From Ascoidea asiatica JCM 7603 (Eukaryota; Fungi; Ascomycota): DNA of 52,199 nucleotides. The stretch is from assembly GCA_001600695.1 (NCBI GenBank), contig BCKQ01000001.1, positions 1,616,258 through 1,668,456 of the forward strand, given 5' to 3'. The position numbers were made by a program, and so were the translations under genes. The notes under the pieces were generated by a model that had not been told where the DNA came from, searched no databases, and saw only the letters and a list, made by a program, of their open reading frames with translations. Positions 1 to 52,199 of this stretch are shown here, in pieces; position 1 is the stretch's first letter; every line of letters begins with the position of its first letter.

Positions 1-3000
1 AACCAAGTTAATAAACATATATATAATTAATAAAAGAAGAAACCATTACATGAACTAATGATCTTTTTGAAGCTTTGAATAAAATGCATAACAGTAGACA
101 TTATTGGATTTTAATCCTTTTAAAGAAGTATAAACAGGTTCCTATTGTTTGAGATTCTAGTAGTATCATTAAAAACACATATTTGAAGGGTAAAAAAGGG
201 GTGGAGACATGTGATATAACCGAAGGCAGAAGTAAAGAAAAGGGTAATAAATAAAAGTGCCGGTCAAATTACTGTTCAAACATTTTGGGATTCATTTGTT
301 TGAGGTGGGCCTCTTTTATTGTTTAAAGGCCCACAATTATTTATGGGAAATTGGATTTGGGATAGGATATATTCCATGGTACGGATAAATAGCTAAATGT
401 CAATATAATTTTTGTTCAAAAGTTGTTACGCCTTATATTTCCTAATCAAGTAAATATGCGCCGTTATGAGGCTGAAAATGTTTGCAAATAGAGATGTTGT
501 GTCTGCAAATAGAGATGATGTGACTTCACTTAGTATTTCTCTCTTTGAACATTAACAGACTTTCAATCAATGATTCAAAAGCTCGAAGTCATTTTAAATC
601 AATACTCTGGTTAATTATCATTATCATATTATCATTATTCCAATCAATAAATGCAATAACTCTTACCCATTCACCTTAGTTTCGAGTCTTTTTATTTTCA
701 AGGTACAATTAAAAATAATAATTAAATAGCCTTTTATAATCTTTTTGGTTAATTCCGAATTCAATGAACTATTGTTTTTCCCAAACTATCCTAGTTTGGT
801 CGTAAGAATATATTTTTTTCAAATTATTTTTTCCACAGTTTTACATTAACGAGATTTATTGGTGGAGAAATAATCTGCTATGATTATTTATCAGAATCAA
901 TTATTGAGGAAATCATTTATCAATGACTAATATAATCTGAATATTTTTTTTCGGAAGATAGCGAGTAAATCAGAATAAACTTATTTTTTGGTAAATTTTC
1001 AAAATTATATTTTAAAAATACTCCTAAATTATTAATGTTGATAGTCACAAATCAAAACCATAGGGAAACCGTTATTTTGGCTTTTTTCCGATTAGGTTAA
1101 ATCTTAAAATTGTATAATAATATCCATAAATTTCTATTTTTCATATTTGCAAAAATCTCTTGAAAAATTTAAAATCATTATATTGTTATTACATTTTAGC
1201 AAAACTGATTCAAAATTGATTCAAATTTTGTTTTTTTAAATTTCATTGGTTCCTAATATTTTTAACTAAAACTAAGTTTTAATTGGTCTAAGTATCACTT
1301 TTTCATTCCTTTATGTTTTTTTTTTCATTTTTGATCAATTTATAACATTTACCAAGGAACTCTTTTTAATTACATAAAAAAGAGAAAAAAAAGGTAAAAT
1401 GATCTAGTCATTTAAAGAAAGAAACTCAAGACACTTGAAAATTATTTTTGATCAAAAAGATGAAAAAGAAGTCGCATTTTAGGTGAAAAAAGCTAGATTA
1501 AAATAAGAAAGTGATTCTCTCTTTTAAAGAAAATTAACTGCTTCTATCATTTCTATAATCTAATTGTAATGCTTCATAAAGTAACTTATCCATTAACTCA
1601 TTCATTCATTAAAAATTTTAACTTTTGCACTTTCTTATTGCATGATAATACTAGTAGTTTCTTGAAATGATTTTGAATATTAAAATAAAATATAGTATGC
1701 ATGTAAATAATCTGAAAAATAAGTTTGATTATAAATGAAATGTAATAACTCAATATAGTATCAAAAAAGAAAAAAGATATTTTAAAAATTATTCAAATTC
1801 CTATCGCTCCAGTTAAAATTTCAGTAAAATAATTTCTTTTCTTCATTATTGAATGATTTGTATTTAAAATTATATTATTCACCTCGATAAGATTATATAA
1901 TACTAAACCTTAATATTCAAGAAAGTAAATCATTTAAATATTATTGAATATACTTTATTTGATATTCATATATTTAAATTTACTTTTTATCTAGAATAAA
2001 AAAATCATTTTAATCTTAATCTAATTTTCTGATTTTTTTTAGTTTTTTGAAAAATTCGAGGTTAATATTATATTTTGAAAAATCTTAACCCATTTTCTTT
2101 CAAAGTATATTATACTATTTAGTTCTAAACCATTGTAGACTGAGAATTAGACTAATTTCATTCAAAATTATTACCAATTTTTCTGTTTCTGTTTTTGATT
2201 TTGATTTTTTATATTTTTTTTTTTTTTTTATTGAGAGATTATTAAGAAATTGATGACAAGTTGAATATGATTTGAATTTCCTTTTTTATATTTCAAATTC
2301 ATCCAATCTGGAAACCAGAAGAGACTTGTCTGAATTAATCCTTTATTCAATTTTTGAAAGCTTTTTTTCCACTTCTGATTCTAATAAATTTTGAATCGAG
2401 CTTAATTAACTCTCTTCTGTACATTAAAGATTATAAATTTTTTAAATTGCACTACAGGTAATCTTAGATAAAATAAATGATTACGAGTTAATGTAGGAAC
2501 CGCAAGTGAAATGTAATATAAAATCAAAGTCACTTTCTAGTTTTCAAAACTTTCAAAACTTTCAGAATGTCAATCAATCAAAGCAAAAAGTGAAAAGAAA
2601 AAATCTGCAAGAAGTCTAATAACTATATTCGATGATTCATACTTTTATAAACTCTAGAATTAAAATTTTTTGAAAAAATTTGAAAATTGAAGCCATGCAC
2701 AAAAGACAAAAACAATTCTCACCTTTCAGGTCACTGATTATTCTGATAATTTTACGATTTTTTAAATTTGAATTTTAATTTATAAAACTTATGATATATT
2801 CAGATAATCTAAAACTAAAATATTCTTTCTTGATTTTTATTCAAATTTAAAAATCATTTATAGTATCTTATCGGCCGACAAAAAAAAACAATTAATTGTA
2901 TAATTATCATTTAAATTGTTCAATAAACTTATAATCTATAAGATTTTCATTTGAACTTTCATTTTACTCGAGAAAAAAAGAAAATGAACTTAAAAAGGTA

Positions 3001-3259
3001 AGTATCGCCAGGAAAAAATCAAATTTAACACTTTGAATATACAAATAACAAAAATAATCCTTTGATTATACAGTAATGAGAAAACAACAATAATTTTCAT
3101 TCATCGTTTTTGAATACTTTTATAGTTATGATAATGATAATGATGTTGATAAAGATAAAGATCGTTATTTCTAGAATTGTTTGTGATTTAGAAACTGACG
3201 CCAGATTCATGGACGAGGTCTGAGAAACGTTGAAGAAAAGAAAACAAAAGTGAAGTTTG

Positions 3260-3267
3260 CCGGGTAA
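3260..3267 (-). promoter_or_regulatory. Reb1-type site (TTACCCGG) upstream of SNU114
   Basis: CCGGGTAA exact match about 190 bp upstream of the ATG, in a GC-richer patch. Confidence 0.5.
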
Positions 3268-3459
3268 ATGATAAGATCCAGAATGGCGGGTCTGAAACTC
3301 ACGGAAATTTCTTTCACGAATTTAAGTAAAGTTTATAAATTTTAGAAGTCGACCCAAGATTTGACAAGAGAAATTGGAATAATAATTATCAAATATAGAC
3401 TTGGAATCCTTTAGATTGATCATAAAAATTAAACAATATACTTAAGAACAAGAATAGAA

Positions 3460-6400
3460 ATGGATGAAAATCTTTATGATGAATTTGGAAATTTCATAGG
3501 CGAAGAATCTGACTCAGATGATGAATCTGCCTCATCTTCTTCTGAAGTGGAAAATAATAACAATCATTCCGAATCTTCAGACAGTGATAATGATTCTGAT
3601 AATGAAGATTCTGATCAAGATGTAAATGAAGATGTTAATGTGGATCAAAATATGGAAGAAGATGAAAAAAATGACAATATAAGTGGAAATGATAATCAAG
3701 TTGAAAAGCAAAATGGTTCAAGTAATAATAATAATACTGAAAGTAGAAGTGTTGTACCTTATGAACAAAAAAAACATTATTCATCAATTTCAGAAACTTT
3801 TGGTCCTGATGTTCATGTTTCAATTCAAAAAACTGATAATCAATCAATAAATGAACCTTTATTGAAACCAATTGAAAATAAAAAAATAATAATTGAAGAA
3901 AAAAATTTACCAGAATTAAATTATTCAAGAGAATTTTTATTTGATATAATGAAAAATGTACCTGAAAGAATTAGAAATGTATCATTAATTGGACCTTTTC
4001 AATCTGGTAAAACTTCATTTTTAGATATGTTAGTTTTACAAACTCATAATTCAATTATTGAATCAGATACTTTAAAATATTATAAACCTTTAAGATATAC
4101 TGATAATCATATTCTTGAAATTAAAAGAGGTTTATCAATAAAAGCTTCACCAATATCATTATTATTACCGAATTTAAAAGGAACTTCATTTGCTTTAAAT
4201 ATAATAGATACTCCTGGTCATACAAATTTTTTAGATGAAGTTGCAATATCTCAAAGATTATCAGATACATGTATTTTAATATTAGATGTTGTTGAAGGTT
4301 TTACATCAACATCAAAATTTTCATTAATAAATTGTCTTAAAAATAATATATCTTTTACAATTGTTATAAATAAAATTGATAGATTAATTTTAGAATTAAA
4401 ATTACCACCATTTGATGCGTATAATAAAATGCTTTATACAATTCAAGAAGTTAATAGTTTTTTAATTGAAAATAAAGATCTATTAAAAAATTATTCACAT
4501 TCAAAATATTTTTCACCAGAATTAGGTAATGTTTGTTTTTCATCATCAACTTTACAATTTTGTTTTTCATTATCAAGTTTTGCAAAAATTTATTTAGATA
4601 AATATAATTTAGAATTTGATATTTTTGAATTCTCAAACAATTTATGGGGAGATATTTATTTTAATGAAATTAATGGAGAATTTTCAAATGATGAAAATCA
4701 AAATTCAGAACAAAAAAATACATTTATTTTTTTTATTTTAGAACCTTTATATAAAATTATAACTTCAACAATTTCAAATGAACCTGAAGATATTAAAAAA
4801 ATTTTTAAAAAAAATTTTAATATATCTTTAAATAAAAATGATTATAAATTAGATACACCAATATTATTAAAAAAAATTTTTAAAAAAATTTTTATTGATT
4901 CAAGTGGATTAATTGATATGTTAGAAAAAAATTCACCATCACCAATTGAGAATAGTAAAAATTTTTTAAAATCATATATTAAAAATTATAAAGATGATGA
5001 AAAAAATAAAATTGATAAATATATTATAGATTGTAATAAAGATGGACCATTAATTGCACATGTTTCAAAATTAATTGCAAGAAATGATGGTAAAAAATTT
5101 TATGGATTAGTTAGAGTTTTATCAGGTACATTAAAAATTAATAATGAAATTCAAATTTTAGGAGAAAATTATAATAAAGAAGATAATGAAGATATTTCAA
5201 AATGTTTTATTGAAGGATTATTTATACCTGGTGGTAAATATAAAGTTGGTATAAATGAAATTCCAAGTGGAAATATTGGATTAATTGAAGGAATTGATAA
5301 ATATTTAACAAAAACAGGTACAATTTATGATATTTTTTTAAATGAAGATAAATTTTTTTTAAAAATTTTTAAAAAAATAGATTATTTAATTAAATCAGTA
5401 TTTAAAGTTGCAATTCGACCAGAAATTCCATCAGAATTACCAAAATTATTAGAAGGATTAAGAAAAAGTAATAAAGGATATTGTGGTAGTTCAATAAAAG
5501 TTGAAGAAAGTGGTGAACATATAATTTTAGGTAGTGGAGAATTATATCTTGATTGTTTATTACATGATTTAAGAAGATTATATGAAGAAATTGATATTCG
5601 AATTAGTGATCCATTTATAAAAATTTGTGAAACATGTTTAGATGAAACATTAAATAAGATATTTATTGAAAGTTCAAATAAAAAAAATAAAATTTCAATA
5701 ATTTGTGAACCTTTAGAAGAAGAAATTATTAAAGATATTGAAAATAATAAATTTTTAAAATTTAATGAAATTAATGAATTAAATGAAAAAGAAATATCTA
5801 AAATTTTTCAAAAAAAATATAAATATGATATATTGGCAGCAAGAAATATATGGAAAATTGGACCAGAAGAAGATGAATGTAATTTACTTATAAATGATGT
5901 TCTTGAAGATGATTATGATTTTGAAGATAATGAATATGAAGATGAAGATGAAGAGAATAGGAAAAAAATAGATAAGAATAAATTAAAAAAATTAGAAAGT
6001 GTTAAAGAAAGTATATGTTCTGGATTTAAATGGGCAATAAATCAAGGACCATTAGGAGATGAAAATATTAGAAATGTTAAATTTCGAATAATTGATATAA
6101 AATTATCAGATAATTTATTTGAAAGAGGAGATGGACAAATTATACCAATGATTAGAAAAGCATGTTATATTGGAATTTTAATGTCAAAACCAAGAATTTT
6201 AGAACCTTTATATTCAATTGAAATAATTTGTTTTGAGAAAAATATAAAAATAATTAAAGAAATTTTAAATAAAAGAAGAGGAAATTTATTAAAAATTAAA
6301 AGAATTGTATCTACAGAATTATGTGAAATTATATGTAAAATTCCAATAATTGAATCAATTGGATTTGAAATTGATTTAAAATTAATATGTTTTGGTAAAA

Positions 6401-6624
6401 TAAAAATTTTATTTAATTTTTTAAATTGGGAAATTTTACCTGGTAATCCATTAAATTCAAATTGTTATTTACCAAAATTAAAACCAGTACCAATAAAAAG
6501 TTTAAGTAGAGATTTTATTTTAAAAATTAGAAAAAGAAAAGGTATTACTGGAAAACCAAATATTAATAAATATTTAAGTAAAGAAGAAATTGAAGTTTTA
6601 AATTTAAATTTTGATGAAAATTAA
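3460..6624 (+). CDS. SNU114: U5 snRNP GTPase (EF-2-like) Snu114
   Basis: N-terminus MDENLYDEFGNFIG followed by an acidic tract; G motifs GPFQSGKT, DTPGH, NKID; EESGEH, GELYLDCLLHDLR; C-terminal RDF..K.RKRKG. Confidence 0.96.
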   Translation: MDENLYDEFGNFIGEESDSDDESASSSSEVENNNNHSESSDSDNDSDNEDSDQDVNEDVNVDQNMEEDEKNDNISGNDNQVEKQNGSSNNNNTESRSVVPYEQKKHYSSISETFGPDVHVSIQKTDNQSINEPLLKPIENKKIIIEEKNLPELNYSREFLFDIMKNVPERIRNVSLIGPFQSGKTSFLDMLVLQTHNSIIESDTLKYYKPLRYTDNHILEIKRGLSIKASPISLLLPNLKGTSFALNIIDTPGHTNFLDEVAISQRLSDTCILILDVVEGFTSTSKFSLINCLKNNISFTIVINKIDRLILELKLPPFDAYNKMLYTIQEVNSFLIENKDLLKNYSHSKYFSPELGNVCFSSSTLQFCFSLSSFAKIYLDKYNLEFDIFEFSNNLWGDIYFNEINGEFSNDENQNSEQKNTFIFFILEPLYKIITSTISNEPEDIKKIFKKNFNISLNKNDYKLDTPILLKKIFKKIFIDSSGLIDMLEKNSPSPIENSKNFLKSYIKNYKDDEKNKIDKYIIDCNKDGPLIAHVSKLIARNDGKKFYGLVRVLSGTLKINNEIQILGENYNKEDNEDISKCFIEGLFIPGGKYKVGINEIPSGNIGLIEGIDKYLTKTGTIYDIFLNEDKFFLKIFKKIDYLIKSVFKVAIRPEIPSELPKLLEGLRKSNKGYCGSSIKVEESGEHIILGSGELYLDCLLHDLRRLYEEIDIRISDPFIKICETCLDETLNKIFIESSNKKNKISIICEPLEEEIIKDIENNKFLKFNEINELNEKEISKIFQKKYKYDILAARNIWKIGPEEDECNLLINDVLEDDYDFEDNEYEDEDEENRKKIDKNKLKKLESVKESICSGFKWAINQGPLGDENIRNVKFRIIDIKLSDNLFERGDGQIIPMIRKACYIGILMSKPRILEPLYSIEIICFEKNIKIIKEILNKRRGNLLKIKRIVSTELCEIICKIPIIESIGFEIDLKLICFGKIKILFNFLNWEILPGNPLNSNCYLPKLKPVPIKSLSRDFILKIRKRKGITGKPNINKYLSKEEIEVLNLNFDEN

Positions 6625-7127
6625 TTCCGATTTAAAATAGAATTTCAAAATGCATATATCCGAATGATGTTTATTATTATAAAATAAAATAAAATAAAAT
6701 AAAGTGAAATAATAAAGTTAGTTTATAGGGACTTTAAGATACTGTATATACAAATTGTATTTAATGTAAATTGAAAAGGTTAATAATTGATAATAAGCAT
6801 CAAAGATAAAAGATAAATAAAGTTAAGAATATTACCCCAGATTTCATCGGAAAATAATAAGAAATTTGCAGATTATTATTATATAATCGAGTATTATACA
6901 ATATTATATATAGACTATGTGATACATTTATTAGACTTACTATGAGAAAGCTTAAAAAAGTAGGGGTTTTTCAGTAAAAAAGGTGAAAAAAAGCTAGTTT
7001 TGAAGGTTTGCCATTTTTTAGTATTTGAGATGAGCAAAGCGAAATTTGAATTGTGGGGTTGAAGCTTACAAATCGAAGGGAAATCTCGGTTCGGGAGACA
7101 AGGCAAGCCAGAGAAGTGAGTGGTAAT

Positions 7128-7135
7128 GTCACGTG
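7128..7135 (+). promoter_or_regulatory. Cbf1-type site GTCACGTG in the GC-rich promoter island upstream of the bHLH gene
   Basis: Exact RTCACGTG match; a PAC-like GAGATGAGC lies at about 7027-7035 and TCACATG at about 7250. Confidence 0.45.
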
Positions 7136-7953
7136 TATATATATATTGTATTTGTGACTGTAGCCAGTGATAACAAGTAACAACCAGGAAAGACAGGCGC
7201 CCCGAGGACCGAGAGCCAAGCGTGAACTCTCGGAAGAGCCAGCGGAGCATCACATGCCAGCGCAAGAACACCGCGGTGGTGCCAGAGCCACGGAGCTCGC
7301 AACGGGAACGAGCGAGGAATGTGCTGTGTGCAGACCGTAGCAATACTGGCATTACTGGCAATAGTGAAGAGATATTAAGTAATGTAGAAGCGATGAAGTA
7401 ATGAAGTAATGTAATATCAAAGAAGTAACAAGTAATAGCTAACAGAAGTAGAAGTAGATAGATATACTGTCAGTTATAATAGTAAGTTACTGTTTTATTC
7501 TATTTCCAGTTTGTTGTCTTTATTCCCACAAAGCACCACCCCAAATATATTAACTCTTAGTCTCAGTCCTAGTCTTAGTCCCTTGACACTTTACAGTTTC
7601 TTTCCGTTCTAATTTGATTCATATCACTTGAATCACTCAAATCATTTCAATCATTCAAATCATCCATTTCTTCAAACCCAAACAAACTGAAAATATCAGA
7701 TATTTATGTTTATTCAGTAATCAATATATGTAAATATATAAAAAAAACTATTATAATAATATAATATAATACAATAATTATAATATAACAAGATAATATA
7801 AATATTCTCTTGTGCGCAAGTTCAAATTTTATTCTTTTATGTTTCTTATAAGATTATTTTAATTAAACCATTAAATTAAACCACCAACAATTTTAAATAT
7901 TTATCCGTTACTTAATATCAACAACCCTATACCCATCATATTAATAAAACAAC

Positions 7954-7992
7954 AAATTGTTCAAATTGTTCAAATTGTTCAAATTGTTCAAA
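7954..7992 (+). repeat. Tandem repeat (AAATTGTTC)x4, followed by an (AATC)n microsatellite
   Basis: Directly visible in the leader of the bHLH gene. Confidence 0.85.
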
Positions 7993-8111
7993 TCAATCAA
8001 TCAATCTATCAATCAATCATTCTATCAGTTCAACAATTTACAAAAATAAGAAAAATAATCATTATCAGTTAACGTTACGCAATTTAATTCAATAAATAAC
8101 AATCAATTAAA

Positions 8112-10097
8112 ATGTCACAATTGAATTTAAATTTAAAAACTGTTTTATTTCCTCAATCAATCTTAAATTCACATTCAGATTCAAATAAATTATCAAATAT
8201 GTCTTTAGATACAAATATAAATACAAATAAAATATCATTATCTGATGCTGATGTTGATGTTGATTCTTCTTCAAATTTAGATAACTTATCTAATTTTAAT
8301 CACATAAATAGTATAAATAATATAAATAATATAAATAATATAAATAATATAAATAATATAAATAATTTTAATAATTTATCAAATATTAATAATATCCTGA
8401 ATAATAAATTTTATTCAAATTCAAATTTAAATTCAATACAAATTTCTGATAAATTATCTTTTTTAAAAAAAGCTGCTTTAAATAATTCAAATTTAGATGA
8501 TTTAAATCCAGATGATTTTGATACTGCTTTAATTATATATAATAAAGAAATGAAAAAACAAGCTGAAAGAAAAATTGAACAATTAAAACAATTTCAATAT
8601 CAAAATTATATTCAAAATAAACATTATAATAATTTATATCAAAATAATATTAATATTATAAATAATTCTAATAATTCAATAAATTCAACTAATTATACTT
8701 ATAATCAAAATATAAATAATCAAAGTATAAATGATAATAATAATAATAATAACAATAATAATAGTAATAATAATAAACAATATTCTTCAGATTCAAATAA
8801 TATAGATCAATATGATTCATTAATCTCAAGCGCCTTGACAACAAATTCAAATGTAAATTCAAATTCAAACTCCAATTCAAATTCAAATCCAAATACAACT
8901 ACATCAACAACTACAACTTCTTTAAATTCAGAATCTCCAAATGATTTATTTTTCGATAATATAACTAATTTAAATGATGATAATTTAGATTCAAATGATT
9001 TCTTTGATTCTTTATTATCTACAAATGAATCTAATGCTCTTCAAAATTTCTTAGATAATTTAGTAACTGATTCAAATGATAATGAAAATTTCAATAATAA
9101 TAATAATAATATCAATAATCATATCAATAATCATAATTTCTTAAATGATAATATAAATAATAAAATAAATTCAAATTCAAATTCAAATTCAATATCTCCA
9201 TGGACTCCACCAAATCAAATTCAGAAATTAAATGATAATTCAAATTTTTTTCAAAATTCAAATCAAAATATTTCTCAAGTTGATGAACTTTTAAAAAATT
9301 TTAATTATGAAATTGGTATGACTTCAAATTTAAATTCTTCTTTATCCAATAATCTTAACTTTAATAATAATCATCATAAATATACTCCATTTAATGAATC
9401 TAATAATCTTGCTCATCATAATCCTCTTTCTCTTTTATCTAACTCAATTGATTATATTCACAATAATTCTAATACTACTACTACCACTAATAATAATAGT
9501 AATTCATTACCTAATATAAATATAGATTCAATAGTAAGTTCTTCTTCAACTCCTGAATTTCCAAAAGGTTTAGTCTTATTAAGTAATAATTTAAAAAATA
9601 ATAAAGAAATAATAAATCAAAATTCTAATATTATAAATAATCTGAAAATTGAAGATGATATTGATATTGAAAATAATTTCTTATTCAAAAATAAAATTAA
9701 AGATTCAAAAATTATTTTAAATTCTAAAAATTCAATAAGGAAAAAAAGAAAAACAAGAAAAAAATTATTAACTGAAGAAGAAAAAAGATTAAATCATACA
9801 ACTTCTGAAAAAAGAAGAAGAAATCAAATCAAAGAATCTTATGAAAAATTAAGATCAATTTTACCTTTAAATGAAGAAAATGAATTAAAAGCTTGTCAAG
9901 AAGAAGATAATGATAATGATAATGATAATGAATCTGAAAATAATTCAATAAATTTAAATTCTAAATCAAGTACAAAAAGTGAAAAACCTTTTTCTAAATA
10001 TTATGTTTTAAGTGTTGCTGGTGATGAAATTGAACGGTTATTGCGAATTAATAATGAATTAAAAAAAATATATGAAAATAAAGGAATTGAAATATAA
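8112..10097 (+). CDS. INO2: Asn-rich bHLH transcription factor, Ino2-like
   Basis: C-terminal bHLH KLLTEEEKRLNHTTSEKRRRNQIKESYEKL...SKYYVLSVAGDEI; internal LLSTNESNALQNFLDNL resembles a conserved Ino2 segment. The bHLH call is firm; Ino2 versus Ino4 is less certain. Confidence 0.7.
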   Translation: MSQLNLNLKTVLFPQSILNSHSDSNKLSNMSLDTNINTNKISLSDADVDVDSSSNLDNLSNFNHINSINNINNINNINNINNINNFNNLSNINNILNNKFYSNSNLNSIQISDKLSFLKKAALNNSNLDDLNPDDFDTALIIYNKEMKKQAERKIEQLKQFQYQNYIQNKHYNNLYQNNINIINNSNNSINSTNYTYNQNINNQSINDNNNNNNNNNSNNNKQYSSDSNNIDQYDSLISSALTTNSNVNSNSNSNSNSNPNTTTSTTTTSLNSESPNDLFFDNITNLNDDNLDSNDFFDSLLSTNESNALQNFLDNLVTDSNDNENFNNNNNNINNHINNHNFLNDNINNKINSNSNSNSISPWTPPNQIQKLNDNSNFFQNSNQNISQVDELLKNFNYEIGMTSNLNSSLSNNLNFNNNHHKYTPFNESNNLAHHNPLSLLSNSIDYIHNNSNTTTTTNNNSNSLPNINIDSIVSSSSTPEFPKGLVLLSNNLKNNKEIINQNSNIINNLKIEDDIDIENNFLFKNKIKDSKIILNSKNSIRKKRKTRKKLLTEEEKRLNHTTSEKRRRNQIKESYEKLRSILPLNEENELKACQEEDNDNDNDNESENNSINLNSKSSTKSEKPFSKYYVLSVAGDEIERLLRINNELKKIYENKGIEI

Positions 10098-10444
10098 TAT
10101 TTTTTAAAATTTTTACTTAATTTCAGTACATAATCCTATTTCATTGTAGTTAATACCATTTTTTTTTAAATTTTTTTTCTTTTAATTTCTTTCTTATAAA
10201 TGTACATTATTACTGTTAAGATTTCAAATCTTTTTATGCTTTCTTTTAAAAAATATTTTTGAACATTTCTTCATTCTATAAATATAAATTGATTTTTATA
10301 AACATATATACTATAATGACTCATTGAACATAGACTTCAAAAAAAAAATAAATTAAATTCAAAAAAGTAAATAATAAGTAGCAATTAATAATTAATAATT
10401 AAATTTTAGCAAGTTAGAAGAAAGAATATTAGATATACTATAAA

Positions 10445-13400
10445 TTAGTCGCTATCGGAACCAGAACAATCAGTACCACTTTCATAATGATGGAATTCAT
10501 TTGAACCTCCACCTTGGACATGAATTGATTCAATAGTCACTTGAAATCCCTCTTTTTCAAAAAATTTCTGAAATTCTTCACCTTTTGTAGGATTACAACA
10601 TACAAAAATCATTGAACTCGTTGGTTCGAATAATGGTTTGAAATATTTCTTGAAAACTTTTAATAAGTCTTCTTTTGTAATTTTTCTAAAGTCCCTCATG
10701 TAATGAGTATTGAAATCAGATCCCCTTTCTTTTAAATAAAGATTAACAAATTTTTGATTTGCTGCAGAGAATGTATTGTTTGCTTCAGTTGCAATTCCAT
10801 TGACTATGGCACTCATTGCACCATTAATAATAATTGGATCAAGTTCAAGTTTACCTAAACAAATATCATTGACCAATTCTTTGGCAACCTCATAAGCCTT
10901 AACACCATCTGAACCTCTGTATATACTGAAAATAAGGTGACCCATTTCAATACTTCTATGAATATTAGCACCGTATGCTAACCCTGTACCTCGGATACCT
11001 TTCCAAAATGGACCTTCAACTGATTGCAAATATTCACAAGCAAGAGAAATTGCAGGAATATCTTGATCATTATAATAAATTGGCATATTGGGTGAAACAA
11101 CTTTCATATAAGCGGATTCACTTCCTGGGGCCATAACAATAAAAGATTTTGCATTACCTGTTTTTCCGATTTCTGAACGTAAAAAGGCTGAACGTTGAAT
11201 TGGTACTAAGTCTGAGGATATATTTGAATTACTGAATAATTTTTCATTCTTATGATCAAAATCCTTCCAAGCAGTTATAGGATTTTCGATACTAGAAATG
11301 TCACCTGAAACAAAAACTCTCATATTATTCAAAGAAAAAACAGTTTTTCTAAACTGTTCTAACTCTACCAAAATTTCTGAATACCTTCCATTATCTATTT
11401 TCTCTAATGTCTCATTCAAAAACTCTTCTCTGATTATAACGTCGGCAGCTCTTGTCAATGATTCATCAGTCAAACAGAATTTGTCATAAAAAGTTTCAAC
11501 TAAAGTATCCCCTGATCTTTTATAATCAGGTAAACTCTTTATAATCTTTTCAAAAAAAATTCGAATTCTTTGCTCATCAAAAACTGTATTCCACATAAGC
11601 TGCTTTATCCACCGAATTGCTTTATGATAATTTTCTTTTTTGACAACAAAGGAAGCCTTGAAAAGTTCGTTGAAATCACTATAATGTGCAGCTAAAGATG
11701 TATCAATACAATCTTCTTTGAGTCCTGAAACAACTTCTTCAAATGACAAAGTAGTCCCGTCATCCAATTTCATAGGTAAAGAAGTAAGTTCGTCAAATAT
11801 GCATCCATATTGAAGTAATTTTTTGGGAACTGATAAAGATGAAAATAAAACATTTACTTTTAAAAATTGACTTGAAAAGTGCTCAAAATGAAACTTAATT
11901 GGAAAATTTTCCGGTAAGTTGGACATAACTTTTTTATATGTCTCAGAGTTTTTATTATCATTGAAGGAATCTGTGAAAGTGGAAATACTTTCTGTTTTGA
12001 TAAATTCTATTTTAGAAGGGTCAGGTTCTGGAAAGTCTAGAATAATGTCATTTGGAATTGGCTTATTATTATGGTCTTCAGCTTTTCTTAATTTATCTTG
12101 TAACTTTTGTAAACCGTCTTCACCCAAGGCTTTGATTCTATTTTCAACCCGTTCTTTATCCTCAAGCTTCTTTTGATTATATAATTTTTCAGAAGGTTTA
12201 ACCAATACAGTCACTGAATGATTGTCAATAAACTTAGATCGAATATATTCAATCCATTGGCCTGAAGACCAAGATAACAATGTGTCATATTCATTTAAAT
12301 CATAACACCACTTTTTCAATGACGTATTATCTTCATTTCCATATAAAAAATCCTCAATTACTGTGTCCCTAATCAAACCAGAAGACTTTTCACAATTGAA
12401 AACAAACTGAAGTCTTTCACTTCTCAAAATTGTTTTCATTCTCTGCAATTCAAAATTTTCTAGAGAACAATGTTTTGCCAAAACTTCAAAAAATTTGGGT
12501 TTAATTTCACCAACCCTTTCTGTAGGAACCCCTCTAAAATTTAATAAGTAAGAAATTACTGAATAAGCATTTTCTTCAAAAGAAACATCAAAAGCAAGTG
12601 GATCATCAATCTCAACAAAGTTCATGTAAAGCAAGGATATCGAAGATTCAGACAAATATGTTAAAATCATTGAACAGGCGAGTCTACCTAAAGATTTTTC
12701 TATGGGGTCCATTATCCAGGAGATATAAACTTCACCTGTTGACTCGTCCTTATCTGGAAATTCTACTTCTTTGGTCATACTTTCTTTCAAAGGCTTAATC
12801 AAATTTTTACCAGAAAAAGGTCTTCTGACTGGAGTATCTGGTAAAGGGGGTAATTCATCGTCAAACTTAGTCATTGAAGCTAAAAAATCAGATTCATCAA
12901 TAGATCCAGAAACTATTACGCATAAATTATTTGGTCTATAAGAAGCATTGTGAAAGTTTCTAATTTTTTCATTAGTCAAAGTTCTTAAGTTTTCCATCAA
13001 GCCGCCTGTTTCAGAAGCAAAAGGTGATCCTTCTCCAAAAATGTTTCTGTTGGAAGATAAATACCCAGCAAACCAAGAAGAATTTTCGATTCCTTGCATT
13101 TCGGAATAAACGACACCTTTATCTTCGCCTTTTCCATCAATATGATATACCTCCGTATAGCAACCTTCATCTGTTAGAGTTGGATTCAAAATGTGGTCGA
13201 GATAAGCTGGAAGAAGCTGGTTGAAACCTTCCGATCCAGCACCCTTTAAAGTATAAACAGTTTGATCTGTCGCTGTCCAAGCATTTGTAGACGAGTAAAA
13301 CCGATTAGCTAATGTATCCAATAAACCTTTCCATGGAAACTTCTTTGAACCAAAAAATACTAAATGTTCGAGAGTATGAGGTGCACCTGAATCATCATTT

Positions 13401-13543
13401 ATTTCAGTTGCGACGCAAAACGAACCATCAACAATTGGAGATTTCCTGTTTATAACCACAGCCTGCAATCCTGTTCTTCTTGAGATCCATTTTTTCACGC
13501 CATAAGAGGCATAGCTGAGTTTAAATGATGAAACGCACTCCAT
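10445..13543 (-). CDS. SDD3: M16-family zinc metallopeptidase (YOL098C/Sdd3-like)
   Basis: Inverted zincin HxxEH in GAPHTLEHLVF; TNAWTATDQTVY, GVVYSEMQG, IRGTGLAYG; 1032 aa. Confidence 0.85.
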   Translation of the reverse strand: MECVSSFKLSYASYGVKKWISRRTGLQAVVINRKSPIVDGSFCVATEINDDSGAPHTLEHLVFFGSKKFPWKGLLDTLANRFYSSTNAWTATDQTVYTLKGAGSEGFNQLLPAYLDHILNPTLTDEGCYTEVYHIDGKGEDKGVVYSEMQGIENSSWFAGYLSSNRNIFGEGSPFASETGGLMENLRTLTNEKIRNFHNASYRPNNLCVIVSGSIDESDFLASMTKFDDELPPLPDTPVRRPFSGKNLIKPLKESMTKEVEFPDKDESTGEVYISWIMDPIEKSLGRLACSMILTYLSESSISLLYMNFVEIDDPLAFDVSFEENAYSVISYLLNFRGVPTERVGEIKPKFFEVLAKHCSLENFELQRMKTILRSERLQFVFNCEKSSGLIRDTVIEDFLYGNEDNTSLKKWCYDLNEYDTLLSWSSGQWIEYIRSKFIDNHSVTVLVKPSEKLYNQKKLEDKERVENRIKALGEDGLQKLQDKLRKAEDHNNKPIPNDIILDFPEPDPSKIEFIKTESISTFTDSFNDNKNSETYKKVMSNLPENFPIKFHFEHFSSQFLKVNVLFSSLSVPKKLLQYGCIFDELTSLPMKLDDGTTLSFEEVVSGLKEDCIDTSLAAHYSDFNELFKASFVVKKENYHKAIRWIKQLMWNTVFDEQRIRIFFEKIIKSLPDYKRSGDTLVETFYDKFCLTDESLTRAADVIIREEFLNETLEKIDNGRYSEILVELEQFRKTVFSLNNMRVFVSGDISSIENPITAWKDFDHKNEKLFSNSNISSDLVPIQRSAFLRSEIGKTGNAKSFIVMAPGSESAYMKVVSPNMPIYYNDQDIPAISLACEYLQSVEGPFWKGIRGTGLAYGANIHRSIEMGHLIFSIYRGSDGVKAYEVAKELVNDICLGKLELDPIIINGAMSAIVNGIATEANNTFSAANQKFVNLYLKERGSDFNTHYMRDFRKITKEDLLKVFKKYFKPLFEPTSSMIFVCCNPTKGEEFQKFFEKEGFQVTIESIHVQGGGSNEFHHYESGTDCSGSDSD

Positions 13544-14066
13544 CTTAGCAATCCATGTACCTATCTTAAAAGAAAAAGTTTTTTAAATAAACCTTTATTT
13601 TTTTGCGAAACCAATAAATAGTTTGAAGAATAAAATGCTTAATTAGCATAAAAACTCTTATCATAAGAGACGGACCCACAAAAATAAACATGGTATGTTG
13701 ATCACGTGTTAGCCCTCAAAATTGAAATGTTTTGACGAATTTGTCTTACAGTTGAACAAATAATGTGAATAATTGAGCATGTCTCACTCTTCAACTACAA
13801 CACAGAAAATTAGCACTTTTGAAAATTCTTCAAATAACCGATCATACGCTATGGCTAAAAAAAAGACTATAAAATTGTTATCTAGGGTTTAAAGTATACT
13901 TTAATATTTGTATATTTTTTTTCCACTTTATGGTTTTGGAATCAATGAACAATAGATGAAATTTAAATATTTTCCTTTCGAAACAGAAATCTTACTTGTT
14001 GTAAATATTTTATTATATAATAATGCATTATTTAGATAGAAATACAGCTTCTAATAACTTGTTTGA

Positions 14067-15104
14067 TCAGCGCCTTCTACTTTTACCAAGTCTTTTAGGA
14101 TTTCCTTTCATTTTTCTTGCTGAAAAATCGGATATATCAGCACTACTCTCGGCTGTGTTTTTTCTTTTAAATCGTTTCATACCTCCAAATCCATACTTAG
14201 CATCTTTTCCTGCTCTTTTGGGGTTGACTTTGTTTCTTTTATTACCAAATTTTTTTGAATAGTCTTCAGTAGAAGCAGTAGCTTCTTCAATTCCAATGTC
14301 AAAATCATCGGTTGTTATTTCATTTGACTGTCTTTTCTTTTTCAATGTTTTAATTTTTTCTAGTGTATCTCTCTTCTGTTTTTGACGTCCTTGTAAAGTC
14401 GCAACTTGAACTTGTTTACCAAATTTTTTCAAATTTCTTTGTCTTTTGGCTTCTTCTGAAGCTTTCTTTGCTTTTTCTTCTTCAATAAGTTTCTTTTTAA
14501 GTCTATTCATATGTTCATCGCTTTTTATCATTTCAGCAAAATAATCGTTTGGCCTAGAAAATGGAACTTTCAATTTCAAAAGTTTTTTTCGAGCATCAAT
14601 AACAGATAATAATCCTTGTTTATAAATGGCTTTTTCCCTTTCGTCATCGTCATAAATATCCCTTATTTCACTTTCAGTCTCTACATTAGACACCACTGAT
14701 TGATGCTCTTGAAAAGTAGATTTGCTCCACTCTATTTGGATTCTGTCAAGTGCTTCTTTTATAAGAGTACTGTTATTAACAGTTAGTTTGGTATGAGGAA
14801 CTATATCTGTATCTGAATCTAATTCGACTTCAGATAGGGCTAAATCTTCTTCACCCTTATCTTCATCTTTTTCAGATGAAGTTTCCTCTGATTCTAAAGC
14901 ATCTTCACTTTGAAATGTTTCATCATTTTCACTATCCGATCCTTCACTATCTGATTCTTCAAGTTTTTTCAAATCTAATTTTTTTGTTTCAGGTTTTATT
15001 GTCTTCTCTTTGAATTCTTTTTTCTCTAATTGTTTTGCTTTACGTCTATCTCTTCTGTTAAGAGGTTTGGATGAGGAAACTTTCAACAATTCATTTTTAG
15101 CCAT
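14067..15104 (-). CDS. EBP2: 60S biogenesis / pre-rRNA processing factor Ebp2
   Basis: PFSRPNDYFAEMIKSDEHM, KKFGKQVQ, KDAKYGFGGMKRFKRKNT, RLGKSRR; RRPE-like TGAAAATTT upstream at 15191. Confidence 0.95.
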   Translation of the reverse strand: MAKNELLKVSSSKPLNRRDRRKAKQLEKKEFKEKTIKPETKKLDLKKLEESDSEGSDSENDETFQSEDALESEETSSEKDEDKGEEDLALSEVELDSDTDIVPHTKLTVNNSTLIKEALDRIQIEWSKSTFQEHQSVVSNVETESEIRDIYDDDEREKAIYKQGLLSVIDARKKLLKLKVPFSRPNDYFAEMIKSDEHMNRLKKKLIEEEKAKKASEEAKRQRNLKKFGKQVQVATLQGRQKQKRDTLEKIKTLKKKRQSNEITTDDFDIGIEEATASTEDYSKKFGNKRNKVNPKRAGKDAKYGFGGMKRFKRKNTAESSADISDFSARKMKGNPKRLGKSRRR

Positions 15105-15418
15105 TCTAAAATTAATACTAATTTAAGTATTTAAGGATTTAATCTTATAGATTTTTTTGTTTGATTTCTAAAGTATTTTTTTTTTACAGTTGAAAATTTC
15201 AAATATTTTTTTAAAAAATAATCCAACTGCATTGAATCCACAAATCTGGTTTTTGGAGTTATACGTCTATTCGCATAAATATAATTACCAGTAGTACGGT
15301 GCTAACAATGAGACCAATCTAACGGAATTATTGAATGTTGGTTGAATAACTGGAAAACAATTGTCAAGTTTCAAATTTCGTGGAAAAAGCTGAAATTTTA
15401 AATTCAACACAATATAAT

Positions 15419-15508
15419 ATCACGTGTATATGTTGAGGGCTGTAAAATACTTTTTTCTCAGTCATTTTCAAATTTCTTCAAAGAGCCCTTGTATCCGTAC
15501 AACTAGGG
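15419..15508. promoter_or_regulatory. EBP2/RPL17 divergent promoter with Cbf1, Tbf1-like and Rap1-like motifs
   Basis: ATCACGTG 15419-15426, GAGGGCT 15435-15441, AGCCCT 15484-15489, TCCGTACA 15494-15501, TAGGG 15504-15508. Confidence 0.5.
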
Positions 15509-15648
15509 AAATTTTCTGGTGGAAACTTTTGCTTACTTTTCAAAAACTAATATTTGGAAAATGAAAATATTAAATTAAAAGAATCTAAAAACTAAGTAGT
15601 AACAAAGTAAAGAAGTAGTAAAAAAAAAAAAAATTATAGAATATCAAA

Positions 15649-16400
15649 ATGACTCGTTACGGTGCAGTTCCATCAAATCCAGCTCGTTCAGCAGCTGCCA
15701 GAGGTGCTTATATTCGTGCTTCTTTTAAAAATACCAGAGAAACAGCTCAAGCTGTTAATGGATGGCCATTAGAAAAAGCTCAAAAATACTTAAAACAAGT
15801 TTCTAATCATGAAAGAGCTATTCCATTCCGTCGTTACAATTCTTCAATTGGTAGAACTGCTCAAGGTAAAGAATTTGGTGTTACCAAAGCAAGATGGCCT
15901 GTTAAATCTGTCAAATTCATTCAAGATTTATTAACCAATGCTGAATCAAATGCTGATGTATGTATACGAGTACCTCTACTTAATAATTAATAATTTGTGG
16001 ATTTAGGAATTTTTGTTTTAATGGAACCTCTTTTTCTAAAATATCATATCTTGTTAATTAATGACGGGAAGCATTTTTTTCTCTTATTCTCACGATGAAA
16101 CAACTATCAAAGCTTAACTACAATTTACTAACAATTTTTTTTTTTTTAAAATAGGCCAAAGGATTAGATACCACAAAATTATACATTTCTCACATTCAAG
16201 TAAATCAAGGACCAAAACAACATCGTCGTACTTTCCGTGCTCATGGTAGAATTAATAAATATGATTCTTCTACTTGTCACATTGAAATAATTTTAACTGA
16301 AAAAGAAGAAGAAATCGAAAAAGCTCCAGAAAAGGCTGTGGCTAGATTATCATCTCGTCAAAGAGGTAGATTAGCTGCTCAAAAACGTCTTACTGCTTAG
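15649..16400 (+). CDS. RPL17: 60S ribosomal protein L17 (uL22); exons 15649-15957 and 16155-16400, 184 aa
   Basis: Exon 1 contains [10 protein letters not shown] and ARWPVKS; after splicing the frame continues [36 protein letters not shown] to TAG at 16398-16400. Confidence 0.97.
15958..16154 (+). other. Spliceosomal intron of RPL17 (197 nt, phase 0)
   Basis: GTATGT donor at 15958, TACTAAC at 16126-16132, T-tract, TAG acceptor ending 16154; splicing restores the frame. Confidence 0.95.
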
Positions 16401-16624
16401 TTTTGCAGTTCTACATATATAATATAAATAGAACTAATAAAATATCAGTAATATCAATTCTTTTTGTTCATTGAATTTATCATTCAAGATATTGGGCATC
16501 AACTACATTGTGAACGTTTTTAAAAAATAAACAATGAAATAAATAATTATACAATTGAATTTACATATAAAAGAAGCTTTTGTGTAAAGAAATAAAACTA
16601 GAAAAAGAACCGTAAAATCATTAG

Positions 16625-19600
16625 TTAGCCATTGAAAAACTTATAAAGGCTAGGTGTAGTTACACTCACCGGTTCTAATTCATCATCTTCATCTTCTGAA
16701 TTAATATTATTAGAAGTCTTGGTTATTCCTTCGTGGAAAATTGAGTATTTAACAGGATTTATGAGAGAGTTTTGAGCCTCCAATAAAAGCTCTTCAGCGT
16801 TTCGTATTTTGATAGAAATATCTGATTCATCTAAATTGGTAGTTTCTTTTTTCAATGTTGTAGCATCCTTTAGAATAGAAAGAGCATTGTTTAATTTGTT
16901 TGTGATAATAGAATTATTTTTAGCTAAACTCAATGAATTCAAGCACACTTCTTGTTGAAACTTTTGTAGAGATTTTTTTTCATATTCTAGCTCTTTTTCG
17001 CAAATTCTTAATTTTTCAAGTTTAAGATTCACTTTAGAGAATTGACGATTCACCAACTTTATGATAAGTTTATGCATTTCACGTTCTTCGTACTTTGCAA
17101 AGACATGGGACCTTGCTGCTGTAGATCCTAAGGCCATGGTCGTACCTTCTTTTATGTAATCTAAAGGATCAGTTCTCACTGTTTCCTTTGATTCTTCAGG
17201 TTTAGAGTTTGAAGCTATGACTTCAGTTTCTTTACCATCTTTTAGTTCAACACCTTGGTCTTTTGTTGAGGATTCATTGCTAGATTTCCCAGGTGGTTTA
17301 GATTCTCCTTTGGAATTTATCAGAACTTTAGCATCTTGGACGGATTCTTCCAGAGAACCAGAAGTTGTGCCTTTATTCTTTTTTTCATCTTTTTTGGTTA
17401 TATCTTTTACATTTTTAGCACCAGATTTTCCCCTCGTATTTTTGTTAGGTTTATCTCCATCTTTTAATTTATCTATTAATTGATCTTCTATGACATTAAT
17501 TGATCTCGTTGAAGCTGCCTTCACAACATCTGGGTCCACCATTTCACAAAGATAAGATATAGCAGTTAAAACCGGATTATCTATTGGACTGAAAGGAATA
17601 TATGGAGCATATTTTAATGGGCCTAAAATTTCAGGGTTTTTTTCTAAATAAGGATCTTCAATAGGAAGTTGTAAAAATCTTAATATACATTGCTCTGGAG
17701 TTTTAGTTCCAACTACTTCAGAAACTTTATACCAATTATTTCGATGAGTTTCAACAGCCTTTAATAAATGTTTAAGCTCCTTATTAGTCCAATTTGACAT
17801 GCTGTTTTTATCAAGAGTTATTTTAGGTAATTGAGGTACCTCTTTGCGCTCGGAATTTGTAGTAATTGTTTCATCATCAGTTGATGCTTTCTTTACATTA
17901 ACAATATTCTTGCCATTTTCATTTACTTCCTTTGTTTTAGTTGTCAATTGAGCCTTTACTTCTTTGGATTCTGGGTCTTTTGATAGGGGTGCAGGCAGTC
18001 CATTTTGCTGCTGTTCTTTCAAAGTAATGGAGCCATCTATTTTTCTTTTCTTTGAATTAAGATCTTTTGAGATTGAATCATTTGCTGCCCGTTTTAGTGC
18101 ATTAGAATCCTTTGATTTTTTTTGGGTTGCTGCAGATGGCTTATTTTTTGTGATATCACTTTCTTCTTTGATCTTGAGAAGCTGCTTTAGTTTTTTGAAA
18201 TTTCCTTCAGAATCTTTTGGTAATTCATATGGTTGAAAAGGAAACAATCCTCTTGGTGTATCAATCTCGGTTTTGAAATGATCTGTTAATGGTGGCTCGA
18301 CGTTCCTAACCACAGACTCAGGAGCTATTTGATAATTTATAAGACCCCATTTGCCTAAAAACCTATGAACTCGTAATATTGCACCGACGTCACCCACTAA
18401 ATTTCTACGGCATGCCGTAACAGTCAAATATTCACTTGGGTTTAATCTGTACGTATTGATCATGAAGTTCCTATATTTGATATACACTAAAGGAGTTTTA
18501 GACTTACTTGAGTTGTTAAAAAATTCTGGAACCGATTGTATTTCAATTTTATTGATTTTCTTGAATTTAAACCATGTAACATACGATGGTATAACAGTTG
18601 CATGGGTTTGAGGTATTACTGGAATATCATCATCAGGCTCTTCTGCAAGTGGAAAGCCATCATCGTCCATATTTACTTCATCTTCGGCCTCCAAAGAATT
18701 TTCAGTTTTGGAAATATTTTGTGATTTTAAGGATTCTTCAACTATATTTATAGAGCCAATATTAGTATATGAGTTTTGGTTCAAAATATTAGATGAGTTC
18801 ACATTTGCTTTCTCGAATTTATTAGAAATATTTACCAGAGATGGTTCAGTTAACTGATGACCCAAACTTTGGGCAATATTAGCAGTAGGTATGGGTATAA
18901 CAGTCTGAGATCTGACAGTTGGACTAGATGAAATCACAGAAGGAGGTAGAGACCGAGCCTTTGAAGTATTATCGCCCATATCATTAACAATACTGGAATT
19001 TAAAGGTCTGTAAGGCTTTGGAGCGTGAGACTGATTTAAAGATTGAGTTTGTTGAATATGGTTTTGAAGATGGGGCTGAACTTGTCCATGACGTGGAGAC
19101 ATTTGTGGTTGCTGGTTGCCATAAAATCCTTGCTTTGAATGATTTTGCTGATGGCTAGTATAGTGATTGATTTTGTTGTTATTCATGGAAATAGAAACAT
19201 TATTATTTCTAAGACTGGTAGGAATAGTATTGCTATTTCCAGTATTATTGGACGATGCTGCAATTCCGTTATTATTTATAGTGATGCCTGAATTAATTTT
19301 TAAAGTGGAAGTATTTACTGAGTTGTTGGGAGTTGAAATTGAAGGATTATTTAATGAGTAATTCACCATAGGTTTGCGAGGTAAAGATGGAGGAAGACCT
19401 ACTGACTTGCTAGTTTTATTTCTGGATTGAAAATTTTGATTAGAAGTGTTTAAGATAGAGCCATTAAGATAACTTTTATGCTGCTGATGATTTATATCAG
19501 TTTTGTGAATATTATTGTTGTATGAAGTTTTAATATTTGTACTTTCTCCGGACTTTATTTGGCCATTAATTTTTGAATCATGGGTTGAAAAGACAGTTCT

Positions 19601-21493
19601 AGATTTGGAGAAATGGTTTTCATTTAAGGAATTTTTATTAAGATCTGGATTCAATCTATTCGTATTCTGATTTTGATTCTGGCTATAACTTGGGCTGATA
19701 GTATGATTATTGTTTTGAATTTGTTTCTGAAGTGTAGAATTTATTTCATGAGAATTTCCAAATCTATTGATTGAAGAATTTGTGTTGAAATTATTAATAG
19801 AAATTCCAGTTCCAATATCATTATTACGTACATTATAGTTATCAGGATGATTTGAAGAAATATTATTGAAAGCTGGTTTAGCTTCTCTTTTGCTTAAATT
19901 TACTTCAGAATTAGAAATATTTATACTTGAATGAGAGTTAGAATTAATTGGTGAAATATCTGATTCATTCCCCGAAAAGTTTTTTGATGAATTTTTATTT
20001 TTTTGGTGTTGATTTGATTCCTTAGAGAATTCTTTTGAATTTTCAGTTTTTGTATTATTTACTTCAACTTCAGATTCTAATCCTAAATTTTGATTATCAG
20101 TTCTAAACGGGCTTGAAACACTCACCTGTTTAATTATATTGGGATTGAGTTGGCTTGGGTTATTATTAAGATAAGTTTTATGTACTTGCTGGTTATGTGT
20201 CGTACTAATTATATCAAGCATTATTGTGTCCTTAGGTTCATTGGGATTTACCTTGGTGTCTTTTTTGATATCATCTTGGTTATTTATTCGAATTTCTTTG
20301 TCCTTAGAGCTATTATCTTGTTCTAAATGAGCATCGGAAGATATAGTTGGTGGCAATCCGGAGCTTGAAACATTTGCCTCGACATTAATTGAGCTTTCTT
20401 TTTTTTTTTCCTCTGTTTTTTCTTCTATTTCAGTGACTTTTTGATCTTTTGTATTTTCTTTAGTAAGAATATTGCTATTAACATTAGAATCATTCATTAT
20501 TACATCTTTATCAGCATCAAATTCTAAATCATTGTTCGAAAGAATTTTTTTTTGAACCTCCGGTATTAAAGTAATCTTAGAGGTAGATTCTTTAACTGAA
20601 GATCCTGGCAAGGATATAGTTTCATTGAGCTTAGGTTTGGAATTTTCTATAGCAGAATCAATTTTAGGTAAAGTTGAAGGTTTTGGGTCATTGTCTGATT
20701 TTGAAGTAGGCACTGAATTTAAATCGGATGAGTATAAGTTCATAGAAGGATTGGAAGAAGTGAATTGAGGATCTATATTTATATTATCAGAAGTTGACTG
20801 TGATAAAGGAGCGGTATCTATAGATATTTCACTTATGGGTTTAGTTTCCATTGGTTTACTAGTAGGTGTAATTATAGGTTTATTATTAATTTCCAATTTT
20901 TGATTATTTAGATTTTCTTCAATTATCTGATTTATTGATTCTTTCTCATTTTCAGTATTTTTTTGAGTATTAGCGTCTAATTTTTTTGGTTCATAACCAT
21001 TTAGAAGTTCTTTGCTATTCGAAATTTTATTATTTTCATGATTTTCATGATTTTCATTATTTCCATTAAACGCGCTATTAATATTATTAGTTTTAGAGTT
21101 TATAGAATTATTCTCTATAGGTACTTTTGATTGATTAGAATTTATTTCAATATTATCTTTTGGAATGATTTCCTCTTTTTTTTCAAAGTTTGTAGATTGA
21201 TTTATATGTATTGTATTATTCTCTTCATCTTTCATATCATTTTTTTCATCATTATCATTTTTATCTTTAATGTTATTTATGTTTTTTATATCATTTTTAA
21301 CACTAGCATCATTTATTTCGATTTTTTTATCTTTTTCATCTTTTTCATCTTTTTTATTTTGTTCATTTTGCTCATTTTGAATTTTATTTATGTCATCAAT
21401 ATTATCATTATTATTATTATCATTATCATTTATAGCCTTTTTATTCAGATTAATGGATGTTGATTCTTTTGAAGGATCCAATTCTGAGGACAT
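16625..21493 (-). CDS. SWI3: SWI/SNF subunit Swi3 (SWIRM + SANT + leucine zipper) with a very long N-terminus
   Basis: IPQTHATVIPSYVTWF, YRNFMINTYRLNPSEYLTVTACRRN, WGLINYQ, SANT ...KTPEQCILRFLQLPIED, EEREM; adjacent to RPL17 as in S. cerevisiae. The paralog RSC8 is less likely. Confidence 0.88.
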   Translation of the reverse strand: MSSELDPSKESTSINLNKKAINDNDNNNNDNIDDINKIQNEQNEQNKKDEKDEKDKKIEINDASVKNDIKNINNIKDKNDNDEKNDMKDEENNTIHINQSTNFEKKEEIIPKDNIEINSNQSKVPIENNSINSKTNNINSAFNGNNENHENHENNKISNSKELLNGYEPKKLDANTQKNTENEKESINQIIEENLNNQKLEINNKPIITPTSKPMETKPISEISIDTAPLSQSTSDNINIDPQFTSSNPSMNLYSSDLNSVPTSKSDNDPKPSTLPKIDSAIENSKPKLNETISLPGSSVKESTSKITLIPEVQKKILSNNDLEFDADKDVIMNDSNVNSNILTKENTKDQKVTEIEEKTEEKKKESSINVEANVSSSGLPPTISSDAHLEQDNSSKDKEIRINNQDDIKKDTKVNPNEPKDTIMLDIISTTHNQQVHKTYLNNNPSQLNPNIIKQVSVSSPFRTDNQNLGLESEVEVNNTKTENSKEFSKESNQHQKNKNSSKNFSGNESDISPINSNSHSSINISNSEVNLSKREAKPAFNNISSNHPDNYNVRNNDIGTGISINNFNTNSSINRFGNSHEINSTLQKQIQNNNHTISPSYSQNQNQNTNRLNPDLNKNSLNENHFSKSRTVFSTHDSKINGQIKSGESTNIKTSYNNNIHKTDINHQQHKSYLNGSILNTSNQNFQSRNKTSKSVGLPPSLPRKPMVNYSLNNPSISTPNNSVNTSTLKINSGITINNNGIAASSNNTGNSNTIPTSLRNNNVSISMNNNKINHYTSHQQNHSKQGFYGNQQPQMSPRHGQVQPHLQNHIQQTQSLNQSHAPKPYRPLNSSIVNDMGDNTSKARSLPPSVISSSPTVRSQTVIPIPTANIAQSLGHQLTEPSLVNISNKFEKANVNSSNILNQNSYTNIGSINIVEESLKSQNISKTENSLEAEDEVNMDDDGFPLAEEPDDDIPVIPQTHATVIPSYVTWFKFKKINKIEIQSVPEFFNNSSKSKTPLVYIKYRNFMINTYRLNPSEYLTVTACRRNLVGDVGAILRVHRFLGKWGLINYQIAPESVVRNVEPPLTDHFKTEIDTPRGLFPFQPYELPKDSEGNFKKLKQLLKIKEESDITKNKPSAATQKKSKDSNALKRAANDSISKDLNSKKRKIDGSITLKEQQQNGLPAPLSKDPESKEVKAQLTTKTKEVNENGKNIVNVKKASTDDETITTNSERKEVPQLPKITLDKNSMSNWTNKELKHLLKAVETHRNNWYKVSEVVGTKTPEQCILRFLQLPIEDPYLEKNPEILGPLKYAPYIPFSPIDNPVLTAISYLCEMVDPDVVKAASTRSINVIEDQLIDKLKDGDKPNKNTRGKSGAKNVKDITKKDEKKNKGTTSGSLEESVQDAKVLINSKGESKPPGKSSNESSTKDQGVELKDGKETEVIASNSKPEESKETVRTDPLDYIKEGTTMALGSTAARSHVFAKYEEREMHKLIIKLVNRQFSKVNLKLEKLRICEKELEYEKKSLQKFQQEVCLNSLSLAKNNSIITNKLNNALSILKDATTLKKETTNLDESDISIKIRNAEELLLEAQNSLINPVKYSIFHEGITKTSNNINSEDEDDELEPVSVTTPSLYKFFNG

Positions 21494-23879
21494 TATTATA
21501 ATTAAATATTAAAAAATTATAAAAAAATTGAGTTATATTAACATATGTTATTTAATAAAATGATAAAGGATATAAAATTAAATTTAAATTGAAAATAAAA
21601 ATAAAAATGTAAATAATAAATAAATTTAAAATTTGCAATGATGTAATTTTAAGTAAAAAGATTTAATACACTAATATAAATTAAATATTAAGTGAATAAA
21701 AAGAAATAATAAATAAATAAATAATAAGTAATAGATAATCAATAGTAAATGGTAAATAATAAAATTATGAAACAAATAAATAAAATTAATATAATAATAT
21801 AATAGTATAATGATATAATGATACAATATTATGAGTATAATATAATAAACAATTAATTGGAAAATCAATAATTCAAATTAATGATTTAGGATTAACTGAA
21901 ATAACTTTATTTTTTTTTAATTAAAAAATTAGAGTGAAATATATTGTACGAGTATAAGATAAATAATAAATGAAATCTTTTTTGACTTTTTCAAAATACT
22001 TTAAATAAATTGAAAACCCTTTATTGAGACTATTTTAAAGATAAATATTGATATTGATATTGATATTGATATTTATATTAATATTGATAAGGATAAGGAT
22101 GAGGTTGAGTGTAATTAAATAGAAGCTATGATTATTCTAAAGTTAAATTGATAAAAGAAATTATAATTTTTTGAATTTCTATTGAATATATGAAACGATA
22201 ATAAATGATAAAAAATAAAAGAATTTAAATTATATTAGATTTAAATAATTGAATAAATATAAAAATTGAAATGATTGAAATATTTTGAAGTATGACAATA
22301 AACTTGAGTTCAAGTTAAAATAAATAAAAATAAAGACAATATATGAAAAGGTGATTTTTTAATGAACTAAATTTTTGTTAAATTTGAATATTGTTATATT
22401 TATTTTTTTTGTAATAACTAAAATTCTTGATACAGGATAAATAAAAGAAATTAGTTTTATTCTTAATGATAAATAATTGGAATTACAATTATTATTGTAA
22501 TTGGAGTTGGATTGGTATGTTTATGGTAAATCTACTCAAGTTATGATTGAAGAATAGTCAACCACTTTTTCAATTACTACTATTTATTATACCTTTTGCT
22601 TTAAATTTAATAGTGTTTTTATATTTATATTTTATTTGGCTATTGTTGATATTATTATTCTTTTTTTGCACAAGTTCTGTTTATTGTTTGTTATCTAATT
22701 CAGCTTCTGATTTTGAATTTGAATTTGATTCTGTTTAATGATTTAGGATTTATGTTTTATGTTCTATGTTTTATGTTTTATGTTATGTATTTGAATTAAA
22801 GCAGCTTTCTTTAACTTCTTCAACTGGAAGAATTTTTTGGCGAAGGAAAAATATGAGGATATTGAAAAGGCTGTTGACTGACCGCTGTTTAGCAAGTTTT
22901 CTGACCTTGTTGTTTTCTCGTAAGCGCTTTTCCCACTCTTTTGTATTTTTCCCGTTCTCCGGAATTCACAGCAGGCCTGAACAGGTGTTCACTGTCTCAA
23001 TTACTACAGATAGTACTGGTACTAACGGTACCAGCTGTAGCAACGCTGTTCACTATGTCAACAATACCAGTGCATAATACTCTTGATATGCTTATTGAGC
23101 TCAAGAATACTTTTTTTTACGCGTCTGTTTTTCTTCAACTGTTTACATAAACAGAGCCATCAGCCAATCATAGAAACGAAGCCAAGCCTTGAAAGTAACG
23201 TATTTTCATGCAAATTAGTGGCCTCGTATCCAAATATCCCGTTGCTATGGAATACAACCACAGCAACCGCACATGAAATTGAACCTGCAAATGCCTTATT
23301 ATTGACCCTGATATTCTTTCAGTAAGTAATGGGTCGCTAAATCAAAACACCGGTACACTTCAATGCGTTCGTGAACAATCAGTAAGACTTTGGCACTTGT
23401 GTTCGTTAAAAAAAAAACTTATTGCTTTTAAATGCCGCAAATAACATTATAACGCGCAGTACAATAAATGCACGCTAAATTCCTTTTTGCACAAATCCAT
23501 ATCCACGGATTTTAAACAAAAAAACAATTCATTAGTATTACGTAATAACACTTGATGCGACCCCTATTAAAGACACAATTCAGTCTATGGTACTATTGAC
23601 TATGCATTGCAGCTATTTTTCTACCTGTAGTAATCATTACTCAGGCTTTAATGAATTTATGGAATATTTCAATAATTTATCTACTTTTTGACTTGATATC
23701 AAAATTTGATTACGTTTCATCTGGATCATCGTAAAAATAAATTTATTAATTATTTTTATTTTTTAATTTAATTTTCAACTTTTATTTAATTTTCTTTAAC
23801 GATAATTAATTTTTTGTTGATAATTAAGTAATATGAATCTTTGTAATTGAAATTAGGTATCAATTGCATTATCTTTAAA

Positions 23880-26800
23880 ATGTTTCCTTATCAGCAAAAT
23901 GGCTTCAATCAGCAGCCTCAATATAATTTGAATCAACAACAACCTCAAATGCAACAACAACAACAACAACAACCTCAGTTAGCTTCTCAACCAACTGGTT
24001 ATTTTATTCAACCTCAACAACAGCAACAATTGGCTTCTCAACAAACTGGATTCTATCAATTTCAACAACCACAACAATCTCAACTTCCTGCTCAAACTAC
24101 AGCTGGTAATCTTTCTTCAATACCTCAATTTGGTATTCAACAATCTCAACAATCACAACCTCAAATTCAACAACCTCAACAAACTGGTTTTTTCCCTCAA
24201 TCTATCCAATCTCAACCAACTAGAGGGTTTCAAATGCAAACCACTTTTAATCAACAACCACAACAGCAAAATGTTCAACCTTTAACTTCACAATCAACTG
24301 GATTTTTAATTTCACAACCAACTGGTTTTAGACCTGTTCAAAATATGTTAAGCTTAGATCAATTAACTGTACAAAGAACTGGTGTACCATTCAATCAACA
24401 ATCAAATAATTCTTCCTCTTCAAATTCAAAAGCAAAAAAAGGTAGTCATTTAAAAATTCCAAATATTAGATTATCTTTTGTAACAACTCAAGATCAAGTT
24501 AAATTTGAAAATTTATTCAGAAAATCTGTAAAATCTGGGGAACAAGCAATTGATGGTAAAACTGCTAAAAAAATTTTAATTAAATCTGGTTTAGAATCAT
24601 CTGAACTAAAAGATATTTGGGCTTTATCTGATACAACAAGAGCAGGAAAATTATTATTTCCTGAATTTGTTTTAGCTTTACATTTATGTAATGTTGTTTT
24701 AAATGGTAAAAAATTACCTGTAAAATTACCAAAAAAAATTAATAATGAAATTTCTTCATTTATTGATGCAATCATCTTAAGTATCACAAATGATGATGAT
24801 AATGATAAAAAATCTTCAAATAAAAATGGTTCTAATGGTTTACCAGATACAAGTCCCTTTGGTCAATCAAGTAATAATAATTCTCAAGAACAACTTCAAC
24901 CTCAATTAACAAATGCTCAACAATTAGCTTCTCTTCAAACCGGTTTCATTCCACAACAAACCGGTTTCATGCAACAACAACCTTTACAGCCAACACAAAC
25001 TGGTTACATGCAACAACAACAACAACAACCTTTACAACCATCACAAACCGGCTTTATTCAACAACAACCACCACCTTTGGCTTTACAACAAACAGGTTAT
25101 CAAGCTCCAACTGCTTTACCTTTAAGACCAATGGCAACTGGTGGTGTAGGGAAATTACAATCAATGCAAAATGCATTTATGCCTGGTGTTCAAACAAACT
25201 ATTCAATGCCAACTGCTCCAACTGTTCCAAATAATGCACCTGTTTCCAATTGGGCTATTTCAAAAGATGAAAAAAAAATTTATGATAATATATTTATATC
25301 TTGGGATAAAAAAAGAACCGGTTATATTGATGGAGTTGCAGCTTTTGAAATTTTTTCAAAATCAGGTTTAGCAAGACCTGATTTAGAAAAAATTTGGAAT
25401 CTTGCTGATTCTAATGATAGAGGAAAACTAAATAAAGATGAATTTGCTGTTGCAATGCATTTAGTTTATAAAAGAATTAATGGATTTGATATTCCATTAA
25501 GATTACCCGATGAATTAAAACCTGTTAGTTCTAAAATTATTGATGATTCTTTTAATAGTGCTAAAAATTTCTTAAAAAATACTGGTGCTTTATCTACAAG
25601 TTCAAATTCAAATCGTAGATATAAAAAAGAAGATGATGATTTCAGTTTTTATAAGAGTACAAATCGTCATAGAAAATCAATTTCAACTCCAAAAACAAAA
25701 GAACAAAAAGTTTTAGAAATTCCAGATAATTTACCAATTGAACAAAAAATAGCAGCTTTGAAAAATAAAATTCATGAAAAAGAAATCTTGCTTTCAGCCA
25801 TAGATGCTGAAACAGAATATTCTTCTGAAGATCGTATATCTGAACAAAATGAATTGGCTGTGGTAAGATTAAAAGCAAAAATTGAAGATATACAACTGTT
25901 AATTTTACAGCATCCATCTGATACAAATTCAATTTCTTCAGGTTATAAAGAAGATTTATTGAAAAAATTAAATAAATTAAATGATAGAGTTCCTCAATTA
26001 ATTTCAAAGATTAATAGAACTGATGAAGAAATAGGTAAAAAGAAAATTGAACTTTATAGAACAAATGTCAAAAAGAGAATTCCAAATTCAACTACATTGA
26101 GAGAAATATATGCTGAAAATAATTTAAATAAAAGTTCTTCCAAAGAAATGATTAATGATATTCAATCGGACATAAGAAGTTATTCTTTGAAAATTGAAAG
26201 TAAACTTAAAGGTTTAGGAGCAGGAAATTCACTTAAAAAAGTATCAGATAAAAAATGGGAAAAAGGAATTGGCGTTAATAATGAAGTTAAAAGATTTATT
26301 ACTTTATTAAACTCTTCAACATTTGCTTCAGAAAGATCTAACTCACCACGTTCTGTGACTCCTAGAATGACCACTAAAAGAAGTATAAGTAAAATGGCAC
26401 CTCCAAAGACTGCACCAAAGCCAAACTTTAAGTCTGATAGCCTTTCTCCTCCACCAGTTCAAGAACCTAATCATTCTGGATCTTCAACTTCCTCTGGATC
26501 TACTCGTTATAACTCTCCAGAAGAAAGAGCAGCTTATATTAAAGCACAGGCTGCCAAAAGAATGAATCAAAGACTAGCATCTTTAGGTATTTATCCTAAG
26601 AAGAAGCAACCACCAACACCTCAAAGTAAATCTAGAAGTGAAAGTCCTTCGATTCCACCTGTTCATAACAAGCCACCACCACCTCCTCCAAAAGCAAGAA
26701 GTAAACCCCCTGTTCCAGTGCCTACTCCTGTAAAGAAAGTTTCCCCACCAGTTGCAAAACCTGTTCCTGTGCAACAACAAACTATTCCTCAACCTCGAAA

Positions 26801-28280
26801 ATTAAATGAAAGCGAAGATAATGATAGTGATAGTGATTCATCTGACGATGATTCAGATGACGAAGAATATCAAAAAATGTTAAATGAAAAAAAGGAACTT
26901 GAAAGAAAGGAGAAAGAAAGATTGGAAAATGAACGACTTGAAAAAGAAAGACTCGAAAGAGAAAGAATAGAAAATGCAAAACAGCAAGAACAAAATAAAT
27001 TGAAACAACAAAAAGAAGATGCTAAAAAAGCAAGGAAATTGGCCAAAAAGAAACTAAAAGATGAAAAAATGGCCAAATTAAAAGCTGAAGTAGAGAAAAT
27101 GAAGAAACAGCAAAATGGTACAACTGTTTCAAATGGACCTATAACTAAAAATAATAATGATGATGATGATTGGGGAGATGATGATACTTCATCTGCTCCT
27201 CCACCTGTTTATGCTCCAAAAGCCATAAGTTCATCAATTCAATCAACAGTTCCTTCAACTGAAATCAAAGCACCAACTAATTATCATGATAATAATCCTT
27301 TTGCAAAAGCTTTCCCAGCTGTTACTAATAATATTCCAAATCCTCCAAAAGTTACTGAACAAGTCCCAAAAAGTTCTAATAATCCATTTTTTATACCAAA
27401 ACCAGTTCAAAATACTGTTGTAGAACAGAAACCTGTTATTGATAAAAAGTTAATTGAAAAACAAAGAGTTAGTCAAAGAGGAGGAGCTGAATCAGATGAT
27501 GATGATGATTGGGGAAGTGAAGATGATTTTAAAAATGATGAAGAAGATGATGAAGGATTAGATAGAGCAAGAGGTAAAAAACTTGCAAATCTTTTATTTG
27601 GTAATGGATCAGCTTCAAATGAGGCATCGGAACCAGCTTCATTTAAATCAAATGGTGATTCTATAAATAATTCAATACCTAAAGTTACAACTCCAATACC
27701 CAATGAGTCTCCTATAGTGGATTCAGTAGAACATCCAGTAACATCCGAAATCCCTTCAATTGAACCTGTTCAAGCTCCAATTTCAAATGAAGAAAATAAA
27801 AAACATATAGATGAAGATGTTAATTATGATTCTGATTTATCATTACCAGAGTCAGTTGATTCATTTGCAGATGCGCTGACAAATCAAGCATCATTTCCTC
27901 CAATACAACAATTTGAAGAAGATCAATATGCTTCAATGCAAGCAACATCATCGGTACCACCATTAGCACCACCTCCACAGGCCCCACCATTACCACCTAA
28001 TTCTGCTCCACCAGTTCCAGACTTTGGCAATATATCAGAGGCTCCAATAGCACCACCACCCCCTGCTCCACCTGCACCTTCTTTTGGAGCTCCTCCTCCT
28101 CCTCCACCACCGGCACCTATTCCTGCCTCAAATATGTCATCAAGTCCAGCTCCAAAAGTGGCTGGAATGCCAGATTTAAGTCAATTATTAGGTCAAATTA
28201 ACTTAGGAACATCACTAAAGAAAGTACCAGATTCTGAAAAAAAAGTATCTAATTCTGCAGTTATTGGTAAAGTTCTTTAA
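23880..28280 (+). CDS. PAN1: Endocytic scaffold Pan1 (2 EH domains, QxTG repeats, coiled coil, Pro-rich region, WH2)
   Basis: Many (L/P)xxQxTG repeats, IPNIRLSFVTTQDQVKFE, LLFPEFVLALHL, EFAVAMHL, EERAAYIKAQAAKRM; the likely start is ATG 23880 rather than TTG 23847. Confidence 0.95.
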   Translation: MFPYQQNGFNQQPQYNLNQQQPQMQQQQQQQPQLASQPTGYFIQPQQQQQLASQQTGFYQFQQPQQSQLPAQTTAGNLSSIPQFGIQQSQQSQPQIQQPQQTGFFPQSIQSQPTRGFQMQTTFNQQPQQQNVQPLTSQSTGFLISQPTGFRPVQNMLSLDQLTVQRTGVPFNQQSNNSSSSNSKAKKGSHLKIPNIRLSFVTTQDQVKFENLFRKSVKSGEQAIDGKTAKKILIKSGLESSELKDIWALSDTTRAGKLLFPEFVLALHLCNVVLNGKKLPVKLPKKINNEISSFIDAIILSITNDDDNDKKSSNKNGSNGLPDTSPFGQSSNNNSQEQLQPQLTNAQQLASLQTGFIPQQTGFMQQQPLQPTQTGYMQQQQQQPLQPSQTGFIQQQPPPLALQQTGYQAPTALPLRPMATGGVGKLQSMQNAFMPGVQTNYSMPTAPTVPNNAPVSNWAISKDEKKIYDNIFISWDKKRTGYIDGVAAFEIFSKSGLARPDLEKIWNLADSNDRGKLNKDEFAVAMHLVYKRINGFDIPLRLPDELKPVSSKIIDDSFNSAKNFLKNTGALSTSSNSNRRYKKEDDDFSFYKSTNRHRKSISTPKTKEQKVLEIPDNLPIEQKIAALKNKIHEKEILLSAIDAETEYSSEDRISEQNELAVVRLKAKIEDIQLLILQHPSDTNSISSGYKEDLLKKLNKLNDRVPQLISKINRTDEEIGKKKIELYRTNVKKRIPNSTTLREIYAENNLNKSSSKEMINDIQSDIRSYSLKIESKLKGLGAGNSLKKVSDKKWEKGIGVNNEVKRFITLLNSSTFASERSNSPRSVTPRMTTKRSISKMAPPKTAPKPNFKSDSLSPPPVQEPNHSGSSTSSGSTRYNSPEERAAYIKAQAAKRMNQRLASLGIYPKKKQPPTPQSKSRSESPSIPPVHNKPPPPPPKARSKPPVPVPTPVKKVSPPVAKPVPVQQQTIPQPRKLNESEDNDSDSDSSDDDSDDEEYQKMLNEKKELERKEKERLENERLEKERLERERIENAKQQEQNKLKQQKEDAKKARKLAKKKLKDEKMAKLKAEVEKMKKQQNGTTVSNGPITKNNNDDDDWGDDDTSSAPPPVYAPKAISSSIQSTVPSTEIKAPTNYHDNNPFAKAFPAVTNNIPNPPKVTEQVPKSSNNPFFIPKPVQNTVVEQKPVIDKKLIEKQRVSQRGGAESDDDDDWGSEDDFKNDEEDDEGLDRARGKKLANLLFGNGSASNEASEPASFKSNGDSINNSIPKVTTPIPNESPIVDSVEHPVTSEIPSIEPVQAPISNEENKKHIDEDVNYDSDLSLPESVDSFADALTNQASFPPIQQFEEDQYASMQATSSVPPLAPPPQAPPLPPNSAPPVPDFGNISEAPIAPPPPAPPAPSFGAPPPPPPPAPIPASNMSSSPAPKVAGMPDLSQLLGQINLGTSLKKVPDSEKKVSNSAVIGKVL

Positions 28281-28397
28281 ATTTTAAGAATTAAGTTATT
28301 TTGATGAAGAAATTTAAAAGGCTAGAGATAAAATATAATTTTTGTCGTTTTGCATTTCTATTTATTTTACACTTTTTCATTTGTCATTTACCAATTA

Positions 28398-28430
<33 letters not shown>
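28398..28430 (+). repeat. (TTA)n microsatellite downstream of PAN1
   Basis: About 11 TTA units, one imperfect. Confidence 0.8.
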
Positions 28431-28431
<1 letters not shown>

Positions 28432-28982
28432 TAATAAATTATTTTTTCCTAATTTTTAACTGTTTTTTTTTCTTCTTTTTGCATATTAAAAAAAAACAAA
28501 TGAAGTTATATTCAATTATACGGTATACTGTATATGTACAGTTAAATGTATATACATAGTATTAAGGTATATTAATGGTATTATTAATTTACAAATGAAT
28601 TGAAAAAGTGAAATTTGAAATAGAAAAGATTTTGTAGTTAAAAAATTGTATATTAATTACTTTTATAAATAATAAATTGTAAAATTAAAATTAGAAAACT
28701 TGAAAAGAAAATGAAAAGTAAACCAAAAAAACAGAAATATAAGAAAAAAAAAAATGAAAGTAAGGTTTAAATAATAATTTAGGTAACGAAACAAAGAAAA
28801 AAAAAAAAAAAAAAAAAAGTGAAAAGAAGAGAGATAAAAGAAACCAGGTTTTTTATAATAAACTTGATATTTACAAGAGAGTACAGATATATAAGTTATG
28901 GTCGTTAATGGATTATTAATATGAGATATTTTGTTTTTGTTATTGTTATTTGATTGATTAATTGATTTTAGTTGTAAGAAAA

Positions 28983-29447
28983 CTAAGCAGCTAATGGTTG
29001 ATCCATCATTTGAGGACTAACAGGAGGATTTTGAATAGTCATATAACGTTGAAACATCATTCCAACACCTTCAAATACACCTAAGATACAAGCACAAGTT
29101 ATAGCAGAATTTCTTGTATGTTTCCAACCACCTCTAATTGCTAAAGAACCACCAGTGAAAAAACCAGCTATTATAGAATTTATTGGATCTTCTCTTTTTC
29201 TTACAGCTTTAACACCACAATCAAAAGTTGAAAATAAACCACCCCAAACACCAAAATTACCTCCAAGTACTGGAGCTCTTGCTTTAATTGCAGATATTGC
29301 ACCAATTCTACGTTCACCAATTGGAGAATTTTTAAAACCTTTAATACCATGCCAAATTGAACCACCGATGACACCCATAGCAAAGGCACCACCAAAATCA
29401 TTTAAAATAACTATAGGACATGGATCTCTAGTATGATCAGCAGACAT
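28983..29447 (-). CDS. TIM17: Mitochondrial inner-membrane translocase subunit Tim17
   Basis: [47 protein letters not shown]. Confidence 0.97.
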
Positions 29448-29713
29448 TATTAAAGGGTTATAATTTCACGAAAAAAGAAGTTATGATGAATATATTTACA
29501 GGAATACTTGGACCTAAATGGTTATATGATGATTCTACTAATTATTCAAATTGTTATTATTAAAATGATAATAGTCTTTTGAATAAGCAATATATAAATT
29601 AATTGGTTTCATCGCGATCATGATTATCAAAATTATCATCGGTGCAACTTCTTTCACCATGGTGAAAAATAGAAAAATTTCCAAAGAACAAAAAGGAACC
29701 AGAACTCAGACAC

Positions 29714-29721
29714 TTACCCGG
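29714..29721 (+). promoter_or_regulatory. Reb1-type site in the TIM17/RPB4 divergent promoter
   Basis: TTACCCGG exact match; a CACGTGA lies at about 29865. Confidence 0.5.
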
Positions 29722-30232
29722 ACAGAGAGATTAAGTCATGAATGCATTATGTAATATGTTATGTAATTATTATTGTTATTATTATTGTTATTATTGTTAT
29801 TGTTGCAAGAAGCACTGCACAAACGGACATCCGAGGGCAGAGGAGCTAAAAAGTCGGTAGTCACCACGTGATGTTTGTGGATGTTGTGAAATTTGAAAAT
29901 TGAAGAAACCAAAAAAGGCGACAGTTCTGGAAAATGGAAAATGGAAAATGTCAGAAGATTCACCAGCAGCAGAAGCAGAAGCAAAAGAAGAAGAGGAACT
30001 GAAAAGTGTTTAGAACTGATAAGAAGGACAGGCAGGAATAATTTCAAAGGGGAACTTGAACTGGGATCAGGAAAGGATATTGGAAAGGAAAGGAAAGGAA
30101 AGGAAATATTAGGAAAGAATAGGAATAAATAGGAAAGAAATTGTATTTAACAATAAATAATCTATATCCCAAAATATATTAAGAATATATTTATATATTT
30201 CATTCAATTTCATTTATTAATAAAAATATAAT

Positions 30233-30889
30233 ATGAATGTAACATCGTCTTTATCTAGAAATAGAAGAAAGAAAAGAAATCAAGATTTATCAAACGAAGA
30301 AGATGCAACTAAATTAAAATTAGGTGAAGAGTTTTCTTTTGCATATTCAGATTCAAGAATTGAAGATGATGATGATGATGATGTACCTTTAATAGCTTTA
30401 AATTTATCTGAAGCAAGAATATTAATAAGAGAAGCATTAAAAGAAAGGAAAAAACAATTATATAAACAAAATTCAATATCTGATGAAAAAACTTCAAAAG
30501 AAAATAATAATGATGATAATAATAATATAAATAATGATGATGATGATAATAATATAGAAAATGATGAAGAATTAATTTCAAATGTTGCTTTAACACCAAA
30601 TGCAAATGAAATTTTGAAAAAAACTTTATTTTACCTTTCTAATTTTTCAAGATTTAGAGATGAACAAAGTTGTGGAGCTGCAGAAAATTTATTTAAAACT
30701 GAAAATTTATTTAATAATGAAAATAATGAAAGACTTTTACATCCATTTGAAACTGCTCAATTAGGTTCTTTAAGTTGTGATACATCAGATGAAGCAAAAA
30801 CTTTAATACCAAGTTTAAATGAAAAAGTTGAAGATGAAAAATTACAATCTGTTTTAGATCAATTAAATAGTTATGAAACTCCAAATTAA
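30233..30889 (+). CDS. RPB4: RNA polymerase II subunit Rpb4
   Basis: EEDATKLKLGEEF, LIALNLSEAR, LHPFETAQLGSLSCDTSDEAKTLIPSL. Confidence 0.96.
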   Translation: MNVTSSLSRNRRKKRNQDLSNEEDATKLKLGEEFSFAYSDSRIEDDDDDDVPLIALNLSEARILIREALKERKKQLYKQNSISDEKTSKENNNDDNNNINNDDDDNNIENDEELISNVALTPNANEILKKTLFYLSNFSRFRDEQSCGAAENLFKTENLFNNENNERLLHPFETAQLGSLSCDTSDEAKTLIPSLNEKVEDEKLQSVLDQLNSYETPN

Positions 30890-30957
30890 TCAGTTAATTA
30901 ATAAGCTATATTGTATAATAAATAATAAATAATAAATTATAAATAATATATATAAAA

Positions 30958-32460
30958 TTAAACATTATTATAATCTAAAAAATGTTTACCATTACCAAAT
31001 TTCCACCATTTTGATAAACAACTATGTGGTTGAATATCAATATTATTTTTATTAATATTATTACATTGACATCTTTTAACATTTCTTAAAACATTTGAAC
31101 TTGGACATGAATTAAAAGGTATATGATAATAACCAATATCATCAAAATGATGAATTTCACTTTTATTTAACATTAAACTTACAGCAATTGAATGAAATGG
31201 AGCATCACCCCATCTTTCATAATAAAAACCACCTTTTGAATCTAGAAAATTAAAAAAATCTTGATATTTTTTTGATCTAAAAAAATTTAAATTACCAATT
31301 TCAAAATTTGACCAAAAATGACATAAATTATAATCACTTGTTTTTTTTGTATCTATTGTTATATCACTACCAATTAATGAATCATCAGTAATAAAATTTA
31401 GTGAATTATCTTTTGATAAATAATTTTTATTTTTTTTAATATTAAAAAATTCAATAACATTTTTCCATAAAGTTGGAATTGTATTTTGATATTCATACAT
31501 TGTAATTATAAAACCATATTTTTTATTATTTTTTCTTAATAATTTAAATGGATCATAATTAAAATCACAAAAATATTCAACATTTGGTTCAACTCTAAAA
31601 TACCAATCATAATTTAATAATATTTTTTGTAACATAAATTTACCAGAATTAAATCTACACATATTTCTATAAGATTTTGAAAAACCATAAATTATATTAT
31701 TTTCAATTGAATAATTTAAATTTTTTTTAAATTTAATTTCATCAATAAATTTAGGTTTATTCCAATCATCTTTTGGTATTAAACCATATTGAGTTAAACC
31801 TGAAGCCATAAGAGTTGTTGAATCAATAAATTCTTGAGTGAAAGGAACATCATTTAAAAAAGTCCAAGGATAATTATAATTTTTATTAAATCTATCTTCT
31901 AAATTTCTCATTGAAATTAAAGCACCTTTTAATTCCCAATTTCTAACTAACATTAAAATTGTTGCATTTTCTCTTAAATAATTTTCAATTGGTTTAATTT
32001 TTTCTTGATTTTGAAAATCTAATAAAGAATAATTTGAATTATTTATATTATTATAAGTATAAGTTTTGGTATTGGTATTTCTATTTTCTTTTTTATTTTT
32101 ATTATAATAATCTAATCTTGATTTTTTTTCAAATAAAATTTGATTATTATAATCTATAATTTGATTTTTATATGTAATTGGATCAAAATTATAAGAATTT
32201 GAAGATAATTTTGGTTTAAAATTTGAAATTATTGAATTATTTAAATTTTTTTCAATTAAATTATAATTAGTTTCATTATTATAAAAATTTAAAATTTCAT
32301 CAAATTCATCAGTTATATTATTATTAAAAAGGTAATTTTCTCTTAGAGATAATGAAAAACAACAAAATGAAATGAATAAAATTATTAATAATATTGAAAG
32401 TAAATCAAATTTAGTTGAAATTTTTTTATTTAATTTATTTATTTTCAATATTGATATCAT
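30958..32460 (-). CDS. KRE2/KTR-family (GT15) Golgi mannosyltransferase; YUR1/KTR2-like by gene position
   Basis: N-terminal TM segment; RENATILMLVRN, SYRNMCRFNSG, YFRVEP, YNLCHFWSNFEI, GGFYYERWGDAP. Confidence 0.92.
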   Translation of the reverse strand: MISILKINKLNKKISTKFDLLSILLIILFISFCCFSLSLRENYLFNNNITDEFDEILNFYNNETNYNLIEKNLNNSIISNFKPKLSSNSYNFDPITYKNQIIDYNNQILFEKKSRLDYYNKNKKENRNTNTKTYTYNNINNSNYSLLDFQNQEKIKPIENYLRENATILMLVRNWELKGALISMRNLEDRFNKNYNYPWTFLNDVPFTQEFIDSTTLMASGLTQYGLIPKDDWNKPKFIDEIKFKKNLNYSIENNIIYGFSKSYRNMCRFNSGKFMLQKILLNYDWYFRVEPNVEYFCDFNYDPFKLLRKNNKKYGFIITMYEYQNTIPTLWKNVIEFFNIKKNKNYLSKDNSLNFITDDSLIGSDITIDTKKTSDYNLCHFWSNFEIGNLNFFRSKKYQDFFNFLDSKGGFYYERWGDAPFHSIAVSLMLNKSEIHHFDDIGYYHIPFNSCPSSNVLRNVKRCQCNNINKNNIDIQPHSCLSKWWKFGNGKHFLDYNNV

Positions 32461-33082
32461 TTTTGTTATATTATTATTATTATTATTATTATTATTTTGT
32501 TGATTATATCATTTAGAAGTATTCAAGTAATTCATTCGAACAATGAAGAAGTATGAGATAAGATGAAGTATTCAAGAAAAAGAATAAGAATTGAAGTAAG
32601 TAAGAATCAGTCAATTCATCAAGTGGTAGTTGAATATATTGTTTTGGTAATCGATTACATGAATCTATTCAACATATTACTCATTAATCATTAATCATTA
32701 AACCAATATATACAAATATAAACAAATATGAAAGTAAACAAGGATTAATATATTCAATTGACCTCTCTTTGTTTTATTGGTTTCTTAAGCACAACTCAAG
32801 TGAAAAGAAAGAAACAGTTAGGGCTCTAAACATGGATATTACACAGAACGATAATAAATATCAAATATTACACTTCAAGAAACATACATATAATACTATA
32901 GAACATAGATATGACATATGACAGTAATATAAATATAAATTCAAATTAAGAGATGATAATAAGAATGTATCATTTAAATCATAGGAATTAATTAATCACT
33001 TTTAAATCAAAAGATTAAAGGTTTAATAAATTCAACTAATTTGACTAAATGAAATTAATCTAAGAAACAGGAACGAAATATA

Positions 33083-33236
33083 AACTGTGGCATTATTGTT
33101 GGTAATGTCAGTTAATATTCAACTAATTAAGCTTGGTTTTATAAAGCTAACATTTACCCAGAATGGGAAATGAAGGCTTTAATTTGTTTCTATGAATAAA
33201 TTATACTATTAGTACAACCTACTGAATGATGAAGAA
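33083..33236 (-). ncRNA. Candidate box H/ACA snoRNA
   Basis: Hairpin 33222-33196, A-rich hinge with ANANNA matches, hairpin about 33172-33091, ACA at 33088-33086 plus 3 nt; upstream TATA/RRPE/PAC/Tbf1-like motifs. Folded by eye only. Confidence 0.45.
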
Positions 33237-33287
33237 AAAAAAAGGGAAGGAAAAAAGAAAAAAACAAGAAGAAGAGAAATTGAAGTG

Positions 33288-33384
33288 CTTTTATAGTGAA
33301 AAGTTTCACCAGAAGAAATCACTGCAAAAGCATTAAATGAAAAATAAAGGCGAAAAATAAAAGATGAGAAATAAAAAGTAGGGC
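33288..33384 (-). promoter_or_regulatory. Ribosome-biogenesis/snoRNA-type promoter
   Basis: TATAAAAG (minus, 33295-33288), RRPE-like TGAAAAGTTT 33297-33306, PAC core GATGAG 33363-33368, TAGGGC 33379-33384. Confidence 0.5.
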
Positions 33385-33454
33385 TGGAACGGACCCGAGA
33401 AAGTGGTCTCGTTTTACTCTGTTTAAGAGCCCTGGTTTTGTAACTTTGAAATAC

Positions 33455-34117
33455 TTAAAAAACATTTGTGCATCTTTTGACGAACTGAAAAACCCCAGCG
33501 AGCACAATTGTTATCTTCAAAACCAAGTCGAATATTTGAGAAGAGTAGTGGATAAAGAAACAAATGAAATAAGTTGAACCAATGACCCAATAAATCATCA
33601 ACACTCCAGCTATCACTAATCTTAAAAGCCATGAATGATTCTGTAAAAAAGAAAAATAATTTATCACCATTTCACCAATTTCATCCATTAAACCACAAGA
33701 ATTAGAAACATAATTAATATCTATTCCACCGTATGAAAACAATGTAGTTAATAATTCTGAATCAATAATCAATGGTATACAATAACCAAAACATGATTTA
33801 TTAGATTTATTTTTATTATTATTATTATTAAAACCTATGATATAGTTTATCAAATCTAAGATTATACTTCCATATGACAAACCTATCCAACTCACACTAC
33901 AACTAAATGATATTGCAAATATTATATATCCAATTACTCCTTTATGATATTTCAAAAATGCATGCACTCTATAATAAATATCACGATTTCTGAAAATAAC
34001 TAAAACTCTTTGTCGAATGTATTTTTCAATATAATGGTGTATATTTAAAATTACATTTCCAAGTTCTTCAGCTTCTATATTTTCTATGTCTTCAAAATAT
34101 TCGTTCTGATTATTCAT
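33455..34117 (-). CDS. Multi-pass membrane protein, possibly a divergent Asi2-like inner nuclear membrane protein
   Basis: 220-aa ORF from MNNQNEY (an upstream ATG at 34156 lies in an ATGTT repeat); 2-3 hydrophobic helices; recalled similarity to the Asi2 C-terminal half is weak. Confidence 0.6.
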   Translation of the reverse strand: MNNQNEYFEDIENIEAEELGNVILNIHHYIEKYIRQRVLVIFRNRDIYYRVHAFLKYHKGVIGYIIFAISFSCSVSWIGLSYGSIILDLINYIIGFNNNNNKNKSNKSCFGYCIPLIIDSELLTTLFSYGGIDINYVSNSCGLMDEIGEMVINYFSFLQNHSWLLRLVIAGVLMIYWVIGSTYFICFFIHYSSQIFDLVLKITIVLAGVFQFVKRCTNVF

Positions 34118-34220
34118 ATTATATTTCCAATATATATAGTACACATAACATAACATAACATATTTTTCACAAGTTTCTACAAGTAATGGGAACTATCCCT
34201 TTTTTATATCATTTCATTTC

Positions 34221-34255
34221 CTTGTTCTTGTTCTTGTTCTTGTTCTTGTTCTTGT
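34221..34255 (+). repeat. (TTGTTC)n hexamer microsatellite
   Basis: Five to six tandem units. Confidence 0.8.
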
Positions 34256-34536
34256 TTATTTTAAATTTCCAAATCCCAATCCGGAAATCTCGATCCTTAA
34301 CTCATTTATCCTTGTTCTAAACCTTAAACAACAATGCGCCACAAGCAGAAACCTTATAAAGGTCTAGGACAGCAGCTAATGAAGTCACGAGGTCTACTCA
34401 AAACACTACTTTAAAATTTCATTTAATCTCTGGTGAATAAACAAAATGACATGAATATTTATTGACAATCTTCAATATATTGAAAAAAATATTGAATATT
34501 GAAACTCTTAAATAATGTATTCATTCATTGTAAAAA

Positions 34537-35316
34537 ATGTCAGAAAAAATTGATACGATTAAATTAAATCCTTCAAAACTTGGTACAAAACAATATTGGG
34601 AAGATTTATATCAATTAGAAGAAAAAAATTTTATTGAAAATCAAAATGATATTGGTGAATGTTGGTTTAATGATTCAAATGCAGAATTTAAAATTATTGA
34701 ATTTTTAAATAAAAATTTTAAAAATTTTTATAAATTTAATAATAATAATTCAATTTTAAAAATACTTGATATTGGTACAGGTAATGGAAATTTATTATTT
34801 CAAATTAAATATAATAAAAATAATCTGGAAAATTTATTTAAATTTTCAAAATTTTTTGGGTTTGATTATTCTTTAAAAAGTATAAATTTTGCAAATAAAA
34901 TTAAGAAAATTAAATATAATAATGATAATTTAATAAATTTTATAAAAATTGATTTCTTAAATGATTTTTTAAATAATGATTTAAATTTATATGATAAATA
35001 TAATGATTTTAATATAATTTTAGATAAAGGTACTTTTGATGCAATTTCTTTAAATAATAATCAATTTTATAATTATGATGAAAATAATAAAAAATTACTT
35101 GGAATTGAATTATATCCAAGAATTTTAGAAAAAATTATGAAAATTAATTCAATTTTTTTAATAACTTCTTGTAATTATAATGAAAATGAATTAATTTCAA
35201 TTTTTTTAAAAAATTCAAAAAAATTAAAAGTTTGGAAAAAAATTATTTATCAAAGTTTTCAATTTGGTGGAATTAAAGGTTCGACAATTTGTTCAATTGC
35301 ATTTATTAAAGAATAA
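34537..35316 (+). CDS. EFM4: eEF1A lysine N-methyltransferase Efm4/See1
   Basis: LNPSKLGTKQYW, GECWF, ILDIGTGNG, ILDKGTFDAISL, LITSCN, FQFGGIKGS. Confidence 0.93.
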   Translation: MSEKIDTIKLNPSKLGTKQYWEDLYQLEEKNFIENQNDIGECWFNDSNAEFKIIEFLNKNFKNFYKFNNNNSILKILDIGTGNGNLLFQIKYNKNNLENLFKFSKFFGFDYSLKSINFANKIKKIKYNNDNLINFIKIDFLNDFLNNDLNLYDKYNDFNIILDKGTFDAISLNNNQFYNYDENNKKLLGIELYPRILEKIMKINSIFLITSCNYNENELISIFLKNSKKLKVWKKIIYQSFQFGGIKGSTICSIAFIKE

Positions 35317-35367
35317 TACCTATTATATAAACATATATATAAATATTATATATTGTGTAATTATATA

Positions 35368-36568
35368 TTAATAGACTGAATGTGCAACTAAAGTTTGAGT
35401 AGTTTTTAAAGCTTCATACCTTAAATTAATATCATTTGAATTCATTAAACTCATAATCTTAGATTTTGAATTTAATTGATTTAAAATTATCATTGATTCT
35501 GGTAATAAATTAATAATATTTGTTAAATCATTACAAATTATAGCTAAATTTTTATTTAAATTTAATAAAATTAAATTTTTTTCATTAATTAAAATATTTT
35601 TATTATTTTTAATTAATTCAATTTCATTAAAAGAATAATTAAATAAATTAATTAAAGTTTTAAATAATTTCCAATTATTTAATTTAAAATTTTCAATATA
35701 ATTTAACCAAAATTCTTTATTTTTATGAGTTGGAGACCAATTTAATTCTTTTGAATCTAATTCAATTAAATATTCATCAAATGTTGTTAATTTATTATAA
35801 TTTAAATTTAAAATTTCTTTTAAATTTAATAAATCTTCAATTAATTCATTATCTGACCATTTTCTTTCATTTAAATTATTAATAATTGATAAAGTATCAT
35901 TTAATAATAAAATTTTTATTATACGATTTTGTTTTTTTAAAATAATTGAATTTTGATTATTTAAATTTAAATTTGAATTTGTAATAAAATTTAATAAAAT
36001 TGAAATTGATAATCTAACAATTTTTTCTTTAATTGAATCATTTGATATTGTAATTAATAATTTTAATAAATGTTTAAAATTTAAAGCTAAATCAATTGAA
36101 TAAATTGGATTAAAACTTAATAACCATAAAGATAATAAAGTTTTATATTGAATTTGTAAATCATTTGTAAAAGTGTTATTTGTATTAGTGGAAGTGGAAG
36201 TGGTGGTGGTTGTGGTGGTGGTGGTGACAATAGATGATGATTCAGTATTTTTTGAAGGATATAATAAACTAATTAAAATTGGAATATAAGTTTTATTTTT
36301 AATCCAAAATATTGATCTAAATTTTTTAATTGATAATAATTCACTAATACATTGAATTGCAATATTTTTTAAATTTGAATTTGAATTTGAATTATTTTTA
36401 AATTGAATTAAATCAAAAAGAGAATCAAATAATTTTAATAAATCTGAATTTGAGATATTATAATTGATTGAATTTGAATTTAAGAATAAAGAAGTTAAAT
36501 TTGCAATAACTAATAAATTAATTGAATCATCATTTAAGTTATTGTTGTTATTATTATTTGGTGAAGTG

Positions 36569-36600
<32 letters not shown>

Positions 36601-37241
36601 TGTGGTTGTAGATTTTGAAAGAGGAGATAAATGTTTTAAGAATGGTTCAAAAGGTAAATTAATATCAATTTTATTTAAATTTAAAAGATTTAAGATATAA
36701 TTTTTATTTAAATCATTTAAAGAATTTAAATCTTTTAAAGTATTATTTGATAAGGATATATTACTTAAATTAATATTTGATTGAATATTTGATTCATTAT
36801 TTTCATCAGAAGTTGAATGATCTAATTGATTAAAATGAATTAAATCTAAATTTAAAACTAATAAATATTTAATAATATCATTTCTATCATTAATATTAGA
36901 TAATAAATTTAAGATTGTTGTAGTATATAAATTTAATTTATTTAAAATTGTTTTAAATTTATTTTTTATTGATTGTTTTTCTAAATTTTTTAATGAAGTT
37001 GCTTCTTCATCATTAATTATTGAAGAACGAATTAAATTAACCCATGGAATTGGTCTTTGTCTTGTACTTTCACAAATATCATCAAGATATTTACTTTCAA
37101 TTTTAAAATTATTAATCTAAATGAAATGAAATGAAATGAAATGAAAAGAAATTTTATAAATTGTTGTTATTGTTGTTGTTAGTAAAAATGTGATTATTAT
37201 TTATTATAATGAGATTGGATTAATATACATACCTCAACCAT
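35368..37241 (-). CDS. VMA13: V-ATPase V1 subunit H; exons 37241-37233 (MVE) and 37116-35368, about 585 aa; not in the ORF track
   Basis: Spliced N-terminus MVEINNFKIESKYLDDICESTRQRPIPW; LQIQYKTLLSLWLLSF, SIKEKIVRLS, KWSDDEL, LTTFDEY, WSPTH, C-terminal LRYEALKTTQ. Confidence 0.93.
37117..37232 (-). other. Spliceosomal intron of VMA13 (116 nt, phase 0)
   Basis: GTATGT donor at 37232, TACTAAC at about 37184-37178, (TTTCA)n pyrimidine tract, TAG acceptor ending 37117. Confidence 0.92.
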
Positions 37242-37501
37242 TTGAAAAAGTAGAATTAAAGGGAATTGAATGAAAATGAAGAAGAGAATGAATAGAAGAA
37301 TGAGAAGAAGAAAGAATTAAGTATATTTCTTTATCTTTTATCTAATGATTATATCAACTCTTGAATATATCTCTTGATGATAATATTTATTTATTTATTT
37401 ATTTATTTATTTATTCAATTCATATACAATATTAAATATAAATGAAATAAGTTAATGAAATTGAAAGTGTTGTTATAAAAAGAAGCAGCAGCCAATAGTA
37501 G

Positions 37502-37548
37502 GTCATGTGATAAAGGTAGTTTATTAGTCGAAAGTCGAGTCATGTGAT
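37502..37548. promoter_or_regulatory. Two GTCATGTGAT E-box variants in the VMA13/YRB2 divergent promoter
   Basis: Identical 10-mers at 37502-37511 and 37539-37548. Confidence 0.5.
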
Positions 37549-37753
37549 ATTGTGATTACGTAATAATAATAATAATAATAATTGTTAAATCTTGAAATGA
37601 AACTGAAATTTGAAGAAGCAGCGATAAAAATAGCAATAACAAGAAGAAGAACAAGAACAAGAAGAAGAACAAGGAGAGTATAAGAGCATTAGAAGATAAG
37701 AAGATAAGAAGATAACTAGGTATAATATAATACAATTCAATTCAAAATACAAA

Positions 37754-39193
37754 ATGGGAAAAGAAAAAAGTGATACTTTGGTATGTGAAGATATCAAGGG
37801 TGTCAAAGATAAAGAAGAGAGTTTAAGTAGAAAAAGAACAAGAGAAGAATTTGAGATTGAAGATAAAAATAAAGATAAAGATAAAGATAAAGATAAAGAT
37901 GTAGAAATTGAAATTGAAATTGAAGAAGATAATAAAGAAAATAAAATAAGTAAAGAGGAAGATAAAGATAAAGAAGTCAGTGCAAAGAAAAGAAAAGTAG
38001 AAAATGAAGAAGATAATGAGAATAAAGAATTGAATAAAAGTACTGAAGATTTAAAAATAAATGATAAAAAAGAAGATAAAAAAGAAGATAAAAAGGAAGA
38101 AAAGAAGGAAAAAGAAGAGAAAGTGAAAAAAACAAAATTTGTATTTGGATCTAAATCTAAATTTGGAAGTCCAGCATTTTCAATATTAAAGAATAAAAGA
38201 AATGTATTTGATAAAGATAATAAAGAAAATGATAGTACGAAAGATGATAATAATAATAATAATAGTAAGAGTAGTAGTAGTATAAGTATAGACAATAATA
38301 ATAATATTAAAAGTAATGTTAGTAATAGGAATAGTATATTTGGTAGTGGTAAATTTTCAAATATTAATAATAGTGGAAAATCATTTTTAAGTGGAGGTAA
38401 TAAGAAATCTATATTTGATTCATTAAAGTCAAATAGTAATCCATTTGAAGATAAGAAAGAGAATGAGAATGAGAATGAGAATGAGAAAGAAAAGGTGGAT
38501 AATAATAAAGAAGAAAAGATTGAAGATAAAGAAGATAAGAATAAGAATAATAATAATAATAAATTATTTTCAAATAAGATTATTATATCTGGAGAAGAAA
38601 ATGAAAGAGTAATATTTGAAAGTAAAGCAAGATTATATAAATTTATTAAAAATAATGGATGGAAAGAAAGAGGAATTGGAAATTTACATGTTAATGAAAA
38701 TAAATTTAATTTTAAACAACATCGAATTTTAATGAGAACAATTAGTATATTTAAATTAATTTTAAATATTAGAATTGATAAAAATTTTCAAATATTTCAT
38801 GGTATGGAAAATTCATTATATGGAGAAAAATTTATTAAAATTAATTCAATTGATGAAGATTCAAAAATTATTCAACATGCATTAAAATTTTCAGATGTTT
38901 CTAAAGCTGAGAAATTATTTAAAATTATTAAAAATTTTCAAAAAATTTTAGAAATTGAAGAAAATAAAGAAAATAAAGAAAATAAAGAAAATAAAGAAAA
39001 TGAAATGGTAAAAGAAAATGAAAAGGAAAATAATAATATTACAAATGATGCAAATGATGCAAATGATGCAAATGATGCAAATGATGCAAATGATGCAAAT
39101 GATGCAAATGATGCAAGTGATACAAAAGATGTAAAAGATACAAAAGATACAAAAGTAGAGATGAATAGCAAAGAAGAAAAGGAAACTGTCTAA
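37754..39193 (+). CDS. YRB2: Ran-binding-domain protein Yrb2
   Basis: KFVFGSKSKFG FG-like motifs; RanBD SGEENERVIFESKARLY...WKERGIGNLHVN...RILMR; near EFM4 and ARC15 as in S. cerevisiae. Confidence 0.88.
   Translation: MGKEKSDTLVCEDIKGVKDKEESLSRKRTREEFEIEDKNKDKDKDKDKDVEIEIEIEEDNKENKISKEEDKDKEVSAKKRKVENEEDNENKELNKSTEDLKINDKKEDKKEDKKEEKKEKEEKVKKTKFVFGSKSKFGSPAFSILKNKRNVFDKDNKENDSTKDDNNNNNSKSSSSISIDNNNNIKSNVSNRNSIFGSGKFSNINNSGKSFLSGGNKKSIFDSLKSNSNPFEDKKENENENENEKEKVDNNKEEKIEDKEDKNKNNNNNKLFSNKIIISGEENERVIFESKARLYKFIKNNGWKERGIGNLHVNENKFNFKQHRILMRTISIFKLILNIRIDKNFQIFHGMENSLYGEKFIKINSIDEDSKIIQHALKFSDVSKAEKLFKIIKNFQKILEIEENKENKENKENKENEMVKENEKENNNITNDANDANDANDANDANDANDANDASDTKDVKDTKDTKVEMNSKEEKETV
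39044..39115 (+). repeat. Coding minisatellite (AATGATGCA)x8 = (NDA)8 in YRB2
   Basis: Perfect tandem 9-mer. Confidence 0.9.
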
Positions 39194-39513
39194 AGTGATA
39201 TAGCCTATTGTTAAAGACTATTATTATTATTATTATTATTATTATAGTCTCCTATCTTACATAATATTTTACTCATTGACGTATTAAATAAACTAGAAAT
39301 AAACTAGAAATAATAGAGCTAAATCAACAACAAGCAGGCCTCTTCGTATTCGTATCTAAAGTTTAGCAGGAATAAGACAGTTCTGTCATATGACAAATTA
39401 AGTAAAGAAGTTCCTGTTTTGTTGAGCAGAGGCAAAGAGAACGAGCACACCCGGAAAAGTGGTTTCACCTGAGATAGAAGCCATTCTGTCATTGCCCGTG
39501 ATCCAAGAGGAAA

Positions 39514-39774
39514 GCTGTGATTGGCTGTGATTGGCTCTGATTGGCTGGGGATGGGCTGGAAGTGCGTGCTTCGCGTCGTGGGTGAGACAAGCGCACGTGC
39601 CCGTCTGGAGGCAGGCACATGAAAATTGAAGCTGTTCTCGAGTTGCTTCTTCAGTTCTTTCTCGTATCGCCGGCGCAGAACTGCCTTTGGTTTCTTCTCT
39701 CTTCTCTCTTCTCTCTGTCTTGGTAAGCCCAGGTTCACTGAGTGATCTCTCCGGTACGAGTGCGGCACGTGCCC
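39514..39774. promoter_or_regulatory. SAM synthetase upstream region: 3 phased CCAAT boxes, 2 GCACGTGCCC E-boxes, 1 ICRE/UAS-INO
   Basis: TGATTGG at 39518, 39528 and 39538; GCACGTGCCC at 39593 and 39765; CACATGAAAA 39616-39625 (reverse complement fits WYTTCAYRTG). Confidence 0.6.
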
Positions 39775-40216
39775 TCCCACGCTGCTCTGCTATCACTCCT
39801 CGTTCTCGTTCCTGTCTCTTTTCTCTTCTCTTCTCTTCTTTCTTTCTTTCCGTGTTTTTCTGTTTACGTCTTTTTTTCTGTTTTCCAATAAATCTGAAAT
39901 CTTTTTTAAAATCTTTTTTATCTTTTGAATTTCTTTTCTGTTGAAATTTTAAAAAATTCTCATCACTCACCCATCTGAATTTATCTTATTTCTCTTTCCT
40001 ACTCTCTTTCTTATTCTCTTTGTTTTAATTTATAATCATCCTAATTTTCCTTATTTATATCTTCAATTCATTTACAATCTTTTATTCTCTTCTATTCTCT
40101 TATTCAATTTATTATTCATTTTCCAATTAACCAATTTGTTTAATATTTAATCACATACATATATATATATATTACTATATATATATTACTATATATATAT
40201 ATTCAATCAATTATAA

Positions 40217-41395
40217 ATGACAAATATGACTCATCCAGAATATCAAGATAATGAAACTTTTTTTTTCACCTCAGAATCTGTTGGTGAAGGTCATCCAGAT
40301 AAAATTTGTGATCAAGTATCTGATGCAATTTTAGATGCATGTTTAAAAGAAGATCCATTTTCAAAAGTTGCTTGTGAAACTGCTGCAAAAACTGGAATGA
40401 TAATGATCTTTGGTGAAATTACAACTAATGCAAATTTAGATTATCAAAAAATTGTAAGAGATACAATTAAACATATTGGTTATGATTCAAGTGAAAAAGG
40501 TTTTGATTATAAAACTTGTAATGTATTAGTTGCAATTGAAAAACAATCTCCTGATATTTCTCAAGGTTTAAATTTACAATCAAATTTAGAAAATTTAGGT
40601 GCTGGTGATCAAGGTATAATGTTTGGTTATGCAACTAATGAAACTCCAGAATTATTACCTTTAACAATTCTTTTAGCTCATAAATTAAATTCTGCTTTAG
40701 CAAATGCAAGAAGATCAAATATTTTACCATGGTTAAGACCTGATACAAAAACTCAAGTAACTGTTGAATATAAAAATTTAAATGGTGCTGTTATACCTTT
40801 AAGAGTTGATACTGTTGTAATTTCTACACAACATGCTGATTATATTTCAACAAATGATTTAAGATCTGAAATTTTAAATAAAATTATAAAATTAGTTATT
40901 CCAAAAAATCTTTTAGATTTAAATACAAAATATTTTATTCAACCTTCTGGAAGATTTGTAATTGGTGGTCCACAAGGTGATGCAGGTTTAACTGGTAGAA
41001 AAATTATTGTTGATACTTATGGTGGTTGGGGTGCTCATGGTGGTGGTGCATTCTCTGGTAAAGATTTTTCAAAAGTTGATAGAAGTGCTGCATATGCTGC
41101 AAGATGGGTTGCAAAATCTTTGGTTCATTCAAATTTAGCAAAAAGATGTTTAGTTCAATTTTCTTATGCAATTGGTGTTGCTGAACCTTTATCAATTCAT
41201 GTTGATACTTATGGTACTTCAAAATTATCTTCTACAGAATTAGTTAAAATTATTAGAAATAATTTTGATTTAAGACCTGGTGTAATTGTAAAAGATTTAA
41301 ATTTAGCAAAACCAATATATTTTAAAACTGCTTCTTATGGTCATTTTACAAATCAAGAAAATTCTTGGGAAAAACCAAGAGATTTAAAATTTTAA
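40217..41395 (+). CDS. SAM2: S-adenosylmethionine synthetase (SAM1/SAM2 ortholog)
   Basis: [39 protein letters not shown]. Confidence 0.98.
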
Positions 41396-41946
41396 TTAAT
41401 TTAATTAAATCCTACTTTATTATTATTATTATTATTAAAAGAGTCAATTAATTTTCTTAATTCTCTTCATGCATGTTTCAACCCTGTCATTTTTTAATCT
41501 ATTTACAATCCAATCTTATACATTTCTTATATAATTTATTTTCTTTTTTTTTATCATCCCCTTTTTATCATCCCCTTTTTATCAAACTTTTTTTATTTCA
41601 AATCCTTTTTTTTAAATCTTTTTCTTTTAGCTAATGATTTAATTCTGGTATACAATGTATTATCTTCTACATTTGGTTTAATTAATATTCAACATATTTA
41701 ATTATTTCCATTTAATAAATATTTACAATTCAATTTAAAAAAAAAGCTTTCTTATTTTATTATTTTATTATTTTATTAATAGTATTTTATTGATAGAATT
41801 TTTTATATAAAGAAAAGACAAAAATCAAAAACAAAGACAAAAAAACAAGACTCAAAACACAAATCACAAATCTTCACAAAAATCAATTTTTATTATAACT
41901 AACTTATTTACTTATTTAATTACTTACTTAATTACTTACGCAACTT

Positions 41947-44045
41947 TTATTTTTTACCTTGAAATAAATGACTTAAAATTTCACTTGAATGATTTTGTTG
42001 ATTAATTGGAATTTGATTAGAAATTGTTTCCTCAAATGAATTGATATTACCATTAATACCATTAATACCATTGACGTTACCATTACCTGGAAATAATCCT
42101 GGTGGTGGTTGAGTTTTATTATTATTATTACCATTATTATTAATATTAATATTTGTAAAATTTGTTGTTGGAGTACCCATAATTGGTTGAATTATTGGAA
42201 CTTGACCTTGTTGCATCATTTTTTGTTGTAATAAAATTGGTGTTGGTAATTGACCTTGTTGCATTTGTTGTTGTAATTGAATTTGAGCTTGTGCCTGAGC
42301 TTGTGCTTGTGCTTGAGCTTGAGCTTGAGCCTGTGCTTGTGCTTGTGCTTGTGCTTGTGCTTGAACTTGTGCTTGAACCTGAGCTTGAACTTGAGCTTGA
42401 GCTTGTAATTCTTGTTGTTGTAAATATAATAAACTATTTGAAAAACTATAATTTTTAATTAATGGTCTTGATAATAATAAATCAACTTTTGATAATGGTG
42501 ATCCTTCATAATTATTACCATTTGGTGTACTTGGTCCTGATGATGTTGAATTTGATGATGTAATATCACTTGAATCATCAATTATAATTTGATTATCATC
42601 TGGAAATGCAAATAATGGTGGTGTATCAATAATGGATTGATTTTTTAAAATATAATCATTAATTTTATAATCAATTGTTGAAAAATCTGTTTTTAAATAA
42701 TTTATTGTTTCTTCAATAAATTTATTTGCACAATTTTCATTTAAAATTAATTCATCAATATTATTTAAAAATTCTTTATCTTTATCTTTTAAATTTATTG
42801 AAGAATTATTATTATCTTTATCTTTATTTTTATCTTTTCTTTTTTCTTTTGAAGAATGATGATTATTATGATTATTATTTTGTTTTAATGATGCAACTGT
42901 TTCTGCTAATGAAGGAAATGCTGCTGAATTTGAAATATTTACTGCAGGTGATGGAGAAATATGACTATTATTATAACCTGTTAATGTATTATTATTAATT
43001 CCAATTAAATTAGTCATTGAATTATTATGAATTGAATTTGATAAAATACCATTTGAAATATTATTATTACTATTATTATTAGTAATATTACTACTATTAG
43101 TACTTATATTGATATTATTATTTAAATCATTATGACTTGAAATTGGAGTAATATTATAATTATTACCATTACTATTACTATTTCCACTATTATTACTATT
43201 ACTATTACTGTTACTATTACTATTACTATTACTATTACTATTAATTTTACTACCCCAAGCAGCAGTTGCAGGTAATAAAGCAGTATCTAAATGAGGTGAA
43301 TGAGATTCTTCACGATGAGAATGAAAATTACTATTATTATTATTACTATTATTATTATTATTATTATTTGTATGATCATTTTGAATACTACTATTACTGT
43401 TATTATTATTGTTATTAATGATAGAATTTAAATTTGAACTTGAATTAATATTATTTTCATTTGAATTTGAATTAATTGAATCAAAATTTTGAGTTGGAGT
43501 ATGATAAATATTAATATTATGAGTAGAAGTATCACTATTACGTCTTGTTGAATAACGATTATTAATTAAATTATTTGAAATTGTACTTAAATTTGAATTT
43601 GAATTTATATTATTATTATTATTGTTATTATTATTATTAATTGATAAATTACTTGAACTTTGATTATTATTTATATAATGATGTTGATCCATTCTTTTAA
43701 TTTGTCTTGTTGATAATTGAGATCTTGAAAAAGATTCAGCTTCTTCACCAGGTTCATGTAAAAACATACAACTTGGATTTGGACATGGTACACCTCTAAG
43801 ATATGAAGAACAATATTTTGTTGTACCATATGAAGCTCTTAATTGTCTACCATTATCTATTGAACCATCTATAGCATTTATACAACGAGTTGCATCTTCT
43901 TTTCTTACAAAAGTTACATAAACTCCAAACCCACAATTATTGTTATTATTATTTGGATTCACATTACTATTACTATTACTATTACTATTATTATTATTAT
44001 TACTATTATTATTACTATTATTATTATTTGAATTACCTCCATTGC

Positions 44046-44078
<33 letters not shown>

Positions 44079-44622
44079 TGTTATTGTTATTGTTATTGTT
44101 ATTGTTATTGTTTGTATTATTAGTATTCCTTTTATTTATAACAATTTTAAGAATTTTACCATATTTACCGAAATATCTATCAGATCTTAAAATTGGAGGT
44201 AATTCATCAGGTGGTACATCAGGATTTAAACCTACAACATAAACTAAATTTTTTTGAATAACTCTCATTCCAGCTAAATGTTTTCTTGAAGCTTGTTCTA
44301 ATTCTCTTCTTTCTTTTTCTCTTTGTTTTTTTTCTTGATCTCTTTTTGCTTGTCTTAATCTTTCAGCTTTCATTTCTTCTGGAGATAAAGATAATTGTTC
44401 AACATTTTCATCAGTATATGGTCTTCTACAAGCAGGACATCTACCTAATAAATCTGGATCATTTCTTATATTATTATAACAAAATCTACAAATTTGATAA
44501 CCACATGGACATGGTTTAAATTTTTTATCAGATAAATCCATTTCTTCAACACAAATTGGACAAAGATCATCTTCTTCTTCATCCACGAAGAAATCATTAT
44601 CTATATTATTATTACTTAACAT
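41947..44622 (-). CDS. MOT2: CCR4-NOT E3 ubiquitin ligase Not4/Mot2 (C4C4 RING, RRM, C3H)
   Basis: CPICVEEMD..FKPCPCGYQICRFC..CPACRRPY, MRVIQKNLVYVVGL, GTTKYCSSYLRG..CMFLHEPG, PPPGLF. Confidence 0.96.
42283..42405 (-). repeat. Coding (Gln-Ala/Val)n hexamer repeat in MOT2
   Basis: About 20 CAAGCN/CAAGTT units. Confidence 0.85.
43936..44126 (-). repeat. Coding (AAT)n poly-Asn/Ser tract inside the Not4 RRM
   Basis: About 60 codons between KIVINKR and GFGVYVTF. Confidence 0.9.
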
Positions 44623-45895
44623 TATGATATTGATTATGTGATTAAAAAGTTATTCTAGACTGAATTTGAATAGAAATTTTGATTTTATTATTATTAATTT
44701 ATTATGAAAATAGGCTAAATAAAAAGATTAGTAAAAATTATCCAATTTATCTAAGATATATATATATATCAAACTAACTATTATATGATTATTACTTGAT
44801 TAGTTCTCCTTCTATTAAAGATAATTTGAAATGTAATGATGAATAAGATTAAAATTAAAATTTATTTCTTAGTTGAATAAGGATAAATTTCTTTTTGATT
44901 ATGATTATGATTATGATTATGGTTGTAATTGTAATTGTTATTGTAATTGAATAACGACTTGATTATATTTTATATTTTTCAATGTTACATACATACCTTC
45001 TTACATTATTCAGCTGCTTACGTAACACACGGAAACTGCTGAGAAACACACAAAAAACAACAAACCACGGAAAATACACGTGATACTCATATCCTTGCCA
45101 TTCCATTACACGGCCGGTTTTAAATGAACCGCGTAAACAGTGTGCCGTAACACATCTAAATTTATTGTTTATCCATGGTTGAAATCCGCATTTACTCACA
45201 CGGTTCCATTTTGGGACAAAAGTAAACACGGATCTCACGCACTTCCATTTCACTGCCATTTTTGTTTTGTTTTTTTTATTTGTTTTAGTAAGTTTTGAGA
45301 CTAAATTTTGCTGATTGAATTCATGAACATTAAAAACTGATGAAGAGGATCAAAAATAAATATTTATTTATTTATTTATTTATCACATCTCTCTAAATCA
45401 CAATAACTTATTAATATATAAGAACTAAACTATTTATTGGCAGGTTTTTGAATATAAATGTTTCACTAAACCTCCAAAGAACTTTCTTTCATACCATCAA
45501 ATCAATAAGGAATACATTTCAATATAAAATCAAAAACAAACAACTGCTGTCAATATAATATAATATATAATATATAATATAGTCCTTAAATCATTAAATC
45601 ATAAAGGAACAGAAGTATCTTAAGAGAACCTCTGAGATTATTAATTATTCTGATACACTGATTCATTAAAATTTTAAATATTCTATTTTTTTTATAATAC
45701 CATTCATTCACTTCATTTTTTTTTTTTTTCAAATTAAGTTTCTTCAATTCAATAGTGTATAATAATAACATAAATATAATATTTCAATCATTTTATATCA
45801 TTTTTTCAATTACAGCATATACCCATTTCCAAGTTATTATTCATTAATTTATTCACTTTTTTTTCATATATTATTAAATTATTAACTTTTAAAAA

Positions 45896-46018
45896 ATGTC
45901 AATAAATTCTATTCAAACTTATTTAAGATTAAAACCATATTATGGAATTGAAGATTCAAAACATCAATTTTCAAATATTCAAATTTTAAAAACTGATCCA
46001 AATCAAATTCAAATATTA

Positions 46019-46063
<45 letters not shown>

Positions 46064-49000
46064 TTAAATTCAAATAATGATTTAAATTTTTGTAAATTTA
46101 ATAAAATATTTAATAAAGATTCAATAAATTTTAATATTTTTAAAAATTTAATATTAAATAATTTAATTGAAAAAAATTTAATTCAAAATCAAATTGATTC
46201 TTTATTTTTCAATTTAGGTCCTTCAAATTCTGGTAAATCTTATACAATTATTGGTAATGATTCTGAACCTGGTTTAATTTTTTATTCTTTAAATCATTTA
46301 ATTAATTTAACTAAAAAATTAAATATTTATAATGATAATAAAAATGAAAATAAAAATGATTATTTATTTAATAAATTAAAAGAATTTTATAAACATGATG
46401 ATTTATTTATTAATTCAAATCAAATTTTTAATAAAAATGATATAAAAGAAAAAGAACTAAAAGAAATTAAACAAATTAAAGAAATTAAAAAAAATTTAAA
46501 TTCAAATGAATATAATCATCCATTTTATGGAATTTCAATAAATATATTTGAATTATATAATGATACAATTATTGATCTTTTAAATCAAAATAATCTTATA
46601 AATTCTTTAAATCTTAAAAAAAATTTAAATTCAAAAATTTCTAAAAATTCAAATTTTGATATAATTAAAGATAAATATGATAGAAAATTAAAACCTTCAA
46701 ATTTAATAACTTTATATTTATCAAATAATCATTTAAATTCAATTGAAATTTTTAAAAATTTAATTTTTAATTCACTTAAATTTAGAAAATTAAATCATAC
46801 AAAATTAAATTCAAATTCAAGTAGATCTCATTTATTTTTTATTTTAAATTTTCATTATTTTAATCCAAATACTAATTTCTTAAAAACTTCAAAATTAACA
46901 ATTTCAGATTTAGCTGGTATTGAAAGATCTTCAGCTGCTGAAACTTTTGGTAAATCAACTTTTAATGAAGGTAATTTCACTAATCAATCTTTAAGTGAAT
47001 TATCAAGAGTTTTAAATTATTTAAATTCAAATCCTGTTAATAACAACAATAATAATAATAATAATAATTTAAATATTCATCTTGATAAATCAATTTTAAG
47101 ATCAAATAAATTATCAAGATTATTATTAACTGATGTTATAGATTCAAGAAATATTTCAATTTTAATAAATTTAGATCCATTTGGTGATTTAAATACAATT
47201 TACTCAACTTTAAGAATTATAAAACCAATTCCAAAATTAAATTTAAAAGCAAAAATAAAAAATAAAGAAATTGAAAAAAATTTAATTAATATTAATGATT
47301 CTAATAATAATAGTAATAATAACGAAATAAATAATCTGAATAATTCAAATACTTCAATACTTATTGATCAAATTAATGAATTAAAATCAAATTTACAAAA
47401 CATTTCTGATTATTTACCAGAATTAGAATATAAAGTAAGACAAGAAGTTTCAATTGAATATGAAAATTTAATTAAAAGAATTGAAGATAAATATTTTATG
47501 TCAAAAAGAAAAAATTATAGTGATAATGAATTATTTATGGATAAAAAATTAGATTTATTAACTGATGATTACAATTCAAAATTAAAAAATCTTGAGTTAG
47601 ATAATCTAGATTTACTTGAAGAAAATTCTAAAATTAAATTAAATTTTGATAAATTAAATAAAAAATTTGAGGCTTCAATGATTGAAAATAAAAATTTAAA
47701 AATTCAATTAGTTAGAAATACTAAAAATAAAAGTTTAATTAAAAGTTCATTTAAAAATTTAAATTATACAAATAATAATTCTCAACAAGGTTCAATATCC
47801 TATATTAAAAATAATGAAGTTATTGATGTTTATAATACTGGTGTTTCACAATCAGTTATTATTGAAAGTACTTCAATAAGTGGTGAAATAAATAATGATT
47901 TAATTAAAGATATTGATGGAGATACAAATATGAATGGAAATTTAAAAAGTCTTCATAATATTGATGCCAATGAAATGATTGGTTCAACTTCTTATGATAT
48001 ACAGCTTCCAAAAGATTCTCGAATGGAATCAGAAATTGAAAATAATGAACATAGTATAATTATTCCTGATTCTACAAGAAATGATATCTATCCTGAAGAT
48101 GATGAGAAAGACGAGGAAGAAAAAGAAGAAGAAGAGAAAAAGGAAACTTATAATAGTGACCTTGATAATTCCATAGATTCAAATTCTGCTAAAATGGATG
48201 AAAAGGATGATATTTCAATCAATCCCAAAAAGAATGATACAATTCAGAAAACTGATAAAGAAGAAAAAAAAAGTAATAAGAAAAAGAATGATAAACCAAA
48301 TGAAGAAGAAAATTCGGAAAAAGAAGCTAATTCTGATTCCAATGAAGATTCCAATGAAGATTCTAATGAAGTTTCTAATGAAGATTCTGAAGTTGATTCC
48401 GAAATTGAAGAAAAGAAAAAATATAAAAGAAAAAAAGAAAAAGAAATCGAAGAAATGAAAAAAAAACTAGAAGAACGAGATTATTCTATGATTGATTCAA
48501 GTCTGGGAGAGGAAAGTAATAATGATGATTTTCCAAAAAGAAGAGCTCCTAGACGAGCAAAAAGATTAGCCCGAAAGAGAATTGATTTAGAAAGTCAAAT
48601 TGAAAATCAATCTTCAAGTGAAGAACTCAGTGAAGATGAAGAAGAAGATAATGAGGATAATGATGATGACAATAGTGAGAATAGTGAAGAGGATGATGAT
48701 GAAGAAGGTGATGATGATAATGAAAATAAGAATGATAGTGGTGAAGAAAGTGATTCAAATGAAATTGATAGTGAAAAAAAGAAGAATATAAAAAAAGATA
48801 ATGAAAATGACAGTATAGAAATAATTGAAACTAAAAAATTGAACAAAAAAAAGGAAATTAAAGATAAAGTATCAATTAAAGAAAATGAAAAAAAGAATAA
48901 AGAATTGAATAAAATTGAAAATGAGAATGAAAATAATGAAGATAGTGAAAGTGATAGTGATAGTGAAGGTGAAAATAAATTTAGCGATGCGAAAAGCAAT

Positions 49001-50140
49001 AATGACAGTGATAATGAGATTGAAATTGAAAAAGAAAAGGAAAATGAAGACGATCTTGATAGTGATAGTGATAACGATAATGAAGATTCTAGTGAAAATG
49101 AAAGTGAAGATGATAATGAAGATAATCAAATGAAAATCAAAACTAAAGGTAAAAGTAAGAATCAAAAAAGGAAAAGTGAAGAAGAGTTATTTGAAAATGA
49201 GAATAAAAGACGAAAAAGTTCAACAAATTCTATAAGAGACAAAGACAAAGACAAAGACAAAGATGAAGAAAAAAATAAAAAAGGAAATAAAAGTAAAAAT
49301 GGAAATGGAAAAAAAAAATCAAAAGAAAAAAGAAAAGCATTTATTTCATATGGTCATTATAGTGAAAGTGATTATGAACCAAGTGATTATGTACCAAGTG
49401 GTAGTGAAGATAGTGATAGTGAATTATATTATGAAAAAAGAAGAAGAAATAGAAAAACTCAAAGAAAAAGAACAATTGAAAATAATACTGATAAAGATAA
49501 AATAAAAGATGAAGAAAAAAAAGATGAAAAGGATAAAATTAAAGAAATAAATATTAAAAGTAATAAAAGTACAATAAAAGGATTAAGAAGTAATAGAAAT
49601 GGAAATAAAAGGAAATTTGAGAATTTAAGTCCTAAAAAGAAAGAAGAAGCAATTCTTAGGAAAAATATTTATGCAGATAATGAAATTGAAGTTCCTATAT
49701 TAACACCATTAAAGTTTGATATAAGTAATATAATTGATGAAAATGAAGATAGTTTAGATTCAAAAGATTTTAAAGAGAAATTGAATGGTAATAATAATAA
49801 TAATAATAATATTAACTATAATGAAAGTTTAAAAGAGAAATTGAAAAGTAATCTTAGAGAAAGTTCAAAAGAAATTGACTATTATTCTACACCTATAAGT
49901 AAAACGAGTAAGAATATTTTAGATAAGGATAAAGATAAAGATAAAGATAAAGATAAAGATAGAGATAAAGAAAAAGATAAATATAAAGAAGATATAAGTA
50001 AGATAATTGGAGAAACAATTTCTATGAAAGTTGTTAAAAGTATAAGTAAAATTGGAAGAAAGACAATGTCATCAAAAAAGAAAAGAATTTTAAAACCTAG
50101 AAAGATATTCATTGATGAAGAGAATGGATCTTTTAATTAG
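45896..50140 (+). CDS. N-terminal kinesin motor protein, kinesin-6 (Klp9/MKLP)-like, with a long charged tail
   Basis: YLRLKP, P-loop GPSNSGKS, FELYND, NSNSSRSH, DLAGIER; long insert between the post-P-loop helix and FELYND; coiled coil LEYKVRQEV...MDKKLDLL. Confidence 0.85.
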
Positions 50141-50268
50141 CATATTAATTTTTTTAATTTTGTACAATAGAATTTTTTTTTTCATTTAATTATTATTTAA
50201 TTATTTATTATTATATACTGTATATATAAAATGTTTTTAGTATACTTTATTAGTTTATTACTTTATTA

Positions 50269-50727
50269 TTATACCAGTCTTCTATCACTCATATAACGAA
50301 TAATTGGACCTAAACCAGTGATGGCAATAGTTTTATCAAACCAAGCTAATAATATACCACCATGAATTTGACCATTTGAAATTGACATTGATTTATAAAG
50401 ATATTTAATTAAAATATCTTGTTGATCAATTGATAAATTTTTAATTAAATTTGAAATTTGATTTTGTTTAATTGAAGTTAAAATTTCTAAAATTAAATTA
50501 AAATAAATTAATTTTGTTTCTTCATTACTATTATAAGGTGGATTAATTAATGATAAATTTAAACATTCTTGAAAATTACCATTTGATAAATAATTTTTAA
50601 TTTTTATTGATCTTGATTTAATTTCTTCAATTGATATAAATGGTGTATCATTTATAATTAAATCTTTATCAGATAATGAATTTTCTGGATCTAAAGCATC
50701 AATATCTATTCTTCTCCAATCTTCCAT
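50269..50727 (-). CDS. ARC15: Arp2/3 complex subunit Arc15 (ARPC5)
   Basis: DWRRIDIDALDPE, PPY, DILIKYLYKSM, LLAW, GLGPIIRYMSDRRLV. Confidence 0.96.
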   Translation of the reverse strand: MEDWRRIDIDALDPENSLSDKDLIINDTPFISIEEIKSRSIKIKNYLSNGNFQECLNLSLINPPYNSNEETKLIYFNLILEILTSIKQNQISNLIKNLSIDQQDILIKYLYKSMSISNGQIHGGILLAWFDKTIAITGLGPIIRYMSDRRLV

Positions 50728-50861
50728 TTTGAAAATTATTATTAAGTTTTATAATATAATTGATTATAACTCAGTATATTTATCTATATCTTTATATCTT
50801 TGTATATAAATATATATTGATGTTGAAATACTACATATATCACCAGATTCAAAAGCAACAA

Positions 50862-50878
50862 CTTCTTCTTCTTCCTCT

Positions 50879-50910
<32 letters not shown>

Positions 50911-50916
50911 TTCTTC
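50862..50916 (+). repeat. (CTT)n microsatellite upstream of ARC15
   Basis: About 18 CTT/CCT units. Confidence 0.85.
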
Positions 50917-51903
50917 TTTTCATTTCGTGTTGTCTCTGACAGACGTTTTACAGACGTTCATCGGTCGTTGGACTGTCAACAAGCTCGAAAACCAGCACGG
51001 TGGATCCCAAAACACTCCTTTTAGGGGATCCGTCCGGAAAGAGAAATAACCAAAAAGGCCTGGTGCAGGACAGTTAGAGAAAAGGCCTGGAATAAGAAAC
51101 TCCTCATAACTGGGCTCACGCATAAATATTTTGCAAAACAGCGCTTGTGACCTGCTTTGCGCTAAACCCATCACCACGGTTCTACATCAACCCACATCGG
51201 GCTGCTTTTTTTATCCCGCAGCCGAGAGCGCTTTTCCCACTGCCAGCGCTCAAAAGACGCCGCTTGTTCGACTTCGGCTTTCGGTCTTGTCTCTAATCAA
51301 GCTCTAATCAAGCTCTGTCAAACTGCTGCTTACATAATCCCCAGTTTAGCTCATTCAACAGTGGATAAACAGTGGATAAACTGTGCACCTTTTTATCCTC
51401 GTCTCTTCAACAGACCTGAGAAATTAACGTTAACTGTGCGAACTTTGCAGTGATTTCCTTTTCGACTTTCCATTTCAATTCGCTTCCACTTCAATTCATT
51501 CATCATAATTTTAATTTCTCAAAAAAATATTAACATCTCAAAGACAAATAACAAATAAAATAAATAAAATAATTTTTGTAAATTAGTCTCACTCACCTCT
51601 TGATTTTGATTCTTGATTCTTTTCTTAATTTATCTTTATCTTTAAATTTAAATTTAAATAAGTATATATTAATACAATCAACTCCTGGTAATCTTTGTTA
51701 ATTTGATACTTTTTTCAATTTTTCCATAATCTTATATATATTTCTTTTCTTTAATCTTCCTTTAAACCAATATTTTTTTTTTTATTTTCATTGAATATTT
51801 CATTCATCCAATAAAAAATAATAGATCATAGACAAATAAATTAATTATAAATTAACATTGTATTTTATATTCATATTCAATTTTTAATCATAATCATAAA
51901 AAG

Positions 51904-52199
51904 ATGTCCTCATTTGTAACAAAGAATTTTTTAAAGAATGCTTCAAGAAGTTATGCAACTTCAGTTGCAAAATTTAATGGTACAAAAAATAAAGATGGTA
52001 AATATTTAGTTACTTTAATTGAAGGTGATGGTATAGGTATTGAAATTTCAAAAGCTGTTAAAAAAATTTATTCTGCTGCAAATGTACCAATTGATTGGGA
52101 ACCTGTTGATGTAACTCCATTATTAATTAATGGTAAAACAACTTTACCAAAAGAAAGTATTGAAAGTGTATTTAAAAATAAAGTTGCTTTAAAAGGTCC
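51904..52199 (+). CDS. IDH2: Mitochondrial NAD-dependent isocitrate dehydrogenase subunit 2, 5' partial (runs off the window)
   Basis: MSSFVTKNFLKNASRSYATS presequence, then GKYLVTLIEGDGIGIEISKAVKKIYSAANVPIDWEPVDVTP...NKVALKG. Confidence 0.93.
   Translation, partial: MSSFVTKNFLKNASRSYATSVAKFNGTKNKDGKYLVTLIEGDGIGIEISKAVKKIYSAANVPIDWEPVDVTPLLINGKTTLPKESIESVFKNKVALKG

Follow-up and report, generated by a model that had tools for sequence, protein, structure and literature searches.

Does the ORF-free DNA between a KTR-like gene and an orphan reading frame of Ascoidea asiatica encode an RNA and, if so, which one? We analyzed a window of 52,199 nucleotides (the whole stretch of DNA under study; 25% GC). 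From their translations and Pfam matches we take its genes to be, in order, PAN1-, TIM17-, RPB4- and KTR-like, an orphan ORF, then EFM4-, V-ATPase H-, YRB2- and SAM-like. The closest RPB4 is that of Ascoidea rubescens (67% identity). The initial annotation had placed at this locus a 154-nt minus-strand H/ACA RNA ending at 33083, with a 3' pocket for U839 of 18S rRNA. Our analysis points to this yeast's snR37 gene, with a predicted RNA of 268 nt that would guide pseudouridylation of the 25S uridine equal to S. cerevisiae U2944 in the usual numbering (position 2942 in the modification table used below). We give this reading a probability of about 0.93. Because of the snR37 match and the predicted 25S target, the locus probably carries a known gene in an ordinary, shorter-than-usual copy, rather than a new 18S guide.

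The ORF-free gap measures 994 bp. The long ORF-free stretch that had been pointed out is thus present, but four other gaps of this window exceed 1 kb, so that a length near 1 kb is nothing unusual here. Next to it lies a 233-codon ORF with hydrophobic stretches (33455-34156, minus strand), at the position of a UTP30-like gene in three of four syntenic yeasts. It has no significant Pfam match, and no relatives were found in two protein searches or in the Atlas. It is probably a real orphan gene, because the remaining five frames carry 14-30 stops.

Fold and parts of the predicted RNA

The fold was extended past 33083, i.e. from 33230 to 32963 of the minus strand. Its MFE and centroid structures coincide (-55.7 kcal/mol, z -4.97, 0 of 200 shuffles), and among 104 non-coding tiles of 268 nt the tile over most of this segment ranks second by fold. 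The top-ranked tile is 6893-7160 (plus strand), also non-coding (z -4.25, 0 of 200 shuffles). It adjoins a GC-rich stretch at about 7160-7350, intron-like signals occur at 7482-7566 (plus) and from 6940 (minus), and Rfam at the gathering threshold gave no match for it.

The predicted RNA consists of a leader hairpin, a guide domain, AGAUUA, a 3' hairpin and ACA-UUC; in the guide domain the side hairpin and an upper stem of 16 bp are closed by a 7-bp lower stem. Its parts are as follows.

32963..33230, minus strand: snR37-type box H/ACA snoRNA, predicted 268 nt (fold and Rfam; 3' end placed at ACA+3)
33195..33223, minus strand: 5' leader hairpin, 13 bp, without a pocket (pair probabilities 0.63-1.0; aligns with the Rfam snR37 model at its first hairpin)
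33185..33191, minus strand: 5' strand of the lower stem, AGAAACA, pairing with 33069-33063 (7 bp, probabilities 0.83-0.99; same helix in the Rfam model)
33142..33181, minus strand: side hairpin within the 5' strand of the pocket (probabilities 0.65-1.0; its counterpart in the Rfam model is a longer arm)
33121..33126, minus strand: left guide arm UUAGUU (6 pairs, 3 of them G-U, to 25S bases 3' of the predicted target; model consensus UAGCU)
33076..33120, minus strand: upper stem within the guide domain (16 bp; probabilities 0.87-1.0 in its core)
33102-33096, minus strand: apical loop CCAACAA of the upper stem (aligns to the AACAA loop of the snR37 model)
33069..33075, minus strand: right guide arm CGUUCC(U) (6 Watson-Crick pairs and 1 G-U to 25S bases 5' of the predicted target; starts 14 nt before box H)
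33056..33061, minus strand: box H AGAUUA (ANANNA with G at position 2; one base past the lower stem; aligns to AGAUcA of the model)
32970..33052, minus strand: 3' hairpin, without a convincing target (fold)
32966..32968, minus strand: predicted box ACA, then UUC (one base past the 3' hairpin, unpaired at 0.99-1.0; the model ends ACAuUU, the Rfam alignment ends earlier)

The first hairpin of the initial annotation is borne out (33223-33195, 13 bp, z -4.9 on its own). The region described as its hinge is instead the 5' strand of the lower stem. A second hairpin ending in ACA-GUU is not favored: the best-case model that contains it reaches -12.4 vs -28.0 kcal/mol, a cost of 15.6, and the upper stem that it needs has a pair probability of 4e-5. 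The ACA proposed as its box (33088-33086) lies inside the upper stem, where C33087 and A33086 are paired at 0.99-1.0. Even when 33236-33083 is folded freely, CCAACAA forms a 7-nt loop and this ACA is within a stem. The pocket UUCUGGG/CCAACAA is thereby lost, its right strand being the apical loop and its left strand sitting in the side hairpin. The length of 154 nt and the 3' end at 33083 give way to a predicted 268 nt, from 33230 to 32963. A stand-alone minus-strand box H/ACA gene starting near 33230 is nevertheless what fold, Rfam match and promoter together predict, as had been proposed.

The hairpin-hinge-hairpin-tail fold is present in 33230-32963, with a 3' hairpin that is weak when folded by itself (z of only -1.3 to -1.75). 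Taken alone this hairpin gave no snR37 match in Rfam and no good rRNA fit in a pocket scan against fungal rRNA (L032 and L034, see below). The 3' third of the RNA is therefore drawn from class rules, because the 3' hairpin of the model is skipped in the alignment and that of the candidate has neither an snR37 match nor a significant fold; this hairpin and the predicted 3' end are less certain than the rest. In the unconstrained fold 33225-33230 pair with 32969-32974, just before the ACA box, and hide box H. This pairing, which is better than the open form by 2.8 kcal/mol, is in competition with the lower stem of the 3' hairpin.

According to the available part of Canzler 2018 (PMC5824354), 90% of fungal H/ACA RNAs measure 148-266 nt and about 80% carry G at position 2 of box H. 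We also looked for a box C/D signature (RUGAUGA and CUGA, 70-130 nt apart). By sequence reading the minus strand has no box C, and the plus-strand AUGAUGA at 33227 is followed by no CUGA until 33485.

Family match and predicted 25S target

Rfam was run on 311 bases (32940-33250), a segment chosen to test the snR37 prediction already drawn from the fold and the pocket. It returned snR37 (RF01267) with 42.6 bits (E 9.1e-10, bias 14.2), which falls short of the gathering score, 47. By our own arithmetic the E-value becomes about 1.5e-7 once the whole window is counted, and the next-best family on the same segment has an E-value of 2.5 or worse. The Rfam check suggested at the outset gave this match in the narrow run, whereas three wider runs (gathering threshold; E-value on 1.1 kb and on 9.6 kb) gave nothing relevant. 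The absence of snR37 from these is probably due to speed filters. The result adds an unannotated, predicted snR37 orthologue that default Rfam scans miss.

The alignment covers 33230-33047, with 33230 at model position 1 and 114 model positions skipped. It superposes the leader hairpin, the lower stem, the side arm, the upper stem with its AACAA loop, the right arm and box H. The candidate shares with S. cerevisiae snR37 the 5' end AUCAU, the leader hairpin, the lower stem AGAAAC/GUUUCU, a side arm in the pocket, the upper stem with its AACAA loop, the right arm CGUUCC, the box H AGAU.A and the same predicted 25S target. Disparities nevertheless appear. The candidate measures about 268 nt vs 385 positions in the model, its side arm is far shorter, and its 3' hairpin (about 83 nt) cannot be aligned to that of snR37. 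The right arm has one base fewer; the left arm, UUAGUU vs UAGCU, has one extra G-U. A text search found no mention of snR37 in the accessible portions of PMC5824354, PMC6984369, PMC12095548 and PMC7601244.

For pocket fits we used rRNA of other fungi, i.e. the 18S and 5.8S of L032 and the 25S of L034; L034 carries tandem rDNA units, the large subunit of which contains a group I intron. A scanner written for this analysis was run against the 1262 uridines of these rRNAs. The pocket located 14 nt before box H forms 7+6 pairs (9 Watson-Crick, 4 G-U) around uridine 688 in the second 25S piece of L034. The snR10 site lies 21 nt before this uridine and the snR42 site 31 nt after it, a spacing that identifies the uridine as position 2942, guide snR37, in Taoka's table (Taoka 2016). 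It is modified at 58% in S. cerevisiae and at 98% in S. pombe.

The scan counts 6739 H/ACA-like boxes in the window; only 4 of them fit the 25S site of snR37, and the candidate has the most stable upper stem among them; one other box (16812, within an ORF) also reaches 13 pairs. In the free fold the right arm is unpaired (33075-33070, 0.71-1.0), while box H and four left-arm bases are paired, the left arm partly with 33133-33130. Opening box H costs about 2.8 kcal/mol, and holding both arms and both boxes open gives -51.0 vs -55.7 kcal/mol, a cost of 4.7. A 25S site at position 1425 of the L034 segment scored slightly better (-10.9 vs -10.3); it was rejected, the base there being C in both of the two other LSU copies. 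The identities snR42 and snR30 were rejected as well, their geometry failing, and a middle hairpin with an AUA box was considered and dropped.

We take vertebrate 28S-4491 to be the equivalent of the snR37 large-subunit site. The available part of PMC6984369 gives SNORA10 and SNORA63 as the H/ACA guides for 28S-4491. These RNAs carry second targets, none of which is seen in the candidate, and no sequence match between them and it was found.

As is established for the H/ACA class, Cbf5, Nop10, Nhp2 and Gar1 would be expected to assemble on box H and box ACA. By computation, UUAGUU and CGUUCC(U) would then be presented around the target uridine, 14 nt from box H, by the 5' domain with its lower stem, side hairpin and upper stem. 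The RNA would thus modify one 25S uridine in the peptidyl-transferase region, while the 3' hairpin would have no recognisable target.

Candidate promoter and neighboring loci

Upstream of the predicted 5' end the following elements were found.

33380..33433, no strand assigned: inverted pair AGGGCT-N42-AGCCCT, Tbf1-like sites (factor named by resemblance; second copy at 15436-15489 before RPL17, with identical spacing)
33363..33368, plus strand: PAC-like GATGAG core (14 copies in the window, weak alone)
33297..33313, minus strand: TCTGGTG-AAACTTTT(CA) element including an RRPE-like site (common to the RPL17 promoter, 15515-15530)
33231..33295, minus strand: TATA box (33295-33288) and pyrimidine tract running to the predicted 5' end (sequence)

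All the promoter motifs listed in the initial annotation are where it put them. TATAAAAG (33295-33288) and the pyrimidine tract are on the minus strand, as it had read them, but TAGGGC (33379), GATGAG (33363) and TGAAAAGTTT (33297) are on the plus strand.

Two of these elements recur in the window. AGGGCT-N42-AGCCCT has 2 matches in the window and 0 in 100 shuffles, the pattern having been defined after both promoters were seen. TCTGGTG(G)AAACTTTT, also a post hoc pattern, has 2 matches in the same orientation relative to the gene and 0 in 100 shuffles. A cluster of Tbf1-like, RRPE and TATA sites arises in 0.2% of 2000 shuffles of the non-coding DNA of the window, with distances set post hoc. 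In each case the second copy is in the divergent RPL17/EBP2 promoter (15436-15530, plus strand), which has CACGTG in addition and no PAC core. The two elements in common with RPL17 therefore suggest that transcription points down the minus strand. Binding of Tbf1 at snoRNA promoters, with consensus ARCCCTAA, is described in the accessible parts of PMC5416754 and bioRxiv 10.1101/420794. The DNA in front of the predicted snoRNA gene thus reads as a promoter of the ribosomal-protein class, from which RNA polymerase II would drive a stand-alone transcript.

An imperfect inverted repeat at 33287-33333 encloses the RRPE-like site and the TATA box (80-nt windows, z -3.2 to -4.4). The minus-strand hairpin 33373-33441 was considered as a 25S guide and rejected: it offers 10 pairs on one side only, then ACU, it has no Rfam match, and its stem is the inverted promoter pair.

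The same elements could belong to ordinary intergenic DNA, i.e. to the terminator of the orphan ORF and regulatory DNA of the KTR-family gene, or to the left-over promoter of a lost UTP30-like gene. The gap is of ordinary size for the window, TAGGGC and AACTGTGG occur before KTR in one of four syntenic yeast loci (L060, 12001-12271), and in three of the four KTR follows a Ribosomal_L1 (UTP30-like) gene. But a KTR promoter is unlikely because 17 ATGs intervene between the TATA box and the KTR start, and KTR has its own AGCCCTAA (32818-32825), 364 bp before its start. A decayed UTP30 was looked for at the locus and no remnant was found. Above all, intergenic DNA leaves the snR37 match and the fold unexplained, so that we consider this explanation most unlikely.

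Conservation, named at the outset as a check, was not borne out at the loci sampled. A metagenome scan with an RPB4 alignment yielded 39 RPB4-linked loci. They contain neither an snR37 core pattern nor a blastn match to the RNA better than chance would give (best E 0.049); Rfam gave no match in the 9 of them on which it was run, and no homologue was found in viral contigs. In L060, L061/L062, L067 and L068 RPB4 lies next to KTR; three of these four also have a UTP30-like gene before KTR. The absence of an RNA homologue from these RPB4-KTR loci therefore indicates that synteny of the gene does not extend to these distant yeasts.

snR37 has a scaffolding role in early 60S assembly. On the reading of the locus as an snR37 gene, a tentative proposal, which we hold as possible and no better, is that the 268-nt RNA is intermediate between the 385-position form of Saccharomycetaceae and shorter fungal forms; the leader hairpin and the trimmed side arm would then mark the minimal extensions for scaffolding. 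By the same proposal AGGGCT-N42-AGCCCT, arranged as at a ribosomal protein gene, would point to one shared Tbf1-type regulon that takes in both the snoRNA and the ribosomal protein genes of this lineage. A compact snR37 could help to define which extensions matter beyond guiding, and the promoter shared with RPL17 could serve as a search pattern for further snoRNA and ribosomal protein genes in the lineage.

The proposed 18S pocket and a possible intron

Could the RNA nevertheless guide modification of 18S, as the 154-nt form ending at 33083 or as an alternative fold? The 18S sequence on which this proposal was built is real fungal rDNA: the 21-base pattern used as a query occurs at 36 loci. 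These (L022-L057) are 36 bacterial genome records with eukaryotic, mostly fungal-type rDNA, probably contamination. The numbering is also correct, GGU being 837-839, and the placement in rm2 agrees with U836-U841 in the available part of PMC2664660. One can draw the 7+7 pairs 14 nt away from the ACA, and 8+6 pairs at 15 nt for U840, but the pairing is at chance level and needs a fold about 16 kcal/mol above the MFE. In the scan against the fungal rRNA uridines, 85 of 1302 ACAs in the window do as well by pair count, 53 of these 85 being inside ORFs; by energy, 99 of 1304 do. The candidate ranks 34th of 46 non-ORF pocket matches in refolding cost. Thus a two-arm rRNA match arises easily by chance, at about one ACA in 15, and U839 is not supported as a target. 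Moreover, the snR37 model conserves the helices and the loop into which both arms and the ACA fall. The letters around this ACA align to conserved stem positions of that model, so that the Met31/32 site offered as another explanation of the ACA is not needed.

The U840 register corresponds to human 18S pseudouridine 897 (23% modified), for which the accessible parts of PMC6182160 and PMC9941101 propose SNORA44 as guide. This human RNA would be the functional counterpart if the U840-register pocket were real, but the pocket is unsupported and has no Rfam match. In yeasts, the modifications listed in the available part of PMC5062969 include none between 796 and 974 of S. cerevisiae 18S, and those in the available part of PMC4605285 none at the equivalent 854/855 of S. 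pombe. We hold the 18S reading to be even less probable than that of intergenic DNA. The suggestion of a guide absent from S. cerevisiae lapses with it, since the predicted RNA has its orthologue in S. cerevisiae snR37 and its target in 25S.

The stretch in question, rm2, is one that snR30/U17 pairs with, together with rm1 (PMC2664660, available part). The candidate appears unrelated to snR30/U17: it is without the m2 motif 7 nt before an ACA and has no Rfam match to it. About the snR30 binding site in 18S the locus raises nothing new.

As improbable as the 18S pocket is a spliceosomal intron of 138 nt (GTAGGT 33222, TATTAAC 33117, CAG 33085) in a non-coding transcript or a leader: the three signals are in order and such a set is given by 1.4% of 5000 local shuffles, but window-wide 4 such sets are observed vs 2.3 expected, and splicing would remove most of the snR37-matching domain, the signal letters of which align to conserved model positions. 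The two clear introns of the window use GTATGT and TACTAAC, with TAG at the 3' end; they are those of RPL17 (15958-16154, plus strand) and of the V-ATPase subunit H gene (37232-37117, minus strand).
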